In this document: in pieces, positions 1 through 64,000 of the stretch
Position numbering within the stretch: the stretch's first letter is position 1
Layout of the letters: each line of letters opens with the position of its first letter
Assembly: GCA_965242525.1 (NCBI GenBank)
Contig: OZ251459.1
Span: forward strand, 3,936,001-4,000,000
DNA: 64,000 nucleotides
Direction of reading: 5' to 3'
DNA from: an uncultured Candidatus Binatia bacterium
GTDB taxonomy: Bacteria; Desulfobacterota; Binatia; UBA9968; JAJDTQ01
Notes under the pieces: model-generated
What the model was told of the DNA's origin: nothing
Seen by the model: the letters and a program-made list of their open reading frames with translations, nothing else
Databases searched by the model: none
Translations under genes and position numbers: made by a program

Positions 1-140
1 GGGATTCGACGTGGCGCCGACATACAGGGCGCCATGGGTTTGGTCGGAAGGATGGAAGCGAATGGCCGGATTCCCACCCCCGCTTCCGCAAGGACATGCT
101 TTCACGGGAAGGACAAGTCGTCTTCGCGGGAATGTCGTCT

Positions 141-166
141 GGATTCCCGCTTTCGCGGGAATGACG
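141..166 (-). repeat. CGTC-type REP palindrome (GGATTCCCGCTTTCGCGGGAATGACG)
   Basis: ATTCCC-N8-GGGAAT hairpin; the reverse-complement copy is at 37550-37575. Confidence 0.8.
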
Positions 167-257
167 GGTCGAACGTCTGCAGGGATGATGACGACATTCC
201 ATTCCCGTTATGACGGGTCGAGTGTCGCGGGGATGATGGCGACATTCCATCCCCGTT
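161..257. repeat. Two tandem ~48-49 bp degenerate direct repeats
   Basis: ATGACGGGTCGA...GGGATGATG(A/G)CGACATTCCAT(T/C)CCCGTT at 161-209 and 210-257. Confidence 0.75.
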
Positions 258-314
258 CGCCTTGAGCGTAGGGCGCCCGTTGCCGCTTCTCCATACGCCG
301 AAGACCTCCCATAT

Positions 315-389
315 CCGTTCGTCCTGAGCGTAGCGAAGCGAAGTCGAAGGACGCGCTCTTGCCCCCTGTCCCGATTGTTCAGAGGTTCC
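315..389 (+). mobile_element. Partial copy of REP-containing MITE-like element
   Basis: CCGTTCGTCCTGAGCGTAGCGAAGCGAAGTCGAAGGACGCGCTC...GATTGTTCAGAGGTTCC, matching the right half of 43056-43195. Confidence 0.8.
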
Positions 390-417
390 CGAAGTCGAAA
401 GACGCCGTCCTTCCGGC

Positions 418-1296
418 TCAACGGCTCAGGATGATCGAGATGGTCCCGGTCATCACCGCGAAGGTGCCGGTGACGGTGCGGGCGTTGACCTGTTCGATGC
501 CGCGCAGGAAGACCACGGTGAGGATCAGGGTCCACAGGGGCGTGGAGGCGACGATGGGCGACACCACCACCACGCGCCCGAGGCTTACGGCGATGAGCGA
601 CAGCAGCGACGCTGCGGACTCGAACAGGCCGGACAGGAGGAAGCGGGACAGGGCGCGCCGATTGAACACCAGCTTTTCGGTCCTGAGACGGGCGCCGAGG
701 TACGGGCTCAGGGAGACGAAGGAGACCACCGCCAGGACCGCGGCGAAGTACAGGGGCTCGTTGGAGATGTCGAAGGCGATGCGCCTTACCGGGAACGCGA
801 TGCCGGCGAACAGCGCGGCCAGGAGCGGGAAGACCGCCTCCCACCATTGGTAGCGCAGGCCGGAGTCCGCGGGTTGCCAGGAGATCAGTCCGATGCCGCC
901 CACCACCAGCACCGTGCCCGCAAGGATCCCGGGACCTGCCTGCTCCCGGAGGAACACGATGGCGATGAGGGCGCTCCACAGCGGATAGGTGTTGCGCAGG
1001 GGCTCGGCCCGGGCGGCTCCGAGCCGGTGGATGCCGGTCAACTGGAGTACGCTGGTGGCGGTCTGGAGGACTCCGAGTCCCACGAACAACAGCAGCGGCA
1101 GCCATTCCACGCGGGGGACCCCGCCCGTCAGGAAGACGCCGCTCCAGAACACCACGGTGCGGATGAACAGCACCACGCACGCCGCGGTCAGGGGAGTCGA
1201 GTGCCGCATTCCCATGCGCGCGGTGATGGAGTTGCCGGAGTAGAGGATGGCCGCCATGAGGGCCACGAACTCCGGGGCTATGGAATCGGGTCGCAT
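418..1296 (-). CDS. EamA/DMT family transporter
   Basis: About 10 hydrophobic segments in two repeats; 'LSLIAVSLGRVVVVSPIVASTPLWTLILTVVFLR' DMT-like motif; ATG at 1296 preferred over the longer GC-rich extension. Confidence 0.85.
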   Translation of the reverse strand: MRPDSIAPEFVALMAAILYSGNSITARMGMRHSTPLTAACVVLFIRTVVFWSGVFLTGGVPRVEWLPLLLFVGLGVLQTATSVLQLTGIHRLGAARAEPLRNTYPLWSALIAIVFLREQAGPGILAGTVLVVGGIGLISWQPADSGLRYQWWEAVFPLLAALFAGIAFPVRRIAFDISNEPLYFAAVLAVVSFVSLSPYLGARLRTEKLVFNRRALSRFLLSGLFESAASLLSLIAVSLGRVVVVSPIVASTPLWTLILTVVFLRGIEQVNARTVTGTFAVMTGTISIILSR

Positions 1297-1616
1297 GGAA
1301 TGTCGCAGTCTGCCCCGTTGACTTGCCCCCGGGAGCGCGGGCGTCCCGCCCGCACGCGGCCCCGAGGGTCCACCCGCAGCAAGACGACGGAGGCGCAAGT
1401 CGTCGGTGGACAGCCTGAATCATGCCATACGGACGGACCGGCACAAAGCTCCGCCGGCCCGTTCGACTGCGCCGACCGGGTTCCGAACGGGCAGGGGATG
1501 GGCAGCGGTCCTTCCCGGAAGCGCGCTTGAGTCGGTCTCGGAAGGCGTGGTAGGAATGGGGCCAGGTGAACGGACCCGTGCTCGAAAAATCAACTTCAAC
1601 CCGTGGGAGCCATCCG

Positions 1617-2618
1617 ATGAAGACCGTACTCCGATTCCTGGCGGCAGTCGTGGTTTCGATGGGCGGGGCCGCGGCGCAGGCCGCGGACTTCAAGCCCGCG
1701 GTGATCTATGACCGGGGCGGCAAGTTCGACAAGTCGTTCAACGAAATCGTGTACGAGGGCGTGAAGCGGTTCATCCGGGAGACCGGCATCGAGGTGATGG
1801 AGTTCGAGGTGACCCAGGAGGCCCAACGACGCCGCGGCATGGAGCGCCTGATACAGCGCGGCGCCACCGCCCTGCTCGGGGTCGGGTTCGCCTACGCCGA
1901 CGCCATCGATACGGTGGCCCAGGCCCACCCGGAGGTCCGGTTCGGGATCATCGACGTGTTCTGGCTGGATCGGCCGAACCTGCGCCAGTACTCGTTCGAG
2001 GAGCACGAGGGCAGCTATCTGGTGGGCGTGGCCGCGGCCTTGAAGTCCGAGAGCGGCATCGTGGGCTTCGTGGGCGGGATGGACGTTCCCCTGATCCGCA
2101 AGTTCGCGTGCGGCTACGTCCAGGGCGTCAAGTCGGTCAACCCGGCCATCCGGGTGCTGCAGAACATGACCGGCGCCACCCCCGCGGCCTGGAACGATCC
2201 GGTGAAGGGCGGCGAGTTGGCCCAGAGCCAGATCGACCGGGGCGCGGACGTGGTCTATCACGCGGCCGGGGCCACCGGCGTCGGCGTGATCCGCACCGCC
2301 GCGGACGCCGGCAAGCTGGCCATCGGCGTGGACGCGAACCAGAACTACCTGGCGCCGGGCAACGTGTTGACGTCCATGGTGAAGCGGGTGGACGTGGCCG
2401 CCTACCGTTATTTCAAGGACGTCCGGGAAGGCCGGTTCGTCCCGGGAGTCGTGCGGTTGGGGCTGGCCGAAGGCGGGGTCGATTGGGCGGTGGACGAGCA
2501 CAACCGGGCGCTGGTGGCCGGTGAGGTCGAAGCCGCGGTGAGCGCGGCGCGCGCGGCCATCATCTCCGGCAAGATCAGCGTGCACAACTACGAGGACGAT
2601 TCCTCGTGTCCGTTCTAG
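1617..2618 (+). CDS. BMP family ABC transporter substrate-binding protein (nucleoside/purine type)
   Basis: Signal peptide; GGKFDKSFNE, GFVGGMD, GADVVYHAAG, AIGVD, TSMVKRVD motifs. Confidence 0.93.
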   Translation: MKTVLRFLAAVVVSMGGAAAQAADFKPAVIYDRGGKFDKSFNEIVYEGVKRFIRETGIEVMEFEVTQEAQRRRGMERLIQRGATALLGVGFAYADAIDTVAQAHPEVRFGIIDVFWLDRPNLRQYSFEEHEGSYLVGVAAALKSESGIVGFVGGMDVPLIRKFACGYVQGVKSVNPAIRVLQNMTGATPAAWNDPVKGGELAQSQIDRGADVVYHAAGATGVGVIRTAADAGKLAIGVDANQNYLAPGNVLTSMVKRVDVAAYRYFKDVREGRFVPGVVRLGLAEGGVDWAVDEHNRALVAGEVEAAVSAARAAIISGKISVHNYEDDSSCPF

Positions 2619-2628
2619 GGGCAACGGC

Positions 2629-4257
2629 TTGCCGCGCTTCACGAGTCCGCGGACGGGAGGCGTCGGTGAGGGAAAGCGACGCAAAGCCTTTCCGGGGCCG
2701 GCCGCGGTGGACCTCCGCGGCATCCACAAGAGTTTCGGCCCGGTCCACGCCAACCGCGACATCCACCTCCGGGTAGAACGCGGCTCCATCACCGGCATCA
2801 TCGGCGAGAACGGCGCCGGCAAGTCCACGCTGGTCTCCATCCTCTACGGCTTCTACGCCGCGGACCGCGGCGAGATCCTCATCGACGGCGAGTTCGTGCG
2901 CCTGGCCGGAACCGCGGACGCCATCGCCCACGGCATCGGCATGGTGCACCAGCACTTCATGCTGGCGCCGACCCTGACGGTGCTCGAGAACGTGATGCTG
3001 GGGAACGAGGGCGGTCCGCTGCTGGCCCGGGGCTCGCAGGCCGCGCGCACGCGGATGGCCGAGTTGAGCGCCCTCTACGGCCTGGACCTGGACCCGGACG
3101 CGCCGGCGGGGGAGTTGCCGGTGGGTCTGCAACAACGGGTGGAGATCGTCAAGGCCTTGTTGCGCGGCGCGCGCATCCTGATCCTGGACGAGCCCACCGG
3201 CGTGCTGACCCCACAGGAAGCCGACCGCCTGTTCGACATCCTCCGGGTGCTCAAGGGCGGCGGCGTCACCGCCATCCTCATCACCCACAAGCTGCGGGAG
3301 GTCCTGGCGGTCACGGACGTGGTGCACGTCATGCGGCGAGGCGAGATGGTGGCCCGCCGGGAGACCCGGGCCACCGGCCAGGATGAGTTGGCCCGGCTCA
3401 TGGTCGGCCGCGACGTGACGTCCGCGGCGAGCCGGGGGTCGGGCGGGCCGCCGGGACCGCCGGTGCTCACCGTCGAGGACCTGAGCCACGCCGACGCCCG
3501 CGGCGTCCCTTGCCTCGCCCACGTGAGCTTCGAACTCCGCGCGGGGGAGATCCTCGGCGTCGCCGGGGTGGCCGGCAACGGGCAGTCCGAGTTGCTGGAC
3601 GTCCTCTCCGGCATGGCCCCGCCCCAGTCGGGCCGCATGACCCTGGCGGGCCGGACCGTCACCCCGGAGAGCCCGGCCGACCCTGCCGCCCTGCGCCGCC
3701 TGGGCTTGGCGCACGTCCCGGAAGACCGCCAGCGACGCGGACTGGTGCTCCCGTTCACCGCGTCCGAGTCCTCCATACTCGGCTACCAGGACGGGGAGGA
3801 GGCCGGCGCCGGCATCCTGCTGGCCCTCGCCGCCATCCGGCAGCGCTGCGCCGACCTCATGGGGCGCTACGACGTGCGCCCGCCCGACCCCGGCCTCCGT
3901 TGCGGCAGCTTCTCCGGCGGCAACCAGCAGAAGCTCGTGGTGGCCCGGGAACTGTCCGCGGCCCCCAGGGTCCTGCTGGTGGGACAGCCCACCCGCGGGT
4001 TGGACATCGGCGCCATCGAGTCCATCCACTCCCGGCTGCGCGACATCCGCGACGCCGGCTGCGCCATCCTGCTGGTGTCTGTGGAGCTGGACGAGATCCT
4101 GGCCCTGTGCGACCGCATACTGGTGATGAACGCGGGGCGGGTCGTGGGCGAGGTCCCCCGCGGCGAGGCCGACGCCAAGCGCATCGGCTTGATGATGGCC
4201 GGCGTGGGCCGGACGGAACGGGCGGACCGGCCGGCGGAACGGGCGACCCCTGCGTGA
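2629..4257 (+). CDS. ABC transporter ATP-binding protein, double NBD (YufO/NupA-like)
   Basis: GENGAGKST, LILDEPTGVLTP, SGGNQQK, GQPTRGLDIGA; start uncertain. Confidence 0.92.
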   Translation: MPRFTSPRTGGVGEGKRRKAFPGPAAVDLRGIHKSFGPVHANRDIHLRVERGSITGIIGENGAGKSTLVSILYGFYAADRGEILIDGEFVRLAGTADAIAHGIGMVHQHFMLAPTLTVLENVMLGNEGGPLLARGSQAARTRMAELSALYGLDLDPDAPAGELPVGLQQRVEIVKALLRGARILILDEPTGVLTPQEADRLFDILRVLKGGGVTAILITHKLREVLAVTDVVHVMRRGEMVARRETRATGQDELARLMVGRDVTSAASRGSGGPPGPPVLTVEDLSHADARGVPCLAHVSFELRAGEILGVAGVAGNGQSELLDVLSGMAPPQSGRMTLAGRTVTPESPADPAALRRLGLAHVPEDRQRRGLVLPFTASESSILGYQDGEEAGAGILLALAAIRQRCADLMGRYDVRPPDPGLRCGSFSGGNQQKLVVARELSAAPRVLLVGQPTRGLDIGAIESIHSRLRDIRDAGCAILLVSVELDEILALCDRILVMNAGRVVGEVPRGEADAKRIGLMMAGVGRTERADRPAERATPA

Positions 4258-5372
4258 GCGCGCCGCCGCTTCCCCGCTGGGCGGACGTGGGCCTGTTGCC
4301 CCTGGTCAACCTGGCCCTGGCGCTGGTCGTGTCGAGCCTGGTGGTGCTCGCGGTGGGCGAAGACCCGGTCCGCGCCATGGACGTCATGGTCCGGGGCGCC
4401 TTCGTCTATGAGGGCAGCCTCGGCTACACCCTCTACTACGCCACCAACTTCCTGTTCACCGGACTCGCGGTCTCGGTGGCTTTCCACGCCATGCTGTTCA
4501 ACATCGGCGGCGAGGGGCAGGCCGCCATGGGCGGGCTGGGCGCGGCCCTCGTCTGCCTGGCGCTGGACTCGGTGTTGCCGGGCCTGCTGCTGCTTCCCCT
4601 CGCGGTCGCCGCGGCCGCGGCCTTCGGCGCCGCCTGGGCCCTGGCCCCGGCGTGGCTCCAGGCCCGGCGCGGCAGCCACATCGTCATCACCACCATCATG
4701 TGCAACTTCATCGCCGCGGGGGTCCTGGTCTCGCTGCTGACCGGGCCGCTCATGGAGCAGGGCCAGATCTCCCCCGCGTCCCGGTCCTTCGCGGAGAGCG
4801 CGCGCCTTCCCGCGGTGCACGAGATCCTCGCCGCGGTGGGCGTCGAGACGGCCCACTCGCCCCTGAACCTCTCCTTCGTGCTGGCGCTGGCGGCGTGCGT
4901 CTTCGTCTGGCTGCTGATCTGGCGCACCCGTTTCGGCTACGCGCTCCGCACCCTGGGCCACAGCCCCCAGGCCGCGGCCTACGCGGGCGTCCGCATCCCG
5001 CGCACCATCGTCCTGGCCATGGCGGTCTCCGGCGGCCTCGCCGGCCTCATGGCCGTCAACGAGGTGGTGGGAGCGCAGCAGCGCCTGCTGCTGGACTTCA
5101 CCGCGGGGTACGGCTTCACCGGCATCGCGGTGGCGCTCATGGGCCGCAACCATCCGGTGGGCGTGGTCCTCGCGAGCCTGCTGTTCGGCGCCCTCTACCA
5201 GGGCGGCAGCGAACTCGACCTGGAGTTCCGCACCATCACCCGTGACCTGCTGCTGGTGATCCAGGGTCTCATCATCCTGTTCTCCGGGGCCCTGGCCTAC
5301 ATGCTGGACCCGCCCCTCGCCCGCCTGATCGCGGGCCTGACGCGGCGCCGCCCGCGGGAGGCGCCGGCATGA
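4254..5372 (+). CDS. Nucleoside ABC transporter permease
   Basis: FNIGGEGQ and GFTGIAVALMGRNHP motifs; GTG start overlaps the previous stop. Confidence 0.9.
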   Translation: MSAPPLPRWADVGLLPLVNLALALVVSSLVVLAVGEDPVRAMDVMVRGAFVYEGSLGYTLYYATNFLFTGLAVSVAFHAMLFNIGGEGQAAMGGLGAALVCLALDSVLPGLLLLPLAVAAAAAFGAAWALAPAWLQARRGSHIVITTIMCNFIAAGVLVSLLTGPLMEQGQISPASRSFAESARLPAVHEILAAVGVETAHSPLNLSFVLALAACVFVWLLIWRTRFGYALRTLGHSPQAAAYAGVRIPRTIVLAMAVSGGLAGLMAVNEVVGAQQRLLLDFTAGYGFTGIAVALMGRNHPVGVVLASLLFGALYQGGSELDLEFRTITRDLLLVIQGLIILFSGALAYMLDPPLARLIAGLTRRRPREAPA

Positions 5373-6343
5373 GCGAGTTCGCGTTCCAGGTCCTGCTGAC
5401 CTTCGACGCCGCCCTGCGGCTGGCGACGCCGCTCGTCCTGTGCGCTCTGGCGGGCATCTTCTCGGAGCGGTCCGGGGTCATCGACATCTCGCTGGAAGGC
5501 AAGCTGCTGGGCAGCGCCTTTGCCGCGGCCGCGGTGGCGAGCGTCAGCGGGTCGGTTTACCTGGGGCTGCTGGCTGCGGTGGGCGTCTCGGTGTGCATGG
5601 CCCTGGTGCACGGCTTCGCCTGCATCACCCAGCGGGGCAACCAGATCGTCAGCGGGCTGGCCCTGAACATCCTGGCCTCGGGCCTGACCGTCACCCTGGG
5701 CGTGGCGTTCTTCGAGCGCGGCGGACAGACCCCGGCCCTGGGCGCGGCCCAGCGCTTTCAACCGATCCGGCTTCCGCTGACCGAGGCGCTGCAGGACGTG
5801 CCCCTGATCGGGGTCGCATACGGCGAGTTGCTGAGCGGCCACAAGCTCATGGTCTATCTGGCCTTCCTGGCGGCGCCGCTGGCCGCGCTGCTGCTCGCCA
5901 GGACCCGCTTCGGCCTGCGCCTGCGCGCGGTGGGAGAGTCGCCGGAAGCGGTGGACAGCGCCGGCGTCTCGGTCCCGTGGCTGCGCTACCGCGCGGTGGC
6001 CCTGGCCGGCGTCCTGTGCGGCGTCGCGGGGGCCTACCTCTCCACCGCCCACGGAGCAGGGTTCATACGGGAGATGAGCGCCGGCAAGGGCTACATGGCC
6101 CTGGCGGCCATGGTCTTCGGCAAGTGGCGGCCCTGGCCGTCGCTCCTGGCCTGCCTGCTGTTCGGTTTCCTGGAGGCCGCGTCCGCGCGCCTGCAAGGCG
6201 TGGACCTGCCCCTGGTCGGACAGGCGCCCACCCACCTGATACTGGTCCTGCCCTACGTGCTGACGGTGGTCCTGCTGGCCGGTTTCTTCGGCCGCGCCGA
6301 GGCGCCCAAGGCCCTGGGAACGCCTTACGTGAAGGAGCATTGA
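5369..6343 (+). CDS. Nucleoside ABC transporter permease
   Basis: SERSGVIDISLEG, GLRLRAVGE, GKGYMALAAMVFGKW motifs. Confidence 0.92.
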   Translation: MSEFAFQVLLTFDAALRLATPLVLCALAGIFSERSGVIDISLEGKLLGSAFAAAAVASVSGSVYLGLLAAVGVSVCMALVHGFACITQRGNQIVSGLALNILASGLTVTLGVAFFERGGQTPALGAAQRFQPIRLPLTEALQDVPLIGVAYGELLSGHKLMVYLAFLAAPLAALLLARTRFGLRLRAVGESPEAVDSAGVSVPWLRYRAVALAGVLCGVAGAYLSTAHGAGFIREMSAGKGYMALAAMVFGKWRPWPSLLACLLFGFLEAASARLQGVDLPLVGQAPTHLILVLPYVLTVVLLAGFFGRAEAPKALGTPYVKEH

Positions 6344-6385
6344 CGGGGTAAGTGGGAACCGCCCTTTCACTACGGTCGATCCGGT

Positions 6386-7300
6386 TTGATCCATGCCGAC
6401 TGCTTCGACTGGCTGGAGGGCCAGGAACCGAACCGCTTCCATGCAGTGGTGACCGACCCGCCTTACGGCTTGCACGAATACACGCATGAACAGCAGGAGA
6501 AGCTGCGCAGCGGAAAAGGCGGCGTCTGGCGCATACCGCCTTCTTTCGACGGGAACAGACGCTCTCCGCTGCCCCGGTTTACCACGCTGACGCAGGAACA
6601 GTTGGAACGGTTGGGGTCGTTCTTCCTCGTATGGGGGAAGTCGTTGCTTCCGAGACTCGTTCCCGGAGCCCATGTGGTCGTCGCCTCCAATCCTCTCGTT
6701 TCCTACATCGTTTCCACCGCCCTGGCCGAAGCCGGCCTGGAGAGACGGGGAGAGATCGTGCGCCTGACCATGACCATGCGCGGCGGAGACCGGCCCAAGG
6801 CCGCCCAGGAAGAATTCCATCGGGTCAGCGTCATGCCGCGTTCCATGTGGGAGCCGTGGATCGTGTGCCGAAAACCCCTGGAAGGCCGCGTGCAGGACAA
6901 CCTGAGGAAATGGAAGACGGGCGGCTTTCGACGTCCGTCGCCGGACAAGCCCTTCGGCGACGTCCTGGCGTCACGGCCTACGAGGAAGACGGAAAGGGAT
7001 CTTGCTCCCCACCCCAGCCTGAAGCCTCAAGCCTTCCTGAGGCAAGTCGTCCACGCCGCGTTGCCTTTGGGAGAAGGCGTGATCCTCGATCCGTTTGCCG
7101 GATCCGGTTCCACGTTGGCCGCGGCAGAGGCGGTGGGTTACGAGAGCATCGGCGTCGAGAGGGATACCGAGTTCTTCTCGCTGGCGCGCGAAGCGATACC
7201 GAAGCTGGCCAAACTCAAGACCAACGGGAGCGCTACAGCCTGTATATCCAGCTATCCCGTGCAGTTCAGGGAGCGTTTCGACGTGGAGGGTGGAAGATGA
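6386..7300 (+). CDS. Site-specific DNA N4-C/N6-A methyltransferase (beta class)
   Basis: TDPPY catalytic motif precedes HPSLKP and the LDPFAGSGST SAM-binding motif; TTG start uncertain. Confidence 0.88.
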   Translation: MIHADCFDWLEGQEPNRFHAVVTDPPYGLHEYTHEQQEKLRSGKGGVWRIPPSFDGNRRSPLPRFTTLTQEQLERLGSFFLVWGKSLLPRLVPGAHVVVASNPLVSYIVSTALAEAGLERRGEIVRLTMTMRGGDRPKAAQEEFHRVSVMPRSMWEPWIVCRKPLEGRVQDNLRKWKTGGFRRPSPDKPFGDVLASRPTRKTERDLAPHPSLKPQAFLRQVVHAALPLGEGVILDPFAGSGSTLAAAEAVGYESIGVERDTEFFSLAREAIPKLAKLKTNGSATACISSYPVQFRERFDVEGGR

Positions 7301-7545
7301 CGGCACGGCGTGTCTCGGCGACAGAGTTCAAGGCCAAGTGCCTGCGCATCATCAAGGAGATGAATGGCGACGGGCAACCGGTGACCGTCACCAATCGCGG
7401 GCGGGCGGTGGCGGTCTTGTCGCCGATACCGGCGTCGGACGAGCAACCGTCGCCGTTCATCGGCATGATGCGGGGCACGGTGTTGCGGTACGAAGACCCC
7501 TTCGAGCCTGCGGCCTCGCCATCCGACTGGTCCGTCCTGCGGTGA
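7297..7545 (+). CDS. Phd/YefM family antitoxin
   Basis: VSATEFKAKCLRII...PVTVTNRGRAVAVLSP; 82 aa; overlaps the PIN gene start. Confidence 0.9.
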   Translation: MTARRVSATEFKAKCLRIIKEMNGDGQPVTVTNRGRAVAVLSPIPASDEQPSPFIGMMRGTVLRYEDPFEPAASPSDWSVLR

Positions 7546-7793
7546 TCCTGCTCGACACCCATGTGCTGGTATGGTCCGTGGAGGGCCACCCGCGGCTTGG
7601 CGTGGCCGCAGGCGCCCGCATCAAGGAAACGAGACGAACGGATCGGGTCGGGGTGTCGGCCATGACCCCGACGACTTCGGGCCACATGAGCCTCTACCTA
7701 TGGAGCACTATCTGGGTTAGAATGGTTGCCTGGTCGCTCATGTACAGGGTCCATCAGGGGCACGACATGCGCGCGAGCCATCGAGCACATTGA
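7542..7793 (+). pseudogene. vapC: Truncated VapC/PIN toxin
   Basis: VILLDTHVLVW...VGVSAMTP is PIN-like for ~43 aa, then unrelated sequence; later conserved acidic residues absent. Confidence 0.78.
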
Positions 7794-10700
7794 AAATGAC
7801 TCCCTTCATCGACCTCCAAAGACGATTTCGCCAACTGACGGAGAAGGAACTCGAAGACATCGAATCCTTTGCCTATTGGGACGAGTTCCGGATTCACTCG
7901 CGCATGGGCTGGCCGGAGCTGTTGAAGCACCACCGCGTCATCCTTCTGGCAGAAGCCGGGGCCGGAAAGACCGTGGAGATGCGCAAGCAGGCGGAACGCC
8001 TCGTCGAAGCAGGTAAGTTCGCCTTCTTCGTGGCGGTGGAATCCCTCGACCGCGAACCCATCGAAGACGTAATCTCCGCAGACGAGGAAAGGACGTTCAA
8101 GGCATGGAAGACAGACCACGAGGCGCCGGCTTGGTTCTTCCTTGACGCGGTAGATGAGCTGAAGCTCACTCAGGGCAAGCTCGACCGGGCGCTTCGCCGA
8201 CTGGCGAAGGAGATCGACGACCGCCTCCACCGTGCCCACATCATCATTTCATGCCGTCCCAGCGACTGGCGTCCGAACAGCGACTTGGACACGGTACAGG
8301 ACAAGCTGCCGGCGCAGGAGGCCGATCGTCAACCTCCATTCCTGTCATCTGATGAAGTCTTCAGGAGTGCGTTCAGGCATGGTCACGGCGAAGTCAGCAC
8401 CGCAATCCAGCGAAGGAATGTCCTTTTGAGTCGAGAAACCGTGCAAACGGTGGCCATGCTTCCGATGAGCGACGGGCAGATCAAGCTCTTCGCAGAGCAG
8501 TCCGGGGTAGAAGACGCAGCCGCGTTTCTTGCAGAGGTTACTCGGCAAGATGCTTGGACCTTCGCCCGTCGTCCTCTGGACCTGACCAATTTGATCGCCG
8601 CATGGACGAGTTCGGGAGGCTCTGGCTCTCGGCGCCTCGGCTCCCGTGCAGAACAGCACGAAGCGAATGTCACTGCCAAGTTGGAAGACGACCCGGATAG
8701 ACCCGATCGGGGTGCCCTCTCCGGCGCCAAAGCTCGCCTTGGGGCAGAGCACTTGGCACTTGCCCTGGCCCTTACTCGTACACGAACCCTTCGATCACCT
8801 GAACAGACGGTGGACTCTGATCGCTCGGATGGCGTCCTCAAACCCGCAGATCTTCTCCTCGACTGGACCGAGGCAGAACGGCAGGCATTGCTTCGACGCG
8901 CCCTTTTCGGCCCTGCTACCTACGGACGTGTACGCTTTCATCATCGGTCGGTTCAGGAATACCTCGCTGCCCGACACTTGCGGGCGCTACGCGATAGAGG
9001 AATGTCCACGAAGGCGCTGTTTCGCTTGTTGTTTGCGGATGCCTACGGCCTTGAAGTCATGCTTCCCTCCATGCGCGCCATCGCCGCATGGCTCGCGTCA
9101 TGGGATGACGATATCTGCAAGGAGATGGCCAGGCGTGAACCGGAGGCGCTTCTATCGCTAGGCGATCCCGCCACTCTCGACATCGCCGCACGAAAAGATG
9201 TCGTTCGACGGTTCGCGGCCATATACGGCAAGGGAGGTTGGCGCGGCTTGGACGTTCCGATCGCCGAAGTTCGCAGGCTTGCAGATCCGGCTCTTGCATC
9301 GGTGATACGGGAGTGTTGGGGTAGCGAATCGACTAGCTACGATGTCCGCAGGTTGCTGGTCGCGCTGATCTGGCTGGGGCCAGTCAAGGAATGTAGAGAT
9401 CTGGTCCATGACACCGCGCATGACGCCTCCTAGGGTTCCAATCTTCGCGCTATGGCAATCCGTGCCCTGCTTGCTTGCGGATGCAACGCCAGCGTCCGCC
9501 AAATTGCGACCAGCATGTTAGCTCAGCCGGACTCTTGGCCTGATAAAGTCGTGTATGGCGTAGCGGCAGATTTGTTTCCGGAGGTCATCACGGCAGACGA
9601 ACTGGTCACGCTGATGGAGCGAAGGATCGAACCAACCGGCAGTGTCCCCAGTGTCAAGTCCGTATCGCGAAAGATAGCGAGGACCATTGCCCCACGGTCG
9701 AAAGAAGCGGCCGTCCTGCGCAACCAGATGGCGGCTCTCATATGGCGAGGTCGAGAACCTATACAAGAATCCGGCAAGATTCGTAGCACGTTCAGTTATC
9801 TCGCGCCGGCGCTGGCAACGCTGTGCCATCGGCAATTATCCGAGGCTTCGGATGGTCCATATGACGACTTGATCTGGGCCAGTGTGACTGCTTCCCGATT
9901 CAGTGGCAACCATTTCCGTGCATATGAACTGGCGGGTAAGCTCCGGGAGCAGTTTCATGATAAGCCAGAGCTACGAAACTCTGTCTTTTGGGCTGAATTG
10001 GCGTTCATGGATGAGGTCGTTCCGACTGATGATGCCTGGGATCGATTCTACCAGACGCGAAGGAATAGCCTTATAGCCCATCTCGACGAAGCGGATCGAT
10101 CTTGGCTTCTGGCGGCGCTCGCAGACGAAAGCCGGCCAGAACGACGTGCGATTGCGCTTTATGCCTTGATGAGGAACAGAGGTCAGCAAGGGCGAGACGC
10201 TTTGGGGTTGGACGCCATCCGTGACGCCATGAAGGACGACACAGAGTTGAGTCGGATACTGGAAGATCGCACGGTGTCACCCAAGCGAAGCAAAGAAATC
10301 GAGAGGTTAGATCGCAAGCATAGAGATATAGGAATACGTGAGGCACAACGCCTGGAACGAAATATGGAACCTTGGCAGCAATGGCGCGCGGAGTTGCTCG
10401 CTGATCCCGACGATGCTTTCTCAGAGGAGAAGCAGGCAGCGACAGTAGATACACTGTTCTCATGGTTGGAACAGAAGCAGCAACATCGGAATTCCTTCAA
10501 CGCCTGGGACAAGAACCCACTGATACATGCCTTTCGTTTGGACATAGCCGACCGCACTGAACAGGTGATTCGGAAACTCTGGCGTACCAACCAACCGATC
10601 CTCTGGTCTGCACAGCCTGCTGACGAACGAAACAGCATTCCCCGTAAATGGATTCTTGGACTTTCAGGTGTCTCGGCCGAAGCCTCGACTCCGGGGTGGA

Positions 10701-12199
10701 CGGATTCACTTTCGCCCGCCGAAGCCAGGATAGCGGCGGCCTACGCCACCTTGGAGTTGCAAGGCTTTGCCCCGTTCCTCGCCGACCTCGTAGAGTCACA
10801 TCCCCAGGAAGTGGACAAGGTGATAGGTGGTGAAGTAAGCGCCGAACTGAGTGTCGGCGGCGATTCTGACGATCTACCAACCTTTCAACGCCTGACTACT
10901 GCGGAGGGGAAACTCAAGCAGCTTCTCACCCCTCGCCTGCTTGCCGAACTGAAGTCTTGGCCTGACACCTTCACGGACGAGACCGGGCCGCATTGGGCAC
11001 AGCATCTAGACCAGGTATTGCAGATCTTGGACGAGACGACCTGTGGGGCGGACCGGGAGGAAATCGCCCAGATCTGCTCCACTCGCTACGAAGCTGAGCC
11101 ACTCGGCGTGGTAGCGATTGCTTGGCTCAAGGGCTTGTTCCGGTTCGACGCGGTGCGCGGAACGCAGACGCTGGTTGGGAAGTTCATGGACAGCAACGAC
11201 CCGGACATGCGCGAACGGGCGACTCAGACCTTCGCCGCTCTCTTTGGCGACCGATTTGGGAACAGGAATCCTGTCATCTTGAAGATTGACGATCTGGATC
11301 ACCGTGCTCAACTTCTCGGACAACTCGTCCGGATCGCTTATACCTTCGTTCGGCCGAAGGAGGATCAGGTTCACGAAGGGGCTTATTCCCTGAACACACG
11401 CGACCATGCCGAACGCGCTCGTGGAAGTTTGGTTTCTATACTGCTTGACACCCCCGGACCGGAAGCCCACCGCGTGGTCATGGCCTTGGCAGAGGATGAC
11501 GACTTTGCGGACTTGGCCGACCGGATGCGGCTTCGCGCCCGGCAACGAGCGGCGGCCGACGCCGAGTTTGCCGCCCTTAACCCCACGCAGGTTTGCGACC
11601 TCGAAAACGGCTTGGAAGCGCCGCCCACTGACAGAGACAGCCTATTTGCGGTTATGGTGGACCGATTGGAGGATCTCGACCATGACCTGAGAGATTCCGA
11701 TTTCACGGACCAGCGGATACTTCGGAGCATTGCGGAAGAATCGGATATGCAGCGTACCCTTGCCAGGCGACTTAAAGAGGGAGCGAAAGGCGCCTACAGT
11801 GTGACACGCGAAGAAGAGGTCGCCGATGGCAAACATACAGACATCCGGCTTGCCGCTGTCGATGGCGATCAGAAGGCGGTCATAGAAGTGAAGATTGCGG
11901 ATCGTTGGACGTTGAAAAAGCTCCGGCAAGCGCTCCGCAACCAACTCTTGAGCCAGTACTTGCGTCACTCGGACTGCAAGGCCGGTTGTCTTCTGCTGAC
12001 CTACCATGGGAGAAAGCAGCATTGGGTTCACCAAGTTCATCCTGAAAACAAAGAGATACTGACGTTTTCGCAGGTGGTCGAATTGCTGAAGGACGAGGCA
12101 CGAAGTATCGAGAAGGAAGGAGCGTATGACGTTCGCCTTGCAGTAATCGGCTTCGACCTCACCGATTCCTCGCCCGCGCCGGTCCATGGGGGGAACTGA
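7790..12199 (+). pseudogene. NACHT/STAND NTPase with C-terminal PD-(D/E)XK nuclease, interrupted by an in-frame TAG (9431-9433)
   Basis: ORFs 7790-9433 and 9452-12199 share one frame; Walker A AEAGAGKT, Walker B FFLDAVDE, ISCRP, FHHRSVQEYLAA; C-terminal E..TDIRL..VIEVK..QLLSQYL. Confidence 0.8.
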
Positions 12200-12301
12200 G
12201 GCGGCCCGTTTTCGACGATGACCGGATCGGTCGCCGAGGACCGCTCGGAGCGAGGACGAACAACGATGCCGTAACCAAGCGTGACAGGAGCAACGCAACC
12301 G

Positions 12302-15007
12302 ATGCCAGCCAGGAAGAAGAAGACGAACCGGGCCGAACGTGGACGGAGCGCCGGCAGTTACGCGCACCCCGAGGCGGGCGCGCTGCTGCGGCCCGACATC
12401 GGCACGCAATCACAGTTTCGGAAGAAGAAGCCGCCGGTCACTTGGCGTTACGATCCTTCGCTCTCCCCGGCCCTCGACTGGGCCGGAAAGGCCGAACGCA
12501 TCTCCTTCGACGCGCCGACCCTGCCCCTGTTCGTGCACGAGCGGCTGTCCACGTCCGCCATCCTGGAAACCCTGAAGGGGCACACCCGCGACCGCCAGGT
12601 GGACATGTTCGACCTCTTCGGGGAGAGCGACCTCCCCATCCGTGACCGGCTGCTCAAGGCATACGAGCATCGCAACGGGTGGGTGAACCGGCTGGTCCTC
12701 GGCGATTCCCTGGTGGTGATGAACTCCCTCATCGGCTACGAGGGCCTCGGCGGCCAAGTGCGGACCATCTACATGGACCCGCCCTACGCGGTGAAGTTCG
12801 GCTCGAACTTCCAGCCCTTCGTGCGCAAGCGCGACGTGACCCACGGCGACGACGAACACATGGTGCGCGAACCGGAGATGGTGCAGGCGTACCGGGACAC
12901 CTGGGAGTTGGGGATCCATTCCTTCCTGACCTACTTGCGGGACCGGCTGCTGCTCGCGCGGGAGCTGCTCCACCCTTCGGGGAGCATCTTCGTGCAGATG
13001 TCCGACACCAATTTGCACCACGTGCGCGAGGTGATGGACGAGGTGTTCGGGCCGGAGTGCTTCGTCTCGCAGATCAGCTTCCAGACCACTTCGGGCTTCG
13101 AGACCAGGACACTCGCTACTTTAGGCGACTTCCTGCTGTGGTACGCACGCGACCCGGATCGGCTGAAGGTGAGGAAGCTGTTCGAGGAACAGCCCGCGGC
13201 GCCCGGCGAGGGCAACGCGAGATGGGTCCTGCTCCCGGACGGCAGCTACCGGGGGGTGAGCGCCGCGGAGAAACGCGGGGAAGCGCCGCTCCCCGAGGAC
13301 GCCCGGCTCTACAAGCCCGACAACTTGCAGGGCCAAGGCGCGTCCCGCGAGCCCCAGCCCTTCGAGTTCGAGGGCAAGGTTTACGAGCCGGGCGCGAATT
13401 CGCACTGGAAGGCCAACTACCCGGCGGGGCTCGAACGCCTCGCTGCCGCGGGCCGGATCCACGCCGCGGCCAACAGCATCCAGTACCGGCGTTTTGCCTC
13501 AGACTTCCCCTACAAGGAGCGGGGCAACCTCTGGACCGACACCCTGACCGGCAGCTTCACGGAAGAGAAGCTGTACGTTGTCCAGACCAACCCCAAGGTG
13601 GTCGAACGCTGCCTGCTGATGACATCCGACCCCGGGGACCTCGTGTTCGATCCCACCTGCGGCTCCGGGACCACGGCTTGGTGCGCGGAGAAATGGGGGC
13701 GGCGGTGGATCACCTGCGATACGTCCCGGGTGCCCATCGCGCTGGCGCGGCAGCGGCTGCTGACGAGCACCTTTCATTTCTACCGGCTCAAGGAACCGGA
13801 GCGCGGTCCGGCCGGCGGCTTCGAGTACCAGCGCCGGCAAAATCGAAGGGGCGAGGAGGTCGGCGGCATCGTGCCCCACGTCAAGCTGGAATACATCGCC
13901 AATGACGAACCGGCCAAGGAAGAGGTGCTGGTGGACCGGCCGGAGACGGACGGGAGCGTCACGCGGGTGAGCGGCCCCTTCTGCGTGGAGGCGACCATTC
14001 CGGCCCCGGTGGAGTGGGAGGGAGATGGTGGGGATGGTTCCGGTGATATTGCCAGCGTCATCACTGGTGACGCGGACGCTACCGGCGCCATCGGTGACGC
14101 CGGCGCCGTCGGCTACACGAGCGACGGCTCCACCGCGGTCGCCCACGCCCGCCACGTCGATCGCATGATCGAGTTGCTGCGGCGCTCGCCAGTGCTGCGT
14201 CTCGGCGGCGGCCGTTCGGTCAGCCTGGCCAAGGTGCGCCGTCCCGCCCGGACCCTGAGCCTGTCCGCGGAAGCGGTGGTCGAGGGCGAAGGAGGGCAGA
14301 GCGCCGGAGAGACGACCGGCCAAGCCGTCGGGCAGAGCGCCGCCATCGTCTTCGGCCCCGAGAACGGCGCGGTCTCGGAGGCCCTGGTGTTCGAGGCGGC
14401 GCGGGAGGCCTACGCCAAGGGTTACGGCCATCTCTACGTCGTGGGCTTCGCCATCCAGCCCAACGCCAGACGCCTGATCGAAGACTGCGAACAGGCGGTG
14501 GGGACGCCCGCGACCTACGTGCAGGCGAGCATGGACCTGGTGATGGGAGACCTGCTCAAGAACCTGCGGTCGAGCCAGATCTTCTCGGTGTGCGGGCTGC
14601 CTGACGTGCGCATCCGGCGGGCGGAGGCGGGGGATTCGGCGGCATCGTCGGCGCAGAGCTACCAAGTCGAGCTGCTCGGCCTCGACGTGTTCGACCCCGT
14701 GGCCATGGACTCCGACCACCGGGAGGGAAACGACGTCCCGGCCTGGTTCCTCGATACCGACTACAACGGGCTCTGCTTCCACGTCTGCCAAGCGTTCTTC
14801 CCGCGAACTTCGGCCTGGGAGGGCCTCAAGCGCTCCCTCCGGGGCGAGTTCGAGGACAGCGTGTGGGCGCACCTTTCGGGAACCCTCAGCGCGCCCTTCC
14901 AGGCGGGAGAGCGCGGGCAGGTCGCGGTGAAGGTCGTCGATGACCGGGGAAACGAGCTGCTGGTAGTCAAGCCCCTCTCGGAGGCGGAAGCAGGGACGGA
15001 GGAGTGA
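12302..15007 (+). CDS. mod: Type III-like RM DNA methyltransferase (Mod)
   Basis: NRLVLGDSL, IYMDPPY, VFDPTCGSGTT, GRRWITCDTS; C-terminal WFLDTDY and VAVKVVDDRGNE; start 12302 or 12281. Confidence 0.88.
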   Translation: MPARKKKTNRAERGRSAGSYAHPEAGALLRPDIGTQSQFRKKKPPVTWRYDPSLSPALDWAGKAERISFDAPTLPLFVHERLSTSAILETLKGHTRDRQVDMFDLFGESDLPIRDRLLKAYEHRNGWVNRLVLGDSLVVMNSLIGYEGLGGQVRTIYMDPPYAVKFGSNFQPFVRKRDVTHGDDEHMVREPEMVQAYRDTWELGIHSFLTYLRDRLLLARELLHPSGSIFVQMSDTNLHHVREVMDEVFGPECFVSQISFQTTSGFETRTLATLGDFLLWYARDPDRLKVRKLFEEQPAAPGEGNARWVLLPDGSYRGVSAAEKRGEAPLPEDARLYKPDNLQGQGASREPQPFEFEGKVYEPGANSHWKANYPAGLERLAAAGRIHAAANSIQYRRFASDFPYKERGNLWTDTLTGSFTEEKLYVVQTNPKVVERCLLMTSDPGDLVFDPTCGSGTTAWCAEKWGRRWITCDTSRVPIALARQRLLTSTFHFYRLKEPERGPAGGFEYQRRQNRRGEEVGGIVPHVKLEYIANDEPAKEEVLVDRPETDGSVTRVSGPFCVEATIPAPVEWEGDGGDGSGDIASVITGDADATGAIGDAGAVGYTSDGSTAVAHARHVDRMIELLRRSPVLRLGGGRSVSLAKVRRPARTLSLSAEAVVEGEGGQSAGETTGQAVGQSAAIVFGPENGAVSEALVFEAAREAYAKGYGHLYVVGFAIQPNARRLIEDCEQAVGTPATYVQASMDLVMGDLLKNLRSSQIFSVCGLPDVRIRRAEAGDSAASSAQSYQVELLGLDVFDPVAMDSDHREGNDVPAWFLDTDYNGLCFHVCQAFFPRTSAWEGLKRSLRGEFEDSVWAHLSGTLSAPFQAGERGQVAVKVVDDRGNELLVVKPLSEAEAGTEE

Positions 15008-15114
15008 GTTTGGTCCGAACCTTGCCTGAATCGTAACAGGGCTGGTAGGTTCTACACGGGAACCGCCTGCATTTGGAATCGTGTGCACGTAATTGCGTTA
15101 TTGGAGGCCGGGCC

Positions 15115-15339
15115 ATGAAGAACATCACCCTGAGCGCGGACGAACACCTGATCGAAGCTGCCCGCCAACGAGCCTCGTCCGAACATACGACCCTGAACGC
15201 GCAGTTTCGGCTGTGGCTGGAAGACTATGTCGGCCGGCGAAGGCATGCGGATGCTGCAATGGCGACCATCGACTCGCTTCATGCAAGCCTGTCCACCAGG
15301 GGCCGCAGATTCACGCGAGATGAAATGAATGAGCGCTGA
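15115..15339 (+). CDS. Ribbon-helix-helix-type antitoxin (VapB-like)
   Basis: MKNITLSADEHLIEAARQRA...TLN...RRFTRDEMNER; GGAGG RBS; precedes a PIN remnant. Confidence 0.8.
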   Translation: MKNITLSADEHLIEAARQRASSEHTTLNAQFRLWLEDYVGRRRHADAAMATIDSLHASLSTRGRRFTRDEMNER

Positions 15340-15450
15340 CGCCTTTATCGACACCAAGGTTTTCGTTCCCTGTACAGCGAAGACCTGCAGCACGGTCAGC
15401 AGATTGCCGGACTGACCATCGTGAACCCCTTCAGGGTATCGGATTCGTGA
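15329..15450 (+). pseudogene. vapC: PIN/VapC toxin with large internal deletion
   Basis: N-terminus MSADAFIDTKVFV joined out of frame to C-terminus LYSEDLQHGQQIAGLTIVNPF; the middle is missing. Confidence 0.85.
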
Positions 15451-15487
15451 AGCAGTCCTACCGCTTGCCGGAAGCCGAAGGGAAATC

Positions 15488-17158
15488 ATGATCCGCACGG
15501 TCCGCATTCGCGGCTTCAAGCGCTTCGACGAGGTGGAGTTCCGCCTGCCGGGGCATGTGGTGTTGGCCGGCCCCAACAACACCGGCAAGACGACGATGCT
15601 CCAGGCCGTCGCTTCGTGGTCGCTGGCTCTACGGCGGTGGCGGGAGCTCAACGACTTCAATCCGCGCCAGGGATACACCCGGGCGCCCATCGCCCGGCAC
15701 GCGTTTTCCGCGGTCCCGCTACGGAGCTTCGACCTCCTTTGGACCGATCGAAAGTACTGGGGGCAGATCGAGATCGAGATCCGGCACGACGCGGGCTGGT
15801 CGGTGACGATGGAGTTCATCTCGGACAGCACCGAGCAGATCTACGTCCGGCCCAGGGCGGACGTACCGGCGGATACATTGCGGGAACTCGATCTTCAGGC
15901 GGTGTTCGTTCCTTCCATGACCGGCCTCGGGATCGACGAGCCCCTGTTTCAACCGCCGAAGGTCGAGCAGCTTCTCGGCTTCGGCCGACCAGGCGAGGTC
16001 ATACGCAACCTGCTTGCGGAGGCCAACCAGGACGAACGCGCGTGGGATGCCCTCACGACGTCCATCGACAAGCTGTTCGGCTACGATCTCCTGCATCCTG
16101 ACGCAAGCAGCGCCCATATCCTCGCAGACTACACCATGACCCCAGGCGGGCCGCGGCTGGACATAGCGAGTGCCGGCAGCGGATTCCAGCAGGTGCTGAT
16201 GCTGCTTACGTTCCTCCACACGCGGCAAGGCGCGGTGCTGCTCCTGGACGAGCCGGATGCGCATCTGCACGTCATCCTCCAGGACGCCATCTATCACGAG
16301 TTGCGGAGCGTAGCCGCCCGGCAGCGATCACAACTCATCGTCGCAACACACTCGGAGGTGGTCATCAACGCCGTCGAGCCCCGCGAGCTGTGCGTTACGC
16401 TCAACGAACCCCGGATGGTCGCCGACAACGAGGAGCGCAGCCGGCTCATTACCTCGTTGCGCGTATTGACCAACGCGGACGTCATGCAGGCGATGGAAGC
16501 GCGCGGCGTCCTCTACGTCGAGGACTACACGGACATCAACATCCTGCGCGCCTGGGCAACGACCCTCGGGCACCGGGCCGCGGGCCTGCTCAACACGGAA
16601 CTGATGTGGAAGCCGTTGGTCTTCCAGGCGCAGGAGGACCGTCGAGGGACCAAGGCGGGCGGGCGAGGGATCGTCGCACGCGATCACTTCGAGGCGTTGC
16701 AACTCGTGCGCGAGGGGCTTCCCGGCTTGGAGCTTCACGACGGGGACGCGCGGCCGCCCGTCCCGGACACGGAGATCACGGGCGCGGGGTTGCAGCGGCT
16801 GCGCTGGCGGCGCTACGAGATCGAAAGCTACCTCCTTCATCCGGATGCGCTCGCCCGTTTCGTCGAGGCGGTGGTGGGAGCCGATTCCGCCGAAGCGCAC
16901 GTCGAGGACATGCTTCGCTATTGGCGCGACGAGTTCCCTCCAGCGGTGGTGAGGGACCCGTTCGGCGAACACATCATCCTGAACAGAACCAAGGCGCGTC
17001 GGGAAATCCTCCCTCCGCTGCTGGACGCAGCCGGACTCTACGGCCTGCCTTACACCCGCTACCACGAGATCGCCGCGCTGATGCGCCCCGAGGAGATCCA
17101 CCCCGAGGTCGTGGAAAAACTCGACGCCATCTGCCGCGCCTTCGGAGTCGAGCCGTGA
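15488..17158 (+). CDS. ABC-type ATPase fused to a TOPRIM-like domain (OLD/PARIS-like)
   Basis: GPNNTGKT, ASAGSGFQQ, LLLDEPDAHLH, IVATHS, VLYVEDYTD, HDGD, YEIESYL. Confidence 0.8.
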   Translation: MIRTVRIRGFKRFDEVEFRLPGHVVLAGPNNTGKTTMLQAVASWSLALRRWRELNDFNPRQGYTRAPIARHAFSAVPLRSFDLLWTDRKYWGQIEIEIRHDAGWSVTMEFISDSTEQIYVRPRADVPADTLRELDLQAVFVPSMTGLGIDEPLFQPPKVEQLLGFGRPGEVIRNLLAEANQDERAWDALTTSIDKLFGYDLLHPDASSAHILADYTMTPGGPRLDIASAGSGFQQVLMLLTFLHTRQGAVLLLDEPDAHLHVILQDAIYHELRSVAARQRSQLIVATHSEVVINAVEPRELCVTLNEPRMVADNEERSRLITSLRVLTNADVMQAMEARGVLYVEDYTDINILRAWATTLGHRAAGLLNTELMWKPLVFQAQEDRRGTKAGGRGIVARDHFEALQLVREGLPGLELHDGDARPPVPDTEITGAGLQRLRWRRYEIESYLLHPDALARFVEAVVGADSAEAHVEDMLRYWRDEFPPAVVRDPFGEHIILNRTKARREILPPLLDAAGLYGLPYTRYHEIAALMRPEEIHPEVVEKLDAICRAFGVEP

Positions 17159-20100
17159 ACGCGCACGAAGTTCCCGAACCCATCCTCAATTCGCCGTTCG
17201 AGGAGCCGAAGGAGCACTGGTGGATCACGGAGCACGATCCGCCGGAGCGGCGGGCGGGCCGGCGCCCGGCCATGTACTTCTATCGGCCCCCGGGACGCGA
17301 AGCTTCACGGGAAGGCCAGGACGCGGGGACGGCCATCGAGTTGAAGCTGGTCAACCGCATCCGCGCCAAGCTTGCCGAGTGGCGGCCCCTGGCCTTGCGC
17401 GGCGAGGGCGGGGTGACCCGCACCACCACGGATCTGCTGCGCTACTGGCGGCGGGAAGGGCGAAGGCATCCGCTGTTCTTCGCCCAGGTCGAGGCGGCCG
17501 AGACCGTCATCTTCCTCACCGAGGCCCGCGAGGACTTCCTGCAAGGCGTGGACGTCCCGCTGGACGAGCCGGGCGAGGAGGCCAGGGCTGACGGCGTCCG
17601 GGCGTTCCGACGCCACGCGTGCAAGATGGCCACGGGCACGGGGAAGACGACGGTGATGGGGATGCTTGCCGCCTGGAGCATCCTCAACAAGGTGGCGGCC
17701 CGGGGCGACGCGCGCTTCTCGGACGTGGTGCTGGTGGTCTGCCCCAACGTGACCATCCGCAGCCGGCTCGAAGAGCTCAAGCCGCAAGGAGGCGAGGCCA
17801 GCCTGTACCGCACCCGCGACCTCGTGCCGTCGCACCTGATGCCGCAGTTGGCGCGCGGCCACGTGCTGGTCACCAACTGGCACGTGTTCGAACCCAGGAC
17901 CGTGCAGGCCGCGGGCGAGACCGCCAGGGTCCTTCGCACCGGGCGCCAGGTCCGAACCCGGGAGACCATCCGCATCGGCGCCCGGACGACGACGGCGCGC
18001 GGGACCCGCTACCTGACCCTGAAGGACCTCGAACGGCAGGCGGCCACCGGCCTAGTTCGCGTCCTCGACGAACAGCGGGACGGCCAGGGGAACCTCAAGT
18101 CGGTCTCCGTGGAGTCCGTCCGTTACGTCGAGAGCGACAGCAAGCTCATCGAGCGCGTGCTCGGGCGCGAGGTGGGAGGCAAGCGTAACATCCTGGTGAT
18201 GAACGACGAGGCCCACCACGCCTATCGCATCCGGCGCGCGGAGCCGGACGAGGACGAGGCGGACCTGTTCGGCGAAACGGACGACGGCGAGGCGTTCTAC
18301 CGGGAGGCGACCGTGTGGGTGGACGGCCTCGACCGCATCCACAAGCATCGCGGCATCAACCTCTGCATCGACCTCTCCGCCACGCCCTACTACCTGGGGC
18401 GGGTCGGGCAGAACGCCAACCGGCCCTTTCCGTGGGTGGTGAGCGACTTCGGACTCATCGACGCCATCGAGTCCGGCCTGGTCAAGATCCCGCAGCTTGC
18501 GGTGCGGGACACGAGCGGCGCCCCCATCCCCGGCTACTTCAACATCTGGCGCTGGATCCTCCCGAAGCTGACCCCGGCGGAACGCGGCGGCCGGCGGGGA
18601 AGCGTGAAGCCGGAGGCGGTGCTCAAGTATGCGCACGTGCCCATGGCCATGCTCGGCGGGCTGTGGGAGGCCCTGCGCCAGGAGTGGAGCGAGGAAGGCC
18701 GTCCGCCGGTGTTCATCATCGTGTGCAAGGACACCGCCCTCGCCAGGGTCGTGTATCGGTGGCTCGCCGAAGACAAGGCGCCGGTGGGGATTCCGCCCGC
18801 GCGCCTCGACGGGTTGCGCAACGCGGATGGGGCCGTCCGCACCATCCGGGTGGACACCAAGGTCGTGCGCGAATCCGACAGCGGGGAGGCGAAGTTCGAC
18901 GAAGACAGGTGGATGCGCGTGACCCTGGATACGGTGGGCAAGACCGACTGGCCGCGGGACGGGCAGGGACGGTCCATCTACCCGGAAGGTTTCGAGGCGC
19001 TTGCCGGGAAGCTCCAACGGCCGCTGCATCCGCCGGGCCGGGACGTGCGGTGCATCGTCAGCGTGGGGATGCTGACCGAGGGCTGGGACTGCAACACCGT
19101 TACCCATATCGTGGGGCTTCGCCCGTTCATGTCGCAGTTGCTCTGCGAGCAGGTGGTCGGCCGCGGGCTGCGGCGGTCCAGCTACACGGTGGAGGAAGAC
19201 GGGAAGCTCGGCGAGGAGGTCGCGAAGATCTTCGGGGTTCCGTTCGAGATCGTCCCGCTGAAGGGGAACCCTTCCGGCAACGAGCCGAAGCCGCCTCCGA
19301 AGACCTGGCGGGTGCGGGCGGTCCCCGGGAAGGCCCGCCTGGAGATCCGGTTTCCCCGCGTCGAGGGTTACGCCCGGGAGATCCGCCACCGCGTGAAGGT
19401 CGATTGGGAGAGCATCGCTCCCCTCCGTCTCGACCCGATGCACATCCCGCCGGAAGTGGAGATGAAGGCAGGGCTTCCGGGCAATACCGGCCGCCCTTCG
19501 CTCGTGGGTCCGGGACGGCTGGAGCGCGTGGACCTGAACCCGTACCGCGAAGAACGGCGCTTCCAGCGGCTGGTGTTCGAGATGGCGCGGGACCTGACAC
19601 GGGACTACCGGCAGCAACCCGGCTGCGACGCCCCTGCCCACGTCCTGTTCGTCCAGCTTGCCGCCATCGTCCATCGGTACCTCAGGGAGAAGGTCCAACC
19701 CGTCGAGCCGGCGCAGAACGTCGATGCGTTCCTCTCTCCCTGGTACGGCTGGATGGTGGAACGGCTCATCGCCGCCGTCGAGCCGGACCACGAGACCGGC
19801 GAGGACGCCGAACTGCCGCGCTACGAGAGCGGCCGCGGCCCCGGCTCCACCGCAGAGGTCGATTTCGAGACCCGGCGGGAGCCCTACCCGGTGGTCAAGA
19901 GCCACGTCAACGCAGTCGTGCCCGACACCGCCAAGTGGGAACAGTCCGCGGCCTACCGGCTGGACACCCACGAGCGCGTGCATTCCTTCGTCAAGAACGC
20001 CTCCCTCGGTTTCGCCATCCCCTACCTGCACAACGGCCAGCACCACGAGTACCTGCCCGACTTCATCGTCCGCCTGACCGGGGACGCCGAACGCTACCTG

Positions 20101-20295
20101 ATCCTGGAAACCAAGGGCTACGACCCCCTCGAACAAGTGAAGTCACAGGCCGCCCAACGGTGGGTGCGGGCCGTGAACGCGGACCGCGGGTTCGGAACCT
20201 GGGACTATGCTATAGTCTCGGACATGGGCAAGGTCGGCGAGGCGGTCGAGCGGTTCGCGAACCAGCCGGATGGTTCAATCGAGGTTGAAGGCTGA
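17155..20295 (+). CDS. res: Type III-like restriction endonuclease/helicase (Res)
   Basis: KMATGTGKT, NDEAHH, DLSATP, MLTEGWD, EQVVGRGLRR, YLPDFIV..LILETKG; GTG overlaps the upstream stop. Confidence 0.9.
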   Translation: MNAHEVPEPILNSPFEEPKEHWWITEHDPPERRAGRRPAMYFYRPPGREASREGQDAGTAIELKLVNRIRAKLAEWRPLALRGEGGVTRTTTDLLRYWRREGRRHPLFFAQVEAAETVIFLTEAREDFLQGVDVPLDEPGEEARADGVRAFRRHACKMATGTGKTTVMGMLAAWSILNKVAARGDARFSDVVLVVCPNVTIRSRLEELKPQGGEASLYRTRDLVPSHLMPQLARGHVLVTNWHVFEPRTVQAAGETARVLRTGRQVRTRETIRIGARTTTARGTRYLTLKDLERQAATGLVRVLDEQRDGQGNLKSVSVESVRYVESDSKLIERVLGREVGGKRNILVMNDEAHHAYRIRRAEPDEDEADLFGETDDGEAFYREATVWVDGLDRIHKHRGINLCIDLSATPYYLGRVGQNANRPFPWVVSDFGLIDAIESGLVKIPQLAVRDTSGAPIPGYFNIWRWILPKLTPAERGGRRGSVKPEAVLKYAHVPMAMLGGLWEALRQEWSEEGRPPVFIIVCKDTALARVVYRWLAEDKAPVGIPPARLDGLRNADGAVRTIRVDTKVVRESDSGEAKFDEDRWMRVTLDTVGKTDWPRDGQGRSIYPEGFEALAGKLQRPLHPPGRDVRCIVSVGMLTEGWDCNTVTHIVGLRPFMSQLLCEQVVGRGLRRSSYTVEEDGKLGEEVAKIFGVPFEIVPLKGNPSGNEPKPPPKTWRVRAVPGKARLEIRFPRVEGYAREIRHRVKVDWESIAPLRLDPMHIPPEVEMKAGLPGNTGRPSLVGPGRLERVDLNPYREERRFQRLVFEMARDLTRDYRQQPGCDAPAHVLFVQLAAIVHRYLREKVQPVEPAQNVDAFLSPWYGWMVERLIAAVEPDHETGEDAELPRYESGRGPGSTAEVDFETRREPYPVVKSHVNAVVPDTAKWEQSAAYRLDTHERVHSFVKNASLGFAIPYLHNGQHHEYLPDFIVRLTGDAERYLILETKGYDPLEQVKSQAAQRWVRAVNADRGFGTWDYAIVSDMGKVGEAVERFANQPDGSIEVEG

Positions 20296-20318
20296 ACCAG
20301 GAAGACGGAGATCAATCC

Positions 20319-22181
20319 ATGGAATACAAGAGCTTTCATATTAAGAACTTCAAGGGTATTTCCGATCAGACGATCAATCTCGGCAAGCGACCGACTGGTA
20401 GGGTATTTACCCTCGTGGGTCTCAACGAATCCGGGAAAACCACGGTTCTGGAGGCAATCAGTTCATTGGAAAGTAGAGAAACGCATCTGGAAGCCCTATA
20501 TCAGGAAGATTTTCCACATGGCGATGCCCATGATTTGATTCCCATGAAGAAAAAAGCCAATTTCAATGAATTGGTAGAAGTCTCTGCTGAAATCTCCCTG
20601 TCCGATCCGGAAGTTGACAAATTGATAAGTTATGCAAAGAGATCTCTCGCCTTCACAGTTGATCGTAAAGAATTCCCAACCGTGATCGGAATGAAAAAAG
20701 AGATGAAGTTCGAGAACTCGAGATACACAGGGACGACCTTTTGGTGGAATATAGATCCGATGGGAATACCGAGTAGAGGAAGAAAGAAGAGAAGACTTTC
20801 TATTCATAGCAAAGAGAAGTGGCAGCAGTTTGTACGTGAGATTAGCAATAACTTGCCCTCCATTCTATATTTTCCGACATTTCTGTTTGATTTCCCAAAG
20901 CGCATCTACGTGAGCTCAGATGCTAAGGAATCCGAAAAGAATACATTTTATTATGACGTAATCAAGGATATACTTGATTCGCTCGACGCTGACCTTGATA
21001 TAGAACAGCATATTGTCGATCGCGCCAGAAATGGTGACTCGCCGTCGCAAAGATCTCTGGAAGCAGTCTTGGCAAAGATGAGCTCGTCGGTGAGCAAGAC
21101 AGTGTTCAAGATGTGGAATAGTATATTTGGAAACAAAAAGAATATCCCCAGAAAGGATATCGTTATCCGTTGCGATACGGAGCCTGCCGGCAATGAGGGA
21201 GCATCGAAGGTTTACCTTGAATTCTTCGTTAAGGATGGGGATGAAATATACCTCATCACGGAACGGTCCCTTGGCTTCCGTTGGTTTTTCTGTTTTATGC
21301 TGTTTACCCAATTTCGCCAATACCGAAAAGAGACAGAAAACACGTTGTTTTTGTTCGATGAACCGGCATCCAACTTGCATTCTCACGCGCAAGCTCAGTT
21401 GCTGAAAAGTTTTATGACGATTATTGGTAGAGGACAAGGCAGGATTCTATACTCCACACATAGTCATTATATGATCAATCCTAGATGGTTGGAGAATACT
21501 TATATCGTCTCTAATGGTAGCCTATACGACAATGACAAGTCCATGTACGAGTATTCTTCGCGTGATGCAGACATACAGATAACGCCATATAGGGAGTTTG
21601 TCAGCCATCATCCCACGAAGACGAACTATTTCCAACCAATACTGGACACTCTTGAACATGCTCCCAGTAGTTTGGAGAGAATCTCTGACGCGGTATTTGT
21701 TGAGGGGAAGAATGATTTCTACATGCTCAAGTACTTCAATGAAGTCATTTTGCGGAATCACGAAACGTTCTCGATCATTCCGGGGACAGGTGCTGGTGGT
21801 TTCGATGCTTTGATTGGTTTGTATCTCGGTTGGGGGAAGAAGTTTATCTTACTACTTGACGATGATAACGCGGGTAGGATGAGTAAGGCAGGGTACATCC
21901 GAGAATGGCAGCCGCAAGAGTTTCTCGTTCTTACATTGAGAGACATCTCACAAGACTGGGCAGGCTTGGAAATGGATAGACTTCTGTCGGAACCAGATGT
22001 TGAGAACATCCGAGCAGATTTTTATCCAGACAAGAAGGGCAGGCCATCGAAGAAGGAAATCTGCCGTGCATTGCAAGAGAAGCTCAGCCGTGAAGATGCA
22101 AGCAATATCTCTGAGGAAACCATTGCTTCGTTTCGAAGGTTGCTGGACACATTGAAAGATAGATTGAATGGTCAGCGGTAG
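20319..22181 (+). CDS. ABC-type ATPase-TOPRIM nuclease (OLD-like)
   Basis: GLNESGKT, SLGFRWF, LFDEPASNLH, YSTHS, VFVEGKND, LLDDDNAG; markedly AT-richer than its flanks. Confidence 0.83.
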   Translation: MEYKSFHIKNFKGISDQTINLGKRPTGRVFTLVGLNESGKTTVLEAISSLESRETHLEALYQEDFPHGDAHDLIPMKKKANFNELVEVSAEISLSDPEVDKLISYAKRSLAFTVDRKEFPTVIGMKKEMKFENSRYTGTTFWWNIDPMGIPSRGRKKRRLSIHSKEKWQQFVREISNNLPSILYFPTFLFDFPKRIYVSSDAKESEKNTFYYDVIKDILDSLDADLDIEQHIVDRARNGDSPSQRSLEAVLAKMSSSVSKTVFKMWNSIFGNKKNIPRKDIVIRCDTEPAGNEGASKVYLEFFVKDGDEIYLITERSLGFRWFFCFMLFTQFRQYRKETENTLFLFDEPASNLHSHAQAQLLKSFMTIIGRGQGRILYSTHSHYMINPRWLENTYIVSNGSLYDNDKSMYEYSSRDADIQITPYREFVSHHPTKTNYFQPILDTLEHAPSSLERISDAVFVEGKNDFYMLKYFNEVILRNHETFSIIPGTGAGGFDALIGLYLGWGKKFILLLDDDNAGRMSKAGYIREWQPQEFLVLTLRDISQDWAGLEMDRLLSEPDVENIRADFYPDKKGRPSKKEICRALQEKLSREDASNISEETIASFRRLLDTLKDRLNGQR

Positions 22182-22239
22182 TACCGGATGGCAATCGGGC
22201 AGATCCGTTGCCGGATTTCCGTGCAGGGCTACCGGCGCC

Positions 22240-22704
22240 TCACAGCAACGGCAATATCGCGCCGAACAGTACGCCCTCGAACAGGGACCGCTTCAGCAGC
22301 AGGTCGAGGCTGACGAAGACCAGGGCCCAGACCGCGGCCGCGGCCAGGAGGCAGCGGGGCCAGGAGGCGCCGCCGTAGCGGCGCAGGAACAGGACCATGT
22401 AGAGGGGGATGGCGAGATGGAAGCCGATGAGGAGCACCAGCACGCAGAAGGCCCCCAGCCAGGCGATGACCGGGGCGGCCTTGGACCACGGCGCCACGTC
22501 CGGGGCGGCTTCGTCCGCGGCCGCGCTCGGGTAGAGCAGTTCCCGGCCCAGACTGAACAGGATCAGCGCCAGCGTGGGCGCGCCCAGCACCACCGGCACG
22601 AGCCCTCCCTGTCCTTCGAACCCGAGGGACAGGGAGACCACCAGCGCCACCACCGCCAAGTAGAGCAGGTTGACGATCACGCCGGTGTAGTCCATGCGCT
22701 TCAT
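22240..22704 (-). CDS. tctB: Tripartite tricarboxylate transporter small subunit (TctB-like)
   Basis: 154 aa, 4-5 TM segments, downstream of tctA. Confidence 0.75.
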   Translation of the reverse strand: MKRMDYTGVIVNLLYLAVVALVVSLSLGFEGQGGLVPVVLGAPTLALILFSLGRELLYPSAAADEAAPDVAPWSKAAPVIAWLGAFCVLVLLIGFHLAIPLYMVLFLRRYGGASWPRCLLAAAAVWALVFVSLDLLLKRSLFEGVLFGAILPLL

Positions 22705-22714
22705 GGCGGTCTCG

Positions 22715-24184
22715 TCAGCGGGTCCGCAGCCGCTTGGCCACCGGCGCCGCGGCCATCGTGAGGATGAGGATCCAGGAGATGGCGCTGTCGAAGAATCCCG
22801 TATAGCTGCCGTCGTGGATGCGCAGGGTCAGCAGGAAGGACTTCTCCGCCAGGTCGCCGAGCACGAAGCCGATGACCAGGGGCAGCACCGGCACTCCCGC
22901 CCGCCGCATGGCGAAGCCGAGCACGCCCAGCAGCACCACCAGCACCACGTCCCAGACGTTCTCCCGCAGGATGTAGGTTCCGGCCAGGGAGACCACCGCG
23001 ATGACGGCCGAGAGGTAGTGGACCGGGACCCGGGTGATGACGGCCAGGTAGCGGGCGGCGAACAGGCCGAATATGCTGGCGAAGGCGTTGGACACCACGT
23101 AGCCGTTGAGCAGGGTCCAGACGAATATGGGCTGCTCCACGATCAACTGGGGTCCCGGCGAGATCCCGTGCATGATGAATATGCTCAGGAGCAGGGCCAT
23201 GGCGAGGCTCCCGGGGATGCCGAAGCTGAGGGTGGTCAGCAACGCCCCGCCATCCTTGGAGTCGTTGGCCGCCTCGCTGGCGATGACGCCCTCGGGATGG
23301 CCCTTGCCGAAGGAGCCCGGGTCCCTGGAGGCCTGCACCGCCACCGTATAGGCGATGAGGTTGGCGGTCTCGCCCCCCACTCCCGGTATGATCCCCACCA
23401 GCGTGCCGATGGAGGAGCTCCGCAGCAGGCACACCGCGTAGCGGAAGTTCTCCAGCACCCCCTGCCAGGCGCCCCGTATGCTGGCCTCGACGTTGTCCCG
23501 GGCGATGGTGCCCCCCTGGGCCGAGTAGTTGATGAGCTCCCCGATGGCGAACAGCCCCACGAAGAACGGTATCAGGGGGATGCCGTCCCACAGGTACTCG
23601 CTGCCCAGCGTATAGCGGATGAGCCCGGTGGGCTCGTTGAGCCCCACCAAGGACAGCAGGATGCCGACGCCGCCGGCCACGAGGCCCTTCAGCAGCGACC
23701 CCTGGCTCACGGTGGCGGTGGTGACGAGGCCGAACACCACCAGCCAGAAGATCTCCGGGTGGCCGAAGGCCAGCACCAGCGGGCGCATGACCTGGATCAG
23801 CAGGGCGAGGATCACGAGTCCGAAGAGCGCCCCCAGGAGGCAGGCCCCGGCCGACAGGCCCAGGGCCCGGGCCGCCTCCCCTCGCTTGGCCATGGGGTAG
23901 CCGTCGAAGCAGGTGGCGGCGTTCACCGGCGTGCCCGGGGTGTTGAGCAGGATGGCGCTGATGGAGCCGCCGAAAGAGCTCGCTCCCATGATGCCGGAGA
24001 ACAGATAGACCGCGGTGATGGCGTCCCAGGTGAACGTGAACGGGAGCAGCATGGACATGGCGAGGATGCCGCCCAGGCCCGGCACCGCGCCGAAGACCAG
24101 GCCGATGATGCTGCCCGCGCACAGCGTCAGTATGACGTGCGGCTCGGCAATGGTGGCCAGGGCGCCGCCGAATCCCTCGAACAT
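22715..24184 (-). CDS. tctA: Tripartite tricarboxylate transporter large permease
   Basis: ILLNTPGTP..TCFDGYPMAKRG, GVIASEAAND, GIPGS motifs. Confidence 0.93.
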   Translation of the reverse strand: MFEGFGGALATIAEPHVILTLCAGSIIGLVFGAVPGLGGILAMSMLLPFTFTWDAITAVYLFSGIMGASSFGGSISAILLNTPGTPVNAATCFDGYPMAKRGEAARALGLSAGACLLGALFGLVILALLIQVMRPLVLAFGHPEIFWLVVFGLVTTATVSQGSLLKGLVAGGVGILLSLVGLNEPTGLIRYTLGSEYLWDGIPLIPFFVGLFAIGELINYSAQGGTIARDNVEASIRGAWQGVLENFRYAVCLLRSSSIGTLVGIIPGVGGETANLIAYTVAVQASRDPGSFGKGHPEGVIASEAANDSKDGGALLTTLSFGIPGSLAMALLLSIFIMHGISPGPQLIVEQPIFVWTLLNGYVVSNAFASIFGLFAARYLAVITRVPVHYLSAVIAVVSLAGTYILRENVWDVVLVVLLGVLGFAMRRAGVPVLPLVIGFVLGDLAEKSFLLTLRIHDGSYTGFFDSAISWILILTMAAAPVAKRLRTR

Positions 24185-24337
24185 GGACGCGGGTGTCCCG
24201 GGGTCACCGTCCGCGCGTCCCTGCGCCCCTCGACCCGGTGGACGGGCGGGGGCCGGAACGGGACGGCGGAAGCCCGGAAGGAAGGGGGCGAGACGGTCCC
24301 GCACCGCGGAGCCGTCTCGCTGCGTGACCGGCCGCGG

Positions 24338-25333
24338 TCACTTGACGTATTTCTTCAGCAGGGAGGCGTTGTCTCCCACTAGGCCGATCATGTCCCCGAT
24401 GAGCTTCGAGGTGTCCTGGGCGCTCAGCGGGGCCACGACGTTGCCGTTGGCCTGGATCTTGGCCTTGAGCTTGGCGTCGCCGTTGACCTTCACCAGGGCC
24501 GCCTCCAGCACCGAGGCGATCTTGCCGGGGGTCTTGGGCGGCAGCGCGTAGAGGTTCTGCCCCACCAGGGAGGCCGACCCCAGTTCCGGGAACCCCTGTT
24601 CCACTCCGGTGGGGATGTCCGGGAACTTGGGATGCCGCTCGGGCAGGTAAACGGCGATGGCCTTGGCCTCGCCGGACTGGACCGCGGTGGTCCAGCGGTT
24701 GACCAGGGGCAGGTTGGTGATGGCGATGTCACCGCGGATGATGCCGGTGATCAGCTCGGGTCCCTTGAAGCCGGCGATGAAGTCCACCGGGTAGCCCACG
24801 AGGTTGGCGGTGATCACCGAGATGGGGAAGGTGTTGCCGCCGGTGCCGGTGATGCCCGCCTTGATGGGCTTCCCGGCCGTCTTCATCTGTTCCAGCGACG
24901 TCCATTGGTCCATGCCATCCTTGGCGGTGGCCTGGAGGAAGTACGGGTTGGACACCTGCCGCCCGATCCAGGTGAAGCTCCGCAGGTCGGGATCCATCCC
25001 CCGGACCACCTGGTTGACCGCCTGGCCGGGCAGGTTGATGGCCGCCATGGTGTAGCCGTCGGGCTTGGAGCGGTTCAGTATCGTCACCGAGTTCCGCCCG
25101 CCCGCCCCCGGCACGTTGCGCACCAACACGGGCACGCCCAGGAGCTTCGACAGGACCTCGCCCTGGAGCCTCGCCGCGGTGTCCATGGCCCCGCCCACCG
25201 AAAAGCCCACGAGGATCGTGATGGGCTTGACGGGATATTTGTCCTGGGCCGCTGCCGGCGTACCGGCCAGCGCCAGGGCCCCGGCCGCGAGCATGGCGAT
25301 GGCCGCGGTTCGCAAAGGTTTCGAGTTCGACAT
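24338..25333 (-). CDS. tctC: TTT substrate-binding protein (Bug/TctC)
   Basis: Signal peptide; YPVKPITILVGFSVGG, NVPGAGG, KPDGYT, FPDIPT; AGGAAAGGAG RBS. Confidence 0.9.
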   Translation of the reverse strand: MSNSKPLRTAAIAMLAAGALALAGTPAAAQDKYPVKPITILVGFSVGGAMDTAARLQGEVLSKLLGVPVLVRNVPGAGGRNSVTILNRSKPDGYTMAAINLPGQAVNQVVRGMDPDLRSFTWIGRQVSNPYFLQATAKDGMDQWTSLEQMKTAGKPIKAGITGTGGNTFPISVITANLVGYPVDFIAGFKGPELITGIIRGDIAITNLPLVNRWTTAVQSGEAKAIAVYLPERHPKFPDIPTGVEQGFPELGSASLVGQNLYALPPKTPGKIASVLEAALVKVNGDAKLKAKIQANGNVVAPLSAQDTSKLIGDMIGLVGDNASLLKKYVK

Positions 25334-25389
25334 GAGTGCTCCTTTCCTGTCGGAGGACGCGGTGAAGACCGCTGTTCGGCACGCTGCGG

Positions 25390-25419
25390 ACCTTATCGCC
25401 CCGTCCATGACCTTGTCAA
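25390..25419 (-). promoter_or_regulatory. Putative sigma70 promoter for tctC
   Basis: TTGACA-N18-TAAGGT on the minus strand. Confidence 0.5.
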
Positions 25420-25422
25420 CGG

Positions 25423-26838
25423 CTACCTCCGCAGCAGCGAACGGTCGAAGGGCTCCAGCAGCCCTTCCAGTTCCACCTCGCGCACCCGGGCCTCCGGCGG
25501 GCGCGCCCGCTGGGGGTACTGGACCGGCGGGGCGGGCTTGGTGGCGTCCAGGATCATGACGGCGCCCATCACGGGCTGGTGGGTCCCGTCCAGTGCGTAG
25601 TCCCAGTTGGACGGCAGCAGGTCCCCGGGACCGTTCCAGTCCGGGATGGTCAGCACGTCCCGGTCCGGGCGCAGGCGCGTGCCCACGGCCCAGGTCACTT
25701 CCGGCTCGTGGAACACGTCGATGTCCTCGTCCACCACCACCACGCACCGGAGGTTCTCGGGTTCCGTGGCGATGGCGGCCAGGGCCGCCCGCTTGACCTC
25801 CGAGTCGCGGCGCTTGCGGATGGAGATGTAGCAGTGGGTGCGGGCGTGGGCGGGCACGTTGACGTTGACTACACCCGGGACCGCTTCCTTCACCCGGCGG
25901 TAGATGGTGCCCATGCGGGGCAGGCTCCCGAGCACCAGGTGTTCCCGGCCCGCGGGGAAGACGTCGTAGTAGATGGGGTTGCGGCGCATGGTCAGGGCCG
26001 ACACGCGCATGACCGGCTGGGCGCCGACGCTCACGTAGTAGCCGGTCCACTCGCCGAAGGGGCCTTCGAGCCGGGTCTCGTCGGCGGGGAGCCGCCCCTC
26101 GATGACCATCTCGGCGTGGGCCGGCACCATGAGGTCCACGGTCTCGGCCTTGACGAGCTGGATGGGCTCCTGCAGCAGCGCGCCCGCCTCCGCGAACTCC
26201 CCGCCGATCCCCGGCAGCCGGGAGACCGCCCCGAGCATGAACGTGGGGTAGTGCCCGATGACCAGGGCGAACTCGGTGGGCTCGCCCCGTTCCGAGCAGC
26301 GCCGGTGGATGTAGCCGCCGTGGTGGCTGCCCTGGAAATAGACCCCGAGGGTGTGCGGGTCGTGGACTTGGTGGCGGTAGATCCCGGCGTTCTGGACGCC
26401 CGTGTCCGGGTCCTTGAGGATCAGGACTCCGCCGGTGACGTAGGGACCGGCGTCGAGCTCGTTGTGGAACGGGATGGGCAGGGCGGACAGGTCGGCCGCG
26501 TCCCCCTTGAGCACCACCTCCTTCACCGGACCGTCGGCCACGGTCTCCGCGGGGATGGGCCGCGCCTGCCTTTCGCCGTACACCCGGGCCATGTCCGGCA
26601 CGCCGGTATCCAGGGCCAGGGCCAGCCGCTCGTAGGTGGCCGTCAGGTTGATGAGCAGGGGCATGGACGAGCCTTCCACGTGGGTGAAGAGCAGCGCGGG
26701 GAAGCGTCCTTCCTCCCCCAGCCTCGCGGCGATGGCGGTGACGTCGAACCTGCGGTCCACCCGTCGGGTGACCACCCGGAGCTGGTCCGGGGCCGAGTCC
26801 GCCAACTGCTCGATGAACGCGCGCAGATCCTTTGCCAT
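25423..26838 (-). CDS. UbiD family (prFMN-dependent) decarboxylase
   Basis: DLRAFIEQL, DAGPYVT, NAGIYR, EGPFGEWTGY, VVVVDEDID, ILDATKP. Confidence 0.92.
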   Translation of the reverse strand: MAKDLRAFIEQLADSAPDQLRVVTRRVDRRFDVTAIAARLGEEGRFPALLFTHVEGSSMPLLINLTATYERLALALDTGVPDMARVYGERQARPIPAETVADGPVKEVVLKGDAADLSALPIPFHNELDAGPYVTGGVLILKDPDTGVQNAGIYRHQVHDPHTLGVYFQGSHHGGYIHRRCSERGEPTEFALVIGHYPTFMLGAVSRLPGIGGEFAEAGALLQEPIQLVKAETVDLMVPAHAEMVIEGRLPADETRLEGPFGEWTGYYVSVGAQPVMRVSALTMRRNPIYYDVFPAGREHLVLGSLPRMGTIYRRVKEAVPGVVNVNVPAHARTHCYISIRKRRDSEVKRAALAAIATEPENLRCVVVVDEDIDVFHEPEVTWAVGTRLRPDRDVLTIPDWNGPGDLLPSNWDYALDGTHQPVMGAVMILDATKPAPPVQYPQRARPPEARVREVELEGLLEPFDRSLLRR

Positions 26839-26948
26839 GTGTGTGTGGTCCTTTCGTTGCCGCGGACGCGGGTTTCGTCCGGCCGTGCGCCCGCGGCGGG
26901 CGCTTGAAGGTCGCGCTTGAAATCGGGCAGCCTATATCATAGACGATA

Positions 26949-27039
26949 GGAACCTCTGAACGATTCCGGCTTGAACATCTTCTTCCTGCGGGAAAGCGCG
27001 TCCTTCGACTTCGCTTCGCTACGCTCAGGACGAACGGGA
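26949..27039 (-). mobile_element. MITE-like element, subfamily B (one clear TIR plus REP)
   Basis: GGAACCTCTGAACGATTC followed by GGAAAGCGCGTCCTTCGACTTCGCTTCGCTACGCTCAGGACGAACGG. Confidence 0.72.
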
Positions 27040-27082
27040 TAATTGTCCAGATGTTCCGATAACCTTTCCGAGCGACGCTCCC

Positions 27083-28084
27083 ATGGGAAACTACCTGCTC
27101 CGCCGACTGATCGGAACCATCCCGGTGATGGTCCTCATCAGCATCCTGGTGTTCCTGCTGATCCAGGCCGCGCCGGGCGACCCCACGCTCATGCTGCTCG
27201 GGGAGGACACCACCGCCGCGGACATCGCCGAGGCCAAGGAGCGGTGGGGGCTGGACCAGCCGGTCTATGTCCAGTACGTCAAGTTCTTCCTGTCCGCGGT
27301 CCAGGGGGATTTCGGACGCTCCTTCAAGTACGACGAGCCGGTGCTGGACGTCATCCTCGCCCGGGTGCCGGCGACCCTGGAGCTCGCCACCGCCGCGGTG
27401 GTCATCGCCCTCATCATCGCCATTCCCCTCGGGGTGTGGGCCGCGGCCAAGCCCAACTCGTGGGTGGACAACACCGGCACCACCTTCGGCCTGTTCGGCA
27501 TCAGCATGCCCAGCTTCTGGTTCGGCATCATGCTGATCCTGCTGTTCGCCGGGATACTGAACGTCCTGCCGTCCGCGGGCCGGGACACCTACGGCATCGC
27601 CGGCAAGCCCGTCACCGGGTTCTACATCCTCGACAGCGCCCTCCTGGGGAACTGGGCCGGAGTGCGCGACGGCCTGGAGCACGTGTTCCTGCCGGCCCTC
27701 GCCCTCGGCGCCAACATGCTGGGCATCCTCATGCGCGTGACGCGGTCGTCGGTGCTGGAGGTCATGCACGAGGATTACGTGACCACGGCCCGGGCCAAGG
27801 GGCTGGTGGAGCGCAAGGTGATGTGGCGCCACGTGTTGAGCAACGCCCTGATCCCGGTCATCACCGTGGTGGGGCTGGAGCTCGGCACGCTCCTGAGCGG
27901 CTCGATCATCGTGGAGACGGTCTTTTCGTGGCCCGGCAGCGGCAGCCTCCTGGTCATCGCCCTGAACGCCCGGGACCATCCGCTGGTGACCGGCCTGGTG
28001 CTGGTCTATACCGCGGCCTTCGTGGCCATCAACTTCCTGATCGACGTGCTCTATGCAGTCATCGACCCCAGGATCCGATACTAG
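27083..28084 (+). CDS. Peptide/nickel ABC permease (DppB/OppB)
   Basis: APGDP, GDFGRS, SMPSFW, EDYVTTARAKG, IIVETVFSWPG. Confidence 0.92.
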   Translation: MGNYLLRRLIGTIPVMVLISILVFLLIQAAPGDPTLMLLGEDTTAADIAEAKERWGLDQPVYVQYVKFFLSAVQGDFGRSFKYDEPVLDVILARVPATLELATAAVVIALIIAIPLGVWAAAKPNSWVDNTGTTFGLFGISMPSFWFGIMLILLFAGILNVLPSAGRDTYGIAGKPVTGFYILDSALLGNWAGVRDGLEHVFLPALALGANMLGILMRVTRSSVLEVMHEDYVTTARAKGLVERKVMWRHVLSNALIPVITVVGLELGTLLSGSIIVETVFSWPGSGSLLVIALNARDHPLVTGLVLVYTAAFVAINFLIDVLYAVIDPRIRY

Positions 28085-28973
28085 CCCAGGTGTTCCGGAA
28101 CCGTCCGCCGCCCGGCGGCCCGGCCGCGGGTGGTGGCGCCGCTGGATGCGCGTGAAGGTCTATGCCGGCGGGCTCATCGTGCTGGTGTTCATCGTCGTGG
28201 GCGTACTCGGGCCGCTGGTGGCCCCCTACGACCCCAACCGCCAGAGCCTGGAGACCATGCTGCAGGCGCCCCAGTGGTTCTGGGGGCCGCATTTCCTCGG
28301 CACCGACAACCTCGGCCGGGACATCCTGAGCCGCATCGTGTTCGGCGCCCGGGTGTCGCTGCTGGTGGCCTTCGCGGTGGTGTTCATCTCGGGCTTCGTC
28401 GGCGTCCTGCTGGGGGCCGTCTCGGGCTACTTCGGCGGCAACGTGGATTTCTCCATCCAGAAGCTGGTGGAGGTGGTGTGGGCCTTCCCGCCCCTGCTCC
28501 TGGCGCTGACCATCATGGCGTTCCTCGGCCAGGGCCTGTTCAACCTGATCCTGGCCCTGGTGGCCCAGCGGTGGATCCAGTACTGCCGGGTGACCCGCGG
28601 GCAGAGCCTTTCCCTCAAGGCCCGGGAGTTCGTCATCTCGGCCAAGTCCCTGGGCGCCAGCGACGCCCAGGTCATCTCGCGCCACATCATCCCCAACCTG
28701 ATCCAGGTCTCCCTGGTCATCGGCACTTTCGCCATGGCGTCGTCCATCATCTCCGAGGCGAGCCTGAGCTTCCTGGGCCTCGGGGTGCCCCCCGAGATCC
28801 CCACCTGGGGCACCATGCTCGCGGACGGCCGGATCTACATCAGCACCGCGTGGTGGCTGGCCCTGTTCCCCGGGCTCAGCATCTTCGTCACCGTCCTGGG
28901 GATCAACCTGCTGGGCGACGCCCTGCGGGACGTCCTGGACCCCCGGCTCAAGCGGGCGGGGACCGGGATCTGA
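28053..28973 (+). CDS. Peptide/nickel ABC permease (DppC/OppC)
   Basis: LGTDNLGRD, REFVISAKSLGA, EASLSFLGLG, LGDALRDVLDP; start may be 28146. Confidence 0.9.
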   Translation: MQSSTPGSDTSPGVPEPSAARRPGRGWWRRWMRVKVYAGGLIVLVFIVVGVLGPLVAPYDPNRQSLETMLQAPQWFWGPHFLGTDNLGRDILSRIVFGARVSLLVAFAVVFISGFVGVLLGAVSGYFGGNVDFSIQKLVEVVWAFPPLLLALTIMAFLGQGLFNLILALVAQRWIQYCRVTRGQSLSLKAREFVISAKSLGASDAQVISRHIIPNLIQVSLVIGTFAMASSIISEASLSFLGLGVPPEIPTWGTMLADGRIYISTAWWLALFPGLSIFVTVLGINLLGDALRDVLDPRLKRAGTGI

Positions 28974-29007
28974 CCCGCCGGCAGGACCCGCGCACGGACG
29001 GACTCCC

Positions 29008-30054
29008 ATGCCACGACTCGGAATGGTCCTCTACCACGGCATCGAGAGCGGCGACGCGCTGCGGAACTACGCCCGCACCGCGGAAGAGGCCGGCTTCGAC
29101 TCCCTGTGGGTGACCGAGCGCTACTTCCACGAAGAGACCTTCTCCCTGCTGGGGTTCCTGGCCGCGGCCACCCGAAGGATGCGGCTGGGGCTGGGCGTGG
29201 CCAACCCCTACACGCGCAACCCGGCGCTCCTGGGCATGTGCGCGGCGACCTTGGACCGCGTCTCCGGGGGCCGGTTCCTGCTGGGGCTGGGCCGGAGCGA
29301 CAAGTCGGTGATCGAAGGGCGCATGGGCATGCCCTACGAGCGGCCCCTGCGCACCCTGGAGGAAACCGTGGCCCGGCTCAGGCGGCTCCTGGCCGGCGAG
29401 CGCGTCACCGGCAGCGGCCTTGAGGGCGTCCGCCTCGCGGTGGAGCCGGCGCAGCCGCGCCTGCCCATCTACCTCGCCGCCATCGGCCCCAGGGCCCTGC
29501 GGCTGGCGGGGGCGGTGGCGGACGGCGTCCTGCTCAACGCCTACGTCCCCGTGGACTACGTCCGCTACGCGGTCCGGGAGGTCGCCGCCGCGGCCCGGGA
29601 GGCGGGCCGGGACCCCGGGGCCATCGACATGGCCTGCATGCTCGTGGTGCGCCTGACCGACGACCCGTCGCGGATGATGCCGGCCCTCAAGGAGAGGATG
29701 GCGCGGCTGCTGGCCGAGCCCTTCGTGGGGGAGGTCCTGCTGGAGCGGGGCGGCTTCGACCCCGGCATCCTGCCGCCGCTCCGGGCGGCCGCGGAAGGCG
29801 GAGACGAAAAGGCCGCGGCCCACTTGGTCACCGACGCCATGGTGGAGGCGTTCTACCTGCTCGGAGACGCCGCCGCGTGCCGCGGACGCCTGGCCGAATA
29901 CCGCGAGGCGGGGGTGGACCACCCGTTGCTGCTGCCGCGGCTCGAAGACTACGAGGTCGCCGCGGACGCCCTGGGGCCCGGCTCCCGGGACCAGCGGACG
30001 TCCGGCCCCTCCGCCGGGGCTTCGCCGGAAGGCATCCATGGACGCAAAACCTGA
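29008..30054 (+). CDS. LLM class flavin/F420-dependent oxidoreductase
   Basis: AEEAGFDSLWVTE, LGLGVANPYTRNP, GRFLLGLG, PIYLAAIGP, ADGVLL. Confidence 0.88.
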   Translation: MPRLGMVLYHGIESGDALRNYARTAEEAGFDSLWVTERYFHEETFSLLGFLAAATRRMRLGLGVANPYTRNPALLGMCAATLDRVSGGRFLLGLGRSDKSVIEGRMGMPYERPLRTLEETVARLRRLLAGERVTGSGLEGVRLAVEPAQPRLPIYLAAIGPRALRLAGAVADGVLLNAYVPVDYVRYAVREVAAAAREAGRDPGAIDMACMLVVRLTDDPSRMMPALKERMARLLAEPFVGEVLLERGGFDPGILPPLRAAAEGGDEKAAAHLVTDAMVEAFYLLGDAAACRGRLAEYREAGVDHPLLLPRLEDYEVAADALGPGSRDQRTSGPSAGASPEGIHGRKT

Positions 30055-31357
30055 CAACCTCGACCCCACGCCCCGGAACCCGCTGAACGTGCGCTTCTTC
30101 TACGGCTGGGTGGTGGCGGCCCTGACCTTCGTGGCCACGCTCATGGCCGCGGGCATCCGGGCCGCGCCGCAGACCTTCGTCCGGCCGCTGGAGGCGGAGT
30201 TCGGCTGGAGCCGCGCGTCGATCATGTCCGCGGTGTCCATCAACCTGGTGCTGTACGGGGCCATCGGCCCGGTGGGCGGCCGCATCCAGGACCGCCGCGG
30301 GGTGCGGGTGGTGATGCTCGCCGCCCTGGCGCTGTTGTGCGTGGGGGTGGGCCTCACCGCCTACATCGACGGGCTGTGGGAGTTCGTCCTGGTCTGGGGC
30401 TTCATCGTCGGCACGGGCGCCGGCGGCCTGTCGTCAGTGCTGGCGGCCAGCGTGGCCCACCGCTGGTTCGTGCGCCACCGGGGCGTGATGCTGGGCCTGC
30501 TGAACAGCGCGGGGTCCACCGGGCAACTCATCTTCATCCCCCTGGTCATGGGCATCATCGTGGCCTGGGGCTGGCGCGCCGCGGCCACGTTCCTGGCCTG
30601 TGCGGCCGCGGTCATCTTCGTCCTGGTCTGGTGGCTCATGCGCAACGACCCGGCCGACGTGGGCGACGAGGCCCTGGGCGAGTCCGAAGCCGCCTCGTCG
30701 AAGGCTTTCGCGGGCGGGGGGGCGCGTCCGGTCACGAGCACCACGGTGCGGGACGCCCTGCGGCACCGCACCTTCTGGCTCCTGTGCGGCGCCTACGCCA
30801 TTTGCGGCGGCACGTCCAACGGGCTCATCGGCAGCCACATGATCCCCCACGCCCTGGACATCGGCATCAGCACCGGCGCCGCCTCCTGGACCGTGGCGAT
30901 CATGGGGGGCATGAACTTCGTCGGCACCATGATGGCGGGTTGGCTGAGCGACCGCATGGACCCCCGCAAGGTCCTGGCCTGGGTCTATGGGCTGCGGGCG
31001 GTGTCGTTGTTCATCCTGCCGGCGGTCACCGGCCCCGCCGGCCTGTTCGTGTTCGGGGTGATCTACGGCCTGGACTGGTTCGCCACCGTGCCGCCGGTGG
31101 TGGCCCTCGCCGGCTCCACGTTCGGCAAGAACTCCGTGGGCAGCATCTACGGCCTGATCTTCATGTCGCACCAGTTGGGCGGGGCCGCCATGGCCCAGGG
31201 CGGCGGCGTCATCTTCGACTACTTCGGCGACTACGTCCCCGCGTTCCTCATCGGCGCGGTGCTGGCGGTCATGGCCGCGGCCATGTCCCTGGCCATCGCC
31301 AGGGAGGCGCCGCGGGCCCCGTTGCCCACGCCGCAGCCCGGGCTGGCCGCCACGTGA
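30038..31357 (+). CDS. MFS transporter
   Basis: About 12 TM segments; GRIQDRRGVR and GWLSDRMDPR motif A variants. Confidence 0.9.
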   Translation: MDAKPDNLDPTPRNPLNVRFFYGWVVAALTFVATLMAAGIRAAPQTFVRPLEAEFGWSRASIMSAVSINLVLYGAIGPVGGRIQDRRGVRVVMLAALALLCVGVGLTAYIDGLWEFVLVWGFIVGTGAGGLSSVLAASVAHRWFVRHRGVMLGLLNSAGSTGQLIFIPLVMGIIVAWGWRAAATFLACAAAVIFVLVWWLMRNDPADVGDEALGESEAASSKAFAGGGARPVTSTTVRDALRHRTFWLLCGAYAICGGTSNGLIGSHMIPHALDIGISTGAASWTVAIMGGMNFVGTMMAGWLSDRMDPRKVLAWVYGLRAVSLFILPAVTGPAGLFVFGVIYGLDWFATVPPVVALAGSTFGKNSVGSIYGLIFMSHQLGGAAMAQGGGVIFDYFGDYVPAFLIGAVLAVMAAAMSLAIAREAPRAPLPTPQPGLAAT

Positions 31358-31366
31358 GCGGAGCGG

Positions 31367-31607
31367 GGAACCTCCGGACGATCGGGACAGGGGGCATGAG
31401 CGCGTCCTTCGACTTCGCTTCGCTACGCTCAGGACGAACGGAGGGACTCTGCTACGCTACGCTCAGGATGAATGGGGGACTTCGCTACGCTACGCTCAGG
31501 TGAATGGGGGGACTTCGCAACGCTATGCTCAGGATGAACGGGGACAGGGGTGTCAGGGTGAAGGAATCGGGAATCCATCCCGGATGTCTCGATCGTTCGG
31601 AGGTTCC
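31367..31607 (-). mobile_element. MITE-like element with fourfold internal tandem expansion of the REP core
   Basis: TIRs GGAACCTCCGGACGATCGGGACA / TGTCTCGATCGTTCGGAGGTTCC; ~33-bp units at 31411, 31445, 31478 and 31511. Confidence 0.85.
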
Positions 31608-31640
31608 CTGATGCGGTTCCCCGGAAAGGAACGAAGAAGC

Positions 31641-32813
31641 ATGGCTTGCGACCCCGCCTACCTGTCGTTTTCCGAGGCCGAGTACGAGCGCCGCGAGCGG
31701 GCGGTGCGGCAGCGCATGGACCGTCTCGGCCTGGAGACCGTGGTGTTCCACGGCAAGGGGGCCACGCCCGAGATCCACTACCTGTGCAACTGGCTGACGA
31801 CCACCGAGTCGTACTTCATCTACCCGCGCCGGGGGGAGCCCACGCTTTTCGTGCAGTTGTCCAACCACCTGCCCAACGCCCGGCGGATGGCGGTCATCGA
31901 CGACGTCCGCTTCGGCGGCTCCAGCGCCGCGGGCGCGGTGGACTCGATACCGCGGGTGCTGGAGAACCTGAGGGAACGGGGCGTGGAGAAGGGCCGGGCG
32001 GGGTTGTGCGGCAACGTCCCCTACCGCCACTACCAGCGGCTGGCGGAGGCGCTGCCGGGGGTGGAATGGGTGGACTTCGGCGGCGAGATGCGGGAGCAGC
32101 GCCAGGTCAAGAGCGGCGAGGAGATCGAGCGCATCCGGCAGGCCGCGGCCATGAGCGACGATTCGGTGGCGGCCCTGGCCGAGCACGCGCGTCCGGGAAT
32201 CCCCGAGCACGAGCTCGCCCGGATCGTGGAGGACGCGTACCTGGGGAAGGGCGGCGTCAACGGCATCCACTTCATGATTACCACTTCCATGCGGGAACCC
32301 CGGGGCGGGGTGCCGCAACAGCACCTGTCGAACCGGGTCCTGCAAAAGGGGGACGTGCTGGTGACCGAGATCAGCGCCAACTACGGCGGCTACTCGGGGC
32401 AGGTGCTGCGCACCTTCACCATCGGCGAAGGCCCCACCCCCGAGTACCGGCGGCTCCACGACGCGGCCATGGAGGCGTTCCACCGGATCGAGCAGGTCAT
32501 CCGGGCGGGCGCGGGGCCGGAGGATGTGCTGGAGGCCGCGGACGTGGTCCACGAACGGGGCTTCACGGTGTATGACGACGTGGTCCACGGCGCCAACCAG
32601 TTGCCGCCGATCCTGCGGACGCGGCAGACCAGCCGCGGCGTCCCCGCGGACTTTCGCTTCCGCACGGACATGTGCCTGGTCATCCAGCCCAACGTGGTGA
32701 CCGAGGACGGGTCCCGGGGAGTCCAGTTCGGCGAAATGCTGCGCGTCACCGACGCCGGACTGGAGCGGCTCCACGACTGTCCCCGGGAGCTCATCGTGTG
32801 CGGGACCGGCTGA
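31641..32813 (+). CDS. M24 (creatinase/prolidase fold) protein with altered metal ligands
   Basis: Creatinase-like N-domain; RQVKSGEEIERIRQAA; GYSGQVLRT; VIQPNV; AAGGA RBS. Confidence 0.8.
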   Translation: MACDPAYLSFSEAEYERRERAVRQRMDRLGLETVVFHGKGATPEIHYLCNWLTTTESYFIYPRRGEPTLFVQLSNHLPNARRMAVIDDVRFGGSSAAGAVDSIPRVLENLRERGVEKGRAGLCGNVPYRHYQRLAEALPGVEWVDFGGEMREQRQVKSGEEIERIRQAAAMSDDSVAALAEHARPGIPEHELARIVEDAYLGKGGVNGIHFMITTSMREPRGGVPQQHLSNRVLQKGDVLVTEISANYGGYSGQVLRTFTIGEGPTPEYRRLHDAAMEAFHRIEQVIRAGAGPEDVLEAADVVHERGFTVYDDVVHGANQLPPILRTRQTSRGVPADFRFRTDMCLVIQPNVVTEDGSRGVQFGEMLRVTDAGLERLHDCPRELIVCGTG

Positions 32814-32829
32814 CGGGAGGAGGCGGGAC

Positions 32830-33732
32830 ATGCGCGCAGTGCAACGCCGAAGAACGGGCCGGGCAGCCGCGGCCGTGGTTGCGGCGGCCTTCTGGGCGGT
32901 CCTGTGGCCGCCCTTGGGGAACGCCGCGGACGACCCGGTCCAGCGAGGCGCGTACCTCGCCCGGGCCGGCCTCTGCATCGCCTGCCACACCGACTACGAA
33001 AACGGCGGCGCCGAGCTCGCCGGCGGCAACGCCATCTCGGTCCCCTTCGGAACCATCTACAGCACCAACATCACGCCGGACCGAGAGACGGGCATCGGCG
33101 AGTGGAGCGACGAGGAGTTCCTCCGGGCCATGAGAAAGGGCGTCGGCCGCCGCGGCGAGCACCTGTTCCCGGCCTTCCCCTACACGTCTTTCACCCGCAT
33201 GACGGACGAGGACATCCTGGCCCTGAAGGCGTACCTGTCCAGCGTGGAACCCGTAAGGAAGGAGAACCGGGCGCACGAGTTGACCACGCCCTTCGGCTGG
33301 CGCTTCCTCTTGACCGGCTGGAAGTGGCGCTATTTCGACGAGGGCCGGTGGACGCCGGACCCTAGTCAATCGGCCCGCTGGAACCGCGGCGCCTACCTCG
33401 TCCGGGCGGTCACCCACTGCGGCGAATGCCACACCCCCCGGGATTGGGCCGGCGGGTTGCAGCGGGACCTCTTCCTGGCGGGAAGCGCATACGGACCCGA
33501 AGGAGAGCCGGCCCCCAACGTCACCCCGCACCCGGAGGCCGGCGTGGGCGACTGGACCGTGGAGGACATGGTGGAGTTGTTGCAGAGCGGCTTCAAGCCC
33601 GACGGCGACAATGTCCAAGGCCTGATGGAGAGGGTCACGGTCCACGGCTACGAACACATGACCGACGAAGACCTCACCGCCATCGCCGTGTACCTCCGCT
33701 CGCTGCCGCCCAACGACCACCGGGTGGAATAG
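32830..33732 (+). CDS. Diheme cytochrome c
   Basis: Signal peptide; CIACH and CGECH; NITPDRETGIG and APNVTP repeats. Confidence 0.9.
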   Translation: MRAVQRRRTGRAAAAVVAAAFWAVLWPPLGNAADDPVQRGAYLARAGLCIACHTDYENGGAELAGGNAISVPFGTIYSTNITPDRETGIGEWSDEEFLRAMRKGVGRRGEHLFPAFPYTSFTRMTDEDILALKAYLSSVEPVRKENRAHELTTPFGWRFLLTGWKWRYFDEGRWTPDPSQSARWNRGAYLVRAVTHCGECHTPRDWAGGLQRDLFLAGSAYGPEGEPAPNVTPHPEAGVGDWTVEDMVELLQSGFKPDGDNVQGLMERVTVHGYEHMTDEDLTAIAVYLRSLPPNDHRVE

Positions 33733-33781
33733 GGGGCCGGGGGTGCCGGCGGAGCATCGCGTCCGATAGCGGAGGAATCCG

Positions 33782-34102
33782 ATGGTTCGTCTCAGCAGTT
33801 TCGAGGCAGTTCACTACCGCGGCATCGACGGGTTGTCCCTGCCTCGTTTGAGCCGCGCCAATCTGGTTACAGGCGCGAACGGGGTCGGCAAGACGGCGCT
33901 GATCGAGGCGATCTGGCTGTTCATGGGCCGCTATAACCCCATGCTATTGTGGAATGTAAACGTACACCGCTCCGGCAACGTTGTCCTGGACCCCATCGCC
34001 AAGTTGTCAGACGGTGTGTTGGAACTCCGTGGAACGGAGGGTGGATCGAAACACGAGTGGAAAGCGACTTTCGACACGTCTCCGACGCAGTACAGGTCGT
34101 AG
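33782..34102 (+). pseudogene. N-terminal fragment of an ABC/AAA ATPase
   Basis: HYRGI..L.L..NLVTGANGVGKTALIEAI; ends after 106 aa with no Walker B. Confidence 0.72.
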
Positions 34103-34126
34103 CGAAGACTCCTGCACAGATTTCGA

Positions 34127-34253
34127 CGCCGCCCGCGGCTACCGCAACCGCCAACGCTTCCGGGACGCCATCTACTTCCATTTCGGTGGCCTGGATGTCT
34201 ACCCCAATGGCGCCGCTTGAAGACCCCTCACCCACACGAATTCCTGAAGAGCC
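34127..34253 (+). mobile_element. ISL3 family remnant (transposase C-terminus and right end)
   Basis: AARGYRNRQRFRDAIYFHFGGLDVYP* followed by ACCCACACGAATTCCTGAAGAGCC (GGCTCTTC-type end). Confidence 0.8.
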
Positions 34254-34398
34254 TATTCCTGGATGTTCCGGATTCTGTCCCATTGATTGCCCGTGACGCC
34301 GTACGGACCGTCGCAGATGACCAGGTCGATACTCCCGTCGTCGATCCGGGGAAACAAGTCGAGGCGTCTGCATGGTAGATGCGATCCATCTCGAGCAT
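34254..34398 (-). pseudogene. 5' fragment of a DNA N4/N6 methyltransferase
   Basis: GGAGG RBS; MLEMDRIYHADA / frameshift / LDLFPRIDDGSIDLVICDGPYGV..WD; cut exactly at the IS end. Confidence 0.78.
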
Positions 34399-34566
34399 TC
34401 GCCGGTCCCTCCGGTAGGGTTGGAGTCGATACGGTCTGGCTGCGCGATGACGGTCCTTGCCGGAACCCCGTTCGCGACGCAGTTGGAGAAAGCAGCCGCG
34501 GCGCCACGTCACGGTCTGTCCCACGGGCGGACGCCAGGGAAAGTACCGGAACCGGCGCGGCCCAAG

Positions 34567-34595
34567 TTGACAGGTAGGGGGCTTTGGGCTAGGCA
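34567..34595 (+). promoter_or_regulatory. Putative sigma70 promoter
   Basis: TTGACA-N17-TAGGCA, 7 nt upstream of GTG 34603. Confidence 0.35.
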
Positions 34596-34602
34596 GGGGG
34601 CC

Positions 34603-35454
34603 GTGAACGGTCTTCCGGCAGGCGTGAGCAGCCACTTCGTCGAAGTGGGCCAGGTCCGTACCCATTACCTGGAGGCGGGCGCGGGCCGCAGCCCCGTGGT
34701 GGTGCTGGTCCACAGCGGCGAGTTCGGCGGCCGGGCCGAGTTCAGTTGGCGCGACAACATCGCGCAGCTCGGGGAACACTTCCACGTCTATGCGCCGGAC
34801 ATGGCGGGCTTCGGACGCACCGACCTGGTGTACAGCTTCAGCGACCCGCTGGGTTTCCGGCTGAAGCACATGGCCGGCTTCCTGCGGGCCTTGGACGTCG
34901 GACCTGCCCATTTCATCGGCAATTCCTTCGGCGGCGGGTTCGTCCTGCAGATGGCCGTGGACCCGCGTTTCGAGGCGGCGTCGGTCATCACGGTGAGCGG
35001 CGGCGGCACGGCGCCGGACAACGACGTACGGAAGGTGCTCACCGGATACCGGGGCGAGTGGAGGGAGATGCGGGAGATCCTGCGGGCGTGCTTCTACCAC
35101 GAGCGCTGGTGGGCCGACCACGTGGTGGACGAGCGCTGGCGGGCGAGCCTGGAGCCGGGGGTGTGGGAAGCCTGCGCGGCCGCGCGTCTGGCGCCCCGGG
35201 GAAGGGCCAGGGGGTTCCGGCCGGTGCGGCCCGACTACGGCCGCATCCGTTGTCCGGTGCTGATCGTGGCGGGGGCCCAGGACCCGTTGCGCCTGCCCAC
35301 CTACGCCGCGGACCTCCAGGCGGAGATACCGGGCTCCGAGGTGAAGGTGTTCGACCAGTCCCGGCACTGTTCCCATGCGGAGCACCCGGACGAGTTCAAC
35401 GCCCTGGCCATCGACTTCATCCGGAGGCGCGCGGGGGAGGCGCCGGGTCCGTGA
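34603..35454 (+). CDS. Alpha/beta hydrolase (MhpC/BphD-like)
   Basis: APDMAGFGRT, GNSFGG nucleophile elbow, GAQD, HCSHAEHP. Confidence 0.85.
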   Translation: MNGLPAGVSSHFVEVGQVRTHYLEAGAGRSPVVVLVHSGEFGGRAEFSWRDNIAQLGEHFHVYAPDMAGFGRTDLVYSFSDPLGFRLKHMAGFLRALDVGPAHFIGNSFGGGFVLQMAVDPRFEAASVITVSGGGTAPDNDVRKVLTGYRGEWREMREILRACFYHERWWADHVVDERWRASLEPGVWEACAAARLAPRGRARGFRPVRPDYGRIRCPVLIVAGAQDPLRLPTYAADLQAEIPGSEVKVFDQSRHCSHAEHPDEFNALAIDFIRRRAGEAPGP

Positions 35455-36242
35455 CGTGGCTTTCGGAGACCATGGAAGTGGACGGGGTGAGCCTGGGAGT
35501 CCGCCGACAGGGGGAAGGCGCCCCGCTGGTGGTCCTCTACGGGGACCAGCTCGACACGCAGGCGCCGCCTTTCGACGACGCCCTGGCCCGGCGTTTCCGC
35601 ACGGTGGTCCCGTCCCTGCCCGGGGTGAACCGCTCGGAGCTCCCCGACTGGATGGACGATATGGAGGACCTGGCCTTCCTGGGTCTCGACCTGCTCGAAG
35701 CCCTGGACGCGGGTCCCGTGCACCTGGTGGGCCACGGGTTCGGCGGCTGGGTGGCCGCGGAGATGGCGGTGCGCTCGCAGCGGCGCATCCGGCGGCTGGT
35801 GCTGTTCGATTCCGTGGGCGTGAAGGTATCGGGCCCCACCGTGCGCGACGTGGAAGACGTGTACGTGCGCACCGCGGAAGAGGTGGCGGAGCTGGCGTGG
35901 CACGACCCGGCCGCGGCCGGGTCGCTCAAGTGGCCGGGGATGGAGGGGTTGACCGAGGATGAGTTGCTGACCCTGCTGCGCAACCGCCAGTCGGTGCTGA
36001 AGTTCGGCTGGCGTCCTTTCATGCATAACCCGAAACTGTTGCGGCGGCTGGCCCGGGTGCGCGTCCCCACCCGCGTGTTGTGGGGCGCGAGCGACCGGGT
36101 GGTGTCCCCGAGCTACGGGCGCGCGCTCCAGCAGGGCATTCCGGGGGCCGGTTTCACGGAGATACCGGAGGCGGGCCACTACCCCCACTGGGAGCAGCCG
36201 GAGGCTCTGGCGCGAGCCGTCACGGAGTTCCTGGAGAGCTAG
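35451..36242 (+). CDS. Alpha/beta hydrolase fold protein (nucleophile Ser absent)
   Basis: LVGHGFGGWVAAE, LWGASD, AGHYPHWEQP; GTG overlaps the previous stop. Confidence 0.82.
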   Translation: MTWLSETMEVDGVSLGVRRQGEGAPLVVLYGDQLDTQAPPFDDALARRFRTVVPSLPGVNRSELPDWMDDMEDLAFLGLDLLEALDAGPVHLVGHGFGGWVAAEMAVRSQRRIRRLVLFDSVGVKVSGPTVRDVEDVYVRTAEEVAELAWHDPAAAGSLKWPGMEGLTEDELLTLLRNRQSVLKFGWRPFMHNPKLLRRLARVRVPTRVLWGASDRVVSPSYGRALQQGIPGAGFTEIPEAGHYPHWEQPEALARAVTEFLES

Positions 36243-36262
36243 AACGAGAGGAGGGCCGGGAA

Positions 36263-37384
36263 ATGCTCGCCTACCACTTCACGGAGATGCCCTATCCGTT
36301 CCTGCCCGACGACGTGGAGGAGCGGCACGGGGCCATGCGCGTGACCTTGCCCAGCCGCTACTGCGACCCCCGCACCACCCACGACCTCTACAACCGCTAC
36401 CTCGACGAGTACGAGTACGCCGACGAGATGGGGCTGGAGATCATGCTCAACGAGCACCACGCCACCGCCACGTGCCTCGCCGCCAACGTCTCCATCACCG
36501 CGGCGGCGCTGGTGCGGCGCACCAGGCGCGCGAAGATCCTGTGCCTGGGCTTCCCCCTCGCCCACCGCAACCCCATCCAGGTGGCGGAGGACGCGGCCAT
36601 GCTCGACGTCATGTCGGGCGGGCGGCTCATCGCCGGGTTCGTGCGCGGCGTGGGGACCGAGGTCCACCCAGCCAACACCAACCCGTCCGATACCCGGGAA
36701 CGGATGCAGGAAGCCCATGACCTGATCCTGAAGGCGTGGGAGACCCAGGACGTGTTCAACTGGGAGGGCAAGCACTACCACTTCCGCTACGTCAACCCCT
36801 GGCCGCGGCCCTTCCAGCAACCCCATCCTCCCATCTGGATCACCGGCAGCAACCCGGCCGCAGTGCCCTGGGTGGCGGACCGCCACTACACGCTCGCCAC
36901 GGTCCTGTCGTCCTACGACCAGACCGACGCCATATTCGGCGCCTACCGGGACCGCTGCCGGGAGATGGGGTATCCCGAGCCGGGCGCGGACAAGTTCGCC
37001 TATTGCGCCCTGTGCTTCACCGGCGAGACCGAGAAGAAGGCCGAGGAAGGGGGCCGCAAGCTGCTCTGGTACCTCAACAAGAGGCGGCCCGTGGGGTTCT
37101 TCGCCCCGCCCGGTTTCGTGCCGCCCCAGGGGCTCCTGCGTTTCTTCGACCCCAAGGGCAACGCCCGCTACAACCGCAGCTACGAGGCGCTCATGGACCA
37201 GGGCGTCATCATCGCCGGCACCCCGGCGAAGGTCCTGGAAAAGGTCAAGTACCTCCACGACCGCTGCGGCGTGGGCCACCTCCTGATGATGAACCAGGCG
37301 GGCTTCCTGACCTCGGAAGAGACCCGCCGCAGCATGGAACTCTTCGCCGCCGAGGTGTACCCGGAACTGCGGACGTTGCAGTGA
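36263..37384 (+). CDS. LLM class flavin-dependent monooxygenase
   Basis: IMLNEHH, AEDAAMLDVMSGGRL, PRPFQQPHPPIW, SMELFAAEVYP. Confidence 0.88.
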   Translation: MLAYHFTEMPYPFLPDDVEERHGAMRVTLPSRYCDPRTTHDLYNRYLDEYEYADEMGLEIMLNEHHATATCLAANVSITAAALVRRTRRAKILCLGFPLAHRNPIQVAEDAAMLDVMSGGRLIAGFVRGVGTEVHPANTNPSDTRERMQEAHDLILKAWETQDVFNWEGKHYHFRYVNPWPRPFQQPHPPIWITGSNPAAVPWVADRHYTLATVLSSYDQTDAIFGAYRDRCREMGYPEPGADKFAYCALCFTGETEKKAEEGGRKLLWYLNKRRPVGFFAPPGFVPPQGLLRFFDPKGNARYNRSYEALMDQGVIIAGTPAKVLEKVKYLHDRCGVGHLLMMNQAGFLTSEETRRSMELFAAEVYPELRTLQ

Positions 37385-37454
37385 CCCGCGGCGGGTTGCG
37401 CTTGCGGGGAGGCTTCCAGCCAAGCGTTCCGGGTGTTCCGTGACATTCCCCGCA

Positions 37455-37575
37455 GTTCCTTCCCGCGCAAGCCCCCCCGTCCTTCCGGCGCAACTCCACC
37501 TGTCCTTCCCGCGAAGGCCTACCCGTCCTTCCCGCACAAGCCCACCCTCCGTCATTCCCGCGAAAGCGGGAATCC
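37455..37575 (+). repeat. Tandem ~23-bp degenerate copies of a REP half, ending in an intact REP palindrome
   Basis: GTCCTTCCCGCG-like units at 37455, 37479, 37502 and 37525, then GTCATTCCCGCGAAAGCGGGAATCC at 37551. Confidence 0.78.
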
Positions 37576-37627
37576 ATCCATTTTTCGTGTAGGCAAGGTA
37601 GAAAGGAAGGGGTAGGATCATCCCGGG

Positions 37628-37666
37628 ACGGACGCCATTGACACGGACGCCATTGACGCCTATATG
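37628..37666 (+). promoter_or_regulatory. 15-bp tandem duplication overlapping a putative TA promoter
   Basis: ACGGACGCCATTGAC x2; TTGACA-N17-TATATG. Confidence 0.5.
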
Positions 37667-38008
37667 TGGACCCATTGGCAAACAGTCGTCGAGACACCCG
37701 AATATCTTGCAGCAGCCAAGGGTGTACTGTCCGATGCCGAACGGAGCAAGGTCGTCGATACGGTAGCCGCAAACCCCAAGGTGGGCGTCTCGCTCGGCGG
37801 CGGCATACGCAAGATGCGGGGCACCCGTCAGGGACGCGGCAAAAGCGGAGGGGTTCGTGTGGTATTCCTGTTCGCTGGCGAGGACCTTCCGGTGTTCTTG
37901 CTCACCGTCTTCGCCAAGAACGAGAAAGCGGACCTCAGCCCCAGGGAGCGAGCCGCATTGATCGCCGCTGCGAAGCGAATAGTCGAAGATTACGGGAGGC
38001 TCACATGA
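37664..38008 (+). CDS. RelE/HigB family toxin
   Basis: TVVETPEY, GGIRKMR, GRGKSGGVRV, LLTVFAKNEKADLS. Confidence 0.9.
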   Translation: MWTHWQTVVETPEYLAAAKGVLSDAERSKVVDTVAANPKVGVSLGGGIRKMRGTRQGRGKSGGVRVVFLFAGEDLPVFLLTVFAKNEKADLSPRERAALIAAAKRIVEDYGRLT

Positions 38009-38331
38009 GCAAGGCTTTCAGGAAGATCATGGCCGGGCTGGATGATGCACGCGCGTACCTGGACGGCCAACGGGACGGTTTTGTCGTACATGAAATCGCA
38101 GCGCCCGAGGTGCCGGAACCCGATGTCGCCACCATACGCGGGAAGACGGGCCTTTCACAGCCCAACTTTGCCAGGAGTATCGGGGTATCCCTCGGCACGC
38201 TCAAGAATTGGGAACAGGGCCGCCGCCGTCCGGAAGGACCGGCGCGGGTCTTGCTGGCCCTGCTGGCCAAGCGGCCCTCCATCGTGCAAGAAGAACTCAT
38301 CCCTTCAGGATCTCCACACGCTGATGTGTAG
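38005..38331 (+). CDS. HigA-type HTH (XRE) antitoxin
   Basis: IRGKTGLSQPNFA, TLKNWEQGRRRPEGPARVLL; toxin-first order with ATGA overlap. Confidence 0.9.
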   Translation: MSKAFRKIMAGLDDARAYLDGQRDGFVVHEIAAPEVPEPDVATIRGKTGLSQPNFARSIGVSLGTLKNWEQGRRRPEGPARVLLALLAKRPSIVQEELIPSGSPHADV

Positions 38332-38370
38332 CAGGATCGTCCAATGCAGGATGCCACTGAACAATGAGAG

Positions 38371-38511
38371 GGAACCTCTGAACAATCCAGACAGGGGGCA
38401 TGAGCGCGTCCTTCGACTTCGCTTCGCTACGCTCAGGACGAACGGGGATAGGGGCGTCAGGGTGAGGGAATCGGGAATCCATCCCGGATGTCTCGATTGT
38501 TCAGAGGTTCC
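38371..38511 (-). mobile_element. Complete 141-bp MITE-like element with AGAG target duplication
   Basis: 23-bp TIRs (22/23 match); AGAG at 38367-38370 and 38512-38515. Confidence 0.92.
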
Positions 38512-38527
38512 AGAGGAGGCTTGTTGA

Positions 38528-39499
38528 ATGGCCAAGTATTGGCAGATCGCCGCTGGCTACCAAGGACGACGCTACGGAGAGTTGTTCTTGAAATACGGGA
38601 TGGCGTTCATAGGCGATAAGACACGTATGGACAAGGTGTCCGTTGGAGACATACTCGTTCTTAAGGATGGGAAAACGGCCATCCGGGCAGTCGGCGAGGT
38701 CCAGAGAAACGCTGACGGCGACAAGGACTGGCTCAAGGACTTCGACGGATGGGATCTGTCACACTACAAGTACGTTAATTGGAAAATTCCTTTGAACGGG
38801 AAGGAGGGTGTCAAGGGGCTCGGGCTCGTGCAAGGCATGTTGAAGAGGATTCACAAGCAACAACTGCGGCAGCGCGTGGACACGATCTGGGCAGAGGGGG
38901 GAGAGTGCAAACCTTGCGAAGAACCAAAGCCAACCAACCAGGTGACAGACAAGGAATTGCTCAGGTTTTTGCTTCAGCAGGGGTTTCGTCCAAGCTCTGC
39001 CGACGAGTTGATACGGACGATCTCCAAGGTCCGGCTGCTCGCCGACTACTACTACGAGTACAAGAAGAAGAAAGACATCCGGGAGCGTGAGACGAGGACG
39101 TTTCTCGTCGTCCCTCTACTTCTGGCATTGGGATGGTCGGAACAGCAACTCAAGATCGAGCAGCCTTGTGGTAGAAAACGGGCCGATATAGCGTGCTTCC
39201 GACCAATATACAATGGAAGTCATGAAGATTGTGTATCTGTGATCGAGACGAAAGGGTTTTCTATAGGTCTAGAGTACGCACAGAAGCAGGCGATCGAATA
39301 CGCCGGGGAATTCCCGAACTGCAGGACCATGGTTCTGACCAACGGATATTGCTACAAGGTCTTTGTAAAGGACGACGACGGTTTTACTCCGAATCCCACC
39401 GCCTATCTCAACCTGCGGGACCCGCGTCAGAGGTACCCACTTGACCCGGAGAACGTAGATGGCGCGTGTAGAGCGATCAAGTGTTTGCTGCCGAACTAG
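38528..39499 (+). CDS. Putative restriction endonuclease: N-terminal PUA/EVE-like domain plus HsdR_N-like PD-(D/E)XK domain
   Basis: ERETRTFLVVPLLLALGW, RADIA, VIETK, QAIEYA, LTNG; GGAGG RBS. Confidence 0.72.
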   Translation: MAKYWQIAAGYQGRRYGELFLKYGMAFIGDKTRMDKVSVGDILVLKDGKTAIRAVGEVQRNADGDKDWLKDFDGWDLSHYKYVNWKIPLNGKEGVKGLGLVQGMLKRIHKQQLRQRVDTIWAEGGECKPCEEPKPTNQVTDKELLRFLLQQGFRPSSADELIRTISKVRLLADYYYEYKKKKDIRERETRTFLVVPLLLALGWSEQQLKIEQPCGRKRADIACFRPIYNGSHEDCVSVIETKGFSIGLEYAQKQAIEYAGEFPNCRTMVLTNGYCYKVFVKDDDGFTPNPTAYLNLRDPRQRYPLDPENVDGACRAIKCLLPN

Positions 39500-40002
39500 G
39501 CCTTTCCGCAGGTTCGGGCGAGAACGTACGCAGTCTGGATGTTGCCGGCTTCCGACCGGCGGCGGAGCAACGATCTTTCGTCGAAAGCCGGGAACAGGAA
39601 GAGCTTGCAGTCAGGCTTCGGGCTGCATTTGAAGCCGAACCTATCGAGGACGGCATGAATCACCCGGCCGAAACGACCATCGGAAGGGCATTGCAGTCCG
39701 AGAAAGGTCGGGACGTTCTCGAATGGTTGAGGACCTTTGCCCTGGATACCGCTCGCCCGGGTTTCGCGGCGTCGGTTCTGCGGTGCCTGGGGCGTCAAGA
39801 GCGTCCGGGGACTGGTTCATGGCGCGTCGGCCTCGTGCGCGATGGGTTGGCTACGGAGGATGTGGGGATCAGGGACGCCGCTGTGCAAGCGGCGGAACTA
39901 TGGGGCGACCGGAACATGCGGAAGGTTCTCGATGAGCATTCCGAACCGGTGTTTTGGCTTCGAGACTACGTTCGAGACGTCATCAAGGACCTTCCACATT
40001 GA
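39481..40002 (+). CDS. Hypothetical protein, HEAT-repeat-like
   Basis: GLATEDVGIRDAAVQAAELWGD helix pair; start uncertain. Confidence 0.55.
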   Translation: MFAAELGLSAGSGENVRSLDVAGFRPAAEQRSFVESREQEELAVRLRAAFEAEPIEDGMNHPAETTIGRALQSEKGRDVLEWLRTFALDTARPGFAASVLRCLGRQERPGTGSWRVGLVRDGLATEDVGIRDAAVQAAELWGDRNMRKVLDEHSEPVFWLRDYVRDVIKDLPH

Positions 40003-40097
40003 CGGCCTTCGGGCCGAAATGGTGAGATGAAGAGTCGGTTCGAACCTGACCTCGACACCCAACGCCAAGTATCCGGCGCATCCTCTCCGGGAGCGGC

Positions 40098-41270
40098 TCA
40101 ACCTCCCCCGTAAACCTTCTCGGCCGCGCCCACGGCGTCCGCGGTGGGGACCGGGGCGCCTTCGTCGTTCAGGATGCGCCCCAGGGCGTCCACGAGCCGG
40201 AGCACGTTCTCCCGCCGGCTCGATTCCCCCATGAGTCCGATGCGCCAGGTCTTTCCGGCCAGGGCGCCGAGTCCGCCGCCGATCTCGATGTCGAAGTCCA
40301 GCAGCAGCCGTTTGCGGATGGCGGCGTCGTCCAGTCCTTCGGGGATGCGCACGCTGTTGAGCATCCACAGGCGGTGGCCCTCCTGCGACGCCAGGGGGAT
40401 GCCCAGGACCTCCAGCCCCGCGGCCAGCGCCCGGTGGTTCCGCTGGTGGCGCTCGAACCGGGCTTCCAGGCCTTCCCGCCGGACCTCGCCCAGGGCCGCG
40501 TGGAGAGCGTAGTTCATGGAGATGGGCGCGGTGTGGTGGTAGGCCCGGTCCTCGCCCCAGTAACGTTCGATCATGGTCAGGTCCAGGTACCAGCTACGCA
40601 CCTTGCTCCGCCGCCGGGCCAGCTTTTCGCGCGCGGCCCGGTCGAACGACACCGGGGACAACCCCGGCGGGCAGCTCAGGCACTTCTGCGTGCCGCTGTA
40701 GCAGGCGTCCACGTTCCATGCGTCGATGGCCACCGGACATCCCCCCAGCGAGGTGACGGTGTCCAGCACCAGCAGCGCGCCGGCGTCGTGGGCGAGCCGG
40801 GAGATCTCCTCCACAGGCTGCCACACTCCGGTTGAGGTCTCCGCGTGCACCAGAGTCACGATATCGACCCGGTTTTCCTTCAGCGCCTGCTCCACCTGCT
40901 CCGGGCGGACGACCTCGCCCCAGGGGGCCTCCACCTTCACCAAGTTCCCGCCCAGGCGCTCCACGATGTCCGCCATGCGCGTGCCGAAGACGCCGTTGAC
41001 GCACACCAGCACCGTGTCCCCCTCCTCGACGAGGTTCACGAGGCATGCCTCCATGCCCGCGCTGCCGGTGCCCGACACCGGGAACGTCAGTTCGTTCTCC
41101 GTGTGGAACAGCCAGCGCAGCAGGCCCTTGGTCTCTTCCATGACCTTGAAGAACTCCGGGTCCAGGTGGCCCACCACCGGCGCCGACAGCGCCTCCAGGA
41201 CCTTGGGGTGCGGGTTGCTGGGGCCGGGTCCGAGCAGGATCCTCTCGGGTGGGTTCAGGGGTGAAGCCAT
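40098..41270 (-). CDS. Alanine-glyoxylate/serine-pyruvate aminotransferase (class V PLP)
   Basis: LLGPGPSN, HAETSTG, YSGTQKCLSCPPG, YHHT, WRIGLMG. Confidence 0.93.
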   Translation of the reverse strand: MASPLNPPERILLGPGPSNPHPKVLEALSAPVVGHLDPEFFKVMEETKGLLRWLFHTENELTFPVSGTGSAGMEACLVNLVEEGDTVLVCVNGVFGTRMADIVERLGGNLVKVEAPWGEVVRPEQVEQALKENRVDIVTLVHAETSTGVWQPVEEISRLAHDAGALLVLDTVTSLGGCPVAIDAWNVDACYSGTQKCLSCPPGLSPVSFDRAAREKLARRRSKVRSWYLDLTMIERYWGEDRAYHHTAPISMNYALHAALGEVRREGLEARFERHQRNHRALAAGLEVLGIPLASQEGHRLWMLNSVRIPEGLDDAAIRKRLLLDFDIEIGGGLGALAGKTWRIGLMGESSRRENVLRLVDALGRILNDEGAPVPTADAVGAAEKVYGGG

Positions 41271-41344
41271 GCGGGTTGCTCCTGTGGTTCGCTTGTGAGC
41301 GGTTCGGGCGCGGTGTATCCTGACGGTTCAGATTCCCTCTACCT

Positions 41345-41412
41345 GTGGGAAAGCGCGTCCTTCGAAGCACGTCCTTCGACTTCGCTTCGCTACGCTCAGG
41401 ACGAACGGGGAT
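41345..41412 (-). repeat. REP core of the MITE family (subfamily B, no clear TIRs)
   Basis: GGGAAAGCGCGTCCTTCGAAGCACGTCCTTCGACTTCGCTTCGCTACGCTCAGGACGAACGGGGA, with an internal duplication. Confidence 0.8.
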
Positions 41413-41484
41413 AGACGGTTGCCTCGCGTAGGCTATAGCAACAGCGGCCGGCGCCATCAACCGGTGCGCACGAACCCTCCCTCC

Positions 41485-43050
41485 ATGAGCCCCGCTTCCA
41501 TGAGCTCCATAAGCCTTCCCAAGCGGTTGGAGCAGGCCCTCGTCCGGGACGGCCTGTTGGCGCCGGGAGACGCGGTGCTCGTGGGCGTGTCCGGCGGCCC
41601 GGACTCGGTGGCGCTCCTGCAACTCCTGCGGGAGGTCGGCCCCTCCCTCCGCCTGAGCCTGGAGGTGGCCCACGTGGACCACGGCATCCGGGGGCGGCAG
41701 GGCCGGGACGACTGCGAGTTCGTCCGGGGCATGGCCGACCGGCTGTCGCTGCCCTTCCACTTGGCCCGGCTCGACCTCGGGGAGGACGGAGACTACCGCG
41801 GCCCGGGGAACCTCGAAGCCCGCGCGCGCGAGCGGCGTTACCGGTTCTTCGCGCAGGTGGCCTCGGAGCGGCGCATGGGCAAGGTCGCGGTGGGGCACAA
41901 CCGCGACGACCAGGTGGAGACCATGCTCATGTGGCTGCTCCGGGGCTGCGGGCCGGAAGGGTTGCAGGGCATGCCCGCGGCGCGGCCCCTGGCGCGGTCC
42001 CCGGAGGGCGCCGGCCCTGCGGTGTTGATCCGGCCGCTGCTGGACGTGTCCCGGGAGGATATCCTCGCGTTCCTGGAGAGCCGGGGCCTGGACCATCGGG
42101 AAGACCCCACCAACCGGGACCCGCGTTACCTGCGCAACTGGCTCCGGGGCACGGTCCTGCCCGAGCTCCGCAGCCGGAGCGACGGCGCGATGGAGCGCCG
42201 GCTCGCGCGGCTGGGCGGGATGCTGCGGTCCGACCACGCGCTCCTGGAACGGCAGGCGGCGGCCGCGTACCCGGGAGTGGCCCGGGGCGGCGCGCTGGAC
42301 CGTGCCGGCTTCCTGGCCCTGGACCCCGAGTTCCGCCCCCGCATGGCGCGGTTCTGGTTGCGCCGGGAGTTGGGGACGCTCCGGCGCATCGGCTTCGCCC
42401 ACGTGGACGCGGTCACGAAGCTCGTCTCCGGCGACCGTCCCCACGGCCGGGTCTCCCTGCCCGGCGGCTGGACCGCGGTTCGGCAGTACGACACCGTCCG
42501 GCTGACTCGGCAGGCGGAGGACTCCCGACGGGCGGCCCCTCATGCGGAAGACTCCCATGCGGAAGACTCCCATGCGGAAGACCCCCGTGCGGAAGACCCC
42601 CGTGCAGCGGACTCCCGCGAGGCGGACTCCCGCCCGGCGGACTATTCCTATCCGCTCCCGTTGGAGGGGGAGGTCTCGGTTCCCGAGGCCGGCGTCCGGG
42701 TCACCGCGTGGCGCTCCCGCAGGCGGGAGCTGCCCGAGGACCCCTTCGAGGCGGTCTTCGACCTGTCCGGCCTGGGGCGCCCGGAGGGGCGGCTGCATCT
42801 GCGGAACCCCCGCCCCGGCGACCGCTTCCGGCCCCTGGGCATGGCCGGGCGCAAGAAGCTGAAAGACCTGTTCATCGACCGGAAGGCCCCCCGGAGCCGG
42901 CGCAGGACCGCGCCGTTGCTGGTGGTGGGGGACGAGATCGCGTGGATCCCCGGCTACGCGCGCAGCGGCCTGGCCCGGGTGGGGCCGGAGACCCGGGAGG
43001 TCTGGCGGGTCCGGGTCTCGCGCCGCCCCGACGCGGGGGACCCCGATTGA
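41485..43050 (+). CDS. tilS: tRNA(Ile)-lysidine synthase
   Basis: VSGGPDS, HVDHGIR, EARARERRY, GHNRDDQVET, IRPLL, KKLKDLFID; start 41485 or 41500. Confidence 0.95.
   Translation: MSPASMSSISLPKRLEQALVRDGLLAPGDAVLVGVSGGPDSVALLQLLREVGPSLRLSLEVAHVDHGIRGRQGRDDCEFVRGMADRLSLPFHLARLDLGEDGDYRGPGNLEARARERRYRFFAQVASERRMGKVAVGHNRDDQVETMLMWLLRGCGPEGLQGMPAARPLARSPEGAGPAVLIRPLLDVSREDILAFLESRGLDHREDPTNRDPRYLRNWLRGTVLPELRSRSDGAMERRLARLGGMLRSDHALLERQAAAAYPGVARGGALDRAGFLALDPEFRPRMARFWLRRELGTLRRIGFAHVDAVTKLVSGDRPHGRVSLPGGWTAVRQYDTVRLTRQAEDSRRAAPHAEDSHAEDSHAEDPRAEDPRAADSREADSRPADYSYPLPLEGEVSVPEAGVRVTAWRSRRRELPEDPFEAVFDLSGLGRPEGRLHLRNPRPGDRFRPLGMAGRKKLKDLFIDRKAPRSRRRTAPLLVVGDEIAWIPGYARSGLARVGPETREVWRVRVSRRPDAGDPD
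42514..42645 (+). repeat. In-frame 15-bp tandem repeat inside tilS
   Basis: GCGGAAGAC(T/C)CCC(A/G)T units encoding AEDSH/AEDPR/ADSR. Confidence 0.9.
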
Positions 43051-43055
43051 CTTGG

Positions 43056-43195
43056 GGAACCTCTGAACAATCGAGACATCCGGGATGGATTCCCGATTCC
43101 TTCACCTGACGCCCCTATCCCCGTTCGTCCTGAGCGTAGCGAAGCGAAGTCGAAGGACGCGCTCATGCCCCCTGTCTGGATTGTTCAGAGGTTCC
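43056..43195 (+). mobile_element. Complete 140-bp MITE-like element with TTGG target duplication
   Basis: Near-identical reverse complement of 38371-38511; TTGG at 43052-43055 and 43196-43199. Confidence 0.92.
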
Positions 43196-43358
43196 TTGGG
43201 CCGTTCGGAGAACCGGTTCATCGCCGACCGCCTGGCCGAAGGGGGACCCCGGTTGACTTGGGCCGTTCCCGTCCTTATTGAAACAACTCTACCCGTATGT
43301 TAAGCGTTCCGGTGTGTTGCCTTTTTCCCGCGCATAGCGGAGGTTGGAGAAACCCGGC

Positions 43359-45197
43359 TTGAACCAGGCTACCAAGAACCTTGCCCTGTGGCTCGTGCTC
43401 GGACTGATGTTCCTGCTGCTGTTCAACGTCTTTACCCGGCAGCAGGGCCGCGAGCCCGAGATCATATTCAGCGACTTCTGGTCCGCGGTGCAACGCGGCG
43501 ACATCCAGGAGGTCACCATCCAGGGCCAGCACGTCCACGGCAAGTACCAGAGCGGCGAGCGGTTCCGCACCTTCTCGCCCAACGACCCGGAACTGGTGAA
43601 GACGCTGCGGGAGAAGGACATCCGCATCGCCGCCAAGCCCGAGGACGATTCCCCGTGGTACTTCGTGCTGCTGGTGAACTGGTTCCCCATGCTGCTGCTG
43701 GTGGGCGTGTGGATCTTCTTCATGCGGCAGATGCAGGTGGGGGGCGGCAAGGCCATGTCCTTCGGCAAGAGCCGGGCGCGCCTGCTGAACGAGAACCAGG
43801 CCCGGGTCACGTTCAGCGACGTGGCCGGGGTGGACGAAGCCAAGGACGAGCTGCAGGAAGTCATCGCGTTCCTCAAGGACCCCAAGAAGTTCACCCGGCT
43901 GGGGAGCCGCATCCCCAAGGGCTGCCTCCTGGTGGGACCCCCGGGCACCGGCAAGACCCTGCTGGCCCGGGCCATCGCGGGGGAGGCCGGAGTCCCCTTC
44001 TTCAGCATCAGCGGCTCGGACTTCGTGGAGATGTTCGTGGGCGTGGGCGCCTCGCGGGTCCGCGACCTGTTCGTCCAGGCCAAGAAGCAGGCCCCGTGCA
44101 TCGTCTTCGTGGACGAGATCGACGCGGTGGGGCGCCAGCGCGGGGCCGGCCTCGGGGGCGGACACGACGAGCGGGAGCAGACCCTCAACCAGTTGCTGGT
44201 GGAGATGGACGGCTTCGAGGCCAACGACGGCGTGATCCTCATCGCCGCCACCAACCGGCCGGACGTGCTGGACCCGGCGCTGCTGCGGCCGGGCCGATTC
44301 GACCGCAGGGTGGTGGTGCCCCGGCCCGACGTCAAGGGACGCGAAGGCATACTGGCGGTGCACAGCCGGCGGGTGCCCCTGGACAACGACGTGGACATCC
44401 GGGTGCTCGCCCGGGGGACTCCGGGGTTCGCCGGCGCGGACCTGGAGAACCTGGTCAACGAGGCGGCGCTCCTTGCGGCCCGGCACGACAAGGACAAGGT
44501 CAACATGAACGACTTCGAGTTGGCCAAGGACAAGGTCATGATGGGCTCCGAGCGCAAGAGCATGATCATCAGCGACGAGGAGAAGCGCATCACCGCCTAC
44601 CACGAGTCGGGCCACGCGCTGGTGGCCAAGTTCCTGCCGGGGGCCGACCCGGTCCACAAGGTGACCATCATCCCCCGGGGCATGGCCCTGGGCCTGACCC
44701 AGCAGCTTCCCGTGGACGAAAGGCACAGCCAGCACAAGCAGTACCTGCTCAACAACGTCACCATCCTCTTCGGCGGGCGGGTGGCGGAGGAGCTCGTGCT
44801 GGACCACATGACCACGGGCGCGGGCAACGACATCGAACGAGCCACCGAGATCGCCCGCAGGATGGTGTGCGAGTGGGGCATGAGCGAGAAGCTGGGACCC
44901 ATGACCTTCGGCAAGAAGGAGGAGCAGATCTTCCTCGGGCGCGACTTCACCCAGCAGCAGGACTTTTCGGAAAGCACCGCGGTGGAGATCGACATGGAGA
45001 TCCGGCGCATCATCCAGGAGTGCTACAGCCGGGCCAGGGAGATCCTCACCACGAACATGGACGTCCTGCACCGGATGGCCAGGGAACTGCTCGAGAAGGA
45101 AGTGCTGGACGGCGCGGAGATCGACGTCCTCGTCAAGGAATGCTCGAGGGACAGCGGTCCCGACCTGCCCACGACGCCCGTTCCCGCCTCTTTGTGA
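43359..45197 (+). CDS. ftsH: ATP-dependent zinc metalloprotease FtsH
   Basis: [28 protein letters not shown]; TTG start after GGAGA. Confidence 0.97.
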
Positions 45198-46126
45198 AGC
45201 CGTTCCCGCCGGAGCCGATCCTCGTCACGCGCCACGGGCGGGTGGACATGCGCCGCCGCACCGCGGTGATGGGGATCCTCAACGTCACCCCGGACTCCTT
45301 TTCCGACGGCGGACGTTACCCGGATACCGAGTCCGCGGTGGCCAGGGGCGTCGAGATGGTGCGCCAGGGCGCCAGCGTCGTGGACGTGGGCGGGGAATCC
45401 ACGCGCCCGGGCGCGGACGCGGTCTCGGCCGACGAAGAGCTGGAGCGGGTGCTCCCGGTGATACGGGGGCTGCGGCGCCGGGTCTCGGCGCCCATCAGCA
45501 TCGACACCTACAAGGAGCGGGTGGCGCGGAAGGCGCTGGAGGAAGGCGCGGACATGGTGAACGACGTGAGCGCCTTGCGGTTCGACCCGGCCATGGTCCG
45601 CCTGCTCGCGCAGGAGGAGGTCCCGGTGGTGCTCATGCACATGCAGGGCCGGCCCCGGACCATGCAGCTTGCGCCGCGCTACGGCGACGTGGTGCGCGAG
45701 GTGGCCGGCTTCCTCGGGGAGCGCGTGGCCTTTGCCGTGCGGAACGGCGTCGCCGCCCGCCGGGTCCTGGTGGACCCGGGCATCGGGTTCGGCAAGGACC
45801 CGGAGCACAACCTGACGCTGCTGCGGCGCCTGCCCGCGCTGGCGGCGCTGGGCCGGCCGGTGCTCGTGGGCCTGTCCCGCAAGTCCTTCCTCGGCCGCCT
45901 GGCCGGACCGGGCGCACAGGCGGACCTCCCGTCCGACGAGGGGCCGGACGCCCGCTTGGCGGGCAGCCTTGCCGGGGCCGCGGCCGCGGCGCTGGCCGGG
46001 GCCCACATGGTCCGGGTCCACGACGTGCGGGAGACCTGCCGGGCCCTGGGCGTGGCGGACGCCATCCGGGGGGCGCGCGCGCCGGACGCTCCGGGGCCTG
46101 CGGCGCCCGGGGAAGGGACGCCATGA
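45194..46126 (+). CDS. folP: Dihydropteroate synthase
   Basis: [41 protein letters not shown]. Confidence 0.96.
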
Positions 46127-47541
46127 CCCAGGACGCGCCGCGCCCCGCTGCGGACGAGTCCCGGCTGTTCGGCACCGACGGGATCCGCGGCATCGCCAAC
46201 CAGGAGCCCATGACCCCGGAGACGTCGCTGCGGCTGGGCCGGGCCATCGTCCAGGTGGTCAACGAGAGCGCCCGAGGACGTCCCCACGGCGCCCTCGGGC
46301 GCAAGCGCAAGCATCGCTGCCGCATACTCATCGGCAAGGACACGCGCCTTTCCGGCTACATGTTCGAGACCGCGCTGGCGTCGGGGATCTGTTCCATGGG
46401 CGCGGACGTGCTGCTGGTGGGGCCGCTGCCCACCCCGGGGGTGGCCTTCCTCACCCGGAGCATGCGCGCGGACGCCGGGGCGGTGATCTCGGCGTCGCAC
46501 AACGGCTACCAGGACAACGGCATCAAGTTCTTTTCCGGCGACGGCTTCAAGATCCCCGACGAGTGGGAGCGGCGCATGGAAGCCCTGGTGTGGAACGGGG
46601 ACCACGACGCGCACCGACCGGTGGCCACGGAGGTGGGCAAGGCCTACCGCGTCGCCGACGTCATGGGAAGGACCCTCGACTTCCTGAAGAGCGCCTTCCC
46701 CGGCCACCTGACCCTGGAGGGCCTCAAGGTCGTCGTGGACTGCGCCAACGGCGCGGCCTACCGGGTGGCGCCGGAGGTGCTGCGGGAGCTCGGCGCCGAG
46801 GTGGTCCCGGTGGGCGCCGACCCCGACGGGATGAACATCAACCGGGACTGCGGCTCCCTGCACCCGGACAAGGCCCGGGCGGCCTTGCGGGAGCACGGCG
46901 CGAACTTGGCGGTGTGCCTGGACGGCGACGCCGACCGGGCGCTCTTCATCGACGAGCGGGGCGAGTTGCTGGACGGCGACGAGGTGCTGGCCATGTGCGC
47001 CATCGAGAGGAAACGCGCTGGCCGGCTGCCCTCGGACACGGTGGTGGCCACGGTGATGAGCAACATGGGGCTCGACGCGGCCCTGCGGGAGCACGGCATC
47101 CACGTGCTGCGCACGGGCATCGGCGACCGCGAAGTGATGGAGGCCATGCGCCGGGGCGGCCACAACCTCGGGGGCGAGCAGTCGGGGCACCTGGTGTTCC
47201 TGGACCACAACACCACGGGCGACGGCTGTCTCACCGCGCTGCAGGTGCTCGCGCTCATGACCGGGCAGGACAAGCCCCTGGGGGACCTCCGCAAGGTCAT
47301 GCGCAAGCTGCCCCAGGTCATCGTGAACGTCCCGGTGCGCGAGAAGCGGCCCCTGTCCGAGTTGCCCGGGGTGCAGCGGCGCATCGCCGAGAGCGAGCGG
47401 GTCCTGGGCGGCCGGGGCCGGGTGCTGATGCGCTACTCCGGCACCGAGCCGGTGGCCCGGGTCATGGTGGAGGGAGAGTCCGAGGAGGAGATCGGACGGC
47501 TCGCCCGGGGGATCGCCGACGCCGTGGGGGGCGGGGAGTGA
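46123..47541 (+). CDS. glmM: Phosphoglucosamine mutase
   Basis: [32 protein letters not shown]. Confidence 0.96.
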
Positions 47542-48269
47542 TCCGCCTGGGGGTCAACGTGGACCACGTGGCCACCGTGCGCCAGGCCCGGAGGGCCGCG
47601 GTTCCGGACCCGGTGGATGCGGCGCTGTTGGCCGAGGGCGCGGGCGCCGACGTCATCACGGTCCACCTGCGCGAGGACCGCCGGCACATCCAGGAGCGGG
47701 ACGTGGCCCTGTTGCGGCAACGGCTCACGGCGAAGCTCAACCTGGAGATGGCCGGGACCCCGGAAATGGTCCGGCACGCCCTGGCCCTCCGACCGGACCA
47801 CGTGTGCCTGGTGCCCGAGCGGCGCGAGGAGCTGACCACCGAGGGGGGCCTCGACGTGGCGGCCCACAGGGAGCAGCTCGGGGAGGCGGCGTCCCGTCTC
47901 CGGGCCGCGGGCATCCTCGTGAGCCTGTTCGTGGACCCGGATGCGGAGCAACTGGAAGCCGGCCGGGAGTTGGGAGTGGAGGCTGTGGAGCTCCACACCG
48001 GCGCCTACTGCAACGCCGACGGCCCCCGGGCGAACGAAGAGCTCGACGCCCTGTGGCGGGCCGCGGCCTTCGCCGCGGGCCTGGGCCTGGAGGTCCACGG
48101 CGGCCACGGCCTGGACATCGGCAACGTGGCGCCGGTGGCGGCCATCCCGGAGATGGTCGAGCTCAACGTCGGGCACAGCATCGTGGCCCGGGCGGTCATG
48201 GTGGGGATGGCCCGGGCGGTGGAGGAAATGAAGACCGTCGTAGTCGGGGCGAGAGCCCCGGGGCGGTGA
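47538..48269 (+). CDS. pdxJ: Pyridoxine 5'-phosphate synthase
   Basis: [35 protein letters not shown]. Confidence 0.96.
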
Positions 48270-48272
48270 CCC

Positions 48273-49823
48273 ATGCGCGTGGTGACCGCAGCCGAGATGC
48301 GCCGCCTGGACCATCTCGCCATCCACGCCCACGGCGTCCCCGGCCTGGAGCTGATGGAGCGGGCGGGGGAGCGCGTGGCCGAGGCCATCGCCGACCGCTG
48401 GGCCCGTCCGGCCCGGCGCGGAGTGCTGGTGGCGGCCGGCAAGGGCAACAACGGCGGGGACGGGTTGGTGGCCGCCCGGCTGCTGAGGGAGCGGGAGTTC
48501 CCGTGCGAGGTGGCGTGCACGGCGCGGGCGGAAGATCTGTCGCCGGACGCCGCCGCCAACCTGGAGCGCTACCGCGCCGCGGGCGGACGGTTCACGGAAG
48601 TCCCCGCGGGCGACCTCGACCCCCTGCGCCAAGGCGTCCGGGGCAAGGGGCTGCTGGTGGACGCGCTCCTGGGCACGGGGCTGCGGAGTCCGGTGGAAGG
48701 GTTCCTCGCCGAGGTGGTGGAGTTCCTCAACGCCTCGGGCCTTCCCATCGTCGCGGTGGATACGCCGTCGGGGCTGGATTCCGACACGGGGGCGCCGCTG
48801 GGCGCCGCGGTCCGGGCCGAGGCCACGGTGACCTTCGGGTTCCCCAAGGCCGGGCAGGTGGTCTATCCCGGCGCGGCCTACACCGGCGAGCTGGTGGTGG
48901 CCGACATCGGCATCCCCGAGGAGGCCGCGGCCGAGGTCGCGCCCGCGGCGGAGCTGCTGGAGCCTTCGTCGGTCCGGCGGCTGTTGCCGCGCAGGGCGGA
49001 CGACTCGCACAAGGGCAGCTACGGCCACCTGCTGGTGATGGCGGGGTCGAGGGGCAAGACCGGGGCCGCGGTCCTGGCCTGCCGCGCCGCCATGAGGGTG
49101 GGCGCGGGACTGGTGACGCTGGCGGCCCCCCGGGGCCTCCACGAGGTGCTGGCGGGCGCGCTGGTGGAGTCCATGACCGAGACCCTGGGGCCTCCCGGCG
49201 CGGACGAATGGCCGCGGCTGGACGAGGCCGACTGGGAGCGCTTGACGGAACGCAAGACCGCGGTGCTGTTCGGCCCCGGCGTGGGCGTGCACGCCCCGGC
49301 CCAGGCCGTGCTGGAATGGCTGTTGGAGCGTTGCGGCATGCCGTGGCTGGTGGACGCGGACGGGCTCAACAACCTGGCCGCGGACCCGGGCCGGCTCCGG
49401 CGCGCGCGGACCGCGCCGGTGCTGACGCCGCACCCGGGGGAGATGGGCCGCCTTGCCGGCAGGGAGACGGCCGCGGTCAACCGCGACCGCATCGGCGCCG
49501 CCCGGGCCTTTGCCGAGGCGCACCGGTGCCACCTGGTCCTCAAGGGCGCGCGGACCGTGACGGCCACCCCGGAAGGGCGGGTCTCGGTCAACCCCACCGG
49601 CAATCCCGGCATGGCCACCGGGGGCATGGGAGACGTGCTCGCCGGCGTGGTGGCCGGGTTCCTGGCTCAGGGACTGCCGCCCGGGGACGCGGCGCGCCTG
49701 GGCGTGTTCCTGCACGGCTTGGCCGGGGACCGGGCCGCGGACCGCCTGGGCCGCGTGGGACTCATCGCCTCGGACGTGGTGGACGAGCTGCCCCGGGCCC
49801 TCGGGGAGGTCATGGGGAATTGA
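48273..49823 (+). CDS. nnr: Bifunctional NAD(P)H-hydrate epimerase/dehydratase
   Basis: GKGNNGGDG, VDALLGTG, HKGSYG, LTPHPGE, ATGGMGDVLAG. Confidence 0.95.
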   Translation: MRVVTAAEMRRLDHLAIHAHGVPGLELMERAGERVAEAIADRWARPARRGVLVAAGKGNNGGDGLVAARLLREREFPCEVACTARAEDLSPDAAANLERYRAAGGRFTEVPAGDLDPLRQGVRGKGLLVDALLGTGLRSPVEGFLAEVVEFLNASGLPIVAVDTPSGLDSDTGAPLGAAVRAEATVTFGFPKAGQVVYPGAAYTGELVVADIGIPEEAAAEVAPAAELLEPSSVRRLLPRRADDSHKGSYGHLLVMAGSRGKTGAAVLACRAAMRVGAGLVTLAAPRGLHEVLAGALVESMTETLGPPGADEWPRLDEADWERLTERKTAVLFGPGVGVHAPAQAVLEWLLERCGMPWLVDADGLNNLAADPGRLRRARTAPVLTPHPGEMGRLAGRETAAVNRDRIGAARAFAEAHRCHLVLKGARTVTATPEGRVSVNPTGNPGMATGGMGDVLAGVVAGFLAQGLPPGDAARLGVFLHGLAGDRAADRLGRVGLIASDVVDELPRALGEVMGN

Positions 49824-50317
49824 GCGCCGTCGAATACGATACCGTCACCGGCTCCCCCGGGCACACCCGCGCCCTGGGGCGCAGGCTGGGCCGCCTGCTG
49901 GGCGGCGGGGAGATCCTGGGCCTGTCCGGGGACCTCGGCAGCGGCAAGACCTGCTTCGTGCACGGGTTGGCCGAGGGGCTGGAGGTGGGCGGGGACAGTT
50001 GGGTGCGGAGCCCCACCTTCACACTCGTCAACGAGTACGAGGGCCGGCTGCCCCTGGTCCACGTGGACCTGTTCCGGGTGGCCCCGGGACCCGAGATGGA
50101 GGACCTGCACCTGGAGGAATACTTCTCGTCCGGGAGCGTGTGCGTGGTGGAGTGGTTCGAGCGCCTGGACGCGGTCCGGGTGGAAGAGTTCCTGGGCGTG
50201 GACTTCCGCTACGTGGACGAGGAGCGGCGGGCGCTGCGCTTCATGGCCCGGGGGCGGCGTTACGAGGAGATCGTCGCCGGACTGCGCGGAGGCGGCGAGC
50301 CGGGCGGGGAGGCGTGA
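49820..50317 (+). CDS. tsaE: tRNA threonylcarbamoyladenosine biosynthesis ATPase
   Basis: GDLGSGKT, SPTFTL, HVDLFR, VVEW. Confidence 0.93.
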   Translation: MSAVEYDTVTGSPGHTRALGRRLGRLLGGGEILGLSGDLGSGKTCFVHGLAEGLEVGGDSWVRSPTFTLVNEYEGRLPLVHVDLFRVAPGPEMEDLHLEEYFSSGSVCVVEWFERLDAVRVEEFLGVDFRYVDEERRALRFMARGRRYEEIVAGLRGGGEPGGEA

Positions 50318-50326
50318 GGTCGAGGC

Positions 50327-51541
50327 ATGGCGCTGATCGTGCAGAAATACGGCGGCACGTCCGTGGGGATGGTGGAGCGCATCCGCAACGTGGCCCGGCG
50401 CGTGGCCGCGGCCCGCGCCCGGGGGAACGACGTGGTGGTGGTGGTGTCGGCCATGTCCGGCGAGACCAACCGGCTGCTGAACCTGGCCAACCAGGTGTCG
50501 TCCCGCGTGGACGAGAGGGAGATCGACGTGCTGCTGGCCTCGGGGGAGCAGGTCTCCTGCGCCTTGCTGGCCCTTGCCCTGAAGGATCTGGGGCAACCCG
50601 CGCGCTCCTTCCTCGGCCACCAGGTCCGCATCGCCACGGACAGCGTGTTCGGCAGGGCGCGGATCAAGAGCATCGACTCCACCCGGGTGCGGGAATCGCT
50701 GGAACGGGACGAGGTGGTGGTGGTGGCGGGCTTCCAGGGAGTCGATGAAGGCGACAACATCACCACCCTGGGGCGCGGCGGGTCGGACACCAGCGCGGTG
50801 GCCATGGCCGCGGCCCTGGACGCCCGGGTGTGCGAGATCTACACGGACGTGGACGGCATCTACACGGCCGACCCCTTCGTCTGTCCCAGGGCGCGGAAGC
50901 TGGACCGGGTCGCCTACGACGAAATGCTGGAGATGGCCAGCCTGGGGGCCCGGGTGCTGCAAATCCGGTCGGTGGAGCTGGCCAAGAAGTTCGGCGTCAG
51001 GGTGCACCTGCGGTCCAGCTTCAGCGACGCCGAGGGCACGTGGCTGGTCGAAGAGGAGCAACTGATGGATTCGGTTCTGGTGTCCGCGGTGACCTGCGAC
51101 AAGGACGAAGCCAAGATCACCATCCGCGGCGTGCCCGACCGGGCCGGGCTGGCGGCGCAGATCTTCGGCCCCATCGCCGAGGCCAACATCGTGGTGGACA
51201 TGATCATCCAGAACTCCGGCGCGGACGGCACCACCGACGTCACCTTCACGGTGCCCAAGGGGGACCACCGGAAGGCCATGGAACTGATTGAAAAAACCGC
51301 GCCCTTGATTCAAGCTGGAGGGGTCTCCTCCGACACCCGCATCGCCAAGGTGTCGGTGGTGGGCGTGGGCGTGAGGACGCACGCGGGCGTGGCGGCGAAG
51401 ATGTTCCGGGCCTTGGCGGAGCAGTCCATCAACATCGAGATGATCTCCACGTCGGAGATCAAGGTGTCGGTGGTGGTGGCCGAGAAGGACAGCCAGAGGG
51501 CGGTGGATTCGCTGCACGCGAGCTTGATCGAAAGCAGGTGA
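50327..51541 (+). CDS. lysC: Aspartate kinase
   Basis: VQKYGGTSV, TTLGRGGSD, ISTSEIK; two ACT domains. Confidence 0.96.
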   Translation: MALIVQKYGGTSVGMVERIRNVARRVAAARARGNDVVVVVSAMSGETNRLLNLANQVSSRVDEREIDVLLASGEQVSCALLALALKDLGQPARSFLGHQVRIATDSVFGRARIKSIDSTRVRESLERDEVVVVAGFQGVDEGDNITTLGRGGSDTSAVAMAAALDARVCEIYTDVDGIYTADPFVCPRARKLDRVAYDEMLEMASLGARVLQIRSVELAKKFGVRVHLRSSFSDAEGTWLVEEEQLMDSVLVSAVTCDKDEAKITIRGVPDRAGLAAQIFGPIAEANIVVDMIIQNSGADGTTDVTFTVPKGDHRKAMELIEKTAPLIQAGGVSSDTRIAKVSVVGVGVRTHAGVAAKMFRALAEQSINIEMISTSEIKVSVVVAEKDSQRAVDSLHASLIESR

Positions 51542-51545
51542 GGGC

Positions 51546-53150
51546 ATGGTGAGTCTGTCTCTGTACGATACGACCTTGCGGGACGGGTGCCAGGGCGAGG
51601 ACGTCTCCTTCAGCCTCGAGGACAAGCTGCGCATCGCCGAGAAGCTGGCGGAGTTGGGCATCCACTACGTCGAAGGCGGCTATCCCGGGTCCAATCCCCG
51701 GGACGCCGAGTTCTTCAAGGACGTGCGCAAGCTGGACCTCAGGAAGACCCGGGTGGCGGCCTTCGGGACCACCCGGAGGCCGTCGGTGAAGCCGTCCCAG
51801 GACGCCAACCTGAAGCTGCTGCTGGCCGCGGAAACGCCGGTGGTGACGCTGGTGGGCAAGACCTGGGACCTCCACGTCCGGGACGACCTGCGCATCAGCC
51901 GCAAGGCCAACCTGGAAGTGATCGAGGACTCCGTGGCCTACGTGAAGACCCGGGTGGACGAGGTGATCTTCGACGCAGAGCACTTCTTCGACGGGTGCCG
52001 CAGCAACCCGGAGTACGCGCTGGACTGCCTCAGGGCCGCGGAGGCCGGCGGCGCCGACTGGATCGTCCTCTGCGACACCAACGGCGGCGGCATGCCGTCC
52101 GACATCGGTGCCGCGGCGGCCCGGGCCAAGGCGGAGGTGAAGACGCCCCTGGGGGTCCATTGCCACAACGACTGCGAACTGGCGGTGGCCAACACCATGG
52201 CCGCGGTGGAGAACGGCGTCCGGCAGGTCCAGGGCACCATCAACGGCTTCGGCGAGCGTTGCGGCAACCTGAACCTGTGCTCGGTGCTGCCCAACCTCCA
52301 GTTGAAGCAGGGCTACAAGTGCGTCCGGCCGGCCCAGTTGCGCAAGCTGCGGGAGATCTCGCACCTGTTCTACGAGCTGGCCAACGTGGTGCCCAACAAG
52401 CGGCAGCCCTACGTGGGGGACAGCGCCTTCGCCCACAAGGGCGGCCTCCACGTATCGGGCATCATCAAGAACCGGGAGACCTACGAGCACATCGAGCCGG
52501 AGTTGGTGGGCAGCCGCCAGCGGGTGCTGGTGTCGGACCTCTCGGGCCGCAGCAACATCGTTTACAAGGCCCGGGAGTACGACATCGACCTGAACGGCCA
52601 GGACCAGGCGGTGCACCAGATCCTCAAGCGGATCAAGGAACTGGAGAGCCGGGGCTACGAGTTCGAGGCCGCGGAAGCCTCCTTCGAGCTGCTGATCCAG
52701 GAGGCCCTGGGCAGGAAGAAGCACAACTTCCGGCTCGACGGGTACCGGGTCATCGACGAGAAGCGGGTGGAGACCGAGCCGCCCCTCGCGGAGGCCACCG
52801 TGCGGGTGGAGGTGGGCGGCGTGATGGAGCACGCCGCGGCCCTGGGCAGCGGCCCGGTCCACGCGCTGGACCAGGCCTTGCGCAAGGCCCTCACCGGGTT
52901 CTACCCGTCCCTCGACGAAGTGGAGTTGCTGGACTACAAGGTCCGGGTGCTGTCATCGGGAGAGGGCACCGGGGCCGCGGTCCGGGTGCTCATCGAATCG
53001 GGGGACGGCCGGAGCCAGTGGGGCACGGTGGGGGTGTCGCAGAACGTCATCGAGGCGAGCTGGCAGGCGCTGGTGGACGGCATCGACTACAAGCTCTACA
53101 AGGACCGCAAGAGGAAGGGGCCGAAGGGCCGCGCCGCGGCCGCGTCCTGA
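51546..53150 (+). CDS. cimA: Citramalate synthase
   Basis: [43 protein letters not shown]. Confidence 0.9.
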
Positions 53151-53194
53151 CCCGGACGCGCCGGTGTGGTCCGCGGGCGCCGGTGGCCGTTCGC

Positions 53195-53923
53195 ATGTGG
53201 AGCATCCTGAAAGAGGACGTCCGGATCGCGTTCCAGCGGGACCCCGCGGCGCGGAACCTGTTCGAGGTGGTGGTGGGCTATCCGGGCGTGCACGCCCTGG
53301 TCTTCCACCGCTTCGCCCACCGGCTGTGGCGCCGGGGGTGGAAGAACCTGGCGCGTTTCGTGAGCCACGCGAGCCGTTTCCTCACCGGCGTCGAGATCCA
53401 TCCGGGGGCCGCGGTGGGGAGGCGGTTCTTCATCGACCACGGCATGGGCGTGGTCATCGGCGAGACCTCGCAGATCGGCGACGACGTGACCCTGTACCAG
53501 GGCGTGACCCTGGGCGGCGCCAGCCTGCGCAAGGAGAAACGCCACCCCACGGTGGAGGACTGCGTCATCATCGGCGCCGGCGCCACGGTCCTGGGCCCGG
53601 TGGTGGTGGGCCGGAACAGCAAGATCGGTTCGGGGTCGGTGGTGGTCAAGGACGTGCCGGCCAACTCCACGGTGGTGGGCGTGCCGGGGAAGGTGGTGGA
53701 AGGGGATGGCGTGCGCCGGGACCCGGTCCAGCAGCGGATCGCCCTGGACCACGACCGGCTGCCGGACCCCATGGCCAAGTCCCTGGGCCACTTGGCGGAG
53801 TACGTCCAGAGGCTGGAGCAGCGGGTGGAAGAGCTGGAAGCCCGGCAGGGAGACGCCGAGGAGCAGCGCCGGGAAGGGACGGAGCCCGCCCGCGGGTACG
53901 GGGACTGGCAGAGGAAGCTCTGA
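53195..53923 (+). CDS. cysE: Serine O-acetyltransferase
   Basis: [36 protein letters not shown]. Confidence 0.95.
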
Positions 53924-54023
53924 AGATCGTCCCCGTTCGTCCTGAGCGTAGCGAAGCGAAGTCGAAGGACGCGCTTTCCCCACGGGGGAGAGGGAGTTCG
54001 CGTCGGAATCGTCCGGGGGTTCC
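53913..54023 (+). mobile_element. Degenerate MITE-like copy (subfamily B) overlapping the cysE stop
   Basis: GGAAGCTCTGAAGATCG...REP...GTCGGAATCGTCCGGGGGTTCC; flanks CAGA/CGGA. Confidence 0.7.
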
Positions 54024-54041
54024 CGGACTTGGCTGGGAACG

Positions 54042-55118
54042 GTGGGAGCATCTGCGGAAAAGAAGGTGGCGGTGGCCATGAGCGGGGGGGTGGATAGTTC
54101 CGTGGCCGCGGGGCTGCTGGTGGAGCAGGGGTACGAGGTGGCGGGGGTGTCGCTGCGGCTGTGGGAGGGGCGGGACCCGGGGCCGCGCAACTGTTCGGAC
54201 CACCGGGGAGCCGCGGAGGCCGCGGCGGTGCTGGGCATCCCCCACACGGTGCTGGACCGGCGCAGCGACTTCCGCGCGCAGGTGGTGGAGCCTTTCGCCC
54301 GGAGCTACCTGGACGGGCGGACCCCCAACCCCTGCGTCGCTTGCAACCGCGGGTTCAAGATCGAGGAGCTGCTGGCCTGGGCCGAGGCGAGGGGGATCCC
54401 CCGGGTGGCCACGGGCCACTACGCACGGGTGGAGCGGCGGTGCGGGAGCGCCTCGCTGCTGCGCGGCGCGGACCCCGGCAAGGACCAGTCCTACTTCCTC
54501 TTCGGGCTTTCCCGGAGACAGCTCGAGCGCACCCTGTTCCCGCTGGGGGAGTTCCACAAGGAGGAGGTGCGCGCCAAGGCCCGGGAGATGGGGTTGCCCG
54601 CGGCCGACCGGCCGGAGAGCCAGGACATCTGCCTGGGGGACCATCGCGCGGTGGTGGAGTCCCTGGCGGGAGCGGACCGGCCCGGTCCCGGGGAGATCGT
54701 GGACGGCCGGGGCAACGTCCTGGGGCGCCACGACGGGGTGCACCGGTTCACCGTGGGGCAGAGGAGGGGGCTGGGCCTTGCGGCGCCGCAGCCGTTGTAC
54801 GTGCTGCGCATCGACGCGGCCCGGAGACGGGTGGTGGTGGGGCGGCGCGAAGAGCTGCGCACCTCGGCCTTTGCCGCGGGGCGCGTCAACTGGCTGGCGC
54901 CGCCCCTGCGCGGGGAGGCCGCGGCCGAGGTCCAGGTGCGGTACCGCTCCCGGCCGGCGCCCTGCACCCTGACGCCCGTGGAAGGACACGGGGTCGAGGT
55001 CCGCCCGGACGAGCCGCTGCCGTCGGTGGCCCCCGGACAGGCCGCGGTCTTCTACCGCGGCGAGCGGGTCCTGGGCGGCGGCTGGATCGAACGGGCGCCG
55101 GCCCCGCCGGGGTCTTGA
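54042..55118 (+). CDS. mnmA: tRNA 2-thiouridylase
   Basis: [45 protein letters not shown]. Confidence 0.96.
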
Positions 55119-55148
55119 ACCACGGGAACCTGCCCGCACGGAACGGCC

Positions 55149-56453
55149 ATGCGCGTCGCCATCAAGACACTGGGGTGCAAGATCAACCAGTACGACTCCG
55201 CGGTGATCCGGGAGCGTCTGGCCCGGGAGTCCTGCTCCTTCGTCCCCTTCGACGAACCGGCCGACGTCTACGTCGTCAATACCTGCACGGTGACCGACCG
55301 GGCGGACTGGGAGGCGCGCCAGCTCGTGCGCAGGGCCAGGAGACGGAGCCCCGGGGCGCGGGTGGCGCTGACCGGCTGCTACGCGCAGGTGAGCCCCGAG
55401 GAGGCCGCGGCCCTGCCGGGGGTCGATTTCGTGGCGGGCCTGAACCGCGTGGACGAGCTGGCGCGTTACGTCCGGGAGGGGGTCCCGGGGGCCGGGACCG
55501 CGGTCTCCGTGGGCGACCCCAGGGACGAACGCGGCGTCCGCGTGCTGGGCGCCCGGCGCTTCCCCGGCCGCGCCCGGGCCTTCCTCAAGGTGCAGGAAGG
55601 GTGCAACTTCGCGTGCAGCTACTGCATCATCCCCACGGCCCGGGGGCGCAGCCGCAGCGTGCCGCCGGAGCAGGTCCTCGAACAGGTGCGCGGGCTCGCG
55701 GAGGCGGGCTTTGCGGAGGTGGTGCTCACCGGCATCCACCTGGGAGGGTACGGTCACGACTTGGCCCCGCGGGTCTCCCTGGGCCGGCTGGTGCGGCGCA
55801 TTGCCGGGAGCGGGTTGGTCCCGCGGCTGCGCCTGAGCTCTCTGGACCCGCGGGAGGTGACCGACGAACTGTTGGCGGTGATGGCGGACTCGGAGGCGGT
55901 CTGCCCGCACCTGCACGTGTGCGTGCAGGCCGGGGATGACGGGGTGCTCAAGAGGATGCGGCGCAACTACGACACCGCCTACTTCGCCCGGTTGATGGAG
56001 CGGGCCAGGAGGAAGCTGCCCGCCGCGGCCCTGGGGACCGACGTCATCGTGGGGTTCCCGGGAGAGACCGGCGCCGCCTTCGAGGCGTCGCTGGACTTCC
56101 TCGCCGGCCAGCCGTTGACCTACTTCCACGTGTTCCCCTACTCGGCCCGCCGGGGCACTCCCGCGGCGGGGTTGCCGGACCGGACGCCGCCGGCCGAGAG
56201 GAAGGAGCGCTCGCGCCGGGCCCGGGACCTCGGCGCGAGCAAGAAGCGCGAGTTCTACCGGAGCCAGGTGGGAAGCCGGGCGTCGGTGCTGGTGGAGGGA
56301 GAGGCCGCGGGCGAGCCGGGTTGGCTCAAGGGCTACAGCCGCAACTACCTGCCCGTGACCCTCGCCGGTCCCCCGGACCTCGTGCGCCGGGAGGTCCCGG
56401 TGACGCTCCGGCGGTGGTCCGGCGGACGCCTTTGGGGAGAAGGGGCCCACTGA
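55149..56453 (+). CDS. mtaB: tRNA t6A methylthiotransferase
   Basis: TLGCKINQYDS, NTCTVT, KVQEGCNFACSYC, HVFPYSARRGT. Confidence 0.93.
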   Translation: MRVAIKTLGCKINQYDSAVIRERLARESCSFVPFDEPADVYVVNTCTVTDRADWEARQLVRRARRRSPGARVALTGCYAQVSPEEAAALPGVDFVAGLNRVDELARYVREGVPGAGTAVSVGDPRDERGVRVLGARRFPGRARAFLKVQEGCNFACSYCIIPTARGRSRSVPPEQVLEQVRGLAEAGFAEVVLTGIHLGGYGHDLAPRVSLGRLVRRIAGSGLVPRLRLSSLDPREVTDELLAVMADSEAVCPHLHVCVQAGDDGVLKRMRRNYDTAYFARLMERARRKLPAAALGTDVIVGFPGETGAAFEASLDFLAGQPLTYFHVFPYSARRGTPAAGLPDRTPPAERKERSRRARDLGASKKREFYRSQVGSRASVLVEGEAAGEPGWLKGYSRNYLPVTLAGPPDLVRREVPVTLRRWSGGRLWGEGAH

Positions 56454-57139
56454 TGGCGGAGGACGCGGAGCTGGAGCGGTTCCAGGAGGCCCTGGGTTAC
56501 CGCTTCCGGGACCCGGTCCTGCTGCGCCGCTGCCTGACCCACGTCTCCTGCGGCGGCGGCGCGGACGCGCACAACGAGACCCTGGAGTTCCTCGGCGACG
56601 CGGTGCTGGGCCTGGCCGTCGGCGACCTGCTCATGCGGCGGTTCCCCCAAGGGAGCGAGGGAGACCTCTCCCGGATGCGCGCGTCGCTGGTGAACCGCAA
56701 GAGGCTGGCGGACGAGGCGCGCCGGTTGCGCGTCGGAGCGGTGCTGCGCCTGGGCAAGGGCGAAGAGCGTAGCGGAGGCAGGCGCAAGGACTCCATCCTC
56801 GCCGCGTCCTTCGAGGCGGTGCTCGGCGGCATCTACCGGGAGGGGGGTTACGAAGTCGTGCGCCCGGTGGTGGAGGGCTGCTTCGCCGCGGACCTGGAGC
56901 ACGCGGGACTGGGGCTGGACGACTACAAGACCCGTCTCCAGGAAGTCAGCCAGCGCCTCTACCGCGTCCTCCCCGCTTACCGGCTGGTGCGGCAGACCGG
57001 TCCGAGCCACGACAAGTGCTTCGAGACGGAGATCCGGGTCGGGAGCCGTCTGGTGGGCCAGGGAGCGGGTCGGAGCAAGAAGCAGTCCGAGCAGGAAGCG
57101 GCGCGGCGGGCCCTGGACGCGCTGGAAGCGCCCCGGTAG
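56453..57139 (+). CDS. rnc: Ribonuclease III
   Basis: NETLEFLGDAVL, DYKTRLQE, GRSKKQSEQEAA. Confidence 0.95.
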   Translation: MAEDAELERFQEALGYRFRDPVLLRRCLTHVSCGGGADAHNETLEFLGDAVLGLAVGDLLMRRFPQGSEGDLSRMRASLVNRKRLADEARRLRVGAVLRLGKGEERSGGRRKDSILAASFEAVLGGIYREGGYEVVRPVVEGCFAADLEHAGLGLDDYKTRLQEVSQRLYRVLPAYRLVRQTGPSHDKCFETEIRVGSRLVGQGAGRSKKQSEQEAARRALDALEAPR

Positions 57140-57166
57140 GCCGCACGCCCTCCCGCCGTCATCCAT

Positions 57167-58231
57167 ATGGCGAAGCTCACCTACAAGGACGCGGGGGTGG
57201 ACGTGGAGCGGGCCAGCCGGCTGGTTCGCTCGGTCGCCGCGCTGGCCCGCAAGACCGCGGGGCCCGGAGTCCTGGGGGGCGTCGGCGGGTTCGGCGGACT
57301 CTTCGACTTGGCCCGCGTCCGCGGCCGGCGGCCCGTGCTGGTGTCGTCCGCGGACGGGGTGGGCACCAAGCTCAAGGTGGCCTTCCTGGCCGGCCGCCAC
57401 GACACCGTGGGCATCGACCTGGTGGCCATGGGGGTCAACGACGTCGCCGCCTGTGCGGCCCGGCCGCTGTTCTTCCTCGACTATTTCGCCTCCGGCAAGC
57501 TGGAGCCGGCCACTTTCCGGGAGGTGGTGGGCGGGATTGCGGAAGGCTGTCGTCTGGCGGGCTGCGCGCTCCTGGGGGGCGAGACCGCGGAGATGCCGTC
57601 CCTCTACCGGGACGGCGAGTACGACCTGGCGGGGTTCAGCGTCGGCATCGTGGAGAAGGACCGCATACCCGACCCGAGCTCGGTGCGCGCCGGGGACGCG
57701 GTGGTGGGGCTGCCGTCCAGCGGGCTGCACAGCAACGGCTACTCCCTCGCCCGGAAGGTGCTGCTCGAAAGCGCCGGTCTCAGGTTGCGGTCCCGGGTGG
57801 CGGACCTGGGCCGTCCCCTGGCGGACGAGTTGTTGCAGCCCACGCGGATCTACGCGCCGCTGATAGGCCGCTTGGCCGCCCGGCACCGCATCAAGGGCAT
57901 CGCCCACGTCACCGGCGGCGGCATGGTGGAGAACCTGCCGCGGGTGCTGCCGCCGGGCCTGCGCGCGTGGATCCGCCGGGGAAGCTGGACCGTGCCTCCG
58001 GTCTTCGGACTCATCGCCCGGCTGGGAGGGGTGCCGCAGGCGGAGATGGACCGGACCTTCAACAACGGCATCGGCATGGCGCTGGTGGTGGGACCCGAGG
58101 CGCTGGACGGGGTGGAGCGCGCCCTGCGCCGCCGCGGCGAGCCTTACGCGGTCATCGGCGAGATCCGCAAGGGCCGGCGCGGCGTCTCCTTCACCGGCCG
58201 GGGTCCCGGTGACCGGAGGGCAAACCGTTGA
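57167..58231 (+). CDS. purM: AIR synthase
   Basis: YKDAGVD, DGVGTK, GGETAEMP, SSGLHSNGYSL, HVTGGG. Confidence 0.97.
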   Translation: MAKLTYKDAGVDVERASRLVRSVAALARKTAGPGVLGGVGGFGGLFDLARVRGRRPVLVSSADGVGTKLKVAFLAGRHDTVGIDLVAMGVNDVAACAARPLFFLDYFASGKLEPATFREVVGGIAEGCRLAGCALLGGETAEMPSLYRDGEYDLAGFSVGIVEKDRIPDPSSVRAGDAVVGLPSSGLHSNGYSLARKVLLESAGLRLRSRVADLGRPLADELLQPTRIYAPLIGRLAARHRIKGIAHVTGGGMVENLPRVLPPGLRAWIRRGSWTVPPVFGLIARLGGVPQAEMDRTFNNGIGMALVVGPEALDGVERALRRRGEPYAVIGEIRKGRRGVSFTGRGPGDRRANR

Positions 58232-58256
58232 CCATCCCCCCCGCGGAGCCGTTCCC

Positions 58257-58931
58257 GTGAGCCGCAAGGTCCCCATCGGCGTGCTGCTCTCGGGCGGCGG
58301 CACCAACCTCCAGGCGATCCTCGACGCGGTCCGGCAGGAGCGCCTGGACGCCGCGGTGCGCACGGTGGTCAGCAACCGCAAGGACGCCTACGGGCTCGTG
58401 CGCGCGCGCGCCCACGGCGTCCCCGCGGCGGTCATCGACCACCGGGACTTCCCTTCCAGGGAGGACTACGACCGGGCGCTGGTGGAGCGCCTGGAGCGGG
58501 ACGGCGTGGAGCTGGTGGTGCTGGCGGGGTTCATGCGGCTGTTGTCGCCGGTCTTCCTCCGCAGCTTCCCCAACCGCGTCATGAACATCCACCCCGCCTT
58601 GTCCCCGTCCTTCGCCGGTCTCCACGGCCAGCGCCAGGCGCTGGAGTACGGCGTGCGGTTCACCGGCTGCACCGTCCACTTCGTGACCGAGGGCTGCGAC
58701 GAGGGACCCGTCATCATCCAGGCGGTGGCGCCGGTGCTGCCCGACGACACCGAGGAGACCCTGTCCCGGCGGATCCGGGTCCAGGAGCACCGGATCTATC
58801 CCCGGGCCATCCAGCTCTACTGCGAGGGAAGGCTGTCGGTGGAGGGCCGGAAGGTCCGGGTGGCCGGGGGCGGGGGAGCGGAGGCCCTGGACGGCAGCGC
58901 CCTGGCGAACCCTCCGGTCAGGGAAGGTTGA
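58257..58931 (+). CDS. purN: Phosphoribosylglycinamide formyltransferase
   Basis: SGGGTNLQA, LAGFMRLL, NIHPAL, GCTVHFV, EHRIYP. Confidence 0.96.
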   Translation: MSRKVPIGVLLSGGGTNLQAILDAVRQERLDAAVRTVVSNRKDAYGLVRARAHGVPAAVIDHRDFPSREDYDRALVERLERDGVELVVLAGFMRLLSPVFLRSFPNRVMNIHPALSPSFAGLHGQRQALEYGVRFTGCTVHFVTEGCDEGPVIIQAVAPVLPDDTEETLSRRIRVQEHRIYPRAIQLYCEGRLSVEGRKVRVAGGGGAEALDGSALANPPVREG

Positions 58932-59541
58932 CCCCGGTGACCACCGTGTAGAGCGAGAAGCGGGAGAACTTGTAAGCCTTGCACTCGGTGAAACCCGAGT
59001 CCCGGAGGAAGGGCTTGAGCTTGAGGTTCGTGCGCCAGCCCAACCGCCGGGTGAGGGGGTCCAGGGACTTGGTGAGCGCGCCCCGGACGCGGGACTCGCT
59101 GGTGAAGTGGTTGACCACGACGATGGTCCCCCCCGGACGGCACACGCGCTTCATCTCGGCCATCATCCGGACCGGGTCCGGCACCACCGACACCACGTGG
59201 AACGCCACCACGTAGTCGAACGCGTCGTCGGGAAAGGCGAGGTCCAGCGCGTCCATCTCCATGACCCGGAGGTGGCGCCAGTCGTTCTGCGCGATCTTCT
59301 CCCGGGCCCGGGCGAGCATGCGGGGCGCCTGGTCGATGCCCACCACGCGGCAATGGCGCGGGTACGCGGGGAACGAGGCGCCGGTGCCGACTCCGACCTC
59401 CAGGACCTCGGCCCCGGGCGGAAGGTCCATCCGCTGTATCACGGTCCGCTCGCGCGAGTAGAAGTACCTGGCGAAGGTCCTGTCGTACAGCGGCGCCCAG
59501 TCCGAATACAGCCTGCTCTCGTGCGCTCCCAGGTCGGCCAT
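58918..59541 (-). CDS. Class I SAM-dependent methyltransferase (PmtA-like)
   Basis: YSDWAPLYD, VLEVGVGTG, VVSVVPDP, RVCRPGG, VNHF. Confidence 0.8.
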   Translation of the reverse strand: MADLGAHESRLYSDWAPLYDRTFARYFYSRERTVIQRMDLPPGAEVLEVGVGTGASFPAYPRHCRVVGIDQAPRMLARAREKIAQNDWRHLRVMEMDALDLAFPDDAFDYVVAFHVVSVVPDPVRMMAEMKRVCRPGGTIVVVNHFTSESRVRGALTKSLDPLTRRLGWRTNLKLKPFLRDSGFTECKAYKFSRFSLYTVVTGVNLP

Positions 59542-59646
59542 GTCTTGCGTGCGTCCCTTCGCGTCGGGAAGACCCGTCGGGCCCTGCGTTTCCGGTTGCG
59601 GGAAGGACCCCGCAACCGTTCCGGTCCGAGGACGGAACCACTCGGA

Positions 59647-59675
59647 ACGCTATCAATTCGCGCCCGCCTTGTCAA
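59647..59675 (-). promoter_or_regulatory. Putative sigma70 promoter
   Basis: TTGACA-N17-TAGCGT upstream of the methyltransferase. Confidence 0.55.
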
Positions 59676-62095
59676 GGAACGCCGGGCCGGGGGGCGTTCG
59701 GCGGGCGCCGGAGGTCGATCTCCGCCTCCCATGTCCTCCGGGTGGAAAAAACGCTGAGATCGGTGGGTTTGGTGAACTGGCCCGTGCGGATGCGGGCGAT
59801 GCCGTAGCCGGGGAGTTCGACCAGGGCCAGGCACTTCCCGTCCTGGACCGCGCCGTCCCATCGGAAACGGAAGTCGAGGTTGTCGTAGCCCCAGCGCCTT
59901 CGATGGGAGGGAAGGTCGGCCGGGTCCGAGGGGACGAGGTGGAGGAAGAAGGGCGTGGCCACGTCCTCCGGGACGCAGGGCTCCTTGAGGTAGGTCAAGG
60001 TGTCCCCGTGGAGGTAGATGTCGAAGCGGGATTCGGCGACGGGCTTGGCGGAGGCTCCGGGGAAGGTCTCTTCCCGCACCCGGGCAGAGACCGGTCCGTT
60101 GGCGGACAGGGTGACGGCGATTCGCCAGCGTCTGCCGGACCGGGGTTTCCTCTGGCCGGTCTCGATGGCGCGGACGGGGTAGTCGGGCAGCCGGAGGCGC
60201 AGCATGCACTTGCCGTCGATATGGACGCCGTAACGGGCGAACTCGAAGGGCAGCGGTTCGAAGCCTTGCCGGCGGTGCTGCGGGGCGAGGTCCCGGACCC
60301 GGACGGGAAAGACCCGCAAGGAGAAGGGCATGCGGACGTCCCGCGGGCGGCAGGTCTCCTTCAGGTAGGTGAGGGTCTTCCCGTCGATGTATAGGTCGAA
60401 GTCGGACTCGGCGACCGGGGTGGTGGACTCGAGGGATCTGTATATTTCCCGGTAGTCGTCCGCGGCGTCCTCGCTCACCAGGGAGGGGTCGGCCGCGGTC
60501 ACCGTGAGGATGGTGTTGTTGTAGAGCTTGCTGGAGTGGAGGACGGGTGCGAAGGGCGGTCCGTAGGGCCTGGACCTCACTCGTTTGCGCAAGAAGGAGT
60601 TGGCGTCCAGGACGTAATAGTAGGCCCACGGTTCCCTCCCCACCCTCCGGGTGATCCTTCGCCGGTCCTCCGGCGGAAGGATTTTCAGGTTCGAGACCCC
60701 GCGATAGTTCTCGTGCAGACGGGAGCGGCCCCAGGACACGGGTGAAGAGGGGTGGCGCCGGAGCAGGTGTTCCAACCCTTCGCGGTACGCCAGGCTCGCG
60801 TAGGTCAGGCCGTACCGGCTGCGCAGGCGCTCGGGGGTATGGCGGTCCACCAGGAAGTTGAAATAGAGCGCCTGGTAGGGATGGATGGAGGTCGTTTCGA
60901 TAGCCGCAACGGCCACGCCCGCCGCGGCAGCGGCATAGACTCCTCTCCGCAGCACGGGCCGTGCGCAAAGGGAGGCCAGCCATCGAAGGCCGAGCACGGC
61001 CAGCAGGCAGAGCGGGGCGTAGAGGAAATAGACGTGGCGCCAAGCGTTGTAGATGTTGGAGCCGAGGACGACGACGGCAAGGACGGTCAACGCGAGGCAG
61101 GCGGCGAGCAGGCAGGCGAAGCGCAGGTCCGTGTTGCGGAGGGCGTCCCGGGGACGGAGCCAGAGGGAGCGGACCAGGGAAGCGGCTCCTGCGAGGCTGA
61201 GCAGGAGGACCACCGGGGGCGTGGTGACGGCGATCCAGACGGGGATGTAGTGGGGCGGAATGTCCGGCCAGCCCACCACCTGGCCCTGGAAGAGCGAGAC
61301 GTCGAGGCGAGGGTATCGGGACAACATGGCCAAGGCCATGACGAACTCGAAGGGGTTGCGCCAGAGCCAGGGGGATGCGGCGTAGAGGGTCAGGGCGCCC
61401 GCGGCCGCGAAGGCGAGCCCGGTGTTGCGGACGCGCCTGCGCTCCCGGTCTTCCGACGCCTGGAAGAGGTCGCAGGCCCGCAAGGCCAGGACTGCGGCGA
61501 AGAACAGGACCCCCATGCTGCGGAAGTTGGCGAGCAGGCCCACGCCCGCGCCGCAGAGGACGAAGGCGCGGAGGGTGTCCCGGCGGAAGGCCCGGTGGAC
61601 CAGGTAGAGGGAGACCATGAACATGACGAGGAAGGGGATGTCCTTGGAGTTGACGAAGGAGTGGCCGTAGAGCCTGGGATGGAGGAGGAAGAGGAGGAGT
61701 GCGAAGAGGGCCAGGAGCCGGCTGTCGGACATGCGGTAGGCGAGCAGGGAGCAGAAGAACCCTCCGAGCAGGAAGAAGAGGTGGGTCAGGAGGTGCCGGG
61801 CGAGGTAGGCGCTGCGGCTGTCGTCCAGCCCCGGGAGGCGCTCGGCCAGCGCGAGGAAAGTCTCGAATGCGTTTGCATAGAACCTGTGGTGGCCCAGCCG
61901 TAGCGCGTCGCTCTCCCCCAGGACGTAGTCGAGCGCGGCGTGCCCGACGTTGCGCTGGGTCACTTCGTCCCTCACTACGCCGTAGTCGTCGAGGACGGCG
62001 AAGCCGACGGCTGCGAACAGCAGGCAGACCGCCAGCGCCCACACCGGGAACGGGACGCGCCGCAGGGGCGCCGGGAGGGTCGCCGTCTTCTCCAT
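59672..62095 (-). CDS. GT-C (ArnT/PMT-like) membrane glycosyltransferase with duplicated C-terminal extracytoplasmic domain
   Basis: DYGVVRDE motif after TM1, PRLYGHSFVNSKDIP, many TMs, YNAWRH; two ~105-aa C-terminal repeats. Confidence 0.7.
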   Translation of the reverse strand: MEKTATLPAPLRRVPFPVWALAVCLLFAAVGFAVLDDYGVVRDEVTQRNVGHAALDYVLGESDALRLGHHRFYANAFETFLALAERLPGLDDSRSAYLARHLLTHLFFLLGGFFCSLLAYRMSDSRLLALFALLLFLLHPRLYGHSFVNSKDIPFLVMFMVSLYLVHRAFRRDTLRAFVLCGAGVGLLANFRSMGVLFFAAVLALRACDLFQASEDRERRRVRNTGLAFAAAGALTLYAASPWLWRNPFEFVMALAMLSRYPRLDVSLFQGQVVGWPDIPPHYIPVWIAVTTPPVVLLLSLAGAASLVRSLWLRPRDALRNTDLRFACLLAACLALTVLAVVVLGSNIYNAWRHVYFLYAPLCLLAVLGLRWLASLCARPVLRRGVYAAAAAGVAVAAIETTSIHPYQALYFNFLVDRHTPERLRSRYGLTYASLAYREGLEHLLRRHPSSPVSWGRSRLHENYRGVSNLKILPPEDRRRITRRVGREPWAYYYVLDANSFLRKRVRSRPYGPPFAPVLHSSKLYNNTILTVTAADPSLVSEDAADDYREIYRSLESTTPVAESDFDLYIDGKTLTYLKETCRPRDVRMPFSLRVFPVRVRDLAPQHRRQGFEPLPFEFARYGVHIDGKCMLRLRLPDYPVRAIETGQRKPRSGRRWRIAVTLSANGPVSARVREETFPGASAKPVAESRFDIYLHGDTLTYLKEPCVPEDVATPFFLHLVPSDPADLPSHRRRWGYDNLDFRFRWDGAVQDGKCLALVELPGYGIARIRTGQFTKPTDLSVFSTRRTWEAEIDLRRPPNAPRPGVP

Positions 62096-62103
62096 TGCCA
62101 AGG

Positions 62104-62132
62104 GTTGTAAGGCCCCCCTGCGCCGGCGTCAA
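62104..62132 (-). promoter_or_regulatory. Putative sigma70 promoter, near-leaderless transcript
   Basis: TTGACG-N17-TACAAC ending 8 nt before ATG 62095. Confidence 0.45.
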
Positions 62133-62259
62133 GTTCGGTCCGTGGGCGAGGCGCGGTTGGCGTTCGGCGAGGTTCTCGGATAGATTGGGGAAAGTCGCCT
62201 TCCGGCGCATCCGCCTCCCGCGAGGCTTTCGGTTCCGAACCCCGACGCGTTCCCCCGCC

Positions 62260-64000
62260 ATGGCCGGCATCCCACGGTTGATCGAATATCTCTGGCGGTA
62301 TTGGCGCCGCTACCTGCTGGGCGGGGTCTGCCTGGTGGGGACCACGAGCCTGCTCATGCTCATCCCCTGGTGGGTCCGGTCCGCGGTCGAGGTCATCGAG
62401 CGCGGCGACCCGGAGTCCGGGTTGGGCCGTTACGTGCTGTGGATCGTCCTGGCCGCGGTCGGCGGCGGCCTCCTGCGCGTGCTCTCCCGGTCGCTCATCT
62501 TCAACGCCGGCCGGAACGTCGAGTACGACCTGCGCAACGACCTCTTCGCCCACCTGGAGAAGCTCCCGCTCGGCTACTACCGCTCCCAGAGCACGGGCGA
62601 CCTCATGTCCCGGGCCGTCAACGACATCAACGCCGTGCGCGTGCTCCTGGGCCCGGGTTTCCTGAACCTGGTGAACACCCCGCTCTACCTGGTCTATGCG
62701 GTGGTGTTCATGTTCGCCATGGACCCGCGCCTGACCCTGGCCGTGGCCGCTTCGCTGACGCTGCTCATGTGGGTCTTCCGGCAGTTCCGCGGCCGGATAC
62801 AGCGGGCTTCGCTCAGGGTCCAGCGCCGGATGTCCCGCATGAGCGCCCACGTCCAGGAGAACCTGAGCGGCATGCACGTGGTCAAGGCCTACGTGCAGGC
62901 GGAGCCCCAGACCGCCCGGTTCGCCGACCTGAACGAGGACTACCGGGACCGCAGCATGGACCTGGCCCGCTACCGGGGCATGATCAACCCCATCATGGTG
63001 GCGCTGCACGGCTTCACGGTGCTGGTGGTGCTGTGGTACGGCGGATGGCTGACCCTCCGGGAACAGACCGGCGTCGCCGACCTGGTGGCGTTCATCCTGT
63101 ACCTGAACGTGCTGGCGTGGCCCATGGCCGCGTTCGGCTGGATGATCTCGCTGGTGGAGCGCGGCCGGGCGGCCATGGAGCGCCTGGAGGAGATCTTCGA
63201 GGTGGAGCCGGCCATCGCCGACCCGGACCGTCCCGCGTCCATGACGGACGGGGAGCGCGGCATCGAGTTCGAGAACGTCTCCTTCGCCTACGACGACGGC
63301 GGCTCCCGGGAGCCGGTGCTGCGCGACCTGAGCTTCCGGGCGCCGCGGGGGCGCAAGGTGGCCATCGTCGGGCGCACTGGCTCGGGCAAGAGCACCCTGG
63401 CGCACCTGATCCCCCGGCTCCACGACGCTGCCTCCGGCGTCGTCCGCGTGGGCGGCGTGGACGTCCGCTCCCTGCCGCTGGAAGAGCTGCGCGGGGCCAT
63501 CGGCTACGCGCCCCAGGACCCCTTCCTGTTCTCCACCTCGGTCCGGGAGAACCTGAAGTTCGGCGACCCCGGCGCCGGCGAGGGGGAGGTCCGCCGGGTC
63601 CTGGACGCGGCCGACCTGGAGAAGGAGGTGGAGGCCTTTCCGGCCGGTCTCGACACCCGGGTGGGGGAGCGGGGCATCGCCCTTTCCGGCGGCCAGAAGC
63701 AGCGGGCCACCCTGGCCCGGGCCATCCTGGCGGACCCCGAGTACCTGGTCCTGGACGACTGCCTCTCGAGCGTGGACTCCCGGACCGAGCAGCGCATCCT
63801 CCACGGCTTCGAGAGCGTCCTGCGGGACAAGACCTGCATCATCGTCTCCCACCGCATGGCCGCGGTCAAGGAAGCCGACGAGATCCTGGTGCTGGACCGG
63901 GGCCGCATCGTGGAGCGGGGCGACCACGAGTCGCTGCTCCGCACCGGGGGGATCTACGCCCGGATGTACCGGCGGCAACAGGCGTCCGGGGACCTGGACG
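62260..64000 (+). CDS. ABC exporter, fused permease/ATPase (MdlA/MsbA-like), runs off the window
   Basis: Read from sequence: TGDLMSR, GRTGSGKST, LSGGQKQR, LVLDDCLSSVD; no stop before 64000. Confidence 0.9.
   Translation, partial: MAGIPRLIEYLWRYWRRYLLGGVCLVGTTSLLMLIPWWVRSAVEVIERGDPESGLGRYVLWIVLAAVGGGLLRVLSRSLIFNAGRNVEYDLRNDLFAHLEKLPLGYYRSQSTGDLMSRAVNDINAVRVLLGPGFLNLVNTPLYLVYAVVFMFAMDPRLTLAVAASLTLLMWVFRQFRGRIQRASLRVQRRMSRMSAHVQENLSGMHVVKAYVQAEPQTARFADLNEDYRDRSMDLARYRGMINPIMVALHGFTVLVVLWYGGWLTLREQTGVADLVAFILYLNVLAWPMAAFGWMISLVERGRAAMERLEEIFEVEPAIADPDRPASMTDGERGIEFENVSFAYDDGGSREPVLRDLSFRAPRGRKVAIVGRTGSGKSTLAHLIPRLHDAASGVVRVGGVDVRSLPLEELRGAIGYAPQDPFLFSTSVRENLKFGDPGAGEGEVRRVLDAADLEKEVEAFPAGLDTRVGERGIALSGGQKQRATLARAILADPEYLVLDDCLSSVDSRTEQRILHGFESVLRDKTCIIVSHRMAAVKEADEILVLDRGRIVERGDHESLLRTGGIYARMYRRQQASGDLD

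Follow-up and report, generated by a model that had tools for sequence, protein, structure and literature searches.

The effector domain of PrrC is a HEPN anticodon nuclease, kept latent through binding to its partner restriction enzyme. PARIS responds to Ocr and cleaves tRNA-Lys, and type III restriction enzymes are Mod2Res complexes that methylate one strand and need two inverted sites to cut. As presented in the available text of PMC12707154, PrrC is an ABC-ATPase nuclease carried as an optional accessory in the type IC EcoprrI locus, and both PrrC (for type I systems) and PARIS are guardian systems of tested mechanism. Class 1 OLD nucleases such as P2 Old and the T. scotoductus OLD (6p74) are defined as stand-alone genes in the accessible part of PMC10568477. 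OLD-ABC/TOPRIM backup effectors are in print for BREX and BR (DUF499) systems (PMC12839542), and embedded HEC-04 likewise places this domain pair inside systems built on a methylase (10.1101/2024.01.29.577857); the portions of these two surveys available to us cover BREX, BR, Hma, DISARM and type I restriction-modification (RM). A first-pass annotation of the locus described here did not recognise its arrangement as characterised. This holds for a type III-embedded OLD clade, on which our literature searches found no paper, but not for OLD backups as such, given those printed for BREX, BR and type I RM.

The locus belongs to an uncultured Candidatus Binatia bacterium, and the window is the whole 64-kb stretch of contig OZ251459.1 that was analysed. 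ORF and motif inspection of the window finds four co-oriented genes with intact catalytic motifs, in the order mod, ATP1, res, ATP2 (Table 1). The coordinates confirm the annotated arrangement in which mod and res are non-adjacent and an ATPase-TOPRIM gene lies between them on the same strand. The ATP1 and res frames share 4 nt, and ATP2 starts 23 nt past the res stop.

Table 1. Features of the locus, with positions in the window.
Feature	Position	Strand	Description
HyoA homologue	7790..12199	+	NACHT anti-phage protein, upstream island gene; NF058534
mod	12302..15007	+	901 aa; beta-class N6-adenine methyltransferase of type III-like RM
74-aa antitoxin-like ORF	15115..15339	+	putative, between mod and ATP1
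PIN/VapC-like relic	15329..15440	+	frameshifted, internal deletion; start and end motifs in two different frames
ATP1	15488..17158	+	556 aa; OLD-type ABC ATPase fused to TOPRIM-type domain
res	17155..20295	+	1046 aa; BPTD_3080-family SF2 helicase + PD-(D/E)XK nuclease
ATP2	20319..22181	+	620 aa; class-1-like OLD ATPase-TOPRIM

Between mod and ATP1, a gap of 480 nt holds a broken toxin-antitoxin pair, made up of an ORF that we take to be antitoxin-like and a relic that, from its motifs, is presumably PIN/VapC-like; profile searches gave no match for either. Since 24 of 42 relatives instead have a 4-nt mod/ATP1 overlap, the 74-aa ORF is likely a recent insert. The HyoA homologue lies outside the conserved unit and is interrupted by an in-frame stop at 9431-9433. 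Its halves match NF058534 (E 1.5e-183 and 4.2e-201), contigs of runs X1 and X3 cover the break with zero differences, and a HyoA/EruA literature search returned nothing relevant. Short-read contigs of the same two runs (the source sample may be either) also cross the res-ATP2 junction with zero differences. A further run, X5, has no cover over ATP2 and was given no weight as evidence. In the window, the neighbours of ATP1 and ATP2 are mod, res, the toxin-antitoxin relic and a transporter operon, and promoter and terminator scans gave signals at or below shuffle level.

The annotation of mod and res as a type III-like pair is borne out by both proteins. In Mod, DPPY (motif IV) at 159 precedes motif I at 450, which is the beta-class order, and the protein matches PF01555 and PADLOC MTase_III (PDLC03632, E 1.5e-139). 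Res scores 1020 bits against NF046055, where the cut-off is 800, and has the SF2 helicase and PD-(D/E)XK nuclease of a type III RM, with Walker A at 159, DEAH at 351, PD at 968 and ETK at 985. It also matches PF04851 (E 2.5e-5). As to homology with classical, EcoP15I-like Res over the whole length, PADLOC REase_III covers only ~46-64 residues of Res and RadD is its sole match in a PDB profile search (E 0.0026). A literature search for the family name BPTD_3080 found no paper.

Both ATPases have the hallmarks of OLD nucleases, with Walker A/B, H-loop and TOPRIM acidic residues present in each. ATP1 has an N-terminal ABC ATPase (~1-327) and a C-terminal TOPRIM-type domain (~335-556) with the conserved Glu and DxD, the key residues being K34, E255, H288, E345, D349, D418, D420, E444 and E446. 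It aligns structurally over its full length with 6p74, 8u7i and 9lp9, the top match being the T. scotoductus OLD (6p74; 17% identity in the structural alignment); an initial AF2 model, built on few aligned sequences, reached a pLDDT of just 54 and was left out. The TOPRIM domain gave no Pfam TOPRIM match above cut-off, and just 2 of 75 members match DUF4435 (best E 0.0013). The AriAB model hits ATP1 in the ATPase part alone (244-316), and the AriB model hits one of 7 ATP1-family C-termini tested, which belongs to a sister clade (E 4.8e-5; one of the five relatives tested), but not ATP1 itself. The fold searches barely sampled isolated TOPRIM chains such as AriB and RNase M5. ATP2 combines an ABC ATPase with an OLD-like TOPRIM (K40, E348, H381, E462, D466, D514, D516); its best PDB profile match is again 6p74 (E 2.6e-9, ATPase part), and PF20469 is found in 38 of 62 family members (E<=0.1; ATP2 itself E 0.023). 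With hhalign, E345, D349, D418 and D420 of ATP1 align with E462, D466, D514 and D516 of the ATP2 family at a probability of 97.4, a score that takes in the ATPase part too. The two proteins are dissimilar, as the first-pass annotation had stated of the second ATPase-TOPRIM gene, their best BLAST segment having 21% identity over 96 aa.

ATP1 belongs to one lineage that has moved within this RM through many bacterial phyla, with mod-ATP1-res as the conserved unit. The mod and/or res genes of this RM adjoin 37 of 43 ATP1 relatives (at least 49% identity) from many phyla, usually with a 4-nt ATP1/res overlap. The relatives beside this RM form one OLD-type clade, ATP1 distances follow Res distances (Mantel r 0.87), and ATP1 is under purifying selection. 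Plasmids gave no ATP1 match at E 1e-20, and viral contigs gave relatives at 39% identity or less only. ATP1 is ruled out as an obligatory third subunit, being present at 10 of 29 Res-picked loci and missing from the other 19. Res and ATP1 share 9 of 32 tree splits, versus 16 of 32 for Res and Mod. The gene trees are non-congruent, each of the three rejecting the topologies of the others in AU tests (2000 replicates, a number flagged as too low).

Against phages, ATP1 probably serves as a second line of defence. In the reading we prefer, and to which we give an even chance, it would be a self-sensing abortive backup nuclease, a long-term resident of the type III-like RM operon that acts when restriction fails. 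The direct basis for this is gene order, stop/start overlaps, motifs, fold, clade linkage, optional presence and purifying selection, and PARIS, P2 OLD and Gabija serve as the models for the trigger, site-opening and cleavage steps. The ATPase would bind a signal from the phage, the likeliest being an anti-restriction DNA mimic or exposed phage DNA; binding would open the TOPRIM site; and ATP1 would then cut nucleic acid, likely tRNA (or DNA), so that the infected cell is halted. Operon residence would let ATP1 be expressed and transferred together with the RM, so as to catch what evades that RM, and silencing imposed by Res would be unneeded. The non-congruent gene trees count against this backup reading, as do the missing Pfam TOPRIM match above cut-off, the ATP1-associated Res patch described below and the fact that linkage can also arise by ATP1 being trapped between two co-needed genes.

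A closer coupling, rather unlikely in our judgement, would have ATP1 dock on the N-terminal helicase lobe of Res and fire once Mod-Res is bound or stalled by an inhibitor from the phage, like PrrC with EcoprrI. ATP1-res coupling is preserved, inserts falling mostly between mod and ATP1, and ATP1 is restricted to one Res clade (support 94). Three Res residues are conserved mainly in the presence of ATP1: I61 (39/40 with ATP1 vs 5/15 without), K64 (30/40 vs 2/15) and R423 (40/40 vs 8/15). The group differences for I61 and K64 (0.64 and 0.62) exceed the maximum of 100 label shuffles (0.57), but just five pairs are phylogenetically independent, with a sign test median p of 0.25-0.5. As a sequence pattern, this surface patch appears to fit direct binding better than autonomy; Mod has no convincing ATP1-specific conserved patch. 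In its most specific form, which we hold to be unlikely, ATP1 would dock on the I61/K64/R423 patch, sense the state of Res and release tRNA cleavage when anti-restriction proteins jam Res, and would be the first guard dedicated to a type III-like restriction enzyme. However, the intact ATP1 genes that persist in genomes where the cognate Res is missing argue against a masked toxin of the PrrC kind; of a PrrC-like guard, the embedding in an RM operon stands and the RM-held silence is weakened. In three close pairs, ATP1 alleles are also exchanged more rapidly than the genes on either side (dS 0.41-0.57 vs 0.19-0.34). ATP1 could also be an ordinary class-1-like OLD gene with a trigger unrelated to restriction that came into the mod-res slot on a single occasion and is carried along. 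That slot takes cargo in general, holding something other than ATP1 in 11 of the 29 Res-picked loci and nothing in 8; distant BPTD_3080 systems fill it with toxin-antitoxin pairs, other ATPase pairs or transposases, and many sister-clade relatives sit inside housekeeping operons, e.g. parA-parB. Such hitch-hiking is distinctly improbable, though, as the slot keeps ATP1 down to 39% pairwise identity even though loss is evidently easy (7 changes in presence on the Res tree), and sister clades recur beside other methylase systems (DUF1156/DUF499 at 5 of 37 loci, Eco57I-type at 3 of 37). That ATP1 is instead a non-suicidal exonuclease, strengthening restriction by degrading phage DNA from Res-made ends, seems highly doubtful: its translation is coupled with that of res, and in vitro the T. 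scotoductus OLD works as a 5'-3' exonuclease (PMC10568477, available text), but the lone intact copies lack Res, and P2 OLD and AriB are tRNases in vivo according to the accessible parts of 10.64898/2026.07.10.737580 and PMC12409363.

The first-pass annotation had suggested that ATP1 and ATP2 may both be backups of this RM; that both are dedicated to it is extremely unlikely. Co-orientation and the short spacing after res speak for it, as does one related genome (L006) with the same res-ATP2 junction and a truncated ATP2. Yet the GC3 of ATP2 is 0.50 (GC 44%), against 0.88 for mod, 0.84 for ATP1 and 0.90 for res, and the RM linkage seen for ATP1 does not extend to ATP2: this RM adjoins 0 of 80 ATP2 relatives, in counts that leave out the closest ones (55-86% identity), and an RM methylase is found among the scanned neighbours at 3 of 43 loci. 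Among 151 genomes of the class ATP2 was found in the window's genome alone and not in the 150 others, nor was it found in 30 genomes carrying ATP1 relatives; congeners carry different genes in the slot after res, and the contexts of the ATP2 family are those of stand-alone island cargo. ATP2 is thus low-GC cargo at the end of a defence island, likely an independent class-1-like OLD gene that arrived recently in a variable slot, and it adds nothing past ordinary defence-island clustering. Its composition and context lead us to reject the two-guard model, and the locus holds one candidate guard, not two.

With its versions with ATP1, without ATP1 and as lone copies, the pairing of this OLD clade with one type III-like Res clade is a natural three-way comparison for asking if a nested defence gene has functional ties to the system that houses it or is a mere passenger there. 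ATP1 is a potential reporter of phage inhibitors of type III restriction and, if it were a guard docked on Res, would represent a fifth OLD class, defined by its RM partner.

Like the PrrC gene, ATP1 codes for an ABC-ATPase nuclease and lies inside an RM operon as an optional extra, but its effector is TOPRIM-type rather than HEPN, its host is a type III-like Mod-Res and intact copies also occur without RM. It shares an ABC ATPase, a TOPRIM and candidate anti-restriction sensing with PARIS, including merged AriAB, which the available text of PMC11464382 describes outside RM operons. Gabija (class 2) and retron (class 3) OLDs differ in that the window has no adjacent UvrD-like helicase or reverse transcriptase. 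Class 1 OLD is the best fit for ATP2, and ATP1 resembles it as a single-chain ABC ATPase-TOPRIM with a full-length structural match, but the mostly RM-resident ATP1 clade departs from the stand-alone definition. The host system is of the BPTD_3080-family type III-like RM (NCBIfam NF046055), with Res above the curated cut-off. The BREX and BR backups have the same domain pair in methylase systems, and sister clades of ATP1 reside in DUF1156-DUF499 loci; ATP1 differs from them in that a single clade goes with a single clade of type III-like Res.

The genes mod and res, encoding the methylase and helicase-nuclease of a type III-like restriction-modification (RM) system, are not adjacent: as the first-pass annotation had described, an ABC ATPase-TOPRIM gene (ATP1) lies between them and a second, dissimilar one (ATP2) follows res, all co-oriented. 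Mod has DPPY preceding motif I. Res scores 1020 bits against NF046055 (cut-off 800) and has Walker A, DEAH and PD-ETK motifs. Since classical type III Res models align with it over only a short stretch, we call the system "type III-like". Between mod and ATP1, a gap of 480 nt contains a small ORF and a broken relic, which from their motifs we take to be antitoxin-like and PIN-like. GC3 is 0.84 in ATP1, 0.88 in mod and 0.90 in res, and the codon composition of ATP1 is in line with both. The four genes form the right-hand end of a defence island of lower GC, which further includes a type II-like methylase, for which no nuclease partner was seen, a phd antitoxin and a HyoA homologue split in two. 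Because short-read contigs of two runs concur on the stop that splits HyoA, this is not an obvious assembly error. A HyoA homologue is upstream of mod in locus L006 too, and only a short relic is found in L280.

Features of the defence island, in window positions
Feature	Position	Strand	Remarks
Type II-like DNA methylase	6386-7300	+	PDLC03215, E 1e-109
phd antitoxin	7297-7545	+	after type II-like methylase
Degraded PIN-like relic	about 7542-7790		after phd antitoxin
HyoA-like NACHT anti-phage gene	7790-12199	+	NF058534; in-frame stop at 9431-9433
mod	12302-15007	+	PADLOC type III methylase model, E 1.5e-139
ATP1	15488-17158	+	overlaps res by 4 nt
res	17155-20295	+	NCBIfam NF046055 (BPTD_3080 family)
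ATP2	20319-22181	+	starts 23 nt past res

One OLD-type clade, that of ATP1, is a long-term, optional resident of the type III-like RM operon. Among the best 80 of 501 confirmed loci from a GTDB genome scan, which come from Pseudomonadota, Nitrospirota, Acidobacteriota, Planctomycetota, Myxococcota, Bacillota, Thermodesulfobacteriota and others, this mod and/or res adjoins ATP1 in 37/43 loci at identities of at least 49%, and both do so in 33/43; three of the four single-partner loci are at contig ends, and the partner in the fourth, L007, is just a 100-residue res stub. This Res is beside none of the 37 relatives in the same 80 at 43% identity or less, where L051 has a mod stub and L072 a different type III mod. 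The RM-linked genes fall in one clade (FastTree, 89 rows; support 100, 43/49 rows RM-linked), which also appears in IQ-TREE with near-duplicates and far outgroups removed (53 rows; SH-aLRT 99). Measured from aligned ends, with one locus counted twice, ATP1 is at most 14 nt from res in 40/45 loci and overlaps it by 4 nt in 29/45, and a 4-nt overlap also joins mod to ATP1 in 24/42. Additional cargo sits mainly between mod and ATP1, in the window as well; L036 has an insert after ATP1.

Tree distances across 35 complete loci are correlated (ATP1-Res r 0.87, Mod-Res r 0.84; maximum of 2000 shuffles 0.38), but because kin share history this reflects co-transfer, not co-function. Res shares 9/32 splits with ATP1 versus 16/32 with Mod, each of the three alignments rejects the other genes' trees in AU tests with too few replicates, and dS of ATP1 is above that of its neighbours in three close pairs. 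The histories are thus not identical, and the comparisons point to exchange of ATP1 alleles inside the family. ATP1 dN/dS is 0.09-0.23.

The mod-res slot is variable. We picked 29 loci by Res (at least 50% identity, mod in view), omitting the window, five genomes first reached via ATP1, one contig empty upstream of res and loci below 50%. A survey of this kind, for ATPase-TOPRIM genes near Res homologues, had been proposed in the first-pass annotation; ATP1 does recur (10/29; 7/26 minus the window's genus), in a slot that is otherwise empty (8/29) or taken up by different cargo (11/29), for instance a toxin-antitoxin pair, another kind of ATPase pair or a transposase, and it is therefore the commonest single occupant. 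Within the Res tree, ATP1 occurs in a single clade (support 94), with 7 label changes vs 18 when shuffled, and it is absent from both other complete BPTD_3080 systems of the window's genome.

That genome's contig G000:C1 carries these two, one truncated BPTD_3080 system and one more distant type III system (770489-777504, 4127700-4135973, 3494741-3499988, 1938974-1943911); the 770-kb BPTD_3080 system is followed by genes we take to be ABC-three-component-like. An ABC ATPase and a ~155-aa protein with a C-D-E-F motif lie directly after mod in L031, L036, L042 and L283; this pair recurs within a single Res subclade, whether ATP1 is present or not. Several BPTD_3080 systems (L036, L043, L210, L298, L305) have an ABC ATPase-containing pair in the slot, its partner presumably DUF4276-like, and two others (L204 4617-6251, L214 4387-6017) have a three-Cys radical-SAM-like gene, which we assume to be DUF5131, with a partner between res and mod. 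In a Planktothrix plasmid (L247 5937-7001), a 354-aa protein of unrecognised family occupies the slot and overlaps res by the same 4 nt.

ATP2 is an incidental neighbour, not an RM partner. The earlier proposal of two back-up effectors thus stands in its RM linkage for ATP1 and fails for ATP2, which has a GC of 0.44 and whose relatives are beside this RM in 0/80 cases (best 80 of 440 metagenome relatives, 35-52% identity; the closest, at 55-86%, are outside this set). Given this count and the low GC3 of ATP2 (0.50), it is very improbable that both genes are dedicated guards. Among the 43 ATP2 loci with enough flank (36 short loci and one duplicate left out), an RM methylase is among the nearest genes in three (two type III, one type I); the others have Avs2, CBASS, retron, AbiEii, Fic, Shedu or nothing recognised. 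Of 151 genomes of the class, the window's is the only one in which ATP2 was found, and none of 30 genomes carrying ATP1 relatives has it. The slot after res holds a truncated ATP2 in L006, unrelated genes in L280 and L282, and no co-oriented gene in L012 and L016.

ATP1 persists without its RM: 6/43 close loci (at least 49% identity; best 80 of 501) have no mod or res gene. The gene is split in one (L045), and the five full-length copies keep all nine catalytic positions, with one Glu-to-Asp, in genomes with no Res above 40% identity (5/5). The scars flanking ATP1 in L013 (mod upstream, res downstream), a weak mod scar in L010 and the L007 stub, together with these intact copies, indicate that the RM was lost and ATP1 retained. 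Such copies are difficult to reconcile with a toxin silenced by Res and fit a self-regulated sensor, which disfavours a PrrC-like guard held silent by RM. We give roughly an even chance to ATP1 being an abortive backup that does its own sensing, is co-expressed with the RM and would act like PARIS or P2 OLD. PARIS is described as releasing its TOPRIM tRNase when AriA binds Ocr (PMC11464382, PMC12409363), and P2 OLD as opening its TOPRIM site and cutting tRNA upon sensing aberrant or phage DNA (10.64898/2026.07.10.737580). A guard tethered to Res is rather unlikely: Res I61, K64 and R423 are kept mainly alongside ATP1 (39, 30 and 40 of 40 with it; 5, 2 and 8 of 15 without), but ATP1 is intact where the RM was lost. 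The group difference at I61 and K64 exceeds all 100 label shuffles, and a sign test on the patch, with only 5 independent pairs, is not significant; the hint of direct ATP1 docking is a lead, not a result. That ATP1 is a pure hitch-hiker seems improbable to us, and that it is a helper exonuclease, a long shot.

Three ATP1 paralogues at 33-45% identity lie on G000:C1 (109887-111620, 180122-182017, 2072749-2073882), one of them truncated, with a large helicase-like gene before it and a DUF1156-like methylase after. Sister-clade relatives in L057, L058 and L065 sit within housekeeping operons, separating parA from parB or the genes of oxidoreductase subunits from each other. Two proteins of the ATP1 family have added domains, C-terminal in P0285 (~320 aa) and N-terminal in P0296 (~257 aa), with no PADLOC match at 1e-25; we presume that the former has a PD-(D/E)XK-like motif and that the latter resembles multi-ubiquitin repeats.

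PrrC and PARIS are reviewed as RM guardians in PMC12707154, and OLD classes are set out in PMC10568477. We found no publication on the type III-embedded ATP1 clade; the supplements of PMC12839542 and Krishnan et al. 2020 may include it. OLD-ABC/TOPRIM backups are reported for BREX and DUF499 systems (PMC12839542), and it is the sister clades of ATP1 that occur in such loci (5/37 DUF1156/DUF499, 3/37 Eco57I-type).
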